Assembly (NCBI GenBank): GCA_963707215.1
Contig: CAVPPB010000001.1
Span: 704,001-768,000, forward strand
DNA: 64,000 nt
Origin: an uncultured Chloroflexia bacterium
Lineage (GTDB): Bacteria; Chloroflexota; Limnocylindria; Limnocylindrales; CSP1-4
Reading direction: 5' to 3'
Numbering within the stretch: the stretch's first letter is position 1; every line of letters starts with the position of its first letter. Positions 1 through 64,000 of the stretch are shown piece by piece. The translations under genes were made by a program, and so were the position numbers. The notes beneath the pieces were generated by a model. That model ran no database searches and was not told the DNA's origin. It was given only the letters and a program-made list of their open reading frames with translations.

Positions 1-108
1 GTCGGATGCGACGACATTCACGTATCGGCGGTGTATCGGCCGACACGGGTCGACGCCGGAAGCGAGTAGGACGAAGGGGGCCATCGAGGTGATCTGGAGG
101 ACGCGGTC

Positions 109-915
109 GTGACCATCTCCGCCGGGCTCATCGGGTACGGGGCGGTCGGCAGCTCGGTCGCCAGGATGATCGGCGACGGTCTGGCCGGCCCGGCATCGCT
201 CATCGCGGTCCTGGTCCGCCAGCCCGACCGATATGCGGACGATGCCGGCCGCCTCGGGATCCCCTTCACCGCCCGGACGCAGGACGTCATCGATCTCGCC
301 CCTGACGTGGTGCTCGAGTCCGGGGGGCACTCCGCCTTCCGGCAGCACGTCCCGACGCTGCTGGCCGCCGGGATCGACGTCATCTCGATCAGCGTGGGCG
401 CCCTGGCCGATCCCACCCTGCTGGCCGAGACGCAGGCGGCTGCCGAGCGTGGCGGCGGCCGGTTGCGGATCCCATCAGGCGCCATCGCGGCGCTCGACGC
501 CATCTCGGCAGCCGCCGTCGGCCGCATCGACCGGGTCGTCCACACCGTCCGCAAGCCGCCCCCCACCCTGCTCGACGGCGAGGAGGGCCAGGCGGTCCTC
601 CGCTCCGGGGTCGAGCGCGTCCTCTACGACGGGCCGGCGCGTGAGGCCACCCAGCTGTTCCCGGCCAACGTCAACGTCATCGCCGCGGTCAGCCTGGCCG
701 GGATCGGCCTCGACCGCACCGAGGCGCGGGTCATCGCCGATCCGGCGGTGGTCCACAACACCCACGACGTAGAGGTCGAGGGTGACTTCGGACGACTGCG
801 CTTCCGGATCGAGAACGTACCCTCGGTCGAGAACCCGAAGACCGGCCGGATCGTGCCCCTGAGCCTGGTCCGATCGCTTCGGGCCCTGAGCGAGCCGATC
901 GTCGTCGGAGGCTGA
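109..915 (+). CDS. nadX: L-aspartate dehydrogenase
   Basis: GLIGYGAVG Rossmann motif, SGAIAALD, FPANVNV, HNTH and ENPKT motifs; GTG start with GGAGG at 96-100. Confidence 0.85.
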   Translation: MTISAGLIGYGAVGSSVARMIGDGLAGPASLIAVLVRQPDRYADDAGRLGIPFTARTQDVIDLAPDVVLESGGHSAFRQHVPTLLAAGIDVISISVGALADPTLLAETQAAAERGGGRLRIPSGAIAALDAISAAAVGRIDRVVHTVRKPPPTLLDGEEGQAVLRSGVERVLYDGPAREATQLFPANVNVIAAVSLAGIGLDRTEARVIADPAVVHNTHDVEVEGDFGRLRFRIENVPSVENPKTGRIVPLSLVRSLRALSEPIVVGG

Positions 916-966
916 CCGGGCCCGATGCCGGGCTCGCGGCCTCGGACGCGAGCCGACGGCGATCCG

Positions 967-2010
967 TCAGCCGAGCCCGGATCCCGCATCCCCCGTCGCC
1001 AGGTTGACGACATCCTTCAGCAGGGCGAGCGCCGCGCCGCGCGGGCTCGATCGGCCGCCGCTGACCACGATCCGGCCCGCCTGGCCGCAGTCGAACTCGA
1101 CGGCCTTCTCGGCGCCGGGCAGATGGTGGAGGGCATCGCCCTCTGCGACGGCCTCGAGGCCGACGGTCATGGTGCCGACGTCGATGCTGGCGGTCGCGAC
1201 CTGGCGCAGGGCACGGCCCCCCCGGGCCGCCTGCCGGGCAAGCGTTGCGGTCTCGGCGGTGATGGGTCCGGTCTCGACGTCCGCGATGGTGGCGGCCCGT
1301 CCCCAGGTCAGGTTGGCAAGGATGACGAGCTTGGACGCCGCGTCCGAGCCGTCGAGATCCCCGGACGGCTCCGGCTCGGCGATCCCGGCCGCGACGGCGT
1401 CGGCGAGGACCGCGTCGAGCGACTCGCCGATGGCCAGCTCGTTAAGGACATGGTTGCTCGTCCCGTTGAGCGAGGCCCGGATGGCGACGCAGCCGAGGGC
1501 CCGGATGCCCCGCCTGCCAAGGTCTCCGGCCGGCAGCGCCGCCCCGGTGGCCCCCGACACGCGGATCGCCCGGCCGGCCGTGTGGGCCGCCTTGTCGAGC
1601 TCGGCCCATCGGGTGACCAGGTGGGACTTGGTCGCGGTCACGACATGGGCTCCCGCGTCGAGAGCGGCAAGGACCTGATCGAAGGCAGCTGTCGATCCGG
1701 GCTGGTCGCCGGGGACGGCCTGGACGACGATGCCGGGCCGAGCGTCGGCCAGGAGGGCGGCAAGGTCGACGGCGGGCCTCCAGTCGGGCTCAGGGCCGGA
1801 TGCCGGCTCGCGGTCCGGACGTTCAGCCAGGTGGGCAGCCCCCGATCTCGGGGAACCCGGGCGCGCCTGGGTCCGCGAGCGACGGATGGCGACGATCCGG
1901 GGCTCGATGCCGTACCGGCGGCGCAGCTCAGGCCCCGCCCCGGCCACCACGTCGCCGAAGGCACGGCCGACGCCACCCCAGCCGAGGAGCACGATCGGCA
2001 CGTCCTGCAT
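967..2010 (-). CDS. Homoserine dehydrogenase family protein
   Basis: LLGWGGVG, HVVTATK, LNGTSN, GIAEPEPSGDLDGSDAASKLVILAN; start set at MQDVP, which has TATCGT 6 nt upstream. Confidence 0.8.
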   Translation of the reverse strand: MQDVPIVLLGWGGVGRAFGDVVAGAGPELRRRYGIEPRIVAIRRSRTQARPGSPRSGAAHLAERPDREPASGPEPDWRPAVDLAALLADARPGIVVQAVPGDQPGSTAAFDQVLAALDAGAHVVTATKSHLVTRWAELDKAAHTAGRAIRVSGATGAALPAGDLGRRGIRALGCVAIRASLNGTSNHVLNELAIGESLDAVLADAVAAGIAEPEPSGDLDGSDAASKLVILANLTWGRAATIADVETGPITAETATLARQAARGGRALRQVATASIDVGTMTVGLEAVAEGDALHHLPGAEKAVEFDCGQAGRIVVSGGRSSPRGAALALLKDVVNLATGDAGSGLG

Positions 2011-2084
2011 GGCCCGACGATACCGCGGAGAACGGGAGGGTGCGGACGGACCGCCACCGGCGTGGCAAAGATCCCGAGATCCGC

Positions 2085-2114
2085 TTGACATGTGACTGTT
2101 CAGTCACCTATTGT
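2085..2114 (+). promoter_or_regulatory. Sigma70-type promoter with palindromic operator (probable ArsR autoregulatory site)
   Basis: TTGACA 2085-2090, 18-nt spacer, TATTGT 2109-2114, ATG 6 nt later; perfect inverted repeat GTGACTG-tt-CAGTCAC at 2092-2107 between the boxes. Confidence 0.75.
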
Positions 2115-2120
2115 CGGGCC

Positions 2121-2882
2121 ATGGACGGGTCGGCGCCGGTCTTCAAGGCCCTGGGGGATCCCAGCCGGCGGCTCCTGCTCGACCGGCTCTTCGAGCGCGA
2201 TGGCCAGACGCTCGGCGAGCTTTGCGAGCACCTGCCGGGAATGACCCGCTTCGGCGTCATGCGCCATCTCGGGGTCCTGGCGGCAGCGGACCTGGTGACG
2301 ACGCAGCGGGTGGGTCGCGAGAAGCGGCACTACCTCAACCCGGTCCCGATCCGCCTGGTCCACGACCGCTGGATCAGCAAGTACGCCGAGCCGGTCGTCG
2401 GGTCGATGGCCGCGCTCAAGCAGCACCTGGAGGAGCCAACGATGGACCGCCCGGAGCATGTCTACAGCATCTACGTCAAGGCACCCCCGGAACGGATCTG
2501 GCGGGCCATCGTCGACGGCGACGAGACCGTTCGCTACTACTACGGGACCAGGGTGGCCTCGGACTGGACGGTCGGCGCCCCGGTCGTCTACACCTACCCC
2601 GATGGGTCGGTGGCGGCCGACGGCGAGGTCCTGGCGATCGAGCCCGGGACGAGCGTGACGTTGACCTTCCACGCCCACTGGGACCCCGACATCGAGGCCG
2701 AGGGTCCGGTCACGATGTCCTGGGCGGTGGCCGCGGAGGGCGACCTGACCCGATTGACCGTGACGACGGCGGACCTGCGCCCCGGCTCGCGGATGGACGA
2801 GGAGTTCCGGGGCGGCATCGCCTACATCATCTCGGGGCTCAAGACCTTCGTCGAGACGGGCGCACCGCTGGCTGCCGGGTAG
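2121..2882 (+). CDS. ArsR/SmtB HTH regulator fused to SRPBCC (Aha1-like) domain
   Basis: VFKALGDPSRRLLLDRL...MTRFGVMRHLGVL...GREKRHYLNPVPI, followed by VYSIYVKAPPERIWRAI...ISGLKTFVETG. Confidence 0.88.
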   Translation: MDGSAPVFKALGDPSRRLLLDRLFERDGQTLGELCEHLPGMTRFGVMRHLGVLAAADLVTTQRVGREKRHYLNPVPIRLVHDRWISKYAEPVVGSMAALKQHLEEPTMDRPEHVYSIYVKAPPERIWRAIVDGDETVRYYYGTRVASDWTVGAPVVYTYPDGSVAADGEVLAIEPGTSVTLTFHAHWDPDIEAEGPVTMSWAVAAEGDLTRLTVTTADLRPGSRMDEEFRGGIAYIISGLKTFVETGAPLAAG

Positions 2883-2940
2883 GGCCGGCGCAGCGACGGC
2901 ACCGGTCCCGGTCGGGACCGGAGAGCCGGGCACTCGACCC

Positions 2941-2968
2941 GATGCGAGTATGCCCAGGGTCGACTGAC
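2941..2968 (-). repeat. Dispersed intergenic motif, copy 1 (CTGGGCATAsnCGCAT family)
   Basis: Reverse complement GTCAGTCGACCCTGGGCATACTCGCATC matches copies at 5546, 9063, 43031 and 61070. Confidence 0.7.
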
Positions 2969-3020
2969 GGGCGCGGGCAGATCCGCGTCCGTCATGCTCG
3001 CCGGGGCATGAGACGCAGCC

Positions 3021-5479
3021 TCAGGAGCGGACCCGCTCCCCCTTCGGGTCGTAGAGCGGCCGCAGCGACGGCGTCGCGGCGAAGCGCTCGTTGGCGATCT
3101 CCAGCTCGTACGAGCCGCCAAGGATCCACTCCGGGGTCGCCGCACCCGGCGCGCGCTGCATCGACGTAGCCGAGGGCGATCGCCCGACCGAGCGTGTGCC
3201 CGTACCAGCCCGAGCTCGTCTTGCCGACGAGCACGCCGTCGCGCCAGATCGGCTCGTTGCCGTAGACGAGCGGGCCGGGGTCGTCGAGCGAGAAGACGAC
3301 GAGTCGACGCCGCAGCCCGGCGTCGCGGAGCCGCAGCAGCGCATCGCGGCCGATGAAGCCGCCCGGCTTGTCCCAGGCCACCGCGAAGCCGAGGCCGCTC
3401 TCGAGGGGCGTGTCCTCGTCGGCGATGTCGTAGCCCCAGAACCGGTAGGCCTTCTCGATCCGCAGCGAGTTGAGGGCGTGGTACCCGGCATGCCGCAGGC
3501 CCAGGCCCTCCGACGCCGCGATCAGCTCGTCGTAGACGTGCTGGGCCTGGTCGGTCGGCACGTGGAGCTCCCAGCCGAGCTCGCCCATGTAGGTCACCCG
3601 GAAGGCGCGCGGCCAGGCCGAGCCCGACCTCGATCTCCTGTGTCGTCATGTACGGGAAGGCCTCGTTGGAGAAGTCGGCCGGCGAGATCCGCGTCAGCAG
3701 CTCGCGAGACCCGGGACCCTGGACGTTGAGGACCGCCCAGGCCGCCGTGACGTCGGTGGCGATGCAGCGGGCCTCGGGCGGGATGTGGCGCTCCACCCAC
3801 TCCAGGTCGCGGAACTGGTCGGCGGCCGCGCTGACGACCATGAAGCGGGTCTCGTCGAGGCGGGTGACGGTCACGTCGCCCTCGATCCCGCCGCGCTCGT
3901 TGAGCCACTGCGTGTAGACGACCCGGCCCGGCTCGACCGCGACGTCGTTGGCGGAGATGCGGTCCAGGACCGCCTCGGCGTCGGGTCCCTGGACGAGGAG
4001 CTTGCCGAAGGAGCTCTGGTCGAACACGCCGACGGCCTCGCGGACCGCCCGGTGCTCCTCGGCCGAGGCGTCGAACCAGTTCTGGCGCCCGTAGCTGTAC
4101 TCGTAGACCGGCTCCATGCCCCGCGTGGCGAACCAGTTGGCGCGTTCCCAGCCGGCCGTCTCGCCGAAGCAGGCCCCGGCGGCCGTGAGCCGGTCGTGGA
4201 GGGCGCTCTTGCGGACGCCCCGGGCCGTCTCGACCTGGCGGAACGGCCAGTGCATGTCGTAGAGCAGGCCCAGGACCTCGGTCGTCCGCTCTCGGAGGTA
4301 GCGCCGGTTCACCTGGAACGGCATGAACCGCCGGATGTCCACCTCGGAGAGGTCCATCGGCGGATGGCCATCGACGATCCAGTCGGCGACCGCCCGACCG
4401 GCCCCGCGGACCCGACTGGAAGCCGACCGAGTTGAAGCCGGCTGCCACGAAGTAGCCGGCCAGGCCCGGCGCCTCGCCCAGGATGTAGCGGTCGTCGGGG
4501 GTGAAGCTCTCCGGGCCGTTGAAGAAGAGCTTGATGCCGATGTCGTTGAGCAGCGGCAGCCGGCGAGCAGCCATCTCGATGAACGGCGCGAGGTGGTCCC
4601 AGTCCTCGGGCAGCGTCCCGAAGGCGAAGTCCTCCGGGATCCCGTCCATCCCCCACGGCTTGGCGCCGGGCTCGAAGAAGCCGACCATGATCTTGCCGGT
4701 GTCCTCGCGGATGTAGGCGGTGTCGTCGGGGCAGCGCAGGACCGGCAGGTCGGGCTGGAGGCCCTCGACCGGCTCGGTGATCAGGTAGAAGTGCTCGGCG
4801 GCGTGGAGCGGGATGCGCACGCCGTTCTTCGCGCCCAGCTCGCGGGCCCACATCCCGGCGCAGTTGACGACGACCTCGCAGCCGATGTCACCGGCCTCGG
4901 TCCGGACGCCGGTCACCCGGCCGTCCTTCGTCAGGACGTCGGTGACCTTGGTGTGCTCGAAGATCTGCCCGCCGCGCAGACGGAAGGCCTTGGCGATCGC
5001 CTCGGTGGCGTCGGTCGGGTTGGCGATCCCGTCGGCCGGCAGGTAGGCGGCCCCGACGATGTCCGACTCGTCCATCAGCGGCCACATCCGCTTGGCCTCG
5101 GCCGCGTCGATGACCTCGACGTCGAAGCCGCAGACCCTGCCCATGGAGATGCCCGCGCTGGATCTCGGTCCAGCGCTCCTCGGTCCGGGCCACCAGGATG
5201 GAGCCGGTCGGTCCGGAAGCCGGTGGAGAGGCCGGTCTCGGCCTCGACGGCCCGGAAGCACTCCTCCGCGTAGGCGGCCAGGATGGTCATGTTGTAGGTG
5301 GCCCGGAGCTTGGTCACCAGGCCGGCCGCGTGCCAGGTGGTGCCGCTGGTGAGCTGCTTGCGCTCGAGGAGCACGATGTCGGTCCAGCCTCGCTTGGCCA
5401 GGTGGTAGGCGACGCTGACGCCGACGATCCCGCCGCCGATGACGACGACGCGGGCGTGGGTGGGAAGCTGGGTGGTCAT
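3021..5479 (-). CDS. GcvT-family FAD-dependent oxidoreductase (dimethylglycine/sarcosine dehydrogenase-like), frameshifted in this assembly
   Basis: VVVIGGGIVG, SGTTWHAAG, NGPESFTPD, GWERANWF, TYMGELGWELHVP, SLRIEKAY and PLYDPKGERVRS are spread over five ORFs in different frames (shifts near 5200, 5160, 4410, 3610, 3150). Confidence 0.85.
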
Positions 5480-5545
5480 CGGGCTCCTCGCGGCAGGCTG
5501 CGGGCGCCTCGCGGGTATAGCCCGGCGGGAGGCGCTCGGTGCGCT

Positions 5546-5570
5546 ATTCGACTCTGGGCATAGTCGCATC
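5546..5570 (+). repeat. Dispersed intergenic motif, copy 2
   Basis: ATTCGACTCTGGGCATAGTCGCATC, followed by a duplicated GCGGTCCGGCTCGGCC. Confidence 0.7.
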
Positions 5571-5653
5571 GCGATCGAGCCGGCCGGCGGTCCGGCTCGG
5601 CCAGCGGTCCGGCTCGGCCGGACGTGCGACCGAGCCCATCGATGGCGGTGCGG

Positions 5654-7117
5654 CTACTGCTTGACCTTGGCGATGTCGATGCTGATCTGCTTGATCTCGG
5701 TGACCTCGCTGAACATCCAGTCGGAGAGCTCGCGGCCGAGGCCGCTCTTCTTCATCCCACCGAACGGCGCCAGCTGGTCCCAGTAGTTGTTCGACTCGTT
5801 GATGAGGACCGTGCCGCACTTGATGCCCTCGCCGAGCAGGAAGGCGGTCCTGAGGTTGCTGGTGAACGCCGCCCCCTGGAGGCCGTACATCGTCTCGTTG
5901 GCGATCTCGATCGCCTCGTCGACCGAGCCGAAGGTCATGATCGGCGCGACCGGTCCGAAGGTCTCCTCGCGGGCCATCAGGAAGTCCGAGGTCACGCCGT
6001 CGACGATGGTCGGCTCGTAGTAGAGGCCATCGTTTCCGCCACCGATCAGGAACTTGCCACCGCGGGTCCGGGCGTCGTCGATGTGCGCCTGGACCTTGGC
6101 CGCGTTGGCGGCGTTGTTGAGGGGGCCCATGTCGGTCGCCTCGTCGAGCGGGTCCCCGACCTTGATCTGCTTCGTTCGGGCGAGGAGCTTCTCGACGAAC
6201 TCGTCGTGGACGGCCTCGTGGACCAGGATCCGCTCCGACGCGGTGCAGACCTGACCGGCCAGGTAGAAGCAGCCCGTGATCGTCGCCTCCACGGCGGCGT
6301 CGAGGTTGGCGTCGTCCATGACCACGAGCGGCCCGTTCCCGCCCAGCTCCAGGAGCAGCCGCTTGATGCCGGCGATCGAGGTGATGTACTCGCCGGTCTC
6401 GACCTCGCCAGTGAAGCCGATCGCGTTCGTGCCGGGGTTGCGGACCAGCTCCGCCCCGACGGTCGTACCGGGACCGGTGATGACGCTGATGCTGCCGGGC
6501 GGGAAGCCGGCCTCCTCGTAGATCTCGGCCACGGCGATCGCGCTGAACGGGGTCGTCGAGGCGGGCTTGAGGATGACCGCGTTGCCGGCTGCGAGGGCGT
6601 GACTGGCGGTGATGTTCGGGATGTCGGCCGGCCAGTTCCAGGGCGAGATGACGCCGACGACACCGACGGGCTCGTGGGTGATGAGGATCCGCTTGTCGAG
6701 CGAGTCCTCCTGGGTCGACGGGTTGACGAGCCCGCGAAGGCGCTTGAGTCCCTCGCCGGCCTCGACATAGTGCGGGTTGCAGTACGTCGAGATCTCGTCA
6801 CGGGCCTCGCGGATCGTCTTGCCGACCTCGCGGCAGAGCATCACCGCGTCATCCTCGGCTCGGCGATCGGCGATCTGCGACGCGCGCCACATCAGCTCGG
6901 CCCGTGCCTTGACCGACATCTTGGCGAGGACCTTCTGCGCCTCGTGGGCGGCGTCGATGGCGCGCTGGACGTCGGCTTCGGTGCAGCGGGGGACGGTGCC
7001 GATCAGGCTCCCGTCACCGGGTGAGTGGACCTCGAAGCGCTCGCCGCTCTCCGACTCGACCCACTGGCCGGCGATCAGGACCTTCTTCTCGACCGCCCGC
7101 TGGACTGCGACTGCCAT
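5654..7117 (-). CDS. NAD(P)-dependent aldehyde dehydrogenase
   Basis: ISPWNWP, LKPAS, FTGE, LELGGN, GQVCT, EETFGP, PFGGMKKSG. Confidence 0.92.
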   Translation of the reverse strand: MAVAVQRAVEKKVLIAGQWVESESGERFEVHSPGDGSLIGTVPRCTEADVQRAIDAAHEAQKVLAKMSVKARAELMWRASQIADRRAEDDAVMLCREVGKTIREARDEISTYCNPHYVEAGEGLKRLRGLVNPSTQEDSLDKRILITHEPVGVVGVISPWNWPADIPNITASHALAAGNAVILKPASTTPFSAIAVAEIYEEAGFPPGSISVITGPGTTVGAELVRNPGTNAIGFTGEVETGEYITSIAGIKRLLLELGGNGPLVVMDDANLDAAVEATITGCFYLAGQVCTASERILVHEAVHDEFVEKLLARTKQIKVGDPLDEATDMGPLNNAANAAKVQAHIDDARTRGGKFLIGGGNDGLYYEPTIVDGVTSDFLMAREETFGPVAPIMTFGSVDEAIEIANETMYGLQGAAFTSNLRTAFLLGEGIKCGTVLINESNNYWDQLAPFGGMKKSGLGRELSDWMFSEVTEIKQISIDIAKVKQ

Positions 7118-7178
7118 GTTCCACTCCTGTGGGACCCGGGGCGCCCCGCGAGAGGCGCCCCGGGAGAGGTTTCGGCGA

Positions 7179-8660
7179 CTAGGTGACGGTCGCGCCCGGA
7201 GCGGCGTCGGCGGCCGCCGGGGCCTCCGTGTAGCCGCCCTTCTTCATGGGGATGGACACGAACCGGGTGAGGATCCAGTAGACGAGGCCACCGACGATGA
7301 CCGTCGGGATGGACGCGCTGATCCACTGGAATACGACGACGTCGTTGATGATGAGGCGGTTCTCGTAGGTGATCGGGTCCAGCAGGAACCAGTAGAAGAG
7401 CATGCCGACCGCGGTCGCCACGAACCCGGCGATGTTGAAGCCGCCCCAGAAGAAGTAGCGCCCCCGCGACGAGTAGTCGTACAGGGATGGGACGTGCAGC
7501 CTCTGCTTCCGGAAGAGGTAGTAGTCGACGATCTGGATCCCGCAGATCGGCGCGAAGACGAGTCCGAGCGCGTACATGAACGACAGGATGTTGTCCATGA
7601 ACACGTCGGAGAAGAACGCGGCGATGAGCGCGACCGGGCCGAGGACGAAGAGCGCCACGATCGGCCACTTGAGTCGGAACTGGAAGGCCGGAACCTGCTT
7701 GAGGCCGATCATCGTGGCGTAGACGCCGACGATGGCGGTCCCGACGTTCGCCAGACCGATGAAGATGACCGCCACCAGGCCCATCCAGAGGCCGGTGATC
7801 TGGACGAAGGAGATCGACGGGTCCGGCTCGCCGGTCGCCAGGCCGGCGTAGAGCCCGATGAGGCCGATGACGCCGGTGGCCAGGCCCAGGCAGATCATCG
7901 ACGGCAGGAGCGCCATGCTGACGCTCTTGCTCATCCGCATGATCCCGCCCATGTACGGCCACCACGACAGGACCGTGGCGACGAGGATCTCGAAGCCCAG
8001 GACGTAGTCGAGGTGGAGGTTGCCGGTGGCGTAGGCGGGCTCCCCGGCCGCGATGGTGTCCACGCCGGTCTGGGCGATGAGCTGGAACAGCACCACGCCG
8101 CCCGCGATCGCGACGGCCACGGCGATCCAGACCGAGTTGTTGCGGATCGAGTCCGCACCGCCGATGACCATGATGTAGGCGATGACGATCGTCGCAAGCG
8201 AGACGGCGATCGAGACGATCGACCACTGGTCCGCCGTGATGATCCCGCCCGCCTCGAGGACGCTGGCGGTCGCCCGGCCGAAGAGGATGATCAGGATGCA
8301 GTTCCAGCCGATGATCGAGGCGTACTGGACGAAGATCGCGAAGGCGGATCCCCGTGACCCGTACATCGGCTTGCTGGAGGCGATGGTGTCGATGCCGTAC
8401 TTGATGCTCACCGGCATCGCCGCGAGGGTCACGAAGTACATGCCCACGAGCGCCCCGGAGACCATCGCGATCGTCCCCAGGGCTGCGGTCAGGTACCAGG
8501 AGACGGCGCCACCGATCGAGTAGCTCCACGCGGCGATGCCGGCGGAGAGGGTCACGCCGAAGAGGCCGATGAGGCCCCAGTTCCGCTCCTTGGGGACGAC
8601 GGGCCAGCTGCCCTCGACGGCCGAGTGGATGGCCGTCATCTCGGTCTGACTAGCCGCCAT
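7179..8660 (-). CDS. NCS1 (purine-cytosine permease) family transporter
   Basis: About 12 hydrophobic segments; KYGIDTIASSKPMYGSRG, IGWNCI, IVDYYLFRKQ and GGFNIAG are typical of NCS1. Confidence 0.82.
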   Translation of the reverse strand: MAASQTEMTAIHSAVEGSWPVVPKERNWGLIGLFGVTLSAGIAAWSYSIGGAVSWYLTAALGTIAMVSGALVGMYFVTLAAMPVSIKYGIDTIASSKPMYGSRGSAFAIFVQYASIIGWNCILIILFGRATASVLEAGGIITADQWSIVSIAVSLATIVIAYIMVIGGADSIRNNSVWIAVAVAIAGGVVLFQLIAQTGVDTIAAGEPAYATGNLHLDYVLGFEILVATVLSWWPYMGGIMRMSKSVSMALLPSMICLGLATGVIGLIGLYAGLATGEPDPSISFVQITGLWMGLVAVIFIGLANVGTAIVGVYATMIGLKQVPAFQFRLKWPIVALFVLGPVALIAAFFSDVFMDNILSFMYALGLVFAPICGIQIVDYYLFRKQRLHVPSLYDYSSRGRYFFWGGFNIAGFVATAVGMLFYWFLLDPITYENRLIINDVVVFQWISASIPTVIVGGLVYWILTRFVSIPMKKGGYTEAPAAADAAPGATVT

Positions 8661-8832
8661 AGAGCACCCACCCTCCGACCATCAGGATCGCGGGGATCAC
8701 CAGGCCGACGGTCACCAGCAGGAGCTGATCACCCATCGTCGGCTCCGCACCCTCGTACTCCGGGTCACTGTCGACGAGCTGGAGGCGCTCCTGCAGCAAC
8801 TGCTGGAGCTCGGCTTCGTCCTGGGTGGCCAT
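8650..8832 (-). CDS. 60-aa single-TM microprotein overlapping the permease start
   Basis: MATQDEAELQQLLQERLQLVDSDPEYEGAEPTMGDQLLLVTVGLVIPAILMVGGWVLYGG; RBS AAGGGAGG; 11-bp overlap with the permease. Confidence 0.75.
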   Translation of the reverse strand: MATQDEAELQQLLQERLQLVDSDPEYEGAEPTMGDQLLLVTVGLVIPAILMVGGWVLYGG

Positions 8833-8970
8833 CGGTCCTCCCTTCTCCTCGGGACGCAGATAGCCGGCCGCGGCGCGGATTCGGACGGCACATCCCCCCC
8901 CTCTGGGCCGTCGCTGGGGTCGACTTGGGCAAGGTCGCCGTCGGCCGGGATGGACCCGGCCACCGTACTC

Positions 8971-8983
8971 CAATCGATGATTG
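8971..8983. promoter_or_regulatory. Candidate operator palindrome in divergent promoter region
   Basis: AT-rich CAATC-gat-GATTG in a GC-rich background, between the divergent microprotein/permease operon and the LLM gene. Confidence 0.45.
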
Positions 8984-9062
8984 ATTACCAGCCGTTCCGG
9001 AGTGCCTGGGAGGGCCGAAGGAGCGTTGCGCAGGGCTCGTCCGGATGGTCGTCGTCGGTAGG

Positions 9063-9080
9063 GTCCGGGCATACTCGCAT
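9063..9080 (+). repeat. Dispersed intergenic motif, copy 3
   Basis: GTCCGGGCATACTCGCAT. Confidence 0.6.
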
Positions 9081-9160
9081 GGGCGTCGAGGGCGCTCGCC
9101 GGGCCGGCCGGGACGGCCCCGCCAACAGGCTCGACAGGGATCGGGAGGACTGGGAAGCGA

Positions 9161-10177
9161 ATGGGACTCGGCTTCGGACTGCTCAGCGCTCAGCTTCGGC
9201 CGGGCGAGACCGACTGGACGCGCGCCTACGACGAGACGGTTCGGCTGGCGGTCGAGGCGGAGCGCCTCGGCTACGCCTCGGTCTGGACGACCGAGCACCA
9301 CTTCGTCGACGACGGCTACATGCCGTCGCTGCTCGTCGTCAGCGGGGCGATCGCGGCGGCCACCTCCCGGATCGACATAGCGACCGGCGTCATCCTCGCG
9401 CCGATGCACGACCCGATCCGGCTGGCCGAGGACGCAGCGACGGTCCAGCTCCTGAGCCGAGGGCGCCTGGTGCTCGGCCTGGGCCTGGGCTGGTCGGAGG
9501 TCGAGTTCGCCGGCCTCCGGGTCGACGTCCATCGACGCGGCGCGGCGATGGAGGAGATCCTGCGCATCCTCCCGGAGGCCTGGTCGGGCCAGCCGTTCCG
9601 CCACACGGGTGCGGTCTACGACCTGCCCGAGCTGGCGGTCCGACCGACCCCCGCGGACCGGATCCCGATCGTCATCGGCGGCGGCGCCGAGCGGGCCATC
9701 CGGCGGGCGGCCCGGCTCGCCGACGGCATCTTCGCCAACGTCCCCGACGACGAGTTCCTCCAGCAGGTCGCCTGGGTCCGCGACGAGTGCGAGGCCATCG
9801 GGCGCGACCCAGCCTCGTTCCGCTTCATCCAGTACTCGGTCATGCTGCCCGGCGCCTCTCGACAGGCGGCCCTGGAGCGGTACGTCGATCACGTCTGGAC
9901 GATGAGCTGGAAGTACGACGACATGGAGGAGTCGGCGACCCGGCCGGGCCCGCCGCCGGCACCGCCGCCACCCAGCCGCGAGGATCGCGATCTTCTCCGG
10001 GGTCGGTCCACGGTCGCGGGGACCGCCGAGGAGATCGTCGAGACCCTGCACGACATCCGCCAAAGGGCCGGGGTGCCGGTCGAGTTCGTGGCCCGGAGCT
10101 ACTTCCCCACCCTGCCCTACGACGACCAACTCGCCCTCATGCAGGAGCTGGCCGAGGGCGTCGCGCCGCACGTCTAG
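9161..10177 (+). CDS. LLM-class flavin-dependent oxidoreductase
   Basis: VWTTEHHF, PIRLAEDAATV, SRGRLVLGLGLGW, PIVIGG. Confidence 0.9.
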   Translation: MGLGFGLLSAQLRPGETDWTRAYDETVRLAVEAERLGYASVWTTEHHFVDDGYMPSLLVVSGAIAAATSRIDIATGVILAPMHDPIRLAEDAATVQLLSRGRLVLGLGLGWSEVEFAGLRVDVHRRGAAMEEILRILPEAWSGQPFRHTGAVYDLPELAVRPTPADRIPIVIGGGAERAIRRAARLADGIFANVPDDEFLQQVAWVRDECEAIGRDPASFRFIQYSVMLPGASRQAALERYVDHVWTMSWKYDDMEESATRPGPPPAPPPPSREDRDLLRGRSTVAGTAEEIVETLHDIRQRAGVPVEFVARSYFPTLPYDDQLALMQELAEGVAPHV

Positions 10178-10209
10178 GCGGGGCGGCTGCCTCGGCGACC
10201 CGTTCGGCT

Positions 10210-10755
10210 TCAGACCGCTGTCGGCACCCGCTGCCGGAGCTCGGCCGCGATCCCGGCGGCCCAGGCGTCGATCGTCGGCCAGTCGCGGAAGTCGCCGGCC
10301 GGCATCTCGGGCGCCGACGGAAGCACGCGGATGAAGCGCTCCATCAGCCCCTCGGGCGGCGCCGTCGGATCCCAGGCCCCGAAGAAGACACGCTCGTCGC
10401 GCGGGCCGACCAGGGCCTCGAGCTGGTCGAACTCCTTCGGCCGGGTGACCTCGAAGATGTCGCGGCCCTTCTCGTCGACGAGCTCGGTGCCAAGGGGGCC
10501 GCTGCTGAACAACCAGACCGGCCGCTCGACCAGGATCGCCCGGTGGCGCTCCACGAACCTAGTGGCCTCCTTGAGCCAGTGGAACATGTAGGACGCCCCG
10601 CCGATGACGAAGGCGTCGTAGGGGCTGACATCGCGGATGGCGTCGACCGATCGCGCCTCCGCGAGGAAGCCGGCGTCCCGCAGGTCGGCGGCGATCCGCT
10701 CGGCGATCCCGGCGGTCGCACCGTGGCGGCTGGCATAGGCGACGAGGATGCGCAT
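10210..10755 (-). CDS. Flavodoxin-domain protein (Flavodoxin_5/HemG-like)
   Basis: ILVAYASRHGATAGIA, YDAFVIG, WLFSSGP, GDFRDW. Confidence 0.82.
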   Translation of the reverse strand: MRILVAYASRHGATAGIAERIAADLRDAGFLAEARSVDAIRDVSPYDAFVIGGASYMFHWLKEATRFVERHRAILVERPVWLFSSGPLGTELVDEKGRDIFEVTRPKEFDQLEALVGPRDERVFFGAWDPTAPPEGLMERFIRVLPSAPEMPAGDFRDWPTIDAWAAGIAAELRQRVPTAV

Positions 10756-10864
10756 GACACGAGGCTCCAAGGACAGCGATGCGGGCGACGGTCCGAGAAT
10801 CGGCGTACTGACCCGGCACGCCAAGGGCCGAGGAGCACGGCCTTGGGCGCTCGGGGCAGGGCCT

Positions 10865-11665
10865 TCAGCCCACCAGGTCACGGCTCCGGAAGCGCCAGAT
10901 GGCCAGCCCCCAGCCGACGAGCGCCACCGCGCCGAAGAGGAGCGTCTCCCCGATCGGGGCCTGGCCACCGTCGATGACCGCGGCCGGGTGGTAGTAGTGG
11001 AACGCGCTGAGGTACTTGAGGCCCTCGAGCGAGGGCTCCAGGCCCGAGACGACGGTCACCAGGTACATCAGGATCAGCACGATCGCCCCGAAACCGATCG
11101 AACGGCCGCGGTCCAGGGTGACGACCGAGACGAGGGTGCTCACGGCAGCGATGGCGCAGCCGAAGGCGAAGCTGAGCAGGCCGACGGCAAGGAAGGCAGG
11201 GACGTCGAAGGCGACGTCGATGACGGGCCCGAGGGCGACCACCGACGCGACGGCGACGACGGCCAGCACCGCCAGGCCGAGCACCTGCGTCGCGATGGTG
11301 GTCAGGAGGTAGCGCGTCCGCGAAAGGGGCGTCGACAGGGCGACCTCGATCGTCCCAGCCGCCGTCTCCGCAGCGGCACCCCTGGTGCCCAGGCCGATCG
11401 CGAACATGGCGGCCACGATGACCCAGACCTGGAAGAACTGGGAGCCGAAGTAGGCCCCGGGGCTGGTGATGCCGCCGCCCATCTCGAAGGCCTCCAGGAT
11501 CCCCGGCGGCACCATGTCCAGGTAGGGCTCGAACAGCTCGGCGGTCTCGAGCACCGTCGGGTAGATGGCCGCCACCGCAACCCCATAGATGGCGACCACG
11601 ACCCCGTAGGCGAGGAGCTGGACGCGCGTCCGTCGCACCTCGAGGGCGAAGAGGCTGGCACTCAC
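10865..11665 (-). CDS. ABC-2 type exporter permease
   Basis: Six TM segments, GTIEVALSTPLSRTR, LSAFHYY; GTGA overlap with the ATPase stop. Confidence 0.85.
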   Translation of the reverse strand: MSASLFALEVRRTRVQLLAYGVVVAIYGVAVAAIYPTVLETAELFEPYLDMVPPGILEAFEMGGGITSPGAYFGSQFFQVWVIVAAMFAIGLGTRGAAAETAAGTIEVALSTPLSRTRYLLTTIATQVLGLAVLAVVAVASVVALGPVIDVAFDVPAFLAVGLLSFAFGCAIAAVSTLVSVVTLDRGRSIGFGAIVLILMYLVTVVSGLEPSLEGLKYLSAFHYYHPAAVIDGGQAPIGETLLFGAVALVGWGLAIWRFRSRDLVG

Positions 11666-12570
11666 GGAGTGCGCTCCGCCGCCACAGCGGCTGCCGGCTC
11701 GTAGTAGGTCATGAACACGTCCTCGAGATCTGGCCTTGCCACCGCCATCTCGCGGACGTCGAGGATCGCCAGCCGGCGCAGCAGCTCGTTGAGGTCGCCC
11801 CGGACGAGGAGTCGCACCTCGCGACCGGCCGCCTCCACGACCTCGACATCGGCCAGGGCGAACGCGTCGGCGGTCGGGGGTTCGGCCAGGACCAGGTCGA
11901 CCGCATGGATATGGCGGCTGGGCAGCGTCTCGACCGCCTCGATGGCCACGATCCGACCGTCCCGGATGATCGCCACCCGGTCGCACGCCCGTTCGGCCTC
12001 GCTCAGGTTGTGCGACGAGAGGAAGATGGTCCGTCCGGCCTCCCTGGCCTCGCCCACCAGGGCGAGGAACTCGCGCTGCATCAAGGGATCCAACCCGGTC
12101 GTCGGCTCGTCCATGACCAGGAGCGGCTCGTCGCCCATGAACACCTGGACCAGGCCGACCTTCTGGCGGTTGCCGTGGGAGAGCTTCCGGATCGGGACGC
12201 TCGTGTCTGCGCCAAGGCGCTCGGCCAGCGGTCGCCAGGCGCCCCTCGGCAGGCCGCGCAGACCGCCCACGAAGTCGAAGAAGCGCTCGGCCGTGAGCTC
12301 GCCCCAGTAGCGCGGGTCGCCCGACAGGTAGGCCAGCCGACGGTGGAGCGCAGGCGCGTCGACCCAGACGTCGAGGCCGAAGACGGTGGCGCGGCCACGG
12401 TCGGGCCGGATGAAGCCGAGGAGGCAGCGGATCGTGGTCGTCTTCCCGGCACCGTTCGGTCCGAGGAAGCCGAGGACCTCGCCCTCGCGGACCTCGAAAT
12501 CGACGTCGACGATGCCCCGCCGCGTTCCGTACGACCTGGTGAGGCCCGCGACCTCGATGACGTTCGCCAT
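11662..12570 (-). CDS. ABC transporter ATP-binding protein
   Basis: Walker A GPNGAGKTT, LSHGNRQK signature, MDEPTTGLDP, LSSH; TAGACT 7 nt upstream of ATG. Confidence 0.92.
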   Translation of the reverse strand: MANVIEVAGLTRSYGTRRGIVDVDFEVREGEVLGFLGPNGAGKTTTIRCLLGFIRPDRGRATVFGLDVWVDAPALHRRLAYLSGDPRYWGELTAERFFDFVGGLRGLPRGAWRPLAERLGADTSVPIRKLSHGNRQKVGLVQVFMGDEPLLVMDEPTTGLDPLMQREFLALVGEAREAGRTIFLSSHNLSEAERACDRVAIIRDGRIVAIEAVETLPSRHIHAVDLVLAEPPTADAFALADVEVVEAAGREVRLLVRGDLNELLRRLAILDVREMAVARPDLEDVFMTYYEPAAAVAAERTP

Positions 12571-12629
12571 CGCGGCCAGTCTAGTCCTGCGGGCGAAGCG
12601 GACGCCCGGGCTCGAGCGTCTCCACACCG

Positions 12630-13487
12630 ATGACCCGGCAGCGCACGACCCGCGATCCCCTCACCCGGCTCGCCACCGGTCGCTTCGGGCGGGCCTACCG
12701 GGCGACGGTGGCGCTCGTCCTTCGCCCGGTGTACGCGGTCTACGAGGCCCGGCTCGCGGCGGCGGTCCAGGCCCGGCCGCGACCGGCCCACATCGCGGTG
12801 ATCATGGACGGCAACCGACGCTGGGCCGCAGCCGAGGGGGTCGAGGCCGGCGTAGGGCATCGTCGGGGCGCCGAGAAGGCCCTCGAGCTCATCGACTGGT
12901 GCGCCGATCTCGGGATCCGCGAGGTGACCCTCTGGGCGCTCTCGCTCGAGAACCTCGATCGGCCGTCCCCCGAGGTCGCCACGATCACCGACGTCGCGAG
13001 CGACGCGATCGACGCGATCGCCAGCGGGCGGCGACGGACCCGAGTCCCGATCGAGCTCCGGGTCATCGGCCGGAGCGACCAGCTGCCGGAGGGGCTGGCC
13101 GAATCGGTCGCCCGCTCGACGTCACTGTCGCGGACCGATCCGGCCATGCAGGTGACGATCGCCCTCGCCTACAGCGGCCGCGACGAGCTGTTAGAGGCGT
13201 TCCGGGCGACGGTCCGCGAGGCGGTCGCGAGTGGAACGCCGGTGGATCGGCTGGCCGATGACCTCTCGGCCGAGGCCGTCGCCGCGCACCTCTACACCCG
13301 CGGCTCCTCGGACCCCGACCTCGTCATCCGGACGTCCGGGGAGATCCGGCTGTCGGGCTTCCTGCCCTGGCAGAGCGTCTACAGCGAGTACTACTTCTGC
13401 GACGCCCACTGGCCGGCCTTCAGACGGATCGATTTCCTCCGCGCGATCCGGACGTACCAGCACCGGACGAGGCGCTTCGGGCGGTAG
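12630..13487 (+). CDS. uppS: Polyprenyl diphosphate synthase (cis-prenyltransferase)
   Basis: HIAVIMDGNRRWA, SLENLDR, YSGRDE, DPDLVIRTSGEIRLSGFLPWQ. Confidence 0.9.
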   Translation: MTRQRTTRDPLTRLATGRFGRAYRATVALVLRPVYAVYEARLAAAVQARPRPAHIAVIMDGNRRWAAAEGVEAGVGHRRGAEKALELIDWCADLGIREVTLWALSLENLDRPSPEVATITDVASDAIDAIASGRRRTRVPIELRVIGRSDQLPEGLAESVARSTSLSRTDPAMQVTIALAYSGRDELLEAFRATVREAVASGTPVDRLADDLSAEAVAAHLYTRGSSDPDLVIRTSGEIRLSGFLPWQSVYSEYYFCDAHWPAFRRIDFLRAIRTYQHRTRRFGR

Positions 13488-13583
13488 CGAGGACGAGTCG
13501 CAGGGGTCCGGGTGGGGCCTCTCCCCGGGACTCGGCGGGGTGGGACGGCCCCCGAACGCCGTGCTACGATCGCCGCCTCCCGA

Positions 13584-13659
13584 GCGGGAGTAACTCAGCT
13601 GGTAGAGTGTCTGCTTCCCAAGCAGAATGTCGCGGGTTCGAGTCCCGTCTCCCGCTCCA
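13584..13659 (+). tRNA. tRNA-Gly (anticodon CCC)
   Basis: 76-nt cloverleaf: acceptor GCGGGAG/CTCCCGC, anticodon loop TTCCCAA, TTCGAGT T-loop, encoded CCA; extended -10 TGcTACGAT at 13562-13570. Confidence 0.96.
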
Positions 13660-13975
13660 CTTCCCCCGTTTCGTGCTCGGCACGACACGCTGCTTGCGCC
13701 CGGAAACGTCTCGGGAGGCGGCCCGGACTTGAGCACGGCGCTCCAGAGCACCGTTTCGTCGGCAGGCGGGCGCGTCGCTCGGGGGTACCGATCGTGCTCA
13801 TCGGCTGGGTCGTAGGCTCCTGCGTCGTCCCACTGGCGATCCAGTCGACCCCGGTCGCACCGGCTCGGCTGATCGCCGTCGGGCAGAACGCTATCCGGCC
13901 ACGGAGCCGGGGGCGCGACAACCTAGGGTGGGCGGCTCACCGGAGGCCTACCGCCATGCGACGCCGCGATCCCGT

Positions 13976-14488
13976 TCAGTAGGCGATGGTCCCCTCGATG
14001 ACCCACGTCGTGGGCCAATAGTTCGGCTCGAAGCCGGGCCACTCGATGGCCGCCATCAGCTGTCCGCCGCCGGTGGCTCCATCGAACCTTCCGGTGCCGC
14101 CGACGATCTCGAAGTCGTACGTGATCTCCAGCAGCGTGGGATCTGGTCCGACCGCGGCAACGTCGCTGGCTTCGTAGGCGACGCGGACCTCGTCACCGTT
14201 CGCGGCCACGAAGGTCATCTCGATCCCCGTGACGTCGGGGCCAGGCGGGGTGCAGTTGTAGTAGTCGAGCTCGAACTTGCCCAGATGCGTGGCGTGTCCG
14301 GTGGCCGTGAAGACGGAGCGCAGCGTCGCCCCATCGGGCAGCACCGGGCACGAGGCGTCGAACTGGACCATCCCGAACCCCGCTGCGGTGCCCTTGAACG
14401 GACGCTCTTGATCGCTCCCGGCCGCCACGGGTGCCGCGGTGGCCAGGGCGAGCATCAGGACGACCAGCAGGACCGTGATTCGTTTCAT
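13976..14488 (-). CDS. Secreted hypothetical protein (predicted beta-rich)
   Basis: Signal peptide MKRITVLLVVLMLALATAAPVAA; GHATHLG, AANGDE and IVGGTGRFDGATGGG motifs; RBS GGAG. Confidence 0.8.
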   Translation of the reverse strand: MKRITVLLVVLMLALATAAPVAAGSDQERPFKGTAAGFGMVQFDASCPVLPDGATLRSVFTATGHATHLGKFELDYYNCTPPGPDVTGIEMTFVAANGDEVRVAYEASDVAAVGPDPTLLEITYDFEIVGGTGRFDGATGGGQLMAAIEWPGFEPNYWPTTWVIEGTIAY

Positions 14489-14507
14489 CGGTGACTCTCC
14501 GATCATC

Positions 14508-14590
14508 GGGCGGGTCGGTCTCGCCAGTGGCTCGGCACGGTCCGCTGAAGCGGCCGTAGTTGGGAACCGTGCGTCAGCGCCCTCCGCGCT
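14508..14590 (-). ncRNA. c-di-GMP-II-like riboswitch aptamer, copy A
   Basis: GCGCGG-AG-GGC-GCUGAC-GCACGGUUC..CGGCCGC..GGACCGUGC-CGA-GCC-ACUG-GCG-AGA-CCG-ACC: kink-turn GA/GA, long P3 and pseudoknot as in class II; about 20 nt upstream of the start codon. Confidence 0.72.
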
Positions 14591-14880
14591 ATGGCGGTCA
14601 GAGTGCCCGTCATTGAACGCACGAGGCAAGAGCCCGAGGGCCTGAACGAGCGGCCGAGATCGGCGACGGCCGAGCGCCGGCACCCTGGCCGCGGCCGAGA
14701 ACGCAGGGCTGGCCAGCAGGTCCACCAGCGCTCGGCGCGGCGGCGTACCCGGCAGCTCTGGGGATCCGGGCGCGCCCGTGGATGGCGCGACCTGGTCAGG
14801 GCATGGGGCTCTTGTGCCGAGATGCCGACGACGCGAACACTGCGGCCATGCACGGGCGCCACTCCCAGGCGCGTCAGGCC

Positions 14881-16335
14881 ATGCCGGTCTCCCGGCTTGC
14901 CCTGGCATGGATCCTGCCCGCTGTGACTGCCCTGCTGCTGGCCGGATGTGCCGCGCCCGACGTCAGCCCGGCGCCGTCGACCGTCGGCAGTGCCTCACCG
15001 GCGGCCAGGACCAGTGCCCCATCCTCGACGGAGGATCCGCAGCTCGCGACATCCCTCCGCGATGCCGTCGACGTCGCCTCGATCCTGGCCGACCTCGACC
15101 ACCTGGCCGCCATCACCGAGGAGCACGGCGGCGCCCGGGCGGCCGGCAGCGACGGCTATGCCGCGGCGGTCGAGTGGGTCGCCGGTGAGCTGCGTGACGC
15201 CGGCTACGAGGTCACACTCGATCCGGTCTCGACGCCGTCGTTCTCGCTGAGCGGTCCCGAGGTCCTCGAGATCCTTGCTGCCGATGCCCCCGACCTCCAG
15301 GCGCCGCGGGACTTCAAGGCGATGCTGCTGTCGCCTTCGGGTGACGTGAGGGGGGCGCTCTACGCGCTCGGCTTCGACAGCGGGGCGGGACCCGGGGACC
15401 TCAAGGGAACCGGCTGCGACGGTGGGGCCTGGGGCGACGTTCCAGCGGGCGCGATCGTCCTCGTCCAGCCTGGACCGTGTCGGGTCCGCACGCTCGTCGA
15501 GCACGCACAGGACGCGGGCGCGGCCGCCCTCATCTCGTCATACCCGATGTGGGCTCCGGGGCAGGTCCGCCGACCGACGCTGCTGGACCCGGACGGGCTT
15601 GCCATCCCGGTCGTCGCCGCGACGCGCGACGCCGGGCTGGCCCTTGCCGATGCAGCCCGGGCCGGGGAGGAGGTCCACATCCGGATCTCGACCAGGACGG
15701 TCATGCGGCAGAGCCACAACGTCGTCGCCGAGACGCCGGGCGGGGATCCGGACCGCGTCGTCATGCTTGGCGCCCACCTCGATGCGGTGATCGACGGCCC
15801 GGGCATCAACGACAACGGGACGGGGGTCGCCGTCATCCTGGAGGTCGCGCGGCAGCTGGCGACCCTGACCGACGGCGGGCCGACGTGGAAGGTGCGCGTC
15901 GCGTTCTGGACAGGCGAGGAGCTCGGGCTGTGGGGCTCGGTCAGCTACGCCAGCGCGTTGAGCAGCTCGGATCGGCGCTCGATCGCCGCCTACCTGAACT
16001 TCGACATGCTCGGGTCAGCGAGCGGGCTGCGCCAGGTGTACGACGCTACCGCCCTCGAGAACCCGGCATCGGCGGTCCTGGAGCGGCTGTTCTCCGGGGC
16101 CTTCGATGCCGACGGGCTCACCTGGGAGCTGGCGGACTTCGGTGACGCCAGCGATCACTTCCAGTTCGACCAGCTGGGCGTGCCGGTCGGCGGGATCGGC
16201 TCCGGCGACGCCTGCCATCACCTCGCCTGCGACACGGTCGACAACGTCGATGCCGTCCTGCTCGGCCAGAACGCGCGCGCAGCGGCCTGGGCCACCGGCG
16301 TGCTTGCCAGCGGCCGGGCCGAGCTGGCACCGTGA
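14881..16335 (+). CDS. M28 family aminopeptidase with PA domain, lipoprotein
   Basis: Lipobox LLAGC; GAHLD, PGINDNGTG, GEELGLWGS, YLNFDM, SDH. Confidence 0.88.
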   Translation: MPVSRLALAWILPAVTALLLAGCAAPDVSPAPSTVGSASPAARTSAPSSTEDPQLATSLRDAVDVASILADLDHLAAITEEHGGARAAGSDGYAAAVEWVAGELRDAGYEVTLDPVSTPSFSLSGPEVLEILAADAPDLQAPRDFKAMLLSPSGDVRGALYALGFDSGAGPGDLKGTGCDGGAWGDVPAGAIVLVQPGPCRVRTLVEHAQDAGAAALISSYPMWAPGQVRRPTLLDPDGLAIPVVAATRDAGLALADAARAGEEVHIRISTRTVMRQSHNVVAETPGGDPDRVVMLGAHLDAVIDGPGINDNGTGVAVILEVARQLATLTDGGPTWKVRVAFWTGEELGLWGSVSYASALSSSDRRSIAAYLNFDMLGSASGLRQVYDATALENPASAVLERLFSGAFDADGLTWELADFGDASDHFQFDQLGVPVGGIGSGDACHHLACDTVDNVDAVLLGQNARAAAWATGVLASGRAELAP

Positions 16336-16398
16336 TCAGGAGCGCTCGACCGCCGGCGGGAGCACGCCGAGTCCCGCTCCAGCCTGGTGTCGTGCGAC

Positions 16399-17589
16399 CT
16401 AGCGCAGCGGGTCGTCCCGCAGGTACCGCAGGACCGGCACGCAGCCGCCATCGGAGTTCGACAGCACGACAATCGTGTAGCCGGTGTCGGGGTAGATCCA
16501 GAGGAACGAGCAGATCCCCGGCGCCCCGCCGGTGTGCCCGACCGAACGCACGCCCGCCTCCATCCGGTCCATGAAGCCGTACGCGTACCGGACCCCATCG
16601 GCCATGTCGGCCTTGCCCGACAGGAGCAGCTCCGTCGAAGCCGGTCCAAGGAGGACGTGGGAGAGCAGCGCGGTGCGGAAGCGGAGCAGATCCCCCGCGG
16701 TGGAGTAGCCGCCCCCGGCGGCGAACCCGCGACCCGGCATCAAGGCGGTGTGCGCGGCCAGCACCCCGGTCTCCCGGCCCTCGATGTCCTGGGTCGTGTA
16801 GCCGATCGCCAGGTCGGGGACCTCGTCCTCGACATCGAACGCCCCGGTGTCGAGCATGCCGCTGGGCTCGAAGACGTGCTCCCGGACGTAGGCGTCGTAC
16901 GTCTCGCCGGAAACCCGCTCGACGATGAGGCCGAGCACCACGAACCCGGCGTTGCTGTAGGACCAGCCGCTGCCAGGGGCGAACAGGAGTGGCTCGTCGA
17001 CGAAGAGCGGCAGGTAGTCCGTGTTCGAGCGGTAGGCGTGGGGGTTCGCGTTGAACGCCGCCGTGAACACGTCGCCGAGTCCGGACGTGTGCGTCAACAG
17101 CTGGTGGATCGTGACCGAGCCCGCCACCTGCTCGTTCGGGTAGTCGGGGAGGTGCCTGGCGATCGTGTCGTCGAGGGCCAGCCTCCCCTGCTCCACCAGC
17201 TGCATGACCGCGACAGCGGTGAACATCTTGTTCATCGAGCCGAGATTCAGTCGCGTTGCCATCCGATTCGGGATGGCGGACTCGCGGTTCGCCTGACCGG
17301 CGGCAACCTCCCAGACGATCGTGTCGTCGCGGGCGATCAGGATCACCCCGGAGAATCCGTCCCGGGAGATCAGGTCCTCGACGAGGGCGACGACGCCGTC
17401 GATGCCGGCTCCCGCGGGATCGCTCGTGGGCGAAGCCGGCACGATGCTGGGGACCGGCGTGGGTGACGGCGTCGCCCGGGCGGCGGGGGTCGATGCCGGA
17501 GCCGCCGCGTCCGGGGAGGACGACGGGGCCGCGCAGGCGACCGCGACTAGCAGGACCCCGGCTACGGTCAAGCTCTGCCAGATGCGCAT
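16399..17589 (-). CDS. Serine hydrolase (beta-lactamase family), lipoprotein
   Basis: Lipobox AVAC; SMNK (SxxK), LLTHTSG, YSN, GHTGG. Confidence 0.9.
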   Translation of the reverse strand: MRIWQSLTVAGVLLVAVACAAPSSSPDAAAPASTPAARATPSPTPVPSIVPASPTSDPAGAGIDGVVALVEDLISRDGFSGVILIARDDTIVWEVAAGQANRESAIPNRMATRLNLGSMNKMFTAVAVMQLVEQGRLALDDTIARHLPDYPNEQVAGSVTIHQLLTHTSGLGDVFTAAFNANPHAYRSNTDYLPLFVDEPLLFAPGSGWSYSNAGFVVLGLIVERVSGETYDAYVREHVFEPSGMLDTGAFDVEDEVPDLAIGYTTQDIEGRETGVLAAHTALMPGRGFAAGGGYSTAGDLLRFRTALLSHVLLGPASTELLLSGKADMADGVRYAYGFMDRMEAGVRSVGHTGGAPGICSFLWIYPDTGYTIVVLSNSDGGCVPVLRYLRDDPLR

Positions 17590-17769
17590 GTCGGCCCCTC
17601 GAGCCTAACCCGACCGACGCAGACCTCAAGTGCCACTGGTCTCAGAGCGTGCCCGCTGAGCCACCGCAGCGACGCCGCCCGGCGGCGGGGTCGGCTAGCC
17701 TTGACGGCGGCGGGCAGGACAGCGCTTCGGACGCTGCAGGGTCAGCGCGACCCCGCCGAGGAGGTACGG

Positions 17770-18261
17770 ATGCGGACCGAGATGGACGATGAGCGCAACT
17801 CGACCCTGCTGCTGCTCCGGCGGACGCGGCGGATGACCCGGGCGGCGCTCGAGCCCCTCGCCCCGGAGGCGGTCGTCCACGACGCTGCGCCGACCTGGCG
17901 GGCCCGCGACGTGCTCGGCCACCTTGGCGTCTGGAACGGCGAGGCGGCCCGCTCGCTGGAGGCGCACGCCGCCGGAGGTGCGTACGCCTGCATCGCCTCG
18001 GCCGGGTTCTACGACGACTACAACGAGCGGGCGGCCAGTGAGCGGCGAGCCTGGGTGATGGCCGACGTGTGGGCCGAGTACGAAACGACCCACGACCGGC
18101 TCGAGGCGGCGGTCGCCACGATGCCACCCGACCGCTGGGACACGCCGATCCAGTACCCATGGACCGAGCTTGGTTCGGTGGTCGGGCTGGTGGTCCTCAT
18201 GACCGAGCACGAGACCAGCGACCACTGCGAGCCGATCCTAGCCCGGCTCGGCCGGAGCTGA
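17770..18261 (+). CDS. DinB-like / MDMPI N-terminal metal-binding protein, paralog 1
   Basis: WRARDVLGHLGVW...HETSDH; RBS GAGGAGG; near-identical to 28008-28499. Confidence 0.8.
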   Translation: MRTEMDDERNSTLLLLRRTRRMTRAALEPLAPEAVVHDAAPTWRARDVLGHLGVWNGEAARSLEAHAAGGAYACIASAGFYDDYNERAASERRAWVMADVWAEYETTHDRLEAAVATMPPDRWDTPIQYPWTELGSVVGLVVLMTEHETSDHCEPILARLGRS

Positions 18262-18380
18262 CCTTCTCCCGAGAAGACCGCAGGCGGAGGCCGATCTTCG
18301 ACCGGCCGCCCGGCGCGACGACGCCGGCGCCGCGGCCTAGAAGACGACCGTCACCTCGTTCGAGCAGGTCGATGTGCTAC

Positions 18381-18424
18381 TCCCAAGCAGAATGTCGCGG
18401 GTTCGAGTCCCGTCTCCCGCTCCA
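18381..18424 (+). pseudogene. 3' fragment of tRNA-Gly (attR-like)
   Basis: Identical to tRNA nt 33-76 including CCA; 5' half absent. Confidence 0.85.
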
Positions 18425-18579
18425 CTTCCCCCGTTCGTGCTCCGCACGACACCCTGCTGGCCCGGAACCGTCTCGGGCGGCGGTCCGGGATCGAGCCGGG
18501 CGCGCCGGGACACCCTGACCCCGATCGGGCAAGGGGCGGTAGGGCGGCCCACACTGATCACGGACCCCACGGACGAAGG

Positions 18580-19113
18580 TCAGCGAGGAGCGACGGCGGG
18601 TTCGACCGGGGGCGGCGCTGCCCCGCCATCCTCCGCTGAGCGCCCCGAAAGGCGGGCCGGCAGACGGGCGATGACCGCGAACAGCACGGCGGTCGCCCCG
18701 AGCAGCACGCCCTGCCCCGAGGGGAAGTCGTGCGGCCCTTCGACCAGCGTCTCCCACAGGACCATCGGAGCGAACGCGATGATGAGGGTCAGGACCCGGG
18801 CGTGCGGGGCGCGGCGAGCGATGTACTCGATGCCGACGAGGACCGGCAGCATGGCGGGCAGGACGGTCAGCCAGCGGACCAGGATGAAGACGGCAACGAA
18901 CAGCGCGAACGGCATGCCTTGGACCGGCATGCCTTCTACTGGCGTCTCGGGCGGGAGCCACCCCGTGAGGATCACCATCGCCGCGACGGCCCCCATGGAC
19001 ACGACGGCGTAGGCCACCAGCACCAGCAGGGCATTGGCGACGACCCGGACGGCCCCGGCGCGCCGGCCATACGGGTCGCGATCCGTGGCGGCGCGGGCCA
19101 GCTGCTTCGACAT
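18580..19113 (-). CDS. Hypothetical integral membrane protein (about 4 TM)
   Basis: RBS GAGGAG; four hydrophobic segments; GC3-rich codons. Confidence 0.7.
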   Translation of the reverse strand: MSKQLARAATDRDPYGRRAGAVRVVANALLVLVAYAVVSMGAVAAMVILTGWLPPETPVEGMPVQGMPFALFVAVFILVRWLTVLPAMLPVLVGIEYIARRAPHARVLTLIIAFAPMVLWETLVEGPHDFPSGQGVLLGATAVLFAVIARLPARLSGRSAEDGGAAPPPVEPAVAPR

Positions 19114-19189
19114 CGTCATCTCCTCGTTCCCGGGCTTCCCGACCGAGTGGCCATGCCACCCGACCGCCCGGAGCGCCATCGAGCCATGT

Positions 19190-19873
19190 TCAGCAGACCA
19201 TGTCGCCGGGAGCGGGCTCGGACCATCGCCCTGGCTCGGCGATCGCGAAGATCGAGTGGCCCGAGGGTCCGTATGCGGCCAGCACGATAGAGACGTACCG
19301 GGGCCCATCCGGGAAGTTCGGGATCCAGCCTGGATCGCAGCCGGCCTCCTGGGTCCACGACCAGCTCACGGTGCCGGCCGACGCCGGTGCGGTGGCCAGC
19401 AGCACGCGAATGGACTCGGGCAACCGAGTATTCACGACGAGGCAGGGTCCGCTCGTCCCCGGCGCGGGGTCGGCGGGTCGGGCGAGGCACTCGGTCACGC
19501 CATAGACCCGGATCTCGACGCCCGCGTCCCGCGGTTCCTGCCAGGTCACGGTCTGGGTGATCTCGACGAGCTCGGATACGCCGCCGGTATCGCCCAGGGA
19601 CTGTGTCTCGAAGGTGGCGCCGATCGGCTTCGGCGGGACCGGTGGTGGCGTGGGCTCGGTGGTGGCCGCTGACGCTGACGGGCTCGGGTCCGCCGGGGTA
19701 GCGACCGCGGCGGTCGGGGTCGCCGGCGTGGCCGACGAGCTCGGGGCGGGCGACGAGTCGACCGTGGAGGTGGGGCTCGGGAGTGTCTCGCTCGGATCCG
19801 GGCTCGCTGCCCCGCTCGCGACACAACCCGCGACGAGGATCGCCGCGAGTCCGAGGACGAGGACGGTGCGCAT
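19190..19873 (-). CDS. Hypothetical lipoprotein with Pro/Ser/Thr linker and Cys-containing C-terminal domain
   Basis: MRTVLVLGLAAILVAGC lipobox; PST-rich linker; four Cys in the C-terminal domain. Confidence 0.78.
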   Translation of the reverse strand: MRTVLVLGLAAILVAGCVASGAASPDPSETLPSPTSTVDSSPAPSSSATPATPTAAVATPADPSPSASAATTEPTPPPVPPKPIGATFETQSLGDTGGVSELVEITQTVTWQEPRDAGVEIRVYGVTECLARPADPAPGTSGPCLVVNTRLPESIRVLLATAPASAGTVSWSWTQEAGCDPGWIPNFPDGPRYVSIVLAAYGPSGHSIFAIAEPGRWSEPAPGDMVC

Positions 19874-20023
19874 CTCGGGTTCCCCCGGGCCCTCCTGGGG
19901 ACGAGATCGGGCCGCATCGGCTGACCGGTCCCGGACGTTGGGTCAGTGGCTCCGGTCTGCGCGTGTGACGTGGCGTCGAAGCGTGTTGTGGCGGGTCGCA
20001 GGACTCCAGTCCGGGCGCGCTCG

Positions 20024-21211
20024 TCAAGACACGGCGAGGCGACCGGTGACACGCCCGAACGCGACGAGTGCCGCCGCCGCAGCCAGGGCCAGCAGCGCCG
20101 TCCCCAGCATCGCGACCGGCAGGCCCACGGTCACCGACAGCGCCCCCATCGCCGGGGGGTAGACCGTCGCCCCGACGACCGCCAGGCCGGTGAGCAGGGC
20201 GCCAACCGCCGCGGATCGTTCCGGGTATCGCTCGCCGCCAAGGGCCACGATCATCGGGAAGACGGGCCCGGACGCGAACCCGGCGGCGGCGAAGGCGGCG
20301 ATCGAGAGCGGCAGTGACGGGACCAGGACGGCGGCAGCCAGGGAGCCAGCAAGCACGATCAGCGCCACGAGCGTGAAGCGCAGGTGATCGAACCGGTCGG
20401 CGATGGCCGATGAGACGAGCCGGCCGGCGGTCAGGCCCAGCCAGTAGAGCGACAGGGCCACCGTGGCGGTCGTCAGGGGGGCCGGGTCCAGGAACCGGAC
20501 CAGCCAGTTCGAGACGCCGAGCTCCGAGGCGACGTAGGCCGCGATCGCGATCCCAAGCAGGATGAGCGGGCCCCGGAGGAGCCAGCCGCCGCTGCGGGCA
20601 CCGCTCGGTCCGGCGGCCTCGGCGCCGGAGACATCCGCTCGCGGGCGACGCCCGCTGGGCATCGGCACGAGGAGGTAGCCGAGCGCCAGCCCCGACACGG
20701 CCACCCCGCTCGCGACCACGACCGCCTGCCATCCGGCGCCCGCGGCGACGAGCGACCCGACGACGAGCGGCGCGGCCATCGCGCCGACACTGAACGCGGC
20801 GTGGAGCAGGTTCATCGCCCGGCCGCGGCCCTCGCGGTAGACGTCGAGGACGACGCCGTTGGCGCCGCCATCCAGGCAGCCCGCCGCGGCGGCGGCGAGC
20901 GGCGCCATCGCGAGGAACCACGACCACGAGGGCGCCAGGCCCAGGCCGACGATGGCCGCGCCGTGGAGCAGCGCCGCCCCGCCGAGCACCAGGCGCCGCC
21001 CAAGTCGCTCGGTCAGCGGACCACCACCGAACGACCCCGACGCGTAGGCGACCGCCCACAGGAGGTAGAAGAGACCCAGCCCGGCATCGTCCTGCCCGAA
21101 GGTCTCCTGGACCGAGCGGATGAGGGACGGGACGAGGAGTCCGGACCAACCGATCACGACGAGCGACGCACCGCCGACGAGACCTGCGGCGAGCCGGCCA
21201 CGCCCGGTCAT
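20024..21211 (-). CDS. MFS transporter
   Basis: 12 TM segments; GPLTERLGRR loop motif, NLLHAAFSVGA, GPVFP. Confidence 0.88.
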   Translation of the reverse strand: MTGRGRLAAGLVGGASLVVIGWSGLLVPSLIRSVQETFGQDDAGLGLFYLLWAVAYASGSFGGGPLTERLGRRLVLGGAALLHGAAIVGLGLAPSWSWFLAMAPLAAAAAGCLDGGANGVVLDVYREGRGRAMNLLHAAFSVGAMAAPLVVGSLVAAGAGWQAVVVASGVAVSGLALGYLLVPMPSGRRPRADVSGAEAAGPSGARSGGWLLRGPLILLGIAIAAYVASELGVSNWLVRFLDPAPLTTATVALSLYWLGLTAGRLVSSAIADRFDHLRFTLVALIVLAGSLAAAVLVPSLPLSIAAFAAAGFASGPVFPMIVALGGERYPERSAAVGALLTGLAVVGATVYPPAMGALSVTVGLPVAMLGTALLALAAAAALVAFGRVTGRLAVS

Positions 21212-21420
21212 GCGCGGGCCCCGGACGCAGCGAGGGGACCTGGCTGGTGCTCCACGCCCGCGATCCTGACAGCATCGGTGGGCATCGGTGGCCCGCATCC
21301 GCTGGGCCGGTGATGCAACCGAGGCGTCGAGCCCTCCTGTCGCACGGAGGTCGCCGCGGCGACTCGGACCGGTGATCCCCGGCGCTCGACGTTGGTAGTC
21401 TGGGGCCCGGAGGAGCGGAC

Positions 21421-23841
21421 GTGAGTTCGACAGCACGGGTCGTGGTCGTGGGCGGCGGGGTCATGGGCATCAGCCTGCTGTACCACCTGGCCGAGGCGGG
21501 CTGGGCCGACGCGATGCTGATCGAGAAGGCCGAGCTGACCTCCGGTTCCACCTGGCACGCGGCCGGACAGTGTCCCAGCTTCATCGCCGACTACACCATG
21601 GCCAAGGTGCACGCCTACGGCAACGACCTGTATCCCCGACTGGAGACGATGACGGGCCGACCCACCGGTTGGCACGCCACCGGCGGCATCCGCTTCGCGA
21701 CGACCCCGGAGGAGCTGGACCACTTCAAGCGCGTGGAAGGGGTCGCCGCGAACATCGGCTTCCGGATGCAGGTGATCGGTCCTGACGAGATCCGCCGGCT
21801 CAACCCGTTCGTCACGACCCGCGGCGTCCTGGCCGGGGCGTGGACGCTGGACGACGGCTACGTCGATCCGTCGAGCGCCTGCAACGCGATGGCAGCCGCG
21901 GCCCGGGGGATGGGCGCGACCATCGTTCGACACAAGCTGGTCACCGGGATCGAGCGCCTGCCGAGCGGCGAGTTCCGGGTGGCGACCGAACAGGGCGACG
22001 TCATCTGCGAGCACGTCGTCAACGCCGCCGGATGCTATGCGGATCGCGTCTCGGCCTGGCTCGGCGTCCGGACCACCTTCGCCAACATGAAGCACCAGTA
22101 CCTGGTGACGGAGCCGGTCCCGGAGTTCGTCGAGCGCGACGTCGAGCTCCCGATCATGCGCGACCCATACGCGTCGGCCTACTACCGGCAGGAGCTGAAG
22201 GCCGCGCTCATCGGCATCTATGAGGGACGCGACACCCGCGAGGCCTGGAAGGAGACCGGGGGGCCCTCGTGGGGTGCGTCCAACGAGCTCTTCGAGCCCG
22301 AGCTGGACCGGATCCTGCCCAACCTGGAGCGGGTGATGGAGCGGATGCCGATCCTCTCCGGGGTCGGGATCAGGAAGGTCGTGAACGGCGCCATCTCGCA
22401 CACCCCGGACAGCAATCCCCTGGTCGGGCCGGCCGCCGGGGTCCCCAACTTCTGGCTGGCGACCGGGACCGGCATCGGGATCGCCCAGGGGCCCGGGTGT
22501 GGCAAGTACCTGGCCCAGTGGATGATCCACGGAGCGGCCGAGATCAACATGCTCGGCCTGGACCCGCGCCGGTTCGGTGCCTTCGCCGACGAAGCCTATG
22601 CCTCCGCCAAGGCCCACCGTGAGTACTGGGACATGTACCGGCTCATCCCGCCCGGCGAAGAGCGACCGGAGGGGCGCCCGGTGCGGACCACGCCGCTCTA
22701 CGACCGGCTCAAGGCCAAGGGCTGCGTCTTCACCGAGGGCTTCGGTTGGGAACGGCCCAAGTGGTTCTCGACCGACGGGCGAGCGGAAGCGGGCAGCTTC
22801 CGCCGCAGCAACGTGTTCGAGGTGGTGGCGGCCGAGACCCGGGCTGTCCGCGAGCGGATCGGGGTGTTCGAGCTGCCCAGCTTCTCGAAGTTCGACGTGA
22901 CCGGGTCAGGTGCCGAGGCGTTCCTCGACCGGCTGTGCGCGAACCGCGTGTCCCGGAGGGTCGGCGGCATCGTGCTGGCACATGCCCTCACCGACGCCGG
23001 TCGGATCCTCACGGAGTTCACCATCACCCGCCTGGCCAGCGATCGCTTCTATCTCCTCTCCGGCGCCCTGGCGCACGATCGTGACCTGGACCTTCTGCGT
23101 CGTTCCCTGTCCGGGGACGAGGACGTCATCGTGACCGACGTGACCGAGGCGTACGACGTCCTCATCGTCGCCGGCCCGCGCTCCCGGGACGTGCTCGCGA
23201 CGCTCACGGCGGCGGACCTGGGCAACGTCGCCTTCCCGTGGCTGACGGCCCGGGAGATCGAGGTCGCCGACATCCCGGTCCGCGCCCTGCGCATCAACTA
23301 CGTGGGCGAGCTGGGCTGGGAGCTGCACGTCCCGATGGCGCAAGCCCTCGATCTGTACGACGCTGTCTGGGCGGCCGGGGAGGGCTCCGGCATCGCCGAC
23401 TTCGGCCTGTACGCGATGAACAGCCTGCGGCTGGAGAAGGCCTACGCTGGCTGGGGAGCCGAGCTCACCAACGAGGTCACACCGGTGGAGGCCGGCCTGG
23501 ATCGCTTCCTGCGGCTCGATCACGACTTCGTCGGCCATGCCGCCGTCGCCGCGGCCAAGGAGCGTGGCGTGGCCACGCACCTCGTCTACCTCGAGGTGAT
23601 GGCGGACGACTCGGACGCGGCCGGCGGCGAGCCCGTCTTCGCCGACGGGAAGGCGATCGGCGTCACCACGTCGGGCGGCTACGGGCACTCGACCGGCCGG
23701 AGCCTGGCGTTCGCCTACGTCGCCTCCGGGTACGAGACGCCGGGCCGGGACCTGGAGGTCGAGCTCCTCGGCGAACGCTACCCGGCAACGGTGCTGGCCG
23801 AGCCGGTCTACGACCCGGGCGCCCTGCGCCTGCGCGCGTGA
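21421..23841 (+). CDS. GcvT-family FAD-dependent oxidoreductase (dimethylglycine dehydrogenase-like)
   Basis: VVVGGGVMG, SGSTWHAAG, GWERPKWF, YVGELGWELHVP, SLRLEKAY; GTG start with GGAGG. Confidence 0.92.
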   Translation: MSSTARVVVVGGGVMGISLLYHLAEAGWADAMLIEKAELTSGSTWHAAGQCPSFIADYTMAKVHAYGNDLYPRLETMTGRPTGWHATGGIRFATTPEELDHFKRVEGVAANIGFRMQVIGPDEIRRLNPFVTTRGVLAGAWTLDDGYVDPSSACNAMAAAARGMGATIVRHKLVTGIERLPSGEFRVATEQGDVICEHVVNAAGCYADRVSAWLGVRTTFANMKHQYLVTEPVPEFVERDVELPIMRDPYASAYYRQELKAALIGIYEGRDTREAWKETGGPSWGASNELFEPELDRILPNLERVMERMPILSGVGIRKVVNGAISHTPDSNPLVGPAAGVPNFWLATGTGIGIAQGPGCGKYLAQWMIHGAAEINMLGLDPRRFGAFADEAYASAKAHREYWDMYRLIPPGEERPEGRPVRTTPLYDRLKAKGCVFTEGFGWERPKWFSTDGRAEAGSFRRSNVFEVVAAETRAVRERIGVFELPSFSKFDVTGSGAEAFLDRLCANRVSRRVGGIVLAHALTDAGRILTEFTITRLASDRFYLLSGALAHDRDLDLLRRSLSGDEDVIVTDVTEAYDVLIVAGPRSRDVLATLTAADLGNVAFPWLTAREIEVADIPVRALRINYVGELGWELHVPMAQALDLYDAVWAAGEGSGIADFGLYAMNSLRLEKAYAGWGAELTNEVTPVEAGLDRFLRLDHDFVGHAAVAAAKERGVATHLVYLEVMADDSDAAGGEPVFADGKAIGVTTSGGYGHSTGRSLAFAYVASGYETPGRDLEVELLGERYPATVLAEPVYDPGALRLRA

Positions 23842-23864
23842 CCGGGACGAGCGGGAGCCCGACG

Positions 23865-25964
23865 ATGCCCCGCGACCCGCGCTACGACATCCTGTTCGAA
23901 CCCGTGACGATCGGGCCGGTCACGGCCAGGAACCGCTTCTACCAGGTTCCCCACTGCACCGGCATGGGCTGGCAGCGCCCCCGCACGCTGGCGGCCATGC
24001 GCGGCGTGAAGGCCGAGGGCGGCTGGGGGGTCGTCTGCACGGAGTACACCTCGATCCACCCCGCGTCCGACGACCTGCACCACGTGTCGGCGTCGCTGTG
24101 GGACGACAGCGACGTGCGCGCGCACACCCTGATGACCGACCTCGTGCACGAGCATGGAGCCCTTGCCGGGGCCGAGCTGTGGTTCGGCGGCGTGCGCACC
24201 GCCAACCTGGGCACCCGCCTGACCTCGATGGACGTCGCGGGCTACCCCAACGCGGTCGGCCACCCGTTCCAGACCCGCGCCATGGACAAGCGGGACATCC
24301 GCGACCTGCGGCGCTGGCATCGGAAGGCGGCCCTGCGCGCTCGCGAGGCCGGCTTCGACATCGTCTACGTCTACGCCACGCATGGCTATCTCGTGTCGAA
24401 CTTCCTCGACCGGCGCGCCAACACGCGCACCGACGAGTACGGCGGGTCGCTCGAGAACCGGACGCGGCTGGTTCGCGAGCTCATCGAGGACGCCAAGGAG
24501 GCCGTCGGCGACCGCTGTGCGGTGGCGGTGCGGTTCTCGGCCGACGAGACGATCGGCGAGGACGGCGTCCCGGTCTGGGGCGAGCGCCGCGAGATGCTGG
24601 CGCTGATGGCCGAGATGCCCGACCTGTGGGACATCAACGTCACCGACTACTCGCTCGAGATGGGCGTATCCCGCTTCGTGAAGGAGGCCGCGCTCGAGCC
24701 CTACATGTCGTGGGTGAAGTCGGTCACCACCAAGCCCGTGGTGACGGTGGGGCGCTTCACCTCGCCCGACACGATGGCCAGCCAGGTGCGCCGTGGGATC
24801 ACCGACTTCATCGGGGCGGCCCGCCCCTCGATCGCCGATCCCTTCCTGCCCAGGAAGATCGAGGAGGGCCGCCTCGAGGACATCCGCGAGTGCATCGGCT
24901 GCAACGTCTGCTACTCCGGCGACAGCCTCGCCGTGCCGATCCGCTGCACCCAGAACCCGACCATGGGCGAGGAGTGGCGCAAGGACTGGCACCCGGAGCG
25001 GATCGCGCGGAAGGGCTCCGACAGCCGCGTCCTGATCGTGGGTGCGGGGCCCGCGGGGCTCGAGGCCGCCCGGGCGCTGGGTGCGCGCGGCTACACGGTG
25101 ATGCTGGCGGAGGCCAGCCGCACGCTGGGCGGGCGCGTGACACGCGAGGCCGCGCTCCCGGGCATGAGCGAGTACATCCGCGTGCGCGACTACCGCGAGC
25201 AGCAGCTGGCGAGAATGCCCAACGTGGAGATCTACCGCCAGAGCTCCGTGACGGTCGAGGACGTGTTCGCGGTGGGGGCCGACCACGTCGCCATCGCCAC
25301 CGGTGCCCGATGGCGGACGGACGTCTACGACGGCCATGCCTACGTCCCGATCGCAGCCCCGGGTGCCGAGGTCCTGACCCCGGACGACATCATGGAGGGA
25401 CGACTGCCCACGGGCCGGACGGTGCTGTACGACGGTGATGGCTACTACATGGGCGGCGTGATCGCCGAGCGGATCCTGGCGTCAGGCCAGCCGGTGACGC
25501 TGGTCACGCCCCTGGACAGCGTGGCCTACTGGGCCGGCATGACCGCGGAGCGCTGGCGCATCCGCACGCACCTGATGAAGCTCGGGGTGGGGATCGTCAC
25601 CGCGCACCGGATCACCGCCTTCGATGGCAGCGAGGCCACCCTGGAGTGCCAGTACTCCGGCCGCGACCTGGCGCTGCCCGCGTCCTCGCTGGTGGTCGTG
25701 GGCCAACGGGCCCCCGAGGATCCGCTCTACCGGGGCCTGCTGGCCACCGAGCAGGGTGCTTCCGGGACGCTGCCCTTCACGTTGACGCGCATCGGGGATT
25801 GCGAAGCCCCGGCCATCATCGCGGCCGCGATCCATGCCGGCCACACCTACGCCCGCGAGATGGATGCCCCGGTCGACGTCGACCTGCCCATGAAGCACGA
25901 CCGGGTCGATGTCGGCCTCGTGGCCCCGGCGCATCGGACGCACCGACCGGGCGCTCGCCGGTAG
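23865..25964 (+). CDS. Trimethylamine/dimethylamine/histamine dehydrogenase family flavoprotein (FMN, 4Fe-4S)
   Basis: RFYQVPHC (covalent-FMN Cys), YVYATHGY, CIGCNVC-x11-C cluster motif, VGAGPAG. Confidence 0.88.
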   Translation: MPRDPRYDILFEPVTIGPVTARNRFYQVPHCTGMGWQRPRTLAAMRGVKAEGGWGVVCTEYTSIHPASDDLHHVSASLWDDSDVRAHTLMTDLVHEHGALAGAELWFGGVRTANLGTRLTSMDVAGYPNAVGHPFQTRAMDKRDIRDLRRWHRKAALRAREAGFDIVYVYATHGYLVSNFLDRRANTRTDEYGGSLENRTRLVRELIEDAKEAVGDRCAVAVRFSADETIGEDGVPVWGERREMLALMAEMPDLWDINVTDYSLEMGVSRFVKEAALEPYMSWVKSVTTKPVVTVGRFTSPDTMASQVRRGITDFIGAARPSIADPFLPRKIEEGRLEDIRECIGCNVCYSGDSLAVPIRCTQNPTMGEEWRKDWHPERIARKGSDSRVLIVGAGPAGLEAARALGARGYTVMLAEASRTLGGRVTREAALPGMSEYIRVRDYREQQLARMPNVEIYRQSSVTVEDVFAVGADHVAIATGARWRTDVYDGHAYVPIAAPGAEVLTPDDIMEGRLPTGRTVLYDGDGYYMGGVIAERILASGQPVTLVTPLDSVAYWAGMTAERWRIRTHLMKLGVGIVTAHRITAFDGSEATLECQYSGRDLALPASSLVVVGQRAPEDPLYRGLLATEQGASGTLPFTLTRIGDCEAPAIIAAAIHAGHTYAREMDAPVDVDLPMKHDRVDVGLVAPAHRTHRPGARR

Positions 25965-26183
25965 CGGTCCCGGCGACCCGTCGCGAGCGGCGGTCGGCCG
26001 ATCCACGAGGGTCCGTGGGATCGCGCCGGCCAGCCCTGGAGCCGGGGACTGGTGCCCGGACGCACCGGACAGCGGCGACCGGTCGCTCCTCGCGGTAGCG
26101 AGTGCGGCCCATCCGTGCCTACACTCTTGACTCGACTCCGGGCGGGTCCGGCACCCGCCGCAAGCGAAGGAGGGAGTGGAACG

Positions 26184-26495
26184 ATGCGTGCGTCCCGGCC
26201 GTTGTGGGCCTCCCTGGTGACGGTGATCCTGTCGGCTGCGGCCCTGGCCGGGCCGGCGTCCGCCGGCAGGCCGATCGCCGGCTGCCCGCCCGGCTTCATC
26301 GACGGAGCCTTCACGCTCCAGGCGGCGCTGGAGTACAAGGCCCCGCTGCCCCCGGAGGCGTTCGAGTACTTCAGCGGCTACTTCGCCGCGACGGACAAGA
26401 ACGGGGATGGCTTGGTCTGCATGAAGGACCTGCCCGACACGCCTGGCATCCCGCCGTCCGTGACGCAGCTGATGGACAACGTCGCGAACTCGTGA
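26184..26495 (+). CDS. Small secreted protein with EF-hand-like DxNxDG loop
   Basis: Signal peptide; GCPPGF...DKNGDGLVC; RBS GGAGGGAG. Confidence 0.78.
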   Translation: MRASRPLWASLVTVILSAAALAGPASAGRPIAGCPPGFIDGAFTLQAALEYKAPLPPEAFEYFSGYFAATDKNGDGLVCMKDLPDTPGIPPSVTQLMDNVANS

Positions 26496-26568
26496 CGGTC
26501 GGCGACCGACCCCGGCATCCGGCCCCGGATGACCTGGACCAAGCGGGCACCAGCAGGGAACGGCGTGC

Positions 26569-27119
26569 ATGAAGCACCAAGAGATCCTGGCCACCCTGGT
26601 CGAGCAGGCCCAGGCTGATGCGTCGTCGTCGGCTTCCTGCTGTTCGGCTCGGTGGCCCAGGGGAACGCATCGCGAGGACTCCGACATCGACGTCCTGACC
26701 GTGCTTCGGGCCGACGATGCCACCGCGGGGATCCGCAACCGGGTGATCGACGGCATCAAGGTCGGCGACCTGTCGTTCTCGCGGGCGACCCTCGAGGAGA
26801 GCGTCGAGACCGTGCCGTACCTGCTGCATCCGCTCGGCGAGGCGACCGTGCTGCTCGACCGTGATGGGACGATCGCCCCCTCCTCGCCCGGATCCGAGCC
26901 TACTTCGCTGAGCATCCCGAGATCGCGGCCGAGTGGGCGGCCTCGTTCGAACGCCTCAAGGCCGAGAAGGCGACGTACGGCGACGAGAACACGACCATCA
27001 TCGACGTCTGGGACGAGCTGGAACGCCGCCATTCCGGCGGCCGGATCCGACGGCGCTTCTTCAACGCCCTCTACCTGACCAGACCGCGCACCTTCGCGCT
27101 GGTCAAGCGGCTCATGTAG
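26569..27119 (+). CDS. Nucleotidyltransferase (MNT-like) domain protein, frameshifted in this assembly
   Basis: Joining frames gives GFLLFGSVAxG-THREDSDIDV and a C-terminus ending KRLM*; indels near 26620, 26660 and 26880. Confidence 0.7.
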
Positions 27120-27273
27120 CCCACGCCCACGACGCGGCTCGCCGATCTGTGCGAACGGGCAGCCTCATGAGTGAGGCCCGGGCACCGAGCGACCGGGCGC
27201 ACGTTCCACGAGCCACCCGCCCCGTGCCGGGGCGCACGCTCGGCCCCGGCGGGGACGCCCGCTCGTGCCTTGC

Positions 27274-27783
27274 CTACGAGCCCGGTCGCTCCTTCGCCCT
27301 GTTACGGACGGTGAGGTACGCGAACGCGTGGGCGATGAGCCCGATGCCCCACGGGATCGTCGTCCAGTAGGCGTACTCGATGCCGCCGCCTGCCGCGAAG
27401 TCCTGCAGCCACAGGAACCCGTTGACGATGGCGAAGGCGGTCGCGTGGACGATCAGCTCCTGCCGCGGGCGATCCTTCGCCCCCGCTTGCCCGACGGAGG
27501 CGCTCCGGCCGATCAGGACCATGCCCACCATCACCGCCAACAGGACGGCACCGCCGATCAGCAGGCCCCAGGCCGCCACCTCCGGGATGTCACCGACCCG
27601 CCACGACAGGTCGCCGCCGAGTCCCACGTACTGGTCGTCGCCGGCGGCCAGGATGACGACGCCCACCCCGAGACAGATCACCCCGAGGATGCCGAGGAGA
27701 ACCTCGGTGAATGCCCAGACCGGTCCGACGCCGGTGTGCTGTGTCCCGCCTCCCCCGACGGGCACGTCATGCGTCGCTGCCAT
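27274..27783 (-). CDS. Membrane protein with C-terminal 2TM domain
   Basis: HATAFAIVNGFLW...WTTIPWGIGLIAHA; RBS GAGGAGG. Confidence 0.8.
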   Translation of the reverse strand: MAATHDVPVGGGGTQHTGVGPVWAFTEVLLGILGVICLGVGVVILAAGDDQYVGLGGDLSWRVGDIPEVAAWGLLIGGAVLLAVMVGMVLIGRSASVGQAGAKDRPRQELIVHATAFAIVNGFLWLQDFAAGGGIEYAYWTTIPWGIGLIAHAFAYLTVRNRAKERPGS

Positions 27784-28007
27784 GAGGTCACCCTCCTCTC
27801 TCGAAGCAGCGTCGGGACGCGAACGATCAGTAAGCGCCGGTCCTAGCGCGGCCGCAAGAGGCAGAGGTCACCAGCGGCAGGACGGCAGCACCGCGCGACC
27901 CCGCCGCAGCAGGTGCCCTCGGGGGGCTAGCCTTGGTGGCGGCGGGACGACGTCGGCCGCCTGGCCGCCCAGGCCGTGGGAGCGGGGACCCGCCAGGGAG
28001 ACGCCCG

Positions 28008-28499
28008 ATGCGCACCGAGATGGACGACGAGCGGAACTCGACGCGGCTGCTGCTCCAGCGCACGCGGCGGATGACCCGTGCAGCACTCGAGCCACTCGAC
28101 CCGGAGGCGGTCGTCCACGACGTCGGACCGCCATGGCAGGTCCGCGACGTGCTCGGCCACCTGGGCGTCTGGAACGGCGAGGCCGCCCGGTCGCTGGAGG
28201 CGCATGCCTCGGGCGGCGAGTACACGTGCATCGCCTCGGCCGGACACTACGACGCCTACAACGAGCAGGCGGCCATCGAGCGTCGGGCCTGGCCGATCGC
28301 CGAGGTGTGGGCGGAGTACGAGGCGACCCACGATCGGCTGGAGGCGGCGATCGCGACGATGCCACCCGATCGCTGGGACACTCCGATCCAGTACCCGTGG
28401 ACCGAGCTGGGCTCCGTGGTGGGACTGGTGGTCCTCATGACCGAGCACGAGACCAGCGACCACTGCGAGCCGCTCCTGGCCCGGATGGGCGGAGGCTGA
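28008..28499 (+). CDS. DinB-like / MDMPI N-terminal protein, paralog 2
   Basis: Same length as 17770-18261 with mostly identical residues. Confidence 0.8.
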   Translation: MRTEMDDERNSTRLLLQRTRRMTRAALEPLDPEAVVHDVGPPWQVRDVLGHLGVWNGEAARSLEAHASGGEYTCIASAGHYDAYNEQAAIERRAWPIAEVWAEYEATHDRLEAAIATMPPDRWDTPIQYPWTELGSVVGLVVLMTEHETSDHCEPLLARMGGG

Positions 28500-28560
28500 C
28501 CGCCTGACGGCCGGCGGGCCGCCACGTCCGGTCGTTGGGTCCTCGAGCTCCCCTGCCCGA

Positions 28561-29340
28561 CTACGACTGGTGGGTCTCGCCCGAGGCCCAGACGCGGGTG
28601 ACCGTCCGGGTCGTGAACCCGAGGCGCTCGTAGAGCCGCTGGCCGGCCGGGGTCGCCCCGAGGTAGAAGGTCGTCGAGCCTCGCGATCGCGCCTCGGCCA
28701 TCGCCGTCGAGAGCAGCCGCCACCCGATCCCGGAGCGCTGCCGGGAGGGCTCCGTCGCCATCGACCAGACACCGGTCACCGGGCCGTGGTGGACCAGGTT
28801 GACGGACCCGACGACATCGCCATCGATCGACGCGAGGTGCGTGTCGACGCCCGGGGCATCGAAGACCGAGGCAGGGAACACCTGCTCGGTCAGGTCCTGG
28901 GGCATGCTGAACGCGGAGCCCAGGACACGGGCATTGGCACGGGCGTCCTCGGGCCCGGACGCTCGCCGCACGGCTACCGCCGCGTTTCCGACCGGCTCGA
29001 TGGGCGCGTCATCGCGAACCATGAACGGGATGTCCACGACATGCTCGAGTCCCAGCTCGCGGGCCGCCACCTCGACCTCGGACTCCGAGTCCGGGAAGAC
29101 GATCGCCAGGAACGGGATCTGGCTGGTCAGGAACGCCCGGCAGGCGTCCGCGAAGCGATCCTCACGGCCCGCGCCACGGCCCGCTATGACGTAGTTCAGG
29201 TCCGCGACCGGGACCCCCGTCTGGATCGAGGCGCAGCCCGGGTGCATGGTGAACTCGAACCGTTCGGCATGACCGAAGCTGGTCAGGAGCGCCTCGCATG
29301 TCAGCCGCTGGAGGACCGCGTCGGTCAGGGTCGTGCTCAT
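28561..29340 (-). CDS. GNAT family N-acetyltransferase
   Basis: MATEPSRQRSGIG motif A, LGATPAGQRLYERLGF motif B. Confidence 0.85.
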   Translation of the reverse strand: MSTTLTDAVLQRLTCEALLTSFGHAERFEFTMHPGCASIQTGVPVADLNYVIAGRGAGREDRFADACRAFLTSQIPFLAIVFPDSESEVEVAARELGLEHVVDIPFMVRDDAPIEPVGNAAVAVRRASGPEDARANARVLGSAFSMPQDLTEQVFPASVFDAPGVDTHLASIDGDVVGSVNLVHHGPVTGVWSMATEPSRQRSGIGWRLLSTAMAEARSRGSTTFYLGATPAGQRLYERLGFTTRTVTRVWASGETHQS

Positions 29341-29540
29341 GGGTGACGATGCTAGGCCGCCGGTCAAGAGCGCAGGGCCATCGGACAGCCGTGAGGACCG
29401 GCTCGGCTGGCGCCAGGCTGGCCGAGCCTGGGGCGCGCCCTTGATGCCGCGTCGTCTCCGGAGCCGGGTGTACGCTGCCCTGACTCGGGGGCCGGCTCGT
29501 CTGTCCAGCGGGCTGGACTCGATGGCAGGGGAGCCCGCTC

Positions 29541-30008
29541 GTGCTGATCTGGAAGACGCTGCACATCCTTTCGATGGTCACCATGGTGACCGCGTTCATC
29601 GGGGCCGAGGTCTTCTACGCTGCAGCGATGAGGAAGCGCGACGTGACAGCGCTTGCCTTCGTCCATCGAACCGTCGAGCGAACCGGCCTCGGCTTCGTGG
29701 CGCTCGGCGGTCTGGTCGCCGGGGTGGTCTTCGGGGTGCTGACCGCGCTGACCGGCGGGTTCGATCTCGTCGCGGGCTGGCTCATCGTGGCCTACGTGCT
29801 CGTCGGGGCGTTCCTCGTGAACGCCGCCCTGATCGGAGCGCGGGTCGTGCACATCGCCAAGGAGGCGGTCGAGGCAGACGAGGGAAAGCGCCCGGCCGAG
29901 GAGGTCATCGGCGCCATGGCCTCGAGCCGGGCGGTCTTCCTCGTCGTGGTGAACGCGATCATCTTCCTGGCCGTCATCGCGGACATGGCCCTGAAGCCGT
30001 CGTTCTAG
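29541..30008 (+). CDS. DUF2269-like membrane protein
   Basis: KTLHILS start, four TM segments, C-terminal MALKPSF. Confidence 0.72.
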   Translation: MLIWKTLHILSMVTMVTAFIGAEVFYAAAMRKRDVTALAFVHRTVERTGLGFVALGGLVAGVVFGVLTALTGGFDLVAGWLIVAYVLVGAFLVNAALIGARVVHIAKEAVEADEGKRPAEEVIGAMASSRAVFLVVVNAIIFLAVIADMALKPSF

Positions 30009-30063
30009 CCGCGAAGCCCTGGCGTCCGCTGGACGGAGCTTCGGCGCCCCGATCGGCCGGCGC

Positions 30064-30651
30064 CTATCGCGGTGGCCGCTCCAGGGCGGTCAGCATCGCT
30101 CGGGCCAGGGCGACCATCTGGTCGGCCGGGAACTCGCCCTGCCGCGTGTGGAGCATGTGGAAGCCGTAGTGCCCCTGCACGACCCATATGTCATCGAAGC
30201 CGGATGTCCCGGTGGCAAAGGCCACCTCGGCCAGGCCTGGGATCTCGGTCGCGTTCGGGAAGCCCGGGTCCGCACGGACCGAGTCCCACAGGTGGATCCC
30301 CTCGGCCGACGCGTCGAAGACGAGGATGCCGATGCCGGCCGGCCGGCCCTGCGCGTCGAGTTCGTCGATGTCGTAGCCGCACTGCAGGACCATCGTCTTG
30401 AAGGGGACGGCATTCGCGTCCGGCCCACCGACCAGGCCGGGCATCGCGCTCCTGGCCTCGTCCAGCGTCGGACAGTTCCGGAAGCTGAGCGGTCCTCCGG
30501 CGTCCGGGGCCGCGGTGATGATCTCCGTCGATGCGTCGTCCTTCCACGGTGGCGCCTCGTCCTTGCCATCGGGGGAGAACGCGCCGCAGCCGGCGAGCAC
30601 CAGCAGGCAGCCGGCCCCCAGGACCGACAGGCGTCGCCAGGTCAGGGCCAT
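30064..30651 (-). CDS. Hypothetical lipoprotein
   Basis: Lipobox VLAGC; Cys pair; IPGLAEVAF resembles DUF3558-like lipoproteins. Confidence 0.72.
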   Translation of the reverse strand: MALTWRRLSVLGAGCLLVLAGCGAFSPDGKDEAPPWKDDASTEIITAAPDAGGPLSFRNCPTLDEARSAMPGLVGGPDANAVPFKTMVLQCGYDIDELDAQGRPAGIGILVFDASAEGIHLWDSVRADPGFPNATEIPGLAEVAFATGTSGFDDIWVVQGHYGFHMLHTRQGEFPADQMVALARAMLTALERPPR

Positions 30652-31029
30652 GGTCCTACCTCGACACGGGGGCCTTTCCCGGCGATCCGTTCCGATCGAC
30701 CGGAGGTGGGCCCGCTCATCCGGAGGACGCGGATGCATGCACCGTGTTGCGGCATCGTCGCGATCGCCGAGGCCGCCTGTGCCGAGATCCAGGGGCCGGG
30801 GCGATCATGGGTCCGCCACGCTGCTTCGGCGTAACGGACCGGACCCGGCGGGCCGAACGGCCCGTGACATCGCCCCGGTCGCACCGGCCGCCCGGCCCGT
30901 GGGGTGGGCCGACGAGAGGCGGTCCAGCCCCTTCTCGCGAGCCTCGAGCCCCGCGATGATGGATCCATCGGGCGCGGCGGATGCCGCGCTCTCCGGTGTG
31001 AACGGACCTGCTCCTGGAGACCTTCTCGA

Positions 31030-31245
31030 ATGCTCCGCATCTTCCGCGACCTGCCACTCCCGGCGCCACGACCGCGCGGCCTTCGATACGTCGATCAGGG
31101 TTGGGTCGGCTGCCCCTCGACGGCGCCCCGCGACATCTCGATCGAGGCCTGCCTCGCCTGCCCCGAGCTGGCCGGTACGGTCACCGATGACGGCGCCATC
31201 AAGGCGGTGCGCTGCCGACCGAGGCTCCTCAACCAGATCGCCTGA
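31030..31245 (+). CDS. 71-aa four-Cys microprotein (putative metal binding)
   Basis: MLRIF...WVGCP..DISIEACLACPEL...AVRCRP; GGAG at 31016-31019. Confidence 0.62.
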   Translation: MLRIFRDLPLPAPRPRGLRYVDQGWVGCPSTAPRDISIEACLACPELAGTVTDDGAIKAVRCRPRLLNQIA

Positions 31246-31381
31246 CCCCCGCCGAGACTCAGCGGGCACGCTCCGCGTCCACGCTGGGCGCCCAGGGCCC
31301 GTCGACGATCACCGCCTCGTCGTCGCCCGGCCAGGGCGGCATGACCCCAAGCTGCGCCTCCGGCCGCCAGGGCCGCGATCC

Positions 31382-32149
31382 TCAGCGGACCGCGGTTCGT
31401 GACCTCCGAACGGCCAGCATGCCGACGAACCCCGCTCCCGCCAGGAAGGCGAGCGCCAGGCCGACGTCATCCACCGAGCCGGTTCCCTGATCCACCGCGT
31501 TCGTCGGCGGTGGGGTGAGGGTCCCCACGCCCGAATCGCCGCTCGGGCTGGGGCTCGGGTCGACCGACGGAGCCGCGCTCGGGCTGGGGCTCGGGTCGAC
31601 CGACGGAGCCGCGCTCGGGCTGGGGCTCGGGTCGACCGATGGAGCCGCGCTCGGGCTGGGGCTCGGGCTGCCGCCGCTGCAGTCGATGATGGTCAGGCGG
31701 ATCAGCGTGCCGAACGGGTTCGGTTCCATCGATTCGTCGAGGATGCTGACGATGAAGTCGTCGACCCCGACAGCCGTCGCGGTGATCGCGAGCTCGATGG
31801 TGACGGTGTCCGACGCCTCCGTGCCGAGCGCCAGGCTCGTCCAGTCGCCAGGGAGGACGATCGTGTCGTCGGGCATCGACCCGCTGACCGGGCTCAGCTC
31901 GTCGCTGGAGACGACCACCGTGAAGACCACGGTCTCGCCATTCGCGTAGTTCGGAGCGGGGAAGGAGCGGCTCAGCACGCCCTCGTACGTGAAGGTCTGC
32001 TCGGCCCCCAGGCACATGGTGATCCCCGCGGGAGGGAGTCCCGGCCATGGCACGGTCAGCGTGTCCGCCGAGGCAGCGCCCGCCGCTGCCAGAGACATGG
32101 TCAAGCCGGCCACCGCGGCCAGCGCACGACGTCGGGAACCCCTGGGCAA
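31382..32149 (-). CDS. Secreted cell-surface protein with Pro/Ser repeats and PPT-type C-terminal anchor
   Basis: TTG start after GGAGGAG; signal peptide; SPSPSAAPSVDP repeats; TLTPPPTN followed by a TM helix and RRSR tail. Confidence 0.78.
   Translation of the reverse strand: MPRGSRRRALAAVAGLTMSLAAAGAASADTLTVPWPGLPPAGITMCLGAEQTFTYEGVLSRSFPAPNYANGETVVFTVVVSSDELSPVSGSMPDDTIVLPGDWTSLALGTEASDTVTIELAITATAVGVDDFIVSILDESMEPNPFGTLIRLTIIDCSGGSPSPSPSAAPSVDPSPSPSAAPSVDPSPSPSAAPSVDPSPSPSGDSGVGTLTPPPTNAVDQGTGSVDDVGLALAFLAGAGFVGMLAVRRSRTAVR
31541..31670. repeat. 36-bp coding tandem repeat (about 3.6 units)
   Basis: GCTCGGGCTGGGGCTCGGGTCGACCGAyGGAGCCGC starting at 31541, 31577 and 31613, partial at 31649. 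Confidence 0.9.
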
Positions 32150-32285
32150 GATTCTCCTCCCTCCGCTCATTCCGGAGCCATCGGCGAGCTGGCACGCGCC
32201 ACCGACGTAACGGCCCCTCGCCTCCGACCGTACCCCGGGTCGTCAAGCAGGGCCTGGGACGCCGGAGCGGCGATCCCCATGGCCG

Positions 32286-35200
32286 TCAGCCAGCGGCCAG
32301 GATCTCCCGGGCCTCGAGGAGGTCGACCGTGGCCTCGCCCTCGGTGAATGACGCCGTCACCGCTTCGAGCTCGGCGAGCCGGCCCGCTCGCTCCGCCTCG
32401 CTCGCCGAACGGCACAGACGGGTCAGCGCGCGAAGCTCCGTCATCCGCGTCTCGAGATGCCGGGCTTGGGTCAGGGCGATCCCGTAGGCGTCGATCGCGG
32501 CCGCGGATCCGGGCCCGTCCGCCGCGAGATGGAGGTCGCCCTGGAGCAGCAGCATCTCCGGCACGAGCACGGCCGGCGACTCGGGCCCGCCCATCATGGC
32601 GATGGCGGCACCGACCGGTTCGAGGCCCTCGATGGCGAGCCCGGCTCGATCGCATGCGCCGGCCTCGACGAACAGCAGCATCGGCCAGAAGACCGGCGGC
32701 GTGACGAGGCCCCGGTACGCCGTCATGCCCTCCCGGACCCGTGCCAGCCCGGCCTCCGCCTGGCCGAGCGCGGTCTGGGCCGCGCCGAGCAGGCACGACC
32801 CGATGGCCGACCAGATCCGGAACTCGTACTCGTCCGCGATCCCCAGGAGCTGCACGGCGCGGTCGCGGACCACCGCGGGCTCCCGCCGCCAGAGGTGGAG
32901 CAGGCCGGAGTGGAACTGGGCGTAGGCCGAGGTCCAGGGATGGTCGAGGCGGCGGGCCAGCTCGATCCCGGCGTCGGCCCGTTCGACGGCCCGGTCAGGG
33001 AAGCCCAACAGCCAGAGGCTGAACGCGGAGGTCGTGAGGCAGGCGACCCGGGGCTCGTTGCCGAGTCGCATGCCGACCGCCCGCGGCGGACTCGAATCGA
33101 ACAGGGCGATGGCGCCGTCCAGGCGCGCGAGCCCGTCCCGGAGCCGTCCGCTGAAGACGAACGAGGTGCCGAGCACCAGCTCGCCGTCGATCCGCATGTT
33201 CACGTCGCCCTCGGCGTCGGCGACGGCCAGGATCCGCTCCCCCAGCTCGATCCCCTTGCCGAACTCGGCCCGCAGGACGTGCAGGTTGGCAAGGCCCCGC
33301 AGGACGGAGAACTGCCCCTGGCTCTCCTGGGCCGTCTCCATGCGCTCGAGCACCCGCTCGTACGCCTGCTCGACCTCCGGGGTGAACCCGCGGGTGGCCA
33401 TGAGCGCCCGGGCCAGGCTCATCCGCAGGGCGATCTCCTGGGTCGCCAGCTCCGGGGTCGGGGCGATCCCGGCCAGGACGCCCAGCAGACCCGTGGTGAG
33501 CTCGACCGTCTCGCGGTACCAGCCGCGGGCCTCGTTGAGGATGAGCAGGCAGTCGGCGAGCCGGGTCAGCTGCTCCGGGTCGCGCTCGGCGATCCAGTAG
33601 CGCCAAGCGATCCGCAGGTTCCCCGCGTCGTGGGCCAGCGCCTCGACGACGTGGTCCCGGTGCGGCCCGCCGAGCTCGTGCTGGAGCCGCTCCGCGTGCT
33701 CCGCGTAGTGGGCAGCGTGGGTGCGACGGATGCGCTCGCCGCCCGGCCGCGCCTCGAGTCGCTCGGTCGCATACTCGCGGATCGTCTCGAGCATGAGGAA
33801 GCGAGGCTCGCCGTTCGGCTCGTCGATCTGGCGGACGAGGCTCTTCTCGATCAGCGAAGCGAGCGCCTCGATGACGTCGACGCCGGCGTCGGTGTCGTCG
33901 CTCGCCGTGGCGACGGCCTCCACGGCCGGCAGGTCGGCGTCCGCGAAGACGGAGAGCGTCTCGAACAGGCGCTGCTCGCCCGGCTCGAGGAGGCGGTAGC
34001 TCCAGTCGATCGTCGCCCGCAGCGTCTGCTGCCGCTCCGGCATGTCTCGCGCCGAACTCTTGAGCAGGTCGAGCCGGCTGCCCAGGCGGTCGCGCAGGGC
34101 CTCCGGCGAGAACAGCCGGAGACGGGCGGCCGCCAGCTCGATGGCCAGCGGCAGCCCGTCGAGCCGACGACAGATGTCGGCCACCGCGGCCGCGTTCGCG
34201 TCGGTCAGCGCGAAGTCTGGACGTGTCGCGCGAGCCCGGTCTACGAACAGCTGGACCGCCTCGGAGCGCTCCACCTGCTCGGCCGTGGCCTGCCGCAGGT
34301 CCGCCGGCGGCAGGCCCATCGGGGGCACGGGATAGACGTGCTCGGCACGGACGTGGAGCGGCTCCCTGCTCGTGACCAGCAGCTTGAGGTCGGGACACGC
34401 GTCGAGGAGCTCGGTCGTGATGCCGGCAGCGGCGGTCACCTGCTCGAAGTTGTCCAGTACCAGCAGCACCTGGCGACCGCGCAGGCGGTCGATGACGTCA
34501 CCCAGGATCGACCGGTCCGGCCCCTCGGCCACGCCGATCACCCGACCGAGGGCGATCAGCATCGCCTCCGTGTCGACCGCCGCGGACAGGTCGGCGAAGG
34601 TCACGCCGTCGCGGAAGGACTCGGCCACCTCGGCGGCCGCGTGGACGGCGAGGCTCGTCTTGCCGGTCCCTCCCGGGCCGGTCAGCGTCAGCAGGCGTAC
34701 GGCCGGATCGGCCAGGCGACGACAGATCTCGTCCAGTTCGGCCCGGCGCCCGACGAACGAGGCGGCCTGGGTCGGGAGACCGCCCGCCGCGTGGTCGAGG
34801 GTGGCGAGGGGTGGGAAGGCCTCGTCGAGATCCGGATGGACGAGCTGGAAGACGCGCTCCTGCCGGCCGAGGTCCTTGAGGCGGAACTCGCCCAGGTCCC
34901 GCAGCGCGGCTCCGTCGGCGAGCTGGTCACCGGCGAGCGCCGCGGCCGCCGCCGAGAGCAGGACCTGGCCGCCGTGGCCCGCGGCCATGACCCGGGCCGT
35001 CCGGTTGACGGTCGGCCCGAAGTAGTCGTCGCCGCGCCGCTCGGCCTCGCCGGCGTGGAGGCCCATCCGGACGCGGAGCGGACCCGTCTCGCCCCATGCC
35101 TCCCCGGCCAGCGCCCGTTGCGCGGACAGACACGCCGCCACGCCGGCAGCGACGGTCGGGAAGACGGCCATCATCCCGTCGCCGGTCGTCTTGACGACCT

Positions 35201-35363
35201 GGCCGCCCGCCCCGTCGATCGCCCCGTGGAGGATGGCGTCGTGACGGGCCAGGGCGCCGCTCATCGCCTCCGGCATCCGCTCCCAGAGGCGCGTGCTACC
35301 GGCGATGTCCGTGAACAGGAAGGCCAGCATGCCGCTCGCAGACACCGGACCCTGGGGGTTCAT
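32286..35363 (-). CDS. Class III adenylate cyclase - STAND NTPase - TPR-like protein
   Basis: FTDIAGST, VKTTGDG, DYFGPTVNRTAR (canonical K/D adenylate cyclase); Walker A GPGGTGKT, LDNFE, LDGLPLAIELAA; TATCGT 6 nt upstream. Confidence 0.9.
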   Translation of the reverse strand: MNPQGPVSASGMLAFLFTDIAGSTRLWERMPEAMSGALARHDAILHGAIDGAGGQVVKTTGDGMMAVFPTVAAGVAACLSAQRALAGEAWGETGPLRVRMGLHAGEAERRGDDYFGPTVNRTARVMAAGHGGQVLLSAAAAALAGDQLADGAALRDLGEFRLKDLGRQERVFQLVHPDLDEAFPPLATLDHAAGGLPTQAASFVGRRAELDEICRRLADPAVRLLTLTGPGGTGKTSLAVHAAAEVAESFRDGVTFADLSAAVDTEAMLIALGRVIGVAEGPDRSILGDVIDRLRGRQVLLVLDNFEQVTAAAGITTELLDACPDLKLLVTSREPLHVRAEHVYPVPPMGLPPADLRQATAEQVERSEAVQLFVDRARATRPDFALTDANAAAVADICRRLDGLPLAIELAAARLRLFSPEALRDRLGSRLDLLKSSARDMPERQQTLRATIDWSYRLLEPGEQRLFETLSVFADADLPAVEAVATASDDTDAGVDVIEALASLIEKSLVRQIDEPNGEPRFLMLETIREYATERLEARPGGERIRRTHAAHYAEHAERLQHELGGPHRDHVVEALAHDAGNLRIAWRYWIAERDPEQLTRLADCLLILNEARGWYRETVELTTGLLGVLAGIAPTPELATQEIALRMSLARALMATRGFTPEVEQAYERVLERMETAQESQGQFSVLRGLANLHVLRAEFGKGIELGERILAVADAEGDVNMRIDGELVLGTSFVFSGRLRDGLARLDGAIALFDSSPPRAVGMRLGNEPRVACLTTSAFSLWLLGFPDRAVERADAGIELARRLDHPWTSAYAQFHSGLLHLWRREPAVVRDRAVQLLGIADEYEFRIWSAIGSCLLGAAQTALGQAEAGLARVREGMTAYRGLVTPPVFWPMLLFVEAGACDRAGLAIEGLEPVGAAIAMMGGPESPAVLVPEMLLLQGDLHLAADGPGSAAAIDAYGIALTQARHLETRMTELRALTRLCRSASEAERAGRLAELEAVTASFTEGEATVDLLEAREILAAG

Positions 35364-35449
35364 CCCGTGACGATAGCCGGGCCGGGGCGTCCCGTCGCCC
35401 CGAGCGTGCGGTCGCGGCGGCGAGGCGAAGGCGCGGACGGCGCCTTCCG

Positions 35450-36067
35450 CTACTCCTTGTAGCCCGTCATGACGACGCGCGCCAGGAACGGCTCGGTGGT
35501 GATCCGGCGGAACCCCGCCGCCTCCATCGCGTCCCGGTAGTCGTCGCTGAGCACCGCGCGCCCGCCGGGCTTGAGGACGCGGTACATCTCCTTGATCGCC
35601 ACCGGCGCCTTCGATCCGTAGCAGTCCACGCAGTTGCTGGTCACGACGGTGAACGCGTCGCTCTCCCACGGCAGGGTCGCGGCATCGCCGACGACGAACT
35701 CCGCGGTCCCCGCCTCGACCCGCTCACGGTTCTGCCGGAGCGCCTCGTCGATCATCGGCTCCGACTGGTCGAGGCCGGCGATCCGTCGCACGTGTGACGC
35801 GTACTCGCGGAGGAAGACTCCCGAGCCACAGCCGACGTCGAGGACCTCGTCGTCGGGCCGAAGCTCCAGATGGCGGGCGAAGGCCGAGTAGAACCACCGG
35901 TTGAGTGGCGCGTACGTCCGAGCGATGACCCGCCCGACCGGCCCGCTCAGGAAGATCGGCTGGATCTTCTCCTCGAGCGGTTGCCAACCGCCGGCCGCGC
36001 GCACGGCCAGGCGCGTGACCACGACGATTGCGATGACCGCGACGGTGATCCTGAACATGATCGGCAT
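35450..36067 (-). CDS. Class I SAM-dependent methyltransferase with N-terminal membrane anchor
   Basis: VLDVGCGSG, GDAATLPW, RVLKPGG; N-terminal ITVAVIAIVVV; RBS GGAGG. Confidence 0.85.
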   Translation of the reverse strand: MPIMFRITVAVIAIVVVTRLAVRAAGGWQPLEEKIQPIFLSGPVGRVIARTYAPLNRWFYSAFARHLELRPDDEVLDVGCGSGVFLREYASHVRRIAGLDQSEPMIDEALRQNRERVEAGTAEFVVGDAATLPWESDAFTVVTSNCVDCYGSKAPVAIKEMYRVLKPGGRAVLSDDYRDAMEAAGFRRITTEPFLARVVMTGYKE

Positions 36068-36190
36068 GTCGACGACCTCCCTGGGACGCTTCGTTGGCAT
36101 GGCGCGGGCTGGGAGCCTCGGAGCCGGCCGATCGCCGCGAGCGTGGCCTGTCCGAGTCCCTGCCTGGTGCTACTCCTGGGACGCCACGGC

Positions 36191-36270
36191 GGCGGGTCGG
36201 TCTCGCCAGTGGCTCGGCCCGGTCCGGTACGGCGGCCGTGGGCTCGGACCGTGCGTCGGCGCCCCCCGTG
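36191..36270 (-). ncRNA. c-di-GMP-II-like riboswitch aptamer, copy B
   Basis: GGGG-GGC-GCCGAC-GCACGGUCCG..CGGCCGC..CGGACCGGGC-CGA-GCC-ACUG-GCG-AGA-CCG-ACCC; 3' core identical to copy A. Confidence 0.72.
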
Positions 36271-36516
36271 CACGTCGGTCAGGGTGCGGTCATAGGACGC
36301 ACGGGTCCAGAGGCCAAGGGCCTGAACGGACCGAGGCAGCCCGAGGGTCAGTCGGCGGTGCCCAGCGGCGGGAGGCTGGCAAGCGGACCATCCGGCCGGG
36401 ATCCTGCCAGCTCGGGCGACGTCGCGGTCGGTCCCCGGATCGGGCCGACCGGGCCTTCCCTCGGGCTTGCCGAGCCGCCATCATCCGCCCAGCGTGCCGC
36501 CACGGAGGTGACGAGA

Positions 36517-37551
36517 GTGGAGACAGGTTCCGGGCCGACGGTGTTCGACCACATCCCCAAGGTCGAGCTGCACTGTCACGTGGAGGGGACCGTCCGGACG
36601 TCGACGGTCGTCGAGCTGGCTCGACGGGCCGGCCGGCCGCTCCCTGCCGCGGACCCGGAGGACCTCTACCGCTACGACTCGCTCGACTCGTTCCTGGCCG
36701 TCTTCTGGCTGATCCAGGAGCTCCTCGCCACGCCCGAGGACTGGGCCCGGATCGCCTACGAATCGCTGGTGGACGGGGCCGCCCACGGCCTCCGCTATCG
36801 CGAGATGTTCTTCACCCCGGCCCGCCACCTCGCCGCCGGCCAGGACCTCGGCGGGATCGTCACCGGCCTGACCCAGGGCATCGAGGCGGCCGAGGCGGAG
36901 ACCGGCGTCCGCTGCCGGCTCATCGCCGCGATGGACCGCGCCTACGGGCCGGCGGCGGGCCTCGAGCTCGTCGAGCGGCTCGCTGAGCTTCGGCGGTCCG
37001 ACACTGCGGAGCGGGTCATCGGGGTCGGCGCCGACTCGACCGAGCTGGGCGTGGACATGCGGGCGTTCGCCCCGGCGTACGCCGCGGCCGGCCGCTCTGG
37101 GCTGCGCCGGACCTGCCACGCCGGCGAGGCCGTCGGCGTCGGGCCGGAGAACATCCGGATCGCCATCGACGACCTCGGTGCCGAGCGGATCGACCACGGC
37201 GTGGCCATCGTCGAGGACGACGCGCTCCTCGCCGAGGTCGCCGACCGCGGCATCCCGCTGACGGTCTGCCCGACGAGCAACGTCATCATCGCCAATCGGT
37301 TCGGCTCGCTCGAGGAGCACCCGTTCGACCGGATGCGGGCCGCGGGGCTCCTGCTGACGATCAACACCGACGACCCGGCCATGGAGCGCCTCGACCTGGG
37401 CCTGGAGTACGAGCGGGTCGCCGCCGCCTACGGCTGGTCAGCAGCCGAGATGGGCCGCGTGGCGGTCGAGGGGATCGCCTCGACCTGGCTCGACGAGACC
37501 GACCGGGCCGCCCTGACACGCGAGTTCGAGGTGGCGCTGGCCTCGCTCTGA
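36517..37551 (+). CDS. add: Adenosine/adenine deaminase
   Basis: PKVELHCHVEG, HAGE, ERIDHG, CPTSN, NTDDP; GGAGG upstream of GTG. Confidence 0.88.
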   Translation: METGSGPTVFDHIPKVELHCHVEGTVRTSTVVELARRAGRPLPAADPEDLYRYDSLDSFLAVFWLIQELLATPEDWARIAYESLVDGAAHGLRYREMFFTPARHLAAGQDLGGIVTGLTQGIEAAEAETGVRCRLIAAMDRAYGPAAGLELVERLAELRRSDTAERVIGVGADSTELGVDMRAFAPAYAAAGRSGLRRTCHAGEAVGVGPENIRIAIDDLGAERIDHGVAIVEDDALLAEVADRGIPLTVCPTSNVIIANRFGSLEEHPFDRMRAAGLLLTINTDDPAMERLDLGLEYERVAAAYGWSAAEMGRVAVEGIASTWLDETDRAALTREFEVALASL

Positions 37552-37736
37552 CCGGAGGTCCCGGAGTGACCCCTCTGCCCGGCCGCCTGGGGCGCGGCGC
37601 TTCGCGGGTCTCCCGGAATCGCCCGCTGCGTCGCATGACGTAGGCGAGCAGTGCCCCATGTCGGTGGTCGCCGCGCGGACCCCAGGCGACGATCCGGACG
37701 CCGACCGCTTCGAACCTGCACCCGAGGAGGCCACCG

Positions 37737-37961
37737 ATGACCGCAGCCAGCAGCTCCCCGATCGTTCGCACGACCGGACGACCCGCCAATGATGGGACCC
37801 GCGTCGCCCTCGGCGCGGTCCTTGCCACCGCCATCGGTCTGGCGGCCCTCCTGGCCGCCGCCCAGGCCGGGATCCTTCCCAAGGCCCCGGCGTACACCGG
37901 CGATCCGGCGGAACAGTACCGCTCCCCGCAGATCATGGGTGAGCGCGCCGCCGACCGCTGA
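37737..37961 (+). CDS. 74-aa single-TM hypothetical protein
   Basis: RBS GAGGAGG; VALGAVLATAIGLAALLAAA segment. Confidence 0.62.
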   Translation: MTAASSSPIVRTTGRPANDGTRVALGAVLATAIGLAALLAAAQAGILPKAPAYTGDPAEQYRSPQIMGERAADR

Positions 37962-38030
37962 CCTCGACGGCCGATCGCCACGACCCGCGAGCGGAGGGTT
38001 CGGCCGGGCAGGGACGCGACCGGGCGGACC

Positions 38031-39167
38031 TCAGGCGGGCGGATCCTCGTCGAGGAAGTGGCGCAGGCTGCCGCGCCAGAGGGCCCGCCCGTGGAACGAG
38101 ACCCCGGGACCGATGGCGGTCGGGCCGCCGTACCAGATGAGCGTCTTGATGAGCGGGGTCATCTGCGAGCCGTAGAGCTCCATGCAGCGCTCCGGCTGGA
38201 CGCCGGGCCACGAGTAGCAGGAGACGACCGTCCGGCGATGGTCGTTCGGGATCCCCGGGGGCAGGCGGTCCCAGGCGGGGTCGTCCGGTCCGAACTCCCA
38301 CTGGTCGAGGTTGCCCTGGGGGATCCCCTCGATCCCGCGGACGACCGGCGGATCGTCGTCGAGCAGGTACGGGTCGACCGCCAGGTCGCAGACGATCGCG
38401 TGGGGCGGCAGCAGCCCGAGCCAGGCGTTCGGGAAGAGTGGCTTCGAGGTGTCGCGGCGGGCCGTGGCGTCGACGAGGATGTCGGTCAGGGCCAGGCGAT
38501 GGCGGAAGTAGGCCTCGTTGCCGGCCAGGTTCCGCTCGGCCACGACGACCTCGACGCCGGGCAGGCCCTCCCGCATGAGCCGCGCGTTGCGCTCCTCGTC
38601 GCCGGCCTTGGTCGCCCACTCGATGGCGAACTTGCCGACCCCGCCGGCGCCCAGGATCGTGACGCTCACCGGCGGCCGCCCGGCGGAGAGGAGCGGCGGC
38701 CAGCGGCGCTCGAGGGCGATGAACGCCGCCTCGAGGCCGTTGCGGGCCACGTCGCGCAGGTTCTGGACCAGCCGACGTCCGTCGTCCCCGGTGACCATGT
38801 CGATGGCGATCGCCTCGATGCCAAGGCGCCGGAGCAGCTCCACGCGCTCGGGCCGCGTGTTGAAGTGGAGCATCGAGAGGAGGATGGCCCCGGGCCGGAG
38901 GAGCTCGTACCGACCCTCCGGGGCCCGGAGCACGACGACGATCTCCTGAGCGTAGGCCGTCGCCTCGTCGACGATGTGGACCCGCGGCGACACGGCCCGG
39001 TAGTCGTCGTCCGAGTACCCCATGCCCAGGCCGCTGCCGGCCTCGACGAAGACGTCCACCTCGAGGTCGGCGAGGAGCCGCATCAACGACGGCAGGAAGG
39101 CCCGCCGTTCGCCGGGCTCGTTGTACATCCGCGGGAAGCCGATCGTCAGGTGACGCTCGTTCGTCAT
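38031..39167 (-). CDS. Alanine dehydrogenase/PNT-family oxidoreductase (carboxyethyl-ornithine synthase-like)
   Basis: IGFPRMYNEPGERR, VEAGSG, SMLH, ILGAGGVG, DLAVDP. Confidence 0.78.
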   Translation of the reverse strand: MTNERHLTIGFPRMYNEPGERRAFLPSLMRLLADLEVDVFVEAGSGLGMGYSDDDYRAVSPRVHIVDEATAYAQEIVVVLRAPEGRYELLRPGAILLSMLHFNTRPERVELLRRLGIEAIAIDMVTGDDGRRLVQNLRDVARNGLEAAFIALERRWPPLLSAGRPPVSVTILGAGGVGKFAIEWATKAGDEERNARLMREGLPGVEVVVAERNLAGNEAYFRHRLALTDILVDATARRDTSKPLFPNAWLGLLPPHAIVCDLAVDPYLLDDDPPVVRGIEGIPQGNLDQWEFGPDDPAWDRLPPGIPNDHRRTVVSCYSWPGVQPERCMELYGSQMTPLIKTLIWYGGPTAIGPGVSFHGRALWRGSLRHFLDEDPPA

Positions 39168-39358
39168 TCGGTGCCCCTGTCCTCCGCCATCCGGTCCGAC
39201 CGGTCGCCCGGAACGATGAGAGCATCGCATCGCCGGGGCCAGTGCGCTTGGTCGGTTTTCGACGGACCGAGGAGGGGCCTGCAACCGGCGCAGCGACCGC
39301 GTGTCCCCCGGCGACCTGCGGGTGCCATGCTCCCTTGACCCGTCCGTAGAATGCTCCG

Positions 39359-40723
39359 ATGGACCCCCTGGCGATCGTCGTCGTCTTGTTGCTCGTGGCC
39401 GTCGCGATCGTCGCGGCCGTCGCCGGGTGGTACCTCGGACGGCGCCGCCGGGCGCCCGCTCAGGAACCCGGCCCTGCGACCGAGCTGCGCCGGCTGGAGG
39501 AGTACGAGTCCTACCCGTTCACGACCGACGCGGCCGGCCACGTCCATTTCGATCCCGACGGGTTCGACGTCGCCGTGGGGCACTTCCTCGAGGAGCGCAA
39601 CCCTCGGGCGGCCCGTGAGCTCATCGTCATCGGCGAGCAGAACCTCGTCCGCGATACCTTCCCGACCGACCGGCTGAGCCGCTACAAGGCGCTCTACGCC
39701 GCCTACGACGGCGACGCCGTCGTGTCCGACAACGATGAGTTCCTGGAGAACTACCGGCGGATCGTCAACCAGGTCGGGCGGTCGTTCCCCAACACCGGCA
39801 TCGAGATCCTCCTCCACAACCTGGTGAACCCATCGCGGTCGCTGGTGGCGATCGAGAACGCCGCCGTCACCGGGCGCTCGATCGGCTCCGGGGCGACGAA
39901 CCTGGTCCTGGACCTCAAGACGCGCCGGCAGCGCGGCGAGGACAAGGTCAACTACGAGCTGAACATCGGCTCGCGCCAGTTCAAGTGCACGACGATCCCG
40001 ATCTTCCGAGCCGACTACGGCCTGGTCGGGGCGATCTGCATCAACATCGACACGCGGTTCATGCGCGAGTACGTCATGCAGAGCGAGGAGCGGCTGAACG
40101 CCTTCTTCGACAACCTCCTGCGGACCGACTTCCAGCTCGGCGAGAACATCCTGTCGAAGGACGAGTACACGAGCGCCCTCAACGGCAAGCGTCACTTCCT
40201 CGACGAGGCGATCCGGACCGGCAGCGGGAGCCAGGCCGGCCGGCGGCTTGCGGCGATCTTCTTCTCCGACATCGTCGGCTACACGACCCTGATGGGCGCC
40301 GATGAAGCCGGGACGATGCGGATCATCAGCACCAACGAGCAGATCCACCGGGCGGCCCTGGGGCGCCACCGGGGCCACCTGATCCAGGAGCTCGGCGACG
40401 GGATGCTGGCGAGCTTCGGGAGCGCGTCGGACGCCGTCGCGGCGGGCCGCGAGGTCCAGCGGGCGGTCGGCGAGGACGGCCGCTACCAGGTCCGGGTCGG
40501 CATCCACCTCGGTGAGGTCACCCAGGACGGCGCAAAGGTCGTGGGCGACGGGGTCAACATCGCGGCCCGGATCCAGGCCGAGATGGGACCGGGAGAGATC
40601 GGCATCTCGGGCGTCGTCTACGACAACGTCCGGAACAAGGAGGGCGTCTCGGCCGCGCCGCTCGGCGAGCGCGTGCTCAAGGGCGTCGCCGATCCGATCG
40701 TCCTGTACTCGGTGGCCGTCTAG
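39359..40723 (+). CDS. Membrane-anchored YheO-like PAS (PAS_6) - class III nucleotide cyclase
   Basis: N-terminal TM; EILLHNL..SLVAIEN..VTGRSIG..KCTTIPI..GAICINID (PAS_6); FSDIVGYT, QELGDG, GIHLG, GDGVNIAAR; TAGAAT 6 nt upstream. Confidence 0.85.
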   Translation: MDPLAIVVVLLLVAVAIVAAVAGWYLGRRRRAPAQEPGPATELRRLEEYESYPFTTDAAGHVHFDPDGFDVAVGHFLEERNPRAARELIVIGEQNLVRDTFPTDRLSRYKALYAAYDGDAVVSDNDEFLENYRRIVNQVGRSFPNTGIEILLHNLVNPSRSLVAIENAAVTGRSIGSGATNLVLDLKTRRQRGEDKVNYELNIGSRQFKCTTIPIFRADYGLVGAICINIDTRFMREYVMQSEERLNAFFDNLLRTDFQLGENILSKDEYTSALNGKRHFLDEAIRTGSGSQAGRRLAAIFFSDIVGYTTLMGADEAGTMRIISTNEQIHRAALGRHRGHLIQELGDGMLASFGSASDAVAAGREVQRAVGEDGRYQVRVGIHLGEVTQDGAKVVGDGVNIAARIQAEMGPGEIGISGVVYDNVRNKEGVSAAPLGERVLKGVADPIVLYSVAV

Positions 40724-40762
40724 CGCTCGTCGCGAGCACCCCGGGGCGACCCGGCGGCCGGC

Positions 40763-42709
40763 CTACGCCTCGGCGATGACGCCGATCGAGACCTTGAAGC
40801 CGGCCCGCCGCTGGAGCGTCGGCATGAGGGTGCCCTGGCCGACCGGGGTATCACCGGGGAACCAGCGGATCCACTCCCCGTTGAAGTCCTCGAACTCACC
40901 GGGGTCACGGAGCGACCAGGACGCCCAGACGACCTTGTCGAGCGAGCTGCCCTCGGCCTCGAGCTTGGCCTTGAGGTTCCGCATGCACTGGGCGGCGTGC
41001 TCCTTGATGCCGCCGTTGATGACCCGGCCGGTGTCGGGGTCGACCGGGCCCATCGAAGTGACGTAGATCATCCCGCCGGCCTTGACCGCCTTGCCATGGC
41101 CCACCACGAGCCGGGCCACCTCGGGCGGGGGCGGCGCCTCGCCGGTGATCCAGCGGCTCTTGCCGGCCGGGGTGGGGTTCTTCGGATCCTCGGGCGGGAT
41201 GCCGAACTCGCCGGGCGGCAGCTGGATGCCCCGCTGCGTGAAGCGCGGCATGAAGGTCGGCCGGGCGCCCGTCGGCACGAGGTCGCCCTGGACCTTGCCA
41301 TCGACGAACCCCGTCTGCTGGTACTCGAAGATGTCCTGCATGAGGATCTCGTCGTCCTCGATCCCGTAGACCTCGGTGATGTTGACGATCTTGCGGGAGC
41401 CGTCCTTCAGGCGAGCGGTGTGGACGATGAGGTCGACGGCGGCCGCGATCTGCTCGCGGATGGAGCGGAGCGGCAGGTCCACGCCGGCCATCAGGACCAT
41501 CGTCTCGAGGCGGCGGAGCATGTCGGCCGGGGTGTTGGCGTGGCCGGTCGAGAGCGAGCCCTCCTGGCCGACGGTCATCGCCTGGAGCATGTCCAGCGCC
41601 TCGCCCGCGCGACACTCGCCGACGATGATCCGGTCGGGCCGCATGTGGAGCGAGTTCCGCAAGAGGTCGCGGATGGTGATCTCGCCGAGTCCCTCCAGGT
41701 TCGGTGGACGGGCCTCGAGGGTCACGACGTGCTCCTGGTCGAGCTGGAGCTCGGCGGCGTCCTCGATCGTGATGATCCGCTCCTCCTCGGGGATGAACGA
41801 CGAGATCACGTTCAGGGTCGTCGTCTTGCCGGAGCCGGTGCCACCGGAGACGAAGACGTTGAGCTTCGCCTCGACGCAGGCCCGCAGGAGATCGAACATC
41901 TCCTCGGTCGCCGTCCCGAAGCCGACGAGGTCCTCGACGGTGTACGGGGTGGCCGAGAACTTCCGGATCGTGATGACCGGGCCGACGAGCGACAGGGGCG
42001 GGATGATCGCGTTGACCCGCGAGCCGTCGGGAAGCCGGGCATCCACCCGCGGGCTCGACATGTCGATGCGGCGGCCGATCGGGGTCACGATCCGGTCGAT
42101 GATCCGCAGGACGTGCTCGTCGTTGAGGAAGCTCCGGGGGACCCGCTCGATCTTGCCCTTGCGCTCGATGTAGATCTGGTCGGGGCCGTTGACCATGACC
42201 TCGGTGATCGTCTCGTCGGCGAGGAGCGGCTCGATGGGCCCGAGCCCGCCGATCTCCCCGACCAGGTCCTGGACGAGGCGGCGTCGCTCGTCGCCGGTGA
42301 TGGCGAAGCCGTTCTCGCGGACCAGCCGGTCGACGATGCCCTCCATGCCGGTCTGGACGTCGGCCGCGTCGGCACCCAGCAGCGAAGTGGCGGCGCGGCC
42401 GATCTCCTCCTGCAGCCGCATGCGGATCGAGCGCATGAGCTCTTCCCGGGCGACCGCCTGGGCAGAGGCCCGGGCCGACGGCGGTGCCGATGGGGGTGCG
42501 GTCGGCCGAGCGACCGGGACCGGCTTCGTCGCCGTGGCGGTACTCGAGGGAAGCGTCGGCTCGTCGGGGCTCTCGACGACGGTCGCGGCCGGCTCGTCGG
42601 CAGGAGGAGCGGCCGGCGCCGCCGGCTCCTGGCCGTCCGACTCTTCGAGGCCGGCCTCCCGGGCCGCGGCTTTGCGCTGGGCCGCTTCGACCCGCTTCAG
42701 CAGGGACAT
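40763..42709 (-). CDS. TadA/CpaF family pilus-assembly ATPase with C-terminal Rid (YjgF/RidA-like) domain
   Basis: GLGPIEPLL, VDARLPDGSRVN, GGTGSGKTT, IEDAAEL, MRPDRIIVGECR, STGHAN; C-terminal AVKAGGMIYVTSMGPVDP..NLKAKLEAEGSSLDKVV..VSIGVIA. Confidence 0.88.
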   Translation of the reverse strand: MSLLKRVEAAQRKAAAREAGLEESDGQEPAAPAAPPADEPAATVVESPDEPTLPSSTATATKPVPVARPTAPPSAPPSARASAQAVAREELMRSIRMRLQEEIGRAATSLLGADAADVQTGMEGIVDRLVRENGFAITGDERRRLVQDLVGEIGGLGPIEPLLADETITEVMVNGPDQIYIERKGKIERVPRSFLNDEHVLRIIDRIVTPIGRRIDMSSPRVDARLPDGSRVNAIIPPLSLVGPVITIRKFSATPYTVEDLVGFGTATEEMFDLLRACVEAKLNVFVSGGTGSGKTTTLNVISSFIPEEERIITIEDAAELQLDQEHVVTLEARPPNLEGLGEITIRDLLRNSLHMRPDRIIVGECRAGEALDMLQAMTVGQEGSLSTGHANTPADMLRRLETMVLMAGVDLPLRSIREQIAAAVDLIVHTARLKDGSRKIVNITEVYGIEDDEILMQDIFEYQQTGFVDGKVQGDLVPTGARPTFMPRFTQRGIQLPPGEFGIPPEDPKNPTPAGKSRWITGEAPPPPEVARLVVGHGKAVKAGGMIYVTSMGPVDPDTGRVINGGIKEHAAQCMRNLKAKLEAEGSSLDKVVWASWSLRDPGEFEDFNGEWIRWFPGDTPVGQGTLMPTLQRRAGFKVSIGVIAEA

Positions 42710-43030
42710 GTGCTTCGTTGTTCCCCCGAACATTCGGCATGCGTCAAGGGACGGTGACGCTCCGAGATCCGGCGACGCCTGGTCCCGGCCGTCGGCCACC
42801 GAGCCTGAGGAGACGATACCCCGGTGTCGCCCGGCGTGCGAACGACGACCCGGTAGCCGGTGTGGCTTCGACGCACCACCCAGCCTCCGGGAGGTGGGCT
42901 CCGTGGGCCACGACCCGGAGGTCCCGGCCCGGTAGGGCCCGGTCGTCGGGGGTCGGATGTCGGGGGTCGATGCCGTGGTCGACACCTGGCCGCTCGGCGG
43001 GGCATAGCTGGCCGGAGGCGATCTGGCCCT

Positions 43031-43058
43031 GTCATTCGACTCTGGGCATACGCGCATC
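43031..43058 (+). repeat. Dispersed intergenic motif, copy 4
   Basis: GTCATTCGACTCTGGGCATACGCGCATC. Confidence 0.7.
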
Positions 43059-43087
43059 GGCGGGGGCGGGGGCGGCGACCGGCTGCG

Positions 43088-43150
43088 GCGTCCGGCGGCG
43101 GCGTCCGGCGGCGTCCGGCGGCGTCCGGCGGCGTCCGGCGGCGTCCGGCG
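43088..43150. repeat. 10-bp tandem repeat GCGTCCGGCG (six units)
   Basis: One unit at 43088, then five perfect units at 43101-43150. Confidence 0.9.
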
Positions 43151-43206
43151 GGAACCATGCGCCCTATGGCTCTTGGCGCCGGGCGCATGCATAGAGGACG
43201 CTCTCC

Positions 43207-43285
43207 GCTGCGGGAGGCTGCGACGCGCGGCCCGACCATCGGCCGCCGGGACCGCGCTGAGCCACTGGCGGGAACGATTCGCGGC
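43207..43285 (+). ncRNA. c-di-GMP-II-like riboswitch aptamer, copy C (more diverged)
   Basis: GCUGCGGG-A-GGC-UGCGAC-GCGCGGCCCG..CGGCCGC-CGGGACCGCGC-UGA-GCC-ACUG-GCG-GGA-ACG-AUUCGCGGC; P1 GCUGCGGG/UUCGCGGC; ends about 11 nt before the RBS. Confidence 0.62.
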
Positions 43286-43309
43286 AGGCGTCCCGGGGAG
43301 GACCACTCG

Positions 43310-44332
43310 ATGCGCCGCATCACCAAGCTCTCCCTCGTCGCCGGCGGGGCCGCAGCTGCTGTCGCCGGCGGGGCGCTCGTCTGTGGCCGGCTCAGGAGCA
43401 GATCGACGCTCGCTGGGCCCGCTCGCGGCATCTTCGCGAACGGGATGGCCTATCTCCGGTGGGGCACCGGCCCGAAAACGATGTTGTGGATCCCGGGTGG
43501 ACCCGGGAACACGGTCCCCATCGGTGGGCTGGCACTCCGGATGAGCCGGTCCTGGTCCCGGCCGTTCGTCAAGGAGGGCTTCACCGTCTGGTGGGTGACC
43601 AGGAAGCAGAACATGCCCAGGGGGCACTCCTACGCGGACATGGCCGACGACTACGGCCGCCTCATCGCCGACGAGCTCGGCGGGAAGGTCGACCTCGTGC
43701 TCGGCATGTCCACGGGCGGGCAGATCGGCTTCTACGTCGCCGCTCGCCACCCCGGCCGCTTCGGGCACATCGCCATCGCGGCCGCCGGCTACGAGGACAG
43801 CGAGCGGGCCAAGGCCATGCTCCTCCCCTCTGCCAGGCTGCTGAGCGAGGGCAGGATCGGCGAGGCGATGACGCTGATGCTCGAGGACATGTACCCGACC
43901 TGGCCGCGCGCGGTCGTCCGGGTCCTCGGCGCGCTGATGGGGCGGTCGATGTACGGGACGACCCACCCGTACTTCGCGAACGACGTGATCGTCGAGGCCG
44001 AGGCGGAGCTGGCCTGCGACGCGCGGGACGTCCTCTCCGCGATCCCGGTGCCGGTGCTGCTCATGTGCGGTGACCAGGACCCGTACTTCCCGAGGGAGGT
44101 CTACGAGGAGACCGCCCGGCTCATCCCCGATTGCACGCTCAGGATGTACGAGGGGAAGGGGCACGAGGGGTTGCTCTCGGACCCGCGACTCCTCAAGGAC
44201 GTCCGCGACTTCGTTCGGCAGCGGCCGGTGCCTCGCTCCGATGGCGACGCCGACCGGCCGAAGGTCTCCGATCCGCCTGCGGCCACCGCTGAGCCAGCGC
44301 TCGAGGTCGCGCCGGAGGGCGCCGCGGGCTGA
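43310..44332 (+). CDS. Alpha/beta hydrolase with N-terminal signal/anchor
   Basis: IPGGPG, GMSTGG nucleophile elbow, GDQD, GKGH; RBS GGAGG. Confidence 0.85.
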   Translation: MRRITKLSLVAGGAAAAVAGGALVCGRLRSRSTLAGPARGIFANGMAYLRWGTGPKTMLWIPGGPGNTVPIGGLALRMSRSWSRPFVKEGFTVWWVTRKQNMPRGHSYADMADDYGRLIADELGGKVDLVLGMSTGGQIGFYVAARHPGRFGHIAIAAAGYEDSERAKAMLLPSARLLSEGRIGEAMTLMLEDMYPTWPRAVVRVLGALMGRSMYGTTHPYFANDVIVEAEAELACDARDVLSAIPVPVLLMCGDQDPYFPREVYEETARLIPDCTLRMYEGKGHEGLLSDPRLLKDVRDFVRQRPVPRSDGDADRPKVSDPPAATAEPALEVAPEGAAG

Positions 44333-44426
44333 CGTCGGGGGCGGTTCGCCTCTTCCGCACGCCGCACCGGGGGCACCATGGTTGGACCGACCCAGGGGTC
44401 CGTTCGACGAAGCGGAGGTGCGGGAG

Positions 44427-44951
44427 ATGCAGGATGCCGATCTGTTCATGGAGCTCGCCGCGATCGCCGGCGTCTTCGTCGGGTTCGGGGCGCTCATCGC
44501 CGTGCGGAGCGGTGGCGCGAGCGACACCTTCGAGGTCGCCTACATGCGCGGCGTCGTTTCGGCAGGGCTGCTGACGATCGTGGCGGCCCTGGCCCCGGTG
44601 GCCCTCGGGCGCTACACCCTCACGGACCACGAGGTCTGGGTGGCGAGCAGCGCCGTGGTCCTCGTGGGTCTGGCCGCGGTGATCGCCATCAACATGCTGA
44701 CGCCCGAATACTGGGAAGACGCCACTGGCCGGGTGCGGACGACGTTCCCGCGGTGGCTGATCGCCACCGTCATGGTGGTCGTCGGGCTACTGCTGCTGGC
44801 GATCATCCTCCCCCCCATCGTCATCATCCTTGGCCTGGCGCCCGAGCTCGAGGCGGCACTCTACTTCACGGCCGTCGTCCTGACCCTGCTCTGGGCCGCG
44901 TGGCTCCTCTTGCAGATGGTCTTCCGCCGACACCGTCCCGCGGCCGCCTAG
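44427..44951 (+). CDS. Hypothetical 5-TM membrane protein, tandem paralog 1
   Basis: MQDADLFMELAAIAGVFVGFGALIAVR...LAPELEAALYF. Confidence 0.8.
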   Translation: MQDADLFMELAAIAGVFVGFGALIAVRSGGASDTFEVAYMRGVVSAGLLTIVAALAPVALGRYTLTDHEVWVASSAVVLVGLAAVIAINMLTPEYWEDATGRVRTTFPRWLIATVMVVVGLLLLAIILPPIVIILGLAPELEAALYFTAVVLTLLWAAWLLLQMVFRRHRPAAA

Positions 44952-45066
44952 GACAGGGCCGTAGCCGGCACGACGGCAAGCTTCGCGACCTCCGCATCTG
45001 GTCGGGGAGTACCTGCCGCCCGACACTCCCGCCGTGGATGGCGTCCCGATGCGGGAGGTACGGGCC

Positions 45067-45597
45067 ATGCAGGATGCCGATCTGTTCCTGGAGATCGCCG
45101 CGATCGCCGGCGTCTTCGTCGGCTTCGGGGCGCTCATCGCGGTGCGGGGCGGGGGCGCGAGCGGCGCGTTCGAGGTCGGGTTCATGCGCAGCGTGGTGAG
45201 CTTCGGGGCGTTGACGATCGTGGCGGCGCTCGCCCCGGTGACGCTCGCCCGCTACGACCTGACCGAGCATGAGGTCTGGGCGCTGAGCAGCGCCATCATC
45301 CTCCTCGGCTGGGTCATCTTCCTCGCCGCCAGCGCCCGGACCCCGGAGTACCGGGCGAACTGGGCGGCGGAGCTTGATGCGCGGCGGACGGGGTCTCGGT
45401 GGCGCACGGGGGCGTACTGGGTGGTCTACGCTGCCGTCGTCAGCCCGATGTTCCTCCTCCCGGTCGTCATCGTGCTGGGCCTTGCGCCCGAGCTCGAGGC
45501 GGCCCTCTACTTCACGAACGTCGTCCTCATCCTGGTCGTGGCCACGACGACGCTCCTTGGGCTGGTCTACGGGCAGCACCGCCCCCAGGCGACCTGA
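45067..45597 (+). CDS. Hypothetical 5-TM membrane protein, tandem paralog 2
   Basis: MQDADLFLEIAAIAGVFVGFGALIAVR...LAPELEAALYF. Confidence 0.8.
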   Translation: MQDADLFLEIAAIAGVFVGFGALIAVRGGGASGAFEVGFMRSVVSFGALTIVAALAPVTLARYDLTEHEVWALSSAIILLGWVIFLAASARTPEYRANWAAELDARRTGSRWRTGAYWVVYAAVVSPMFLLPVVIVLGLAPELEAALYFTNVVLILVVATTTLLGLVYGQHRPQAT

Positions 45598-45710
45598 GAC
45601 CCGCCGCCTGCCACGGCGGCCGCTTCGCGACCTCCGCATCTGGTCGAGCGATCCCCGACCGGCCGACACTCGCGCCCGTCAGATCCAGCACGGGTGCGGG
45701 AGGTGCGGCC

Positions 45711-46247
45711 ATGGCGGACACCGAGATGTTGATCCCCCTGGCGGAGATCGCCGGCGTGTTCGTCGGCTTCGGGGCGCTCATCGCCCTGCGGAGCGGCGGG
45801 CCGACCGAGCCTCGGGAGGTCGCGCCGATGCGCGCCGTAGTGTCGATCGGGATGCTTACGGTCGCGGTGGCCCTCGCCCCCGGGGTCCTCGGCCGCTTCG
45901 ACCTCTCCGAGCACGAGGTCTGGGCGCTGAGCAGCGCCGTGACCCTCATCGGCTGGAACCTCGTGTTCGTGGCCATGGCCCGGACGCCCGAGTACCGGGC
46001 GAGCTGGGCGTCCGAGCTCGCGGACCAGCGGGCGGGGGCACGCGCGCGGTGGGTCGTGCTGCCCGAGTGGGTGGCCTACGTGCTCCTCATGGCCCTGCTG
46101 ACGATCGCCCCGATCATCATCATCGTGGGCGTGGTACCGGAGCTCGAGGCAGCGCTCTACTACGCGCTGGTCGTACTGCTCCTGCTGGCGGCTGGGTGGA
46201 CCCTGCTCAGCCTGGTCTACGCGCAGCGACGCCCCGCGGTCGCCTGA
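45711..46247 (+). CDS. Hypothetical 5-TM membrane protein, tandem paralog 3
   Basis: MADTEMLIPLAEIAGVFVGFGALIALR...VPELEAALYY. Confidence 0.8.
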   Translation: MADTEMLIPLAEIAGVFVGFGALIALRSGGPTEPREVAPMRAVVSIGMLTVAVALAPGVLGRFDLSEHEVWALSSAVTLIGWNLVFVAMARTPEYRASWASELADQRAGARARWVVLPEWVAYVLLMALLTIAPIIIIVGVVPELEAALYYALVVLLLLAAGWTLLSLVYAQRRPAVA

Positions 46248-46269
46248 GGGACGGCCAGCCCGCCCGACC

Positions 46270-47058
46270 CTAGCGCGGCGGCATCGCCTTGAACGTCCGC
46301 TCGATGTCGTCGAGGTTGCGGATCGTCGCCTCCGTCACGACCTGCAGATAGCGCTCGCCGAACTCTGCGCTCGACTCGCGGGCGTCGCCCCAGGTCCCCG
46401 AGACCGTCGCCCGGTGGACCGAGCCAGGGTTCGAGAAGAAGAAGGCCGTGTGGACCGCGGGCGGGCTGGCGACGTCGGGGAACGGCGGGAACTCGACGTT
46501 GGCGAGCTCCATGTCGACGAGGTCCGGGTCGATGGCCAGGACCGCCGAGGTCTCGCCCTTGTTGGCGTGGAGGCCGTTGGCCGGATCGAAGAACTCGGCG
46601 GCCTGCTCCGGGGTCATGCCGTCCCAGTAGTTGACCGGGAAGGCGTGGGTGCCGGGCGGCAGCCGGTCGGCCACGGCCGCGCAGGCGTAGGCGGTGGCGT
46701 AGGTGTTGTCGTAGTGGCCGTTGAGGAAGACGATCCGCCGGAAGCCCATCGTCGCGAACCCGACGCAGAGGTCCTCGATGAGGGCCATGAAGGTCGATAT
46801 ACGGACGTGGAGGACGCCGGTGAAGCCGGCGTGCGGGTACGAGAGGGCGTAGCTGACCGGCGGCGCCACGACCGCCCCGACCTGTGGCGCGATCCGCCGG
46901 GCGACCTCGACCGGGATGACGACGTCGCTCGCCAGCGGCGCGTGCGGGCCGTGCTGCTCGGTCGAGCCGATCGGCACGATGACCGTGTCGTGCTCGGCCA
47001 GGAACGCCCGGACCTCCGGGTCGGTCATCTCCCCAAGGAACACCGTCGGTGGCTTCAT
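46270..47058 (-). CDS. Creatininase family amidohydrolase
   Basis: PIGSTEQHGPHAPLASD, NGHYDN, HANKGETS. Confidence 0.9.
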   Translation of the reverse strand: MKPPTVFLGEMTDPEVRAFLAEHDTVIVPIGSTEQHGPHAPLASDVVIPVEVARRIAPQVGAVVAPPVSYALSYPHAGFTGVLHVRISTFMALIEDLCVGFATMGFRRIVFLNGHYDNTYATAYACAAVADRLPPGTHAFPVNYWDGMTPEQAAEFFDPANGLHANKGETSAVLAIDPDLVDMELANVEFPPFPDVASPPAVHTAFFFSNPGSVHRATVSGTWGDARESSAEFGERYLQVVTEATIRNLDDIERTFKAMPPR

Positions 47059-47092
47059 CGGGACCGCGCCCTCCTATTGTCGATCGATCGTG

Positions 47093-47941
47093 TCAGGCGA
47101 TGATGGTGGTCAGCTCACCGATCCCCTCGACCCAGGCCGTGACCGTGTCCCCGGGCTCGAGGTGCCGGTCCGGGCCCGGCGGGACCACGAGCCGGGCCGG
47201 CGTGCCGGTGGCGATCAGGTCGCCCGGCCGGAGCGTCAGGTGGCGGCTGAGGAACGAGACGATCTCGGCGATCGAGAAGCGCATGCTCGAGGTCCGGTCG
47301 TCCTGGATGGCGGCACCGCCGATGGCACAGGCCAGCCGCAGGTCCCGCGGGTCCAGGGCGTCGGCCGTGACGACCCACGGGCCGACCGGGCAGAAGCCGG
47401 GCATCGACTTGCCGATCAGCCACTGGTCGCCGTCGAGCCAGGGATCCCGCGACGAGACGTCGTTCATGATCGTGTAGCCGAAGACGTGGTCCATCGCCGT
47501 CGCGGGCGTCACGCCGGACGCCGTGGCCCCGATGACCACCCCCAGCTCCACCTCCGGATCCACGTTGGAAGTCAGGTCCCGGTCCCAGGCCAGGGTCCCG
47601 CGGTGGGCTCCGACGGACGACGGCGCCTTGCCGTAGATGAGCGGTCGCTCCGGGACCTCCTCGGCCGATCCACCCGGGGTCCGGTAGTTGCGCCCGACGG
47701 TGTAGATGGCCCCTGGATCCGGCACCGCCGGGCCAAGCTCGACCTCGTCGAGGAGCCGGTAGGACTCGGCCGGCTCCAGGTCGGCCCACGCCTGGATGCG
47801 GGCCAGCCCGTCCCTGCCGGCGCCGGCGATGCCCCGGACCGACGACAGCCACGGCTCGCCGAGCCGCAATGGCAGAGCGAGCCCGTCGCCCACCAGCGCC
47901 GCGATCGGCTGCCCGTCCTCGACGATCGTCGCGAAGCGCAT
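47093..47941 (-). CDS. Fumarylacetoacetate hydrolase family protein
   Basis: VGRNY, DPEVELGVVIG, GYTIMNDVSSRD, GDLIATGTP. Confidence 0.9.
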   Translation of the reverse strand: MRFATIVEDGQPIAALVGDGLALPLRLGEPWLSSVRGIAGAGRDGLARIQAWADLEPAESYRLLDEVELGPAVPDPGAIYTVGRNYRTPGGSAEEVPERPLIYGKAPSSVGAHRGTLAWDRDLTSNVDPEVELGVVIGATASGVTPATAMDHVFGYTIMNDVSSRDPWLDGDQWLIGKSMPGFCPVGPWVVTADALDPRDLRLACAIGGAAIQDDRTSSMRFSIAEIVSFLSRHLTLRPGDLIATGTPARLVVPPGPDRHLEPGDTVTAWVEGIGELTTIIA

Positions 47942-47944
47942 CCC

Positions 47945-48802
47945 TCATGCTCCCTTCCCCGGCTCCGCCAGCAACGGCGCCACTGCCTCGCGCATGACGC
48001 CCTCCATGCCACCGATCCCGGTCCAGCGCCGGAAGGCGATCGCCGCCTGGGCGATGAGCATCTCCGAGCCGTTGGCCGCCCGCAGCCCGCGGGCCCGGGC
48101 GGAGGCCAGCAGCGGCGTCTCCGGCGGGACGTAGACCAGGTCGAAGACCGTCGTCCGGGCCGGGAGCAGCTCCACGTCGATCGTCGCGCCGGGATCGACC
48201 ATGCCGACGGTCGTCGCGTTGACCGCCAGGTCCGCCGAGCGGAGCGCCTCGGCGAAGGCAGGGGCGTCGAGGGCGACGGCGGCGGTCGTGCCGGTCCCGA
48301 TCCCGGCGAAGCGGTCGGCCAGGGCCTCGGCCGCCGGCGCGGTCCGGTTGCCGATCGTGACCCGGCGAGCGCCGGCTGCCAGGCAGGCGAAGACGACGGC
48401 ATGGGCGGCCCCACCGGCCCCGGCCACGACGACGTCGGCGCCCTCGAGAGCACGGCCCATCGCGAGCTCGACCCCGGCCCGGAACCCGGGGGCGTCACTG
48501 TTGAAGCCGACCAGGCGGCCGTGGTCGGTCCGGACGACGTTGTTGACCGCCCCGATCGTCGCCGCCTCCGGCTCCACCTCGTCGACGAGATCGGCGACGA
48601 CGCGCTTGTACGGCGCCGTCACCCCGAGCCCCAGCCAGTCGGGCCCTCGCGCCGCGGCGACCGCGGCCTCGACTTCGGCGGGATCGAGCTCCATGAGCAC
48701 GTAGCGGGCATCGATGCCGGCCGCGTCGAAGGCGGCGTCGTGCATGACCTGCGAATGCCGGCGGCGGAGCGGCTTGCCCAGGAGCGCGACGCGGCGGGTC
48801 AC
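47945..48802 (-). CDS. Shikimate/quinate dehydrogenase family (AroE-like, diverged)
   Basis: VTAPYK, GAVNN, GFNSD, AGAGGAA, NAT, DLVY, NGSEMLIAQA; GTGA coupling. Confidence 0.82.
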   Translation of the reverse strand: MTRRVALLGKPLRRRHSQVMHDAAFDAAGIDARYVLMELDPAEVEAAVAAARGPDWLGLGVTAPYKRVVADLVDEVEPEAATIGAVNNVVRTDHGRLVGFNSDAPGFRAGVELAMGRALEGADVVVAGAGGAAHAVVFACLAAGARRVTIGNRTAPAAEALADRFAGIGTGTTAAVALDAPAFAEALRSADLAVNATTVGMVDPGATIDVELLPARTTVFDLVYVPPETPLLASARARGLRAANGSEMLIAQAAIAFRRWTGIGGMEGVMREAVAPLLAEPGKGA

Positions 48803-49854
48803 CGGGCGGTCGACGCCCATGGAGTCGGCGGCCGGCGGACCGGCCCGGCCGTCACAGGGAACCGCACGTTCGGGATGATCCGCTCGACCCAGTCGTCGAG
48901 CTGGCGCGGGTCGGGGGTCATCGTGTGGAGCATGAAGTACTCGACCCCGGCGTCGACCCGGCGCTGGAGCGACTCGATGATCTCGTCGGGCGTCCCGAAG
49001 AGGTAGACCGACTCGAGGTACTGGGGGCCGCGCTCGCCGCTCATGACCTCGAGGAACGCGCGATGCTGCTCCTCGCGGGCCTTGGCCGGGTCGTCGGTGA
49101 GCACGAGGTGGAGGAAGTTCTCGTGGGCGACGAGGACGTCGCGCGGGTCGCGCCCACCCTCGCGGAAGAACGCCTGCAGCTCGGTCCAGTCGCGGGCGAT
49201 GTCCGGCGGCGGGCAGGTGGGCCGGGGGATCCAGCCGTCGGCCCGGAACGTGCGCGCCTTCACGCTCTCCACGAACTTCGGCACGTCGGGCGACTTCGGG
49301 TCGGCCAGCTGCGAGCCGCCGCCGACCCAGAACAGCGGCCGCTGGGCCGTCCGGGGCTCGATGAAGACGTCGTCGACCGAGTAGAAGCGCCCGTGGTAGG
49401 TGACGGTCTCGCCCTCGAGAAGCGGCATCATGATGTCGAGCATCTCGTCGGTCCGCTTGCCGCGCTCCGACTTGTGGACGCCGACCGCCTCGTACTCGGC
49501 GTCGTTCCAGCCCACCCCGGCCCCCAGGACGACCCGGTCGTTCGAGAGGAACTGCAGGGTCGCGAGCTCCTTGGCCAGGACCACCGGGTTGCGCAGCGGC
49601 ATGATGAGGATCGAGGTGCCCAGGCGGACCCGCTCGGTCGCCCCGGCCGCCACGGCCAGGGCCATCAGCGGCTCCAGCCAGTTGACCGAGTAGAAGCGAC
49701 GGGCCGCCAGGAGGTGGTCGGTGATGAAGAGCGAGTCGAAGCCGAGCTCCTCGACCCGCCGAGCGAACGCCTTGATCCCGTTGGCGCGCTCGGGCCCGTC
49801 GCCCTCCCAGATGTACGAGGGCAGGAAGACCCCGAACCGTCCGACGTCGCTCAT
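48799..49854 (-). CDS. LLM-class flavin-dependent oxidoreductase
   Basis: FDSLFITDH, RNPVVLAKELATL, LGAGVGW. Confidence 0.88.
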   Translation of the reverse strand: MSDVGRFGVFLPSYIWEGDGPERANGIKAFARRVEELGFDSLFITDHLLAARRFYSVNWLEPLMALAVAAGATERVRLGTSILIMPLRNPVVLAKELATLQFLSNDRVVLGAGVGWNDAEYEAVGVHKSERGKRTDEMLDIMMPLLEGETVTYHGRFYSVDDVFIEPRTAQRPLFWVGGGSQLADPKSPDVPKFVESVKARTFRADGWIPRPTCPPPDIARDWTELQAFFREGGRDPRDVLVAHENFLHLVLTDDPAKAREEQHRAFLEVMSGERGPQYLESVYLFGTPDEIIESLQRRVDAGVEYFMLHTMTPDPRQLDDWVERIIPNVRFPVTAGPVRRPPTPWASTAR

Positions 49855-49936
49855 GGGGCAGTCTCCTCCGTGGGGGTGCGGGCGGGCGGACGCTCGCCGG
49901 CCGCCGTGGGTCGGGCATGTGTGGGGTTCGACGCTG

Positions 49937-50716
49937 TCATCGCCCCTCGTACTCCGGGTCGCGCTTCTCGAGGAAGGACCGGGCCCCCTCCAGCAGGTCG
50001 TCGGTCGCGAAGATGCGGACCGACGCCTCGAGCTCCTCGGCCAGGCCGGTGCCGAGGTCCGTCTCGGTCGCCAGCGCCAGCAGGCGCTTGGCCTCGCGGA
50101 CGGCCAGCGGGCCACGCTCGGCGATCCCGCTGCCGACCCCGCGCGCCCGCTCGATCGCCATGCCGGCGGGGACGACCTCGTGGACCAGCCCGATCGCGAG
50201 GGCCTCGTCGGCGGTCAGCACGCGGCCGGTCAGGATGAGCTCGCGGGCCCGGGCCGATCCCACGACCCGTGGCAACCGCTGGGTCCCGCCGGCACCGGGG
50301 ATGACCGCCAGCCGCACCTCCGGCAGCCCGAGCCGGGCCCGCTCCGAGGCGACCCGGATGTCGCAGGCCAGGGCCAGCTCGAGCCCGCCGCCCAGGGCGT
50401 TGCCCTCGATGGCGGCGATCGTCGGCATCGGCAGGTCGGCCAGGCGCGTCGAGACGCGCGCCTCGAAGGCGAGGCGGTCCCGCCCGCCAGGGCCGCGAGT
50501 CGCCTCGAACTCGCCGACGTGCGAGCCGGCCGAGAAGGCCCGCTCCCCGCTGCCGGACACGACGACCGCCCGGACGTCGCCGGGAGCCGCCGCCTCCAGG
50601 GTCGCCAGGGCGGCGTCGAGCTCGACGAGGAGCTCGGGCGTGACGAGGTTGAGCGGCGGGTTCACGAGCTCCAGATGGGCGACCCGCCCGAGCTCCAGCG
50701 CCACGAGGCCGCTCAC
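49937..50716 (-). CDS. Enoyl-CoA hydratase/isomerase
   Basis: FSAGS, GGGLELALACD, LPEVRLAVIPGAGGTQRL. Confidence 0.9.
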   Translation of the reverse strand: MSGLVALELGRVAHLELVNPPLNLVTPELLVELDAALATLEAAAPGDVRAVVVSGSGERAFSAGSHVGEFEATRGPGGRDRLAFEARVSTRLADLPMPTIAAIEGNALGGGLELALACDIRVASERARLGLPEVRLAVIPGAGGTQRLPRVVGSARARELILTGRVLTADEALAIGLVHEVVPAGMAIERARGVGSGIAERGPLAVREAKRLLALATETDLGTGLAEELEASVRIFATDDLLEGARSFLEKRDPEYEGR

Positions 50717-52329
50717 GAGGCGCTCCCTGGCCCGGCCGACCCGCCCGCCTCGTCGGCGATCCCGTGCGCCGCGGCGCGCCTCGCGAAGTCCTTCGCCAGG
50801 CCCATCGGACCAGCGGCGTAGAGGCGGCGGTCCATCTCCTTGAGGTCGTCGGCGACCCGTGGCCTGAAGCCCATCTGCCCCAGGACGTCCTGCTCCACGT
50901 CGATCCCCGGCGCGACCTCGATGAGGATGAGGCCGTCGTCGGCGAGCCCGAAGACCGCCCGGTCGGTGATATAGCGGACCTGCTGGCCGCGCTCCCGGGC
51001 GAGGTGGCCGTTGAACGAGATCTCCCGCACCTGGGGCACGAACTTGTGGAGGCTGCCCTCCTGGACGATCCGGACGCCGCCGTCGACCTCGAGCCGCAGG
51101 CCCTGGGCGGTCAGCGTGCCGACGAAGTTGATGCGCGGGGTCCGGGCGCTGATGTTCGGGAAGCCGCCCGGGCCGCGGACCCGACCCTCGAAGGCGTGGA
51201 CGTTGACGTTGCCGTGGGCGTCCACCTCGGCGAACGAGAGGCTGGCGATGTCGAGCCCGCCGCCATCGTAGAAGTCGAACATGTAGGGCTGGTCGATCAT
51301 CGCCTGGTAGTTGAAGCCGGCCCCACCCTCGTTGCCGGCGACCGGGACGCCACCGAAGATGCCCTGCTCGACGGTCAGGACGAGCTGGTCGGTGATGCCC
51401 TCCTCCCAGGCGACCCGGCCGATCAGCTGGCTGATCCCGAAGCCCAGGTTGCAGATGGCCCCGGGCGGGAACTCGAGGAGCGAGCGGCGGGCGATGAGCT
51501 TGCGGACGTCGAGGGGCAGGGGCGGCTCGTCGGTGACCGGCTTGCGGAGCCTGCCCGCGTAGTACGGCGAATCCTGGGTGATGTACGTCTGCCACTGGTC
51601 GGGATCGACGTAGACAGCGTCGACCAGGGCGGCCGGGACCCTGACGTCGCGGGCCGGCAGGCTGCCCCGGCGGGCCAGCTGGCGGACCTGGGCGATGACG
51701 AGGCCACCGCTGTTCCGGGCCGCCATGGCCATCGCGAGCATCTCGCCCTGGACCGCCTCGCCCTCCATCGTGATGTTGCCGTCCTCGTCGGCGGTCGTGC
51801 CGCGGATGACGGCGACGTCGATCGGGAAGGCATGGAAGAGGAGCCACTCCTCGCCGCGCAGGCTGACGACCTCGACGAGTTCCTCGGTCGTGATCGCGTT
51901 CTGCTTGCCGCCGGTCTGGCGCGGGTCGACGTAGGTGCCCAACCCGACGTGGGTGACCAGGCCGGGACGGCCGGCGGCGATCTCGCGGACGAGCTGGCTC
52001 AGGACGCCCTGAGGGAACGAGTAGGCCTCCAGCTCGTTCGCCTCGACGAGCGCTCCCAGGCGCGGCTCGTTGCCGATGTTGCTGCCGATCGTCCGGCGCT
52101 GGAGGCCGGGAAGGCCCAGCTGGGAGAAGCCCCGGTCGGCGAAGTCGCCGATGCCGACGATCCGCACCGTCGTCAGGTCTCGCGGTCGGCCCTCCGCCGC
52201 GTAGACCGCGGCCAGCTCGTCGATGAAGCGCTGGGGCAGAGCATGGCCGGCGCCGGAGCCGCCGATGAGGACCGTGGCCCCGTCGCGGACCAGGCCGACG
52301 GCCTCGCGGACGCTGACGACCTTGGTCAC
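50713..52329 (-). CDS. Acyl-CoA:acetate/3-oxoacid CoA-transferase (single-chain, YdiF-like)
   Basis: PQGV, VGLGTYVDPR, NLGFGI, TVEQG, FYDGGGLD, GPGGFPNIS, ITDRAVF. Confidence 0.88.
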   Translation of the reverse strand: MTKVVSVREAVGLVRDGATVLIGGSGAGHALPQRFIDELAAVYAAEGRPRDLTTVRIVGIGDFADRGFSQLGLPGLQRRTIGSNIGNEPRLGALVEANELEAYSFPQGVLSQLVREIAAGRPGLVTHVGLGTYVDPRQTGGKQNAITTEELVEVVSLRGEEWLLFHAFPIDVAVIRGTTADEDGNITMEGEAVQGEMLAMAMAARNSGGLVIAQVRQLARRGSLPARDVRVPAALVDAVYVDPDQWQTYITQDSPYYAGRLRKPVTDEPPLPLDVRKLIARRSLLEFPPGAICNLGFGISQLIGRVAWEEGITDQLVLTVEQGIFGGVPVAGNEGGAGFNYQAMIDQPYMFDFYDGGGLDIASLSFAEVDAHGNVNVHAFEGRVRGPGGFPNISARTPRINFVGTLTAQGLRLEVDGGVRIVQEGSLHKFVPQVREISFNGHLARERGQQVRYITDRAVFGLADDGLILIEVAPGIDVEQDVLGQMGFRPRVADDLKEMDRRLYAAGPMGLAKDFARRAAAHGIADEAGGSAGPGSAS

Positions 52330-53120
52330 GGCATGTACCCCCCGGCGTTCGGATTGAGGGTCTGGCCGAGGAACAGCGACGCCCGGTCGGTCAGCAGGAA
52401 GACGACCGCGTCGGCGACCTCGTCGGCCCGACCGTAACGGCCCAGGGGCATGTCCCGCAGCCGCCGCCGGCCCTCCTCGCTCTCGACGAGCTCGGTCGTC
52501 ATCTCGGTGACCGTCATGCCCGGCGCGACGGCATTGAGCCGGATGCCCTGTGGCCCGAACTCGCGGGCCAGGGCCCGGGTCAGGCCGATGAGGCCGGCCT
52601 TGGCCGCACTGTAGGCGGCGGTCTCTGCGATGCCCATCTGGCCCAACCGCGAGGCGACGTTGACGATCGCCCCGCCGCCCTGCTGGAGCATCGGCGGGAT
52701 GGCCGCCCGGCAGGTGTGGAAGGCGGCCGTCAGGTCGGTCCGGAGGACCTCGTCCCAGTCGGCCGGGTCGATGTCGAGGAACGGTCCGACCTGGGTCCGG
52801 CCGGCGTTGTTCACGAGGCCGTCGATCCGCCCGAAGCGCTCGACGACCCGCCCCACCAGCGCCTCGGCCTGGGACCCGTCGGCGAGGTCGGCCTGGAACG
52901 CCTCCCCCTCGGAGCCGGCCTCGCGCACGCGCGCGAGCGTCCGCTGGGCCCCCTCGGCCGAGGTCCGGTAGTGGACCGCGACCGCGGCCCCCTCGGCCGC
53001 CGCCTTGGCTGCGACCTCCGCCCCGATCCCCCGGCCGCTTCCGGTGACGAGGACGACCCGGCCGGCCAGCTCGCGGCCGGCCACGGTCCGCTCGCGACCC
53101 GTGGCGGGAGTGGCGCCCAT
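52326..53120 (-). CDS. SDR family oxidoreductase
   Basis: TGSGRGIG, NNAG, YSAAK. Confidence 0.92.
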   Translation of the reverse strand: MGATPATGRERTVAGRELAGRVVLVTGSGRGIGAEVAAKAAAEGAAVAVHYRTSAEGAQRTLARVREAGSEGEAFQADLADGSQAEALVGRVVERFGRIDGLVNNAGRTQVGPFLDIDPADWDEVLRTDLTAAFHTCRAAIPPMLQQGGGAIVNVASRLGQMGIAETAAYSAAKAGLIGLTRALAREFGPQGIRLNAVAPGMTVTEMTTELVESEEGRRRLRDMPLGRYGRADEVADAVVFLLTDRASLFLGQTLNPNAGGYMP

Positions 53121-54055
53121 CAGGACCGGCCCGCCGTGGCCGGCGCCAGACCGGCGGCATCCAGGGCGGCCCGGATCGCCGCCGTCTCGTCCTCGGAGAT
53201 GGGCAGCAGCGGCGGTCGCATGACCGTGCTCTCGATGACCCCGAGCTCCCGGAGGGCGACCTTGGTCCGGGCCCGGTAGTCGCGGACCGGTGGCCCGTAG
53301 ACGACCTCCTCGAGCGGAAGGATCCGCTCCCAGATCGCCCGCGCCTCGTCCCAGCGACCCTCGCGAGTGAGCCGGACCATCTCGACCTGGAGGTCGGTGG
53401 CGAGCGTCCCGAAGCCGATGAGGGCCCCCTCGGCGCCCATGACGAACGACTCGTAGATGAAGTTGTCGTCGCCGGTCAGAAGGGCGATCGGCCGCTCCAG
53501 GCGCTCGATCATCCGCCGGGTCCGCAGGTAGAGCAGGGCGTCGAAGCTCGCCTCCTTGAGGGCGACGACGCTGTCGATGGCGGCGATCCGCCGGAGCGTC
53601 TCCTCGTTGAAGATGACCCCGCCCAGGGCCGGCTGGAGCTGGAAGGCGATGAGCGGCAGCCCGCAGCCCCGGGCGACCGCCTCGTGGTAGGCGACCGGGA
53701 TGGCCGGGTCGAGCGGGGTGCCCTGGTAGGCCGGGATCGGGAAGACGAGGAGCGCCCGAGCGCCGGCCCCCTCGGCCCGCTTGGCCTCCTCGACCGCCTG
53801 CTCGGTGAACTGGGCGGACAGCCCGGCGACGACCGGGACCTCGCCGGCCTCCTCGACGGCGACCCGGAGGACCCGCTCGCGCTCCTCGGGCCAGAGGTGG
53901 GGGCCCTCGCCGGTGTCGGCGTTGATGGCCAGCGCCACCGGCCCCTGGGGCAGCAGCCATCGGAGGTAGCGCCGGTAGGCGGCCTCGTCGAAGCGGGCGT
54001 CGGCGTCGAGGGTGACGATGCAGGCCGGGATGATGCCGTTGAGGTCGAGGCTCAT
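53120..54055 (-). CDS. Dihydrodipicolinate synthase/NAL family aldolase or dehydratase
   Basis: GIIPA, NADTGEG, ALKEAS Schiff-base Lys, LTGDD, MRPPL. Confidence 0.85.
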   Translation of the reverse strand: MSLDLNGIIPACIVTLDADARFDEAAYRRYLRWLLPQGPVALAINADTGEGPHLWPEERERVLRVAVEEAGEVPVVAGLSAQFTEQAVEEAKRAEGAGARALLVFPIPAYQGTPLDPAIPVAYHEAVARGCGLPLIAFQLQPALGGVIFNEETLRRIAAIDSVVALKEASFDALLYLRTRRMIERLERPIALLTGDDNFIYESFVMGAEGALIGFGTLATDLQVEMVRLTREGRWDEARAIWERILPLEEVVYGPPVRDYRARTKVALRELGVIESTVMRPPLLPISEDETAAIRAALDAAGLAPATAGRS

Positions 54056-55233
54056 GAGGTCCCCTTCAGGCTAGTGAGGTTCGGGTCGGCGATCGAGGGG
54101 GCGCGCTGCGCGGCCGGGCCGCGGTCCGGCCCGTCCGCCGTTGCGCTGACGGGCATCGCAAGCGAAGGAGCGGCGGCATCCTGACCCGCCGGTGATCGGC
54201 GGAGCTCCACTGGTACGGCCGGCGGCGGCGCCGTCGAGTCGCGAAGGACGACCTCGGTCGGCATGACCTCGTGGACGGCCCGTTCTCCGGCCAGCTGGCG
54301 CTCGAGGCAGGCGAAGCCGCGGCGGCCAAGCTCGCGGAGCGGCAGCCGGACGGAAGACAGGCTCGGGGCGGTCAGCGCTGCCATCGCGATGTCGTCGAAG
54401 CCGGCGACCGAGACGTCGCCCGGGACGTCGATGCCGAGCTCGGCCAGTCGTCCGAGTGCGCCGAGGGCGAGCAGGTCGTTGGCGCAGGCGATGGCCGTGA
54501 ACGGCGCCTCCCCGGCCAGCAGCCTGTCGACCCCGCGGGCGCCGGCCTCGCGGTCGAAGCCCGCACCGACGACCAGCCGCTCGTCGAACTCGAGTCCGGC
54601 ATCGGCCAGGCCTTGCCGGTAGCCGGCCAGCCGGGCCCGGGCCACGAACAGCCGTTCCGGGCCGGCGAGGAAGGCGAGCCGTCGATGGCCCAGGCCGACC
54701 AGGGCGGCGACCATCGCCGCGATCCCGGCGGTGTTGTCGACGCTGATCTCCGGCTCGCCGACGGCCGGCGGCGAGAGCCGGACGACCGCCGCCCCGTAGG
54801 CAAGCATCCCCTCGAGGTGCCTGCCCAGCTCGAGGTTGGCCGCCGGGTCGTCCAGGCCGCTGCCGGCGAAGATCACCCCGGCCGCCCGCATCGAGCGGAG
54901 CAGCCGGACGTAGGAGCTCTCCCGCTGGCCGTCGCGGTCCGAGCTGCAGGTGATGACCAGGTAGCCACCGGGTGTCGCGGCGTCCTCGACGCCCCGGACG
55001 ACCTCGGCGAAGTACGGGTCGGTGATGTCGTGGACGATCACCCCGACGACCGGGATCCGGCTGGCCAGCAGCCCCCGGGCGAGCGCGTTGGGGACGTAGT
55101 CCAGCGCGGCGGCCGCCTCGAGGACCCGCTCCCGGGTGGCCGGGCTGACCGGGTAGTCGGTCTCGGACACGACGCGCGAGGCCGTCGCGGTCGAGACCCC
55201 GGCCAGGCGGGCGACCTCGGTGATCGATGCCAT
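54052..55233 (-). CDS. LacI family transcriptional regulator
   Basis: SITEVARLAGVSTATASRV, YVPNALARGL, ANDLLA, SVAGFDD. Confidence 0.92.
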   Translation of the reverse strand: MASITEVARLAGVSTATASRVVSETDYPVSPATRERVLEAAAALDYVPNALARGLLASRIPVVGVIVHDITDPYFAEVVRGVEDAATPGGYLVITCSSDRDGQRESSYVRLLRSMRAAGVIFAGSGLDDPAANLELGRHLEGMLAYGAAVVRLSPPAVGEPEISVDNTAGIAAMVAALVGLGHRRLAFLAGPERLFVARARLAGYRQGLADAGLEFDERLVVGAGFDREAGARGVDRLLAGEAPFTAIACANDLLALGALGRLAELGIDVPGDVSVAGFDDIAMAALTAPSLSSVRLPLRELGRRGFACLERQLAGERAVHEVMPTEVVLRDSTAPPPAVPVELRRSPAGQDAAAPSLAMPVSATADGPDRGPAAQRAPSIADPNLTSLKGTS

Positions 55234-55243
55234 GTCGGTCGGC

Positions 55244-56710
55244 TCAGTACGGGAACGGGAACGACTTGGGGTCGTCGCGGACCGTGACCCATTGCCACTC
55301 GGTGAACTCGTCGAGGTTCGCGGCCCCGCCGAAGCGGCCGCCGTTGCCGGACGCGCCCATCCCGCCGAAGGGGATGACCGCCTCGTCGTTCACCGTCTGG
55401 TCGTTGACGTGGACCATGCCCGAGCGGATCCGCTGGGCGAGGGCGAGGCCGCGCGAGACCGACCGCGAGTAGACCGCCCCGCTGAGCCCGTACTCACTGT
55501 CGTTGGCCAGCGCCAGGGCCTCCTCGTCGGTGTCGAAGACGACGACCGGCGCGACCGGCCCGAACGTCTCGTCGGTCCAGGCCGGCAGGTCGGTCGTGAC
55601 GTCGGCCAGGACCGTGGGCCGGTAGAAGAGCCCCTCGTGGGTCCCGCCGATGACGAGGCGCGCGCCGCCCTCGACGGAGCGCTGGACGATGCCGTCGACC
55701 CGGGCCAGCTGCTTCTCGTTGACGATGGGGCCCAGGTCCACCTCCTCGCGGAACGGGTCGCCGAGCCGGAGGCGGGCCGCCTTCTCGGTCAGCAGCTCGA
55801 CGTAGCGGTCGGCGACGCTCCGGTGGACGACGTGGCGGCCGGTCGCGAAGCAGACCTGGCCCTGGAACTGGAACGAGGCGTAGGCCCCGGCCGAGGCAGC
55901 CGCCTCGAGGTCGGCGTCGTCGAGGACGACCAGGGCGTTGTTGCCGCCGAGCTCCAGCGAGACCTTCTTGAGGAGCCGCCCGGACAGCTCGCCGACGCGG
56001 CGCCCGGCCTCCGTGGAGCCGGTGAACGAGACCCGGGTCACGTTGGGGTCGGTGACGATCGCCTCGCCGACGTCGGCCCCGCCCAGGACGACCTGGAGGA
56101 GCCCGTCGGGCAGGCCCGCCTCCCTGAAGACCGCCGCGAACATCGCCCCGCCGCAGACCGGGGTCTGGGGGTCGGGCTTGAGGACGACCGCGTTGCCCAG
56201 GGCCAGAGCCGGCGCGACGACCCGCATCCCCAGGACGCTGGGGGAGTTCCAGGGGGTGATCGCCCCGATGACCCCGGCCGGGATCCGGCGGACCATCGAC
56301 AGCCGCCCCGGCGAGACCGTCGGCACGAGCGAGCCGTACGGCTGGGACGGCATCGTGGAGGCGTTGTGGATCTCGGCGATCGTGAAGTTCTGCTCGTGGT
56401 GCATCTTGTTGTAGACGGCACCGGTCTCCCGCTGCGTCCACGAGCCGAACTCGTCGCGATGGGCCTCGTAGATGTCGGCCGCCCGGCGGAGGATCCGGGC
56501 CCGCTCCGTGTAGGGGGTCTCGGCCCAGGCCGGCTGGGCGGCGGCGGCGGCCGCGGCGGCCCGGGCGACGTCCTCGACCGTCGACTGTGGCAGGGCCAGG
56601 AGGGGCAGGCCGGAGGCCGGCTCGCGGGTCTCCCGCGGCTCGCCCGTGCCCGGGCGCCACTCGGCGAGGAACGGGTCCAGCCAGCTGGTGGCCGGAGCGG
56701 TGGTGGTCAT
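55244..56710 (-). CDS. Aldehyde dehydrogenase (benzaldehyde dehydrogenase-like)
   Basis: ITPWN, LKPDPQTP, FTGST, LELGGN, QGQVC, ETFGP. Confidence 0.9.
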   Translation of the reverse strand: MTTTAPATSWLDPFLAEWRPGTGEPRETREPASGLPLLALPQSTVEDVARAAAAAAAAQPAWAETPYTERARILRRAADIYEAHRDEFGSWTQRETGAVYNKMHHEQNFTIAEIHNASTMPSQPYGSLVPTVSPGRLSMVRRIPAGVIGAITPWNSPSVLGMRVVAPALALGNAVVLKPDPQTPVCGGAMFAAVFREAGLPDGLLQVVLGGADVGEAIVTDPNVTRVSFTGSTEAGRRVGELSGRLLKKVSLELGGNNALVVLDDADLEAAASAGAYASFQFQGQVCFATGRHVVHRSVADRYVELLTEKAARLRLGDPFREEVDLGPIVNEKQLARVDGIVQRSVEGGARLVIGGTHEGLFYRPTVLADVTTDLPAWTDETFGPVAPVVVFDTDEEALALANDSEYGLSGAVYSRSVSRGLALAQRIRSGMVHVNDQTVNDEAVIPFGGMGASGNGGRFGGAANLDEFTEWQWVTVRDDPKSFPFPY

Positions 56711-56774
56711 GGCATCTCCCGTGGTGCGTGGCGGCGATCCGGCGGCCGTCGGCCGGCAGCCCGACGCCGGGTCG

Positions 56775-57392
56775 TCAGCTCGTCTCGTCCCCGTGCCAGC
56801 TCGGCCGGGGGGCGTACCGGGCCGGGTCGGCAGGCCTGCCCGTCTCGGGGTCCCTCCAGACCGGGCCGCGGGCGAGGACCGGCTCGATGAGCCCCTCCTC
56901 GATGAAGTCCGGGACCTGCCAGGAGTAGATCGTCTTCGCCTCCTGGCCCGGGTAGCCGAGCCGTTCCCGGACGTCCTTGTCGGTGTAATAGCCGAAGACG
57001 ACGGTCGAGACGAGGGCGGAGTGGAGGTCCGGCTCGTCGCGCTCGAGCGCCGCCAGGCGCGCGGCCGGGTCGTCGCCGAGTCCCGGTCGGAGGGCCGCCC
57101 CGAGCGGCTCGATGAGGTCGGGCCGGGACTCCAGGACGAAGCGGATCCGGGCGGCGCCCACGACCTCCCCGGCCGACGGCATCCCGTGGGCCGCCGGGAC
57201 CAGGTGGCCGGCGACCGCGGTGAAGGCAGCCAGCTGGGCCTCGTCGAAGGCCAGCAGCGGGTCGGGTGCCGCGGGCGGCATCGCCGCGCCCGCGACGGTG
57301 GCGGTCCTGGCGGCCTGGACCTGGCTCGTGGCGGCCGCCTCGCTGACGGTGGTCGGATCGATCGGGGTCGTCGTCGGCTCGTCGGGGGTCAT
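56775..57392 (-). CDS. Gluconate 2-dehydrogenase subunit 3-like protein
   Basis: LVPAAHGMPSA, GYY..VRERLGYPG; ATGA-coupled to the GMC gene. Confidence 0.75.
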   Translation of the reverse strand: MTPDEPTTTPIDPTTVSEAAATSQVQAARTATVAGAAMPPAAPDPLLAFDEAQLAAFTAVAGHLVPAAHGMPSAGEVVGAARIRFVLESRPDLIEPLGAALRPGLGDDPAARLAALERDEPDLHSALVSTVVFGYYTDKDVRERLGYPGQEAKTIYSWQVPDFIEEGLIEPVLARGPVWRDPETGRPADPARYAPRPSWHGDETS

Positions 57393-59002
57393 GCCGGCAC
57401 CTGCTGGTCGAAACGGGTCTCGACCATGTGGTCGGCGGCCCGCAGGGCGAGGGCGACGATCGTGGAGGTCGGGTTGACGCCGCCGGAGGTGACGAAGGTG
57501 CTGCCGTCGGCGATGTAGAGGTTCGGGACGTCGTGGGCCCGGTTCCATCGATCGACGACCGAGGTCGCCGGGTCGCCGCCCATCCGGGCCGTGCCCAGGA
57601 GGTGCCAGCCGGAGTAGCGCATCAGGGTGTCGACCTCGACCGTGGTGGCGCCGGCTTCCATGAGCAATTCGGTCGCCTTCTGGATGTGGAAGTCGAGCAG
57701 CCGGCGGGAGTTCTCGGAGACCTTGTAGTGGATCTCGGGTGCCGGGATGCCCGACGAGTCCTTGAGGGTCGCCGACAGGCGGACCTGGTTAGCTTCGTCG
57801 GGCAGGTCCTCGCCGAAGAGGCCCCAGTTGGCGCCCTTGCCGAGGTGGGAGCGGACGTGGAGGTGGTGGTCGGGGCCCCAGACCTGGGTCCCGGCCCGGC
57901 TCGGCAGCGCCGCGTTGATGGGGCCGAACGTGGGCGCCAGGCCCCACTTGGCGCCGCGGACGAAGCCGCGCTTCTCGTCGGTCTCGTACCACTCGAACGA
58001 CTCGATCGAGCAGCCGAACTGGCCCTGCCAGGACTCGAGGTCCTCGTCGAAGAGTCCGCCGACGTTGGCGAACGGATGCATCATCAGCCGCTTGCCGACG
58101 AGTCCCGACGAGTTGGCAAGGCCGTCGGGGTGGGTCGGCGAGGCCGAGAGGAGGAGGAGCCGCGTCGTCCCGATGGCGTTGGCGGCCATGACGACGACCT
58201 TCGCCGCCTGGAAGTGCTCCCTGCCGTCGCGATCCACCCAGAGAGCGCCGGTCACGAGGCCCCGGCTGTTCGTCTCCAGGCGGCGGACCCGGGCGCCGGC
58301 GATGAGCCGGGCGCCCAGCGCGATCGCCTTCGGCCAGTGGGTCAGGTCGGCCGAGGCCTTGGCGCCCTCGCTGCAGCCCTGCTGGCACGTGCCGCGCTGG
58401 ACGCAGGGCCGGCGGCCGTCGTACGGGGCGGACAGGATCGAGTTGAACTCCGGCCACCAGTGCCAGCCCAGGCGGGCATGGGCCCGGGCGACCCTGAGCC
58501 CGCCGGGGCCGAGCGGCAGGGGCGGCAGCGGCGGGTCCTCGCCGCCGGGCGGATAGGCCGGGTCGCCGCCCAGGCCCGACACCCCGAACTGGCGGTCGGT
58601 CCGCTCGTAGTAGGGGCGCAGCTCGTGGAAGTCGAGCGGCCAGTCGTCGGCGATCCCGTCGAGCGAGCGGACCCGGAAGTCCGACGGCAGCATCCGCGGC
58701 CAGGCGCCCGCGTAGATGAGCATCGAGCCGCCGACCGCCGAGTACATGAGGGGCGAGATCTCGGCGTCGGTCTCGTCGATCGGGTAGTCCTGGGGAAGCC
58801 CGCGGATGTTCGGGCTGGTAGCCCACTGCTTCCGCATCGTGAGCTCCCAGTCGAGCTCGACGCCGCGGTACTCCGACTTGTCGTGCCAGTCGCCCTGCTC
58901 GAGACAGGTGACCTTGAAGCCGGCCTCGGCCAGGCGCAGGGCGACCACCCCGCCGGAGGCGCCGGCGCCGATGATCAGGACATCCGCGGGTTCCTTGGCC
59001 AA
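57389..59002 (-). CDS. GMC family oxidoreductase (sugar/polyol dehydrogenase large subunit-like)
   Basis: IIGAGASG, VGGS, CVQRGTCQQGC, LANSSGLVGKRLMMH, HLLGTARMG, NPT; TTG start after AAGGAGG. Confidence 0.9.
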   Translation of the reverse strand: MAKEPADVLIIGAGASGGVVALRLAEAGFKVTCLEQGDWHDKSEYRGVELDWELTMRKQWATSPNIRGLPQDYPIDETDAEISPLMYSAVGGSMLIYAGAWPRMLPSDFRVRSLDGIADDWPLDFHELRPYYERTDRQFGVSGLGGDPAYPPGGEDPPLPPLPLGPGGLRVARAHARLGWHWWPEFNSILSAPYDGRRPCVQRGTCQQGCSEGAKASADLTHWPKAIALGARLIAGARVRRLETNSRGLVTGALWVDRDGREHFQAAKVVVMAANAIGTTRLLLLSASPTHPDGLANSSGLVGKRLMMHPFANVGGLFDEDLESWQGQFGCSIESFEWYETDEKRGFVRGAKWGLAPTFGPINAALPSRAGTQVWGPDHHLHVRSHLGKGANWGLFGEDLPDEANQVRLSATLKDSSGIPAPEIHYKVSENSRRLLDFHIQKATELLMEAGATTVEVDTLMRYSGWHLLGTARMGGDPATSVVDRWNRAHDVPNLYIADGSTFVTSGGVNPTSTIVALALRAADHMVETRFDQQVPA

Positions 59003-59091
59003 GGCTGCCTCCTTCCGTCGGGTCGGCATCGGGGTTCGGGGCGGGGCGGGACGGGGCGGGGGTCGGCGGTGCGGGGCGGCGATCCGTGCCG

Positions 59092-59129
59092 ATAGTAAAG
59101 GTTCTCTGCCGGAGAGTAAAGCTTCTCTG
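59092..59129 (-). promoter_or_regulatory. Operon promoter overlapped by two LacI-like operators
   Basis: Minus strand TTTACT-N17-TACTAT; direct repeats AGTAAAG(G/C)TTCTCTG at 59094-59108 and 59115-59129 (21-bp period) cover the -10 and -35 boxes. Confidence 0.68.
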
Positions 59130-59229
59130 TCGCCGGGTGGAGGCGGTCGACGTGCCTGACCGTGGCCTCGCCTGATCACGCGCGCCTGAGCGGGCGCGCC
59201 TGAGCGGGCACGGCGCCTGACAACGCGCC

Positions 59230-59404
59230 GTTCTTCTCGGCTACCAGCCTGGCTGGTGCTATCGAGGACGGATCCGTCAATCACCAGTCCGACTGGTGGT
59301 GTGGAAGGTCCATCGAGCGAGCCGTGCGTGGAGCCGACCGCAACCTGGCCCACGAACGGCGCGGCGCCGGGTTGCCACCAGCCACACTGGTAGGAGCGAA
59401 GAAC
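59230..59404 (+). other. ~175-nt branched hairpin (candidate ncRNA or MITE-like element)
   Basis: 29-nt imperfect terminal inverted repeat 59230-59258 / 59376-59404 enclosing hairpins at 59280-59300 and 59340-59375. Confidence 0.5.
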
Positions 59405-59542
59405 CGAGGGCCGGTCAGCGGGCCGGATCCGGGGTGCCGCGGGGCGACGCGAGGACCCGGCGGCCCGGTAGCATCGGCGCCACGGGTCTCGCCGGATCGG
59501 CGGTCCCGACGGCCGGATCGAGGAGCCCGAGCAGCTCGAGCG

Positions 59543-60919
59543 ATGAGTACCGACGACGCGATGACCACCGGGACTGTCCAGCCCTCCATCGAGGCCCGGC
59601 TGGCCCGGGCCGGGCTGCCCCCGCTCCTCCGCCAGGCCTGGCTGGAGGTAGACCTCGACGCGCTCGCCGGTAACGCCCGGGCCCTGCGGACGCTCGTGCC
59701 GGACGGGACGCGCCTCGGGATCGTCGTGAAGGCCGACGGCTACGGCCACGGGCTGGAAGCTGCGGCGCGGGCAGCGGTTCGTGGCGGGGCCGACCTCCTG
59801 CTGGTCGCGACCCTTGACGAGGCGCTCGCCCTGCGGGGCTTCGATTTCGGGGGGCGCGTCCTGGTGCTGTATCCGATCCCGTCGGGATCGATCGGGGCCG
59901 CGGTCGCGGCAGACCTCGAACTCGTCGTCGCCGATGACGCGTCGGTCGAGGTGATGGCGGCATGGCTGCGGACATCGGGTCGGTCCGCCGCGGCGAGCGC
60001 GGGTCGGTCCGCGACTGCCTCCCCCACCCCACGCGTCCACCTGGGCATCGACAGCGGCATGGGCCGAGGCGGCCTGGCGCCCTCGGAGGCCGGCTCGGCG
60101 GCCCGTCGGCTGCTCGATGCCGGGCTGTCGAGCCTCGCCGGTACCTGGTCCCACCTCGCCTCGCCGGAGGATCGGGCGGTCGCGGCGGGGCAGGTCGAGC
60201 GGTTCGAGGCGGCGCTGAGGGCGCTCGGCGCAGCCGGCATCCACCCGGGAGAGCGCCATCTCGACGCGACCGGGGGCCTGCTCAGCGGTGGTGGCCCGGC
60301 GTACGACCTCGTCCGGATCGGGCTCGCGTTCTTTGGGCTCGTGCAACCGGAGCTGACCATCCCGGAGGCACCACCCGAGCTGCGGCGCGTCGCGGACGGC
60401 CTCCGGCCTGCCCTCGCGTTGCGTGGACGGGCAACCACGATCACCACCATCCCCGCCGGCTCGAGCGTCGGGTACGCGGGCACCTGGACCGCCGGACGCG
60501 AGTCGGTCGTGGCGACCATCCCGGTCGGCTACGCGGACGGCTGGGCGCGGGCCTACTCGCCGGGAAGCTGGGCCCTTGCGCGTGGCATGCCGATCCCGGT
60601 CATCGGGCGCGTCAGCAGCGATGCCCTTGCCCTCGACGTGACCGACGTGGCGGGGTTCGGGCCGGAGGACGAGGTCACCATGATCGGCGTCCAGGCGGCG
60701 GCCGATGGTGCGGACACCGCCGGCCCGGCGGACCCGGCTGCCCCGGCGGGCGCGAACGCCGCCCCGATGACCGTCCACGACCTGGCCACGCTGCGCGGCT
60801 CGATCGCCTGGGAGGTGCTCGACTCCTTCAGCCCGCGGCTCTCGCGGGTGTACCTGGAGCGCGGCCAGGTCGTCGGGGTCCGCCACCTCGATGGCGTGAC
60901 ACGCTTCGTCGGACGCTGA
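59543..60919 (+). CDS. alr: Alanine racemase
   Basis: AWLEVDL, VVKADGYGHG (PLP Lys), DSGMGRGG, SHLA, VGYAG, PVGYADG, IGRVSSD; start could be 59561. Confidence 0.9.
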   Translation: MSTDDAMTTGTVQPSIEARLARAGLPPLLRQAWLEVDLDALAGNARALRTLVPDGTRLGIVVKADGYGHGLEAAARAAVRGGADLLLVATLDEALALRGFDFGGRVLVLYPIPSGSIGAAVAADLELVVADDASVEVMAAWLRTSGRSAAASAGRSATASPTPRVHLGIDSGMGRGGLAPSEAGSAARRLLDAGLSSLAGTWSHLASPEDRAVAAGQVERFEAALRALGAAGIHPGERHLDATGGLLSGGGPAYDLVRIGLAFFGLVQPELTIPEAPPELRRVADGLRPALALRGRATTITTIPAGSSVGYAGTWTAGRESVVATIPVGYADGWARAYSPGSWALARGMPIPVIGRVSSDALALDVTDVAGFGPEDEVTMIGVQAAADGADTAGPADPAAPAGANAAPMTVHDLATLRGSIAWEVLDSFSPRLSRVYLERGQVVGVRHLDGVTRFVGR

Positions 60920-61069
60920 GCGGTCGAGGGCGGCGGGTCGATCCGAGGGCCTGACGCCCACGACAGTCGGGTCGGCGCAACCCCCGGTACGTGCTCTCGG
61001 CGCGACGAACGTCGGCCCTGCATGCCCCTGCCCGCATGACGGGCGGGAGCGCCCGCGATCCCCCGGTCG

Positions 61070-61088
61070 GGTCTGGGCATACCCGCAT
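61070..61088 (+). repeat. Dispersed intergenic motif, copy 5
   Basis: GGTCTGGGCATACCCGCAT. Confidence 0.65.
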
Positions 61089-61142
61089 ACAGCAGCCGGG
61101 CGACGATCGCGCCGCGGTCCTGGGCATGGCGCTAGACGGGCT

Positions 61143-61220
61143 GCGGCGACCGAGCGGCGGCAGTCGGGCGGCGACCGAGCGGCGGCAGTCGAGCTGCGGC
61201 GACCGAGCGGCGGCAGTCGA
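61143..61220. repeat. Tandem repeat GCGGCGACCGAGCGGCGGCAGTCG x3
   Basis: Three units directly downstream of the PEPCK stop codon. Confidence 0.85.
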
Positions 61221-61233
61221 GCCGCCGCGACGG

Positions 61234-63094
61234 CTAGCCTCCCAGGCGCTCCCCGAGCTGGGTGAGGTGCCCGGCCAGCTCGGCGCGGGCAGCCGGTCGC
61301 CGAAGCGCGCGTAGTGCTCCTCGAGCTGGGGCAGCTCCCGGGCCCAGGCGGCCTCGTCGACCCGGAGGAGCTCGGCCAGGTCGCTCGCCGTCGATCTCCA
61401 GGCCGATCGAGGCTCAGGTGGTCCGGTCGCGGGCAGCCAGCCGATCGGCGTCTCCTCGGCCTCGACCTCGCCGTCGCAGCGGCGGAACATCCACTCCAGG
61501 ACCCGGCTGTTCTCACCGAAGCCCGGCCACAGGAAGCGGCCGTCGGCATCGCGGCGGAACCAGTTGACGTAGAAGATCCGCGGCAGCTTGTCGGGCGACG
61601 TGGCCCGCCCGACATCGAGCCAGTGGCGCCCAGTAGTCGGCCATGTTGTAGCCGCAGAACGGGAGCATGGCGAAGGGGTCGAAGCGCAGCTTGCCGACCT
61701 CGCCGAAGGCCGCCGCGGTCGTCTCCGAGCTCATGATCGAGCCCATGAAGACGCCGTGCTCCCAGTCGAAGGCCTCGCGGACCAGCGGCACGACCGTCGG
61801 CCCGCCGGCCACCGAACATGATCGCCGTCGATCGGCACGCCGGCCGGGTCCTCCCACTCGGGGGCGATCGCCGGGTCCTGGCTGGCCGGCACCGTGAAGC
61901 GGGCGTTCGGGTGGGCGGCCGGGCGGCCGGCCTCGGGCGTCCAGTCCTGGCCCTTCCAGTCGATGAGGTGCTCCGGCGGCGCCTCGGTCAGCCCCTCCCA
62001 CCAGACGTCGTCGTCGTCGGTGAGGGCGACGTTGGTGAAGATGGAGTTGCCGTGCAGCGTGCGGATGGCGTTGGGGTTGGTCTTCTCGCTGGTGCCCGGG
62101 GCGACGCCGAAGAAGCCGGCCTCGGGGTTGATGGCGTAGAGCCGGCCGTCCTCGCCGAAGCGCATCCAGCAGATGTCGTCGCCGACCGTCTCGACCTTCC
62201 AGCCGGGCAGGGTCGGGACGAGCATCGCCAGGTTCGTCTTGCCGCAGGCGGACGGGAACGCCCCGGCGAAGTACTTCACCCGGCCCTCGGGCGCGGTGAC
62301 CTTGATGATGAGCATGTGCTCGGCCAGCCAGCCCTCGTCGCGGGCGATGACCGAGGCGATCCGCAGCGCGTAGCACTTCTTGCCCAGCAGGGCGTTGCCG
62401 CCGTAGCCGGACCCGTACGACCAGATCTCGCGGGTCTCGGGGAAGTGGACGATGTACTTCGTCTCGGCATCGCACGGCCAGGGCACGTCGGCGTCGCCGG
62501 GCTCGAGCGGCGCGCCGACCGAGTGGAGGCAGGGCACGAAGTCGCCGGTCGCGCGGATCGCCTCGAGGGCCGCGCGCGCCCATGCGGGTCATGATCCGCA
62601 TGTTGGCGACGACGTAGGCGCGAGTCGGTGATCTCGACGCCGAGGCGGCTGATGGGCGAGCCGAGGGGGCCCATCGAGAACGGGATGACGTACATCGTGC
62701 GGCCGCGCATCGAGCCGCGGAAGAGGTCGGTGAGCGTCGCGCGCATCTCGTCGGGGTCGTGCCAGTTGTTGGTGGGGCCGGCGTCGACGGCGTCGCGCGA
62801 GCAGATGAAGGTGCGGTCCTCGACGCGCGCGACGTCGCTCGGATCGGAGCGGGCCAGGAAGCTGTTCGGGTCGCTTCGACGGGGTCGAGCGGGATGAAGG
62901 TGCCCGGCCGCGACGAGCTCCTGGCAGAGCGCCTCGTACTCCTCGTCCGAGCCGTCGCACCAGTGGACGCGCTCGGGCCGGTCAGCGCGGCGACCTCGTC
63001 GACCCAGCGCGACGAGCTCCGGCATCCCCTCCGGCCGGTCCATGCCGCGGTGCCGCTTCGCCGCCGCGCCGCTCTCCGTCGCCAGTGCAGTCAT
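61234..63094 (-). CDS. pckG: Phosphoenolpyruvate carboxykinase (GTP), multiply frameshifted in this assembly
   Basis: [61 protein letters not shown] and VNWFRR occur in several frames. Confidence 0.9.
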
Positions 63095-63364
63095 GTCCGT
63101 TTCACTCCCGATCGACGCGTGCTCGTTTGACACATTCCATCCGGGGACGCAGTCCGACCCGGACCCGCTCGGCCGGGGCCGGATGATGGCGACCGTACCG
63201 CGAGATGCGGCGTCCGGCCGTGGGCCGACCCGCCCTCCGGGCATGGGCCGAGACGCCCGAATGGCCGTGGGGTGGTGGGCTCGGCGGCGAGGTGACTCGC
63301 TCATGCGGGCATCAACCGGCGGCCACTTCGCGCTCGGTCGGGCGCTCGGTCTGTGGTCGGGGTT

Positions 63365-63664
63365 CTACCCCTCCTGCCGAGGCCGCCGCGGGCGGAGGAA
63401 TGGTTTCGGGCGTTCGGACGTCGGGTCGGGCGGGTACGGGCCGTCCCAGATGATCGTCTCGGGAGCGAGGTCGAGGCCGCCCGGCCAGACGAGGGTGCCG
63501 TAGTCGACCGAGACCCGGCGGAACAGGTCCTCGTCCCGAGCGAGCGGCTCGAGGACCCCCTCCCCGAGGAGGTCGGTCAGGTCGCGGTCCACCACGGAGC
63601 CATCGGTCAGGGTCAAGCGGACCGACCGGCCTTCGAGCGGCTCGACGGACTGGATCTCGATCAT
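63365..63664 (-). CDS. DUF2442-domain protein (putative antitoxin)
   Basis: VEPLEG..LTLTDG..VDYGTLVWPGGLDLAPE. Confidence 0.8.
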   Translation of the reverse strand: MIEIQSVEPLEGRSVRLTLTDGSVVDRDLTDLLGEGVLEPLARDEDLFRRVSVDYGTLVWPGGLDLAPETIIWDGPYPPDPTSERPKPFLRPRRPRQEG

Positions 63665-63673
63665 GCCGGGATG

Positions 63674-63931
63674 CTAGTCCAGGGGCGCGATCGGGACCAG
63701 TGGCCGATGGTGCCGCGCGAGCTCCCAGTCGGCGACAAGCTCATCCCGGTGAAGCCGAGCCCAGACGCGCACCAACTCGGTCGCCCGGCGAGGGAACGCA
63801 CCGGCCATCGGCTCGCCATCGATGAAGAACGTCGCGCGGGCGTCGCCGTACCGAGCGTGGAAGTGGGGCGGATGGTGATCCGCGTAGTCGATCGTGATCA
63901 CGATGCCGTAGAAGCGAGATATCTCGGGCAT
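63674..63931 (-). CDS. DUF4160-domain protein (putative HicA-like toxin)
   Basis: MPEISRFYGIVI..DHHPPHFHARYG..WARLHRDELVADW. Confidence 0.85.
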   Translation of the reverse strand: MPEISRFYGIVITIDYADHHPPHFHARYGDARATFFIDGEPMAGAFPRRATELVRVWARLHRDELVADWELARHHRPLVPIAPLD

Positions 63932-64000
63932 GCTCCGGACGGTGGTGGCGATCGATCACCCGAGGCTTCGCGGCCGCTCACCCCGCCCTCACCCGACGGC

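Follow-up and report, generated by a model that had tools for sequence, protein, structure and literature searches.

Two rules relate the product of class III nucleotide cyclases to a pair of base-selecting residues, namely Lys followed by Asp (or Thr/Ser) for adenylate cyclases and Glu followed by Cys, Ser, Thr, or Gly for guanylate cyclases (GCs), the latter as stated in PMC4215837 and PMC7384201. It was reported that, in GCs, the first residue binds N1/N2 of the base and the carbonyl is the intended partner of the second (PMC7384201). The E-G pair was described for the GC Cya2, and Ma1120 carrying this pair (K101E/D157G) showed the highest GC activity obtained for Ma1120 but was still ATP-preferring (kcat/Km of 1.92 versus 0.29 x10^6), while D157H was reduced in both activities; the authors concluded that every cyclase should be studied on its own merit (PMC4215837). 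Two-residue rules are poor predictors of product, and engineered conversions of adenylate into guanylate cyclases by the two "specificity" residues were reported to give mostly poor or mixed enzymes (PMC4215837). Another residue pair was described for PfPucC, whose product was reported to be 3',5'-cGMP and whose AF3 model has Glu118 and Lys195 where an engineered rhodopsin adenylate cyclase has K497 and D566 (bioRxiv 10.64898/2026.08.12.744502). By analogy, such a cGMP-making cyclase with Glu/Lys is a precedent for Lys at the second position together with guanine.

With regard to the sensor discussed below, PMC4519771 describes PAS_6 as a domain for which no ligand is known in any case, and also reports linkage between yheO and an L-PSP gene.

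The window, i.e., the whole 64,000-nucleotide stretch of DNA analysed, contains a class III cyclase gene at 39359..40723 on the forward strand, to which all features of the gene given below also refer. It is present in the ORF list with 454 codons and a TAG stop, its start and stop codons were verified, and the called protein (P0001, 454 aa) is a 100% match to this ORF. The existence of the gene is confirmed, with the layout that a sequence-only reading of the window had assigned to it; its order of transmembrane helix, PAS_6, and cyclase was correct, as shown by the Pfam matches to PAS_6 and Guanylate_cyc and by helix 3-29 of the AF2 model. A Pfam scan of the whole protein detected only these two domains and no C-terminal HTH. 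A promoter and terminator scan gave 0 promoter-like sites and two terminator-like sites, both within the coding region and probably due to chance.

The N-terminal transmembrane helix (residues 3-29, 39365..39445), seen in the AF2 model and in the hydrophobic sequence, is followed by RRRR, and the GRR motif is retained in the family consensus. By the positive-inside rule, the rest of the protein is probably cytoplasmic. It includes an N-terminal helical domain (approximately residues 45-128, 39491..39742), in which a beta-hairpin and four helices are predicted to lie against the PAS core; this domain matched no Pfam family, yet has many invariant columns in the family alignment. The YheO-type PAS_6 domain (residues 129-236, 39743..40066) was recognized by PF08348 with 69.8 bits (cut-off 27, E 2.3e-19), and the sensor-half model reached a pLDDT of 87.4 and a pTM of 0.82. 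Residues C210 and C227 are invariant, so that a bound cofactor is conceivable. The linker (residues 237-293, 40067..40237) carries a conserved helix motif, ENILSKDEY..ALNGKRHFLDEAI, in the family consensus, but is of low confidence in the monomer model, with pLDDT <50 at residues 257-263 and 272-292. The motif is also partly retained in a protein without an output domain (L061).

The compact class III catalytic domain occupies residues 294-454 (40238..40720). The Guanylate_cyc profile (PF00211) matched residues 299-447 with 30.9 bits against a cut-off of 21.9, PDB phmmer matches comprised 3mr7, Rv1900c, and Ma1120, and Foldseek superposed the domain on the Ma1120 entry 5d0h_A with a TM score of 0.94 and an rmsd of 1.2 A. 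As is typical of the family, the domain is predicted to act as a head-to-tail homodimer whose two active sites lie at the interface.

All catalytic residues are intact, as had been proposed for the metal Asp pair and the N/R pair, and their codons were verified. The two metal-binding residues are D304 in the FSD motif (40268..40270, codon GAC; D in 120/120 of the rows listed and invariant in A1) and D347 in the GDG motif (40397..40399, GAC; D in 120/120 rows), and the transition-state pair lies in VNIAAR (40556..40570), with N400 encoded by AAC at 40556-40558 and R404 by CGG at 40568-40570 (N in 119/120 and R in 120/120 rows). The base-selecting positions, on the other hand, are non-canonical, and the sequence-only reading had identified them accurately. 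Q343 (40385..40387, CAG) takes the place of the canonical Lys, and K393 (40535..40537, AAG), seven residues before N400, that of the canonical Asp. In HMMER alignments to solved cyclases, Q343 faces Lys of 3mr7 and Ma1120 and Asn of Rv1900c, while K393 faces Asp of all three. The position equivalence rests on more than one alignment, since it is also seen in the family alignment, where most members have K and D in these two columns. The adenylate cyclase rule fails at both positions (Gln instead of Lys; Lys instead of Asp/Thr/Ser), and so does the GC rule (Gln instead of Glu; Lys instead of a small, thiol, or hydroxyl residue). A third pocket residue, V395 (40541..40543, GTG), replaces the His found in most K/D members. 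Another cyclase in the window, to which the sequence-only reading had pointed as a K/D neighbour at 32286-35363, is real and K/D (row own_C1_739330), but lies on the minus strand at 32289..35669.

The protein belongs to a tight family, mostly from Acidimicrobiia, for which automatic database names read "class 3 adenylate cyclase". No full-length match at E<=1e-60 was found in 400 other genomes of the class (four candidates scored per genome), nor any sensor match in 400 other genomes of the phylum. Among 207 clusters examined, the base pair is K/D in 163, Q/K in 16, E/G in 15, R/D in 8, K/E in 2, and broken or partial in 3; in the 173 K/D-type clusters, column 343 holds K (165) or R (8) and column 393 holds D (171) or E (2). 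The recurrence of Q/K in 16 distinct 90% clusters, with 75-92% identity to the query, excludes chance or sequencing error. Homologues with K/D had been named beforehand as evidence against a special pocket, and most are indeed K/D (163/207 clusters), but the Q/K pair is conserved as a clade. It is not the family norm, but it is no private mutation either, and misalignment is likewise ruled out.

In a FastTree phylogeny of 171 rows with SH-like support, the 18 Q/K rows (the 16 clusters plus L002 and L003) fall in a clade with 97% support, whose sole other member, P0024, has K/D/F. This clade sits deep among K/D rows, so that, judged from the tree, Q/K is a derived clade within K/D sequences; the group requires two changes on the drawn tree, or one, compatible with a single origin, if the starred branches alone are enforced. 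Over the 454 query positions, just three aligned residue columns (343, 393, and 395) are diagnostic, in that at most 5% of residues are common to the Q/K clade and 152 K/D-type rows; three gap columns (14-16) also qualified. Among the residue types listed, column 395 holds L (8), Q (4), V (3), and M (2) in the Q/K clade, with one row of a fifth type, versus H (129), F (10), Y (8), and R (3) in the K/D-type rows. The same family also contains an E/G clade (15 clusters, 99% support) with diagnostic columns 343, 345, and 393, plus 326; this clade is an independent pocket rewrite. Among the nearest cyclase-domain representatives (143 in all), 54 have pairs other than K/D. The implied rarity of such pairs was therefore overrated, and, because they are common, Gln/Lys by itself does little to indicate a new product.

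Purifying selection acts on the cyclase domain, whose dN/dS is about 0.15, with values of 0.157 against L002 and 0.147 against L003 at dS 0.56-0.64; the corresponding values for the sensor half are 0.09-0.10. One copy of the gene was found in the source genome (G000, 84.8% complete), in two other Q/K genomes (G401 and G402), and in three E/G genomes. An origin of the Q/K form as a duplicated, neofunctionalised paralogue was rejected for the checked genomes, given the single copies in G000, G401, and G402.

Fold searches with the sensor returned generic PAS and LOV matches only (Foldseek E about 1e-4), the best structural-alignment match (VIA, Z 8.4 over model residues 85-194) is a generic PAS fold, the N-terminal helical part was scarcely covered by the matches, and the atlas look-alikes of the sensor comprise PAS_6 clusters only. 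In the window, the cyclase gene is flanked by an AlaDh_PNT-like gene and a T2SSE/L-PSP ORF, with an L-PSP domain 40 bp downstream. The genes found in the window for AlaDh-like, adenosine deaminase, methyltransferase, CpaF, and L-PSP (RidA) proteins lie beside 0 of 60 related loci by tblastn, an L-PSP profile built from four domains of G000 matched nothing at a distance of up to 4 kb from these 60 loci, and, in all-against-all clustering of flanking ORFs, every neighbour family was limited to 10 of 59 loci or fewer. Conserved operon or context was consequently rejected as a clue to function. The linkage reported for yheO is not seen in the PAS_6-cyclase family (0/60 loci), and the suggestion of amino-acid or imine sensing lacks support, there being no conserved neighbour and no L-PSP gene beside any of the loci.

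Taken together, these data suggest a functional membrane-anchored sensor cyclase with a changed base preference, most probably for GTP (yielding cGMP) or with relaxed purine use, a reading to which we give an even chance. The transmembrane helix would hold a cytoplasmic sensor, composed of the helical N-domain packed on the YheO-type PAS_6, and the conserved helical linker would couple this sensor to the compact class III cyclase domain. The usual pocket of the family, the adenylate-cyclase signature Lys/Asp/His, would have changed to Gln343/Lys393/aliphatic395 in the lineage of the window, the new form taking the place of the old one rather than arising via a paralogue and being kept by purifying selection since. 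From the alignments, both Q343 and K393 are predicted to contact the base: Gln343 could accept hydrogen bonds from guanine N1-H/N2-H and Lys393 could donate to O6. Input from PAS_6 would thus be turned into a second messenger different from that of the K/D relatives, for which cNMP-binding proteins of the genome (nine cNMP_binding domains) might serve as readers. A messenger other than cAMP, as proposed in the sequence-only reading, is plausible, and is strengthened by the clade-specific three-column rewrite under purifying selection. The enzyme could still make cAMP.

It is a serious possibility that the protein is still an adenylate cyclase, with Gln/Lys providing another grip on adenine (e.g., Gln to N1 and Lys to N7 or water) and the change tuning kinetics or regulation. 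Gln differs from Glu in that it can, in addition, act as a hydrogen-bond donor to adenine N1. Such a role would agree with the automatic names of the family, with the frequency of pairs other than K/D among related cyclase domains (54/143), and with the sensor half, which has no clade-specific residue column, so that the input appears unchanged. It is also in line with Rv0386, reported to be an adenylate cyclase whose GC side activity is only 20% (PMC4452763), and with Ma1120, in which engineered GC-type pairs left the ATP preference in place (PMC4215837). However, Lys beside the adenine N6 amine would be unfavourable as a donor-donor clash, three pocket columns changed jointly while no other residue column did, a sister clade in the same family switched to the known GC pair E/G, and a cGMP-making cyclase with Glu/Lys was reported (bioRxiv 10.64898/2026.08.12.744502).

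A changed base preference might also mean a non-standard product, either a cyclic pyrimidine nucleotide (cCMP or cUMP), as the sequence-only reading had suggested from Pycsar systems, or another one such as cIMP. Some pyrimidine cyclases were reported to select the base with residues that include Lys and Gln (EaPycC R142/Q144 and AnPycC K104; PMC11224242), and a weak PADLOC match to PycC was obtained (E 8.7e-5, 19.8 bits), but this score probably reflects generic class III similarity over the cyclase core. Moreover, the neighbours are the AlaDh-like gene and the T2SSE/L-PSP ORF, with no adjoining TIR/TM effector gene, which leaves the analogy weak, and the gene is conserved, sensor-coupled, and single-copy rather than part of a defence island. 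The pockets of Pycsar cyclases were described as restrictive, purines being occluded by bulky residues (bioRxiv 10.64898/2026.08.12.744502), whereas here His395 gave way to a smaller aliphatic residue; such a product is improbable. Loss of the canonical base-binding pair would also fit a catalytically dead domain in the Q/K clade that serves nucleotide binding or dimerisation, which we consider highly improbable, as D304, D347, N400, and R404 are retained in every Q/K member, the cyclase-domain dN/dS is 0.15-0.16, and branch lengths within the clade are not inflated.

If the base preference has shifted, the PAS_6-cyclase family may represent a natural output switch on a near-invariant sensor, with at least three pocket codes (K/D/H, E/x/Q..G, and Q/K/aliphatic), of which Q/K would be a new guanine-selecting or non-cAMP/non-cGMP code akin to the Glu/Lys of PucC, and three substitutions would be enough to move a single sensory input from cAMP onto a different messenger. 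This broader proposal is tentative and rather doubtful. The family nevertheless offers a clean natural experiment on base choice: orthologues are 60-90% identical, each of the six checked genomes has one copy, the sensor is unchanged, and no more than three or four columns distinguish the three alternative pocket codes. Such a set may reveal which residues suffice for base choice, and whether Gln/Lys is a second way in which bacteria accommodate GTP. In addition, PAS_6, a sensor without a known ligand, would gain an easily assayed enzymatic read-out. If the product is simply cAMP, nothing but its unusual pocket would set the protein apart from other sensor adenylate cyclases.

Among known systems, the YheO/DauR/Cj1387c-type regulators (PAS_6 + HTH_22) share the PAS_6 sensor with the window protein, which differs in having a cyclase output instead of HTH, as well as an extra transmembrane helix and the N-terminal helical domain. 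With regard to the output, Rv0386 from Mycobacterium tuberculosis has the base pair Q/N, with Gln at the first position. It resembles the window protein in this non-canonical pair and in the fusion of its cyclase domain to signalling modules, but its second residue is Asn rather than Lys and its architecture is of the AAA-ATPase/LuxR type. PfPucC, as reported, has Glu at the first position, versus its amide Gln here, and Lys at the second position in both, the two sequences being compared by reported positions; its contacts with the base were taken from an AF3 model, not from a solved complex, and, as the defence cyclase of a Pucsar antiphage system, it is paired with TIR or TM effectors and has no PAS_6 sensor. 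Cya2 from Synechocystis is reported as a bacterial class III enzyme with both base positions rewritten and cGMP as its product (PMC4215837). Its pair is E-G versus Q/K in the window protein, to which it is a weaker match (2w01, E 3e-4 by sequence and rank 44 by fold), although an E/G clade exists in the window protein's own family. The closest solved relatives are Ma1120 from Mycobacterium avium and Rv1900c/LipJ from M. tuberculosis, in sequence searches (E 7e-15 and 3e-15, respectively) as well as in fold comparison (TM 0.94 and 0.91; rmsd 1.2-1.6 A), whose cyclase domains we take to be class IIIc. The LipJ equivalog NF058673 (bifunctional lipase/adenylate cyclase) scored 75.5 bits against a cut-off of 800, the cyclase part alone matching. 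Neither relative has the PAS_6 sensor or the transmembrane anchor; in Ma1120 the base pair is K/D and Ala replaces the Asn, and in Rv1900c the aligned pair is N/D and His replaces the Asn. Both share with the window protein the compact catalytic domain, the metal Asp pair, and the Arg.

The PAS_6-cyclase gene (39359..40723, forward strand, 454 codons) encodes a hydrophobic helix made of the first 29 residues and followed by RRRR (in the sequence and the AF2 model), a YheO-like PAS_6 domain (residues 129-236; Pfam, 69.8 bits), and a class III cyclase domain (residues 299-447; Pfam, 30.9 bits against a cut-off of 21.9). By the positive-inside rule, which was used for the topology, the part beyond the helix should be cytoplasmic. 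The metal-binding aspartates are D304 and D347, the transition-state pair is N400/R404, and the two base-selecting positions are occupied by Q343 (CAG, 40385-40387) and K393 (AAG, 40535-40537), both confirmed by codon. In HMMER alignments to the solved cyclases 3mr7 and Ma1120, Q343 lies opposite their Lys and K393 opposite their Asp, seven residues ahead of the Asn position. Thus, the domain architecture, the intact metal and N/R pairs, and the unusual Q/K pair of the sequence-only reading are borne out by Pfam, the codons, and these alignments. The full-length AF2 model has a pLDDT of 84.1, and its cyclase part superposes on Ma1120 (TM 0.94, rmsd 1.2 Å) and Rv1900c (TM 0.91). The protein is a real, functional-looking sensor cyclase.

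A word-indexed protein search gave 7228 matches among 8000 scored, and PF08348 and PF00211 were both present in 119 of the best 120 (65-100% identity), the sole exception (P0117) having a frameshift after the GDG motif. With phmmer, run exhaustively against 1.84 billion representatives at 50% identity, there were 45,921 matches at E ≤ 0.001; of the top 150, P0121 (65% identity) alone covers the whole protein, while the others are fragments or resemble the cyclase domain only, and the proteins therefore form a single tight family. A further search, started from a member bearing E/G at the base-selecting positions, returned 414 clusters at E ≤ 1e-100. Among 185,579 species, each represented by one genome, relatives are encoded at 60 loci, nearly all in MAGs labelled Acidimicrobiia or Actinomycetota. 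No PAS_6-cyclase turned up in 400 further genomes sampled from the window's class (only four candidates scored per genome), and the sensor half had no match in 400 genomes sampled from its phylum. The family is undescribed, and none of the papers matched by a whole-word literature search (YheO and cyclase) deals with a fusion of this kind, judging by titles and abstracts.

Non-canonical base-selecting pairs are common in compact cyclases of this type: K/D occurs in 89 of the 143 nearest cyclase-domain representatives and another pair in 54, including K/E (11), D/R (8), G/T (6), G/N (4), E/R (3), D/K (2), and Q/N (2), the last reportedly also the pair of the cyclase Rv0386. Q/K itself is absent from the 143. 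An acid or amide first and a base second is a recurring theme, so that Q/K taken by itself is less unexpected than first supposed. The window's genome also encodes one Q/R (C3:1300828), one D/K (C2:235818), one H/G, one N/E, eight K/M, and one K/L cyclase (the last two types with EKFIGDAV ... G[ML]V[AT]GDLVNTA), as well as nine cNMP_binding domains.

Within the family, K/D is found in 163 of 207 clusters, followed by Q/K (16), E/G (15), R/D (8), K/E (2), and broken or partial pairs (3); the 59 locus-derived ORFs comprise 45 K/D, four E/G, three R/D plus one broken, two Q/K, one D/G, and three partial pairs. The refuting condition set for the sequence-only reading, K/D homologues, thus holds for most of the family, but Q/K, present in 16 clusters, is not a private mutation. 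A FastTree phylogeny built from 171 rows places all 18 rows with Q/K (the 16 clusters and the orthologues L002 and L003) in one clade (97% support) deep within the K/D rows; its sole other member is P0024 (K/D, with Phe at column 395). There are two sub-lineages, with Gln (4 rows) or Val, Leu, Met, or Ile (14 rows) at column 395, and the tree is compatible with a single origin of Q/K. E/G forms a separate clade (99% support) among K/D rows with Phe at column 395, and R/D, with Arg for the canonical Lys, arose at least four times. In a divergent member on a long branch (L052:8001-9329, 54% identity), the pair is D/G and the Asn position is occupied by His (LAVHIGARI), as in Rv1900c.

All 454 query positions were tested for diagnostic columns, at which the Q/K clade shares at most 5% of residues with the 152 K/D-type rows. 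Besides gap columns 14-16 in the TM region, only 343, 393, and 395 qualified, the last being His (129), Phe (10), or Tyr (8) in most K/D-type rows and L, Q, V, M, or I in the Q/K clade. Applied to the E/G clade (L043, L046, L048, L055, and P0271-P0308; 15 clusters) against 173 rows, the test picked out 343 (K to E), 345 (L/M to Q), 393 (D to G), and 326; its motif is LLEEQGDG ... GGVFGDGVN, with the clade-specific Gln345 two residues before the second metal Asp. No sensor column was diagnostic for either clade. In two independent lineages of one orthologous family, virtually nothing but the base pocket has therefore changed. Compared with L002 and L003 by the Nei-Gojobori method (dS 0.55-0.64), the window gene has a dN/dS of 0.157 and 0.147, respectively, in the cyclase domain, and of 0.090 and 0.096 in the sensor half. 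Of the 15 cyclase domains encoded in the window's genome (3.26 Mb, 5 contigs, 84.8% complete), one belongs to a PAS_6-cyclase, and the gene is likewise single-copy in two other Q/K and three E/G genomes; hence, the variants replace the canonical form and do not stand beside it. The window lineage bears a specific, selected rewrite of the three base-pocket residues.

Conservation within the protein is highest in the sensor half (residues 40-262; mean column identity 78%, 52 sequences), which is modelled as one folded unit (pLDDT 87.4, pTM 0.82), with a beta-hairpin and four helices against the PAS core; fold searches gave generic PAS and LOV matches only, barely covering the N-terminal part. 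Two PAS-core cysteines, C210 (FKCTT, 39986-39988) and C227 (AICIN, 40037-40039), are invariant in 71 family members, which may point to a cofactor, metal, or redox site. Both are kept in a stand-alone protein of the Bacteroidota species Christiangramia gaetbulicola (L061:7998-8837, forward strand, 279 aa; 50% identity to residues 1-285), composed of TM helix, N-domain, PAS_6, and linker without an output domain. In the metagenomic P0123 (555 aa), the sensor half (67% identity to residues 40-299) precedes an AAA ATPase instead of the cyclase, although this join is known from a single representative and the contig may be chimeric. The available text of PMC4519771 lists only five PAS6 architectures, PAS6-HTH being the commonest, and gives the stimulus as not known.

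The same text reports linkage of yheO to L-PSP genes. In the window, a divergent AlaDh_PNT-like gene (38031..39284, reverse strand) lies on one side of the PAS_6-cyclase gene; on the other, 40 bp from its end, is a convergent frame (40763-42700, reverse strand) with T2SSE/CpaF ATPase (152-428 of 645 translated residues) and RidA-family L-PSP (537-643) domains and no stop between them, which may reflect a genuine fusion or the loss of a stop. None of these neighbours turns up next to any of the 60 related loci, an L-PSP profile has no match within 4 kb of them, and no neighbour family is common to more than 10 of 59 loci; the proposed amino-acid or imine sensing is thus without comparative support. 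The neighbouring large cyclase (32289-35669), in which Guanylate_cyc (115-269) precedes a STAND/NB-ARC-type NTPase, has the canonical K/D pocket noted previously, but its strand, omitted then, is minus. An adenosine deaminase (36094-37551, forward strand; A_deaminase at residues 155-476 of 485) has a long Pro/Gly/Ser-rich N-terminal stretch that probably reflects an upstream start call and not real protein.

With regard to the product, D304, D347, N400, and R404 are kept in all Q/K members, and an inactive enzyme is very improbable. A pyrimidine or other cyclic nucleotide is also improbable: the suggested Pycsar analogy is weak, as the PycC match is only 19.8 bits, no effector gene adjoins the gene, and the Pycsar pockets in the available part of PMC11224242 use other residues. 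Unchanged cAMP production is a serious though less favoured alternative. In its support, according to the accessible text of PMC4215837, K101E/D157G of Ma1120 still prefers ATP by kcat/Km and D157H reduced both activities, and Rv0386 is described as an adenylate cyclase with 20% guanylate cyclase side activity (PMC4452763, in part). On the other side, adenylate cyclases bond N1 by Lys and the N6 amine by Asp (PMC4215837), and a Lys facing that amine would clash. The value of the family lies in a natural specificity switch that a handful of enzyme assays could resolve.

Weighing chemistry and precedents against the mutant data, we give about even credence to a shifted base preference, most likely to GTP or dual. 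Gln could accept from guanine N1-H/N2-H, and Lys could donate to O6. In guanylate cyclases, as excerpted from PMC7384201, Glu at the first position bonds N1/N2, and the second position is taken to serve the carbonyl or shape. E/G is the pair of the bacterial guanylate cyclase Cya2, and K101E/D157G is the best guanylate cyclase form of Ma1120 (both PMC4215837); the E/G clade members are likely guanylate cyclases. For the shifted preference of the Q/K form, the comparison is PfPucC, which makes 3',5'-cGMP and whose Glu118 and Lys195 occupy, in an AF3 model, the positions of K497/D566 of an adenylate cyclase, according to the available part of a 2026 preprint (bioRxiv 10.64898/2026.08.12.744502).
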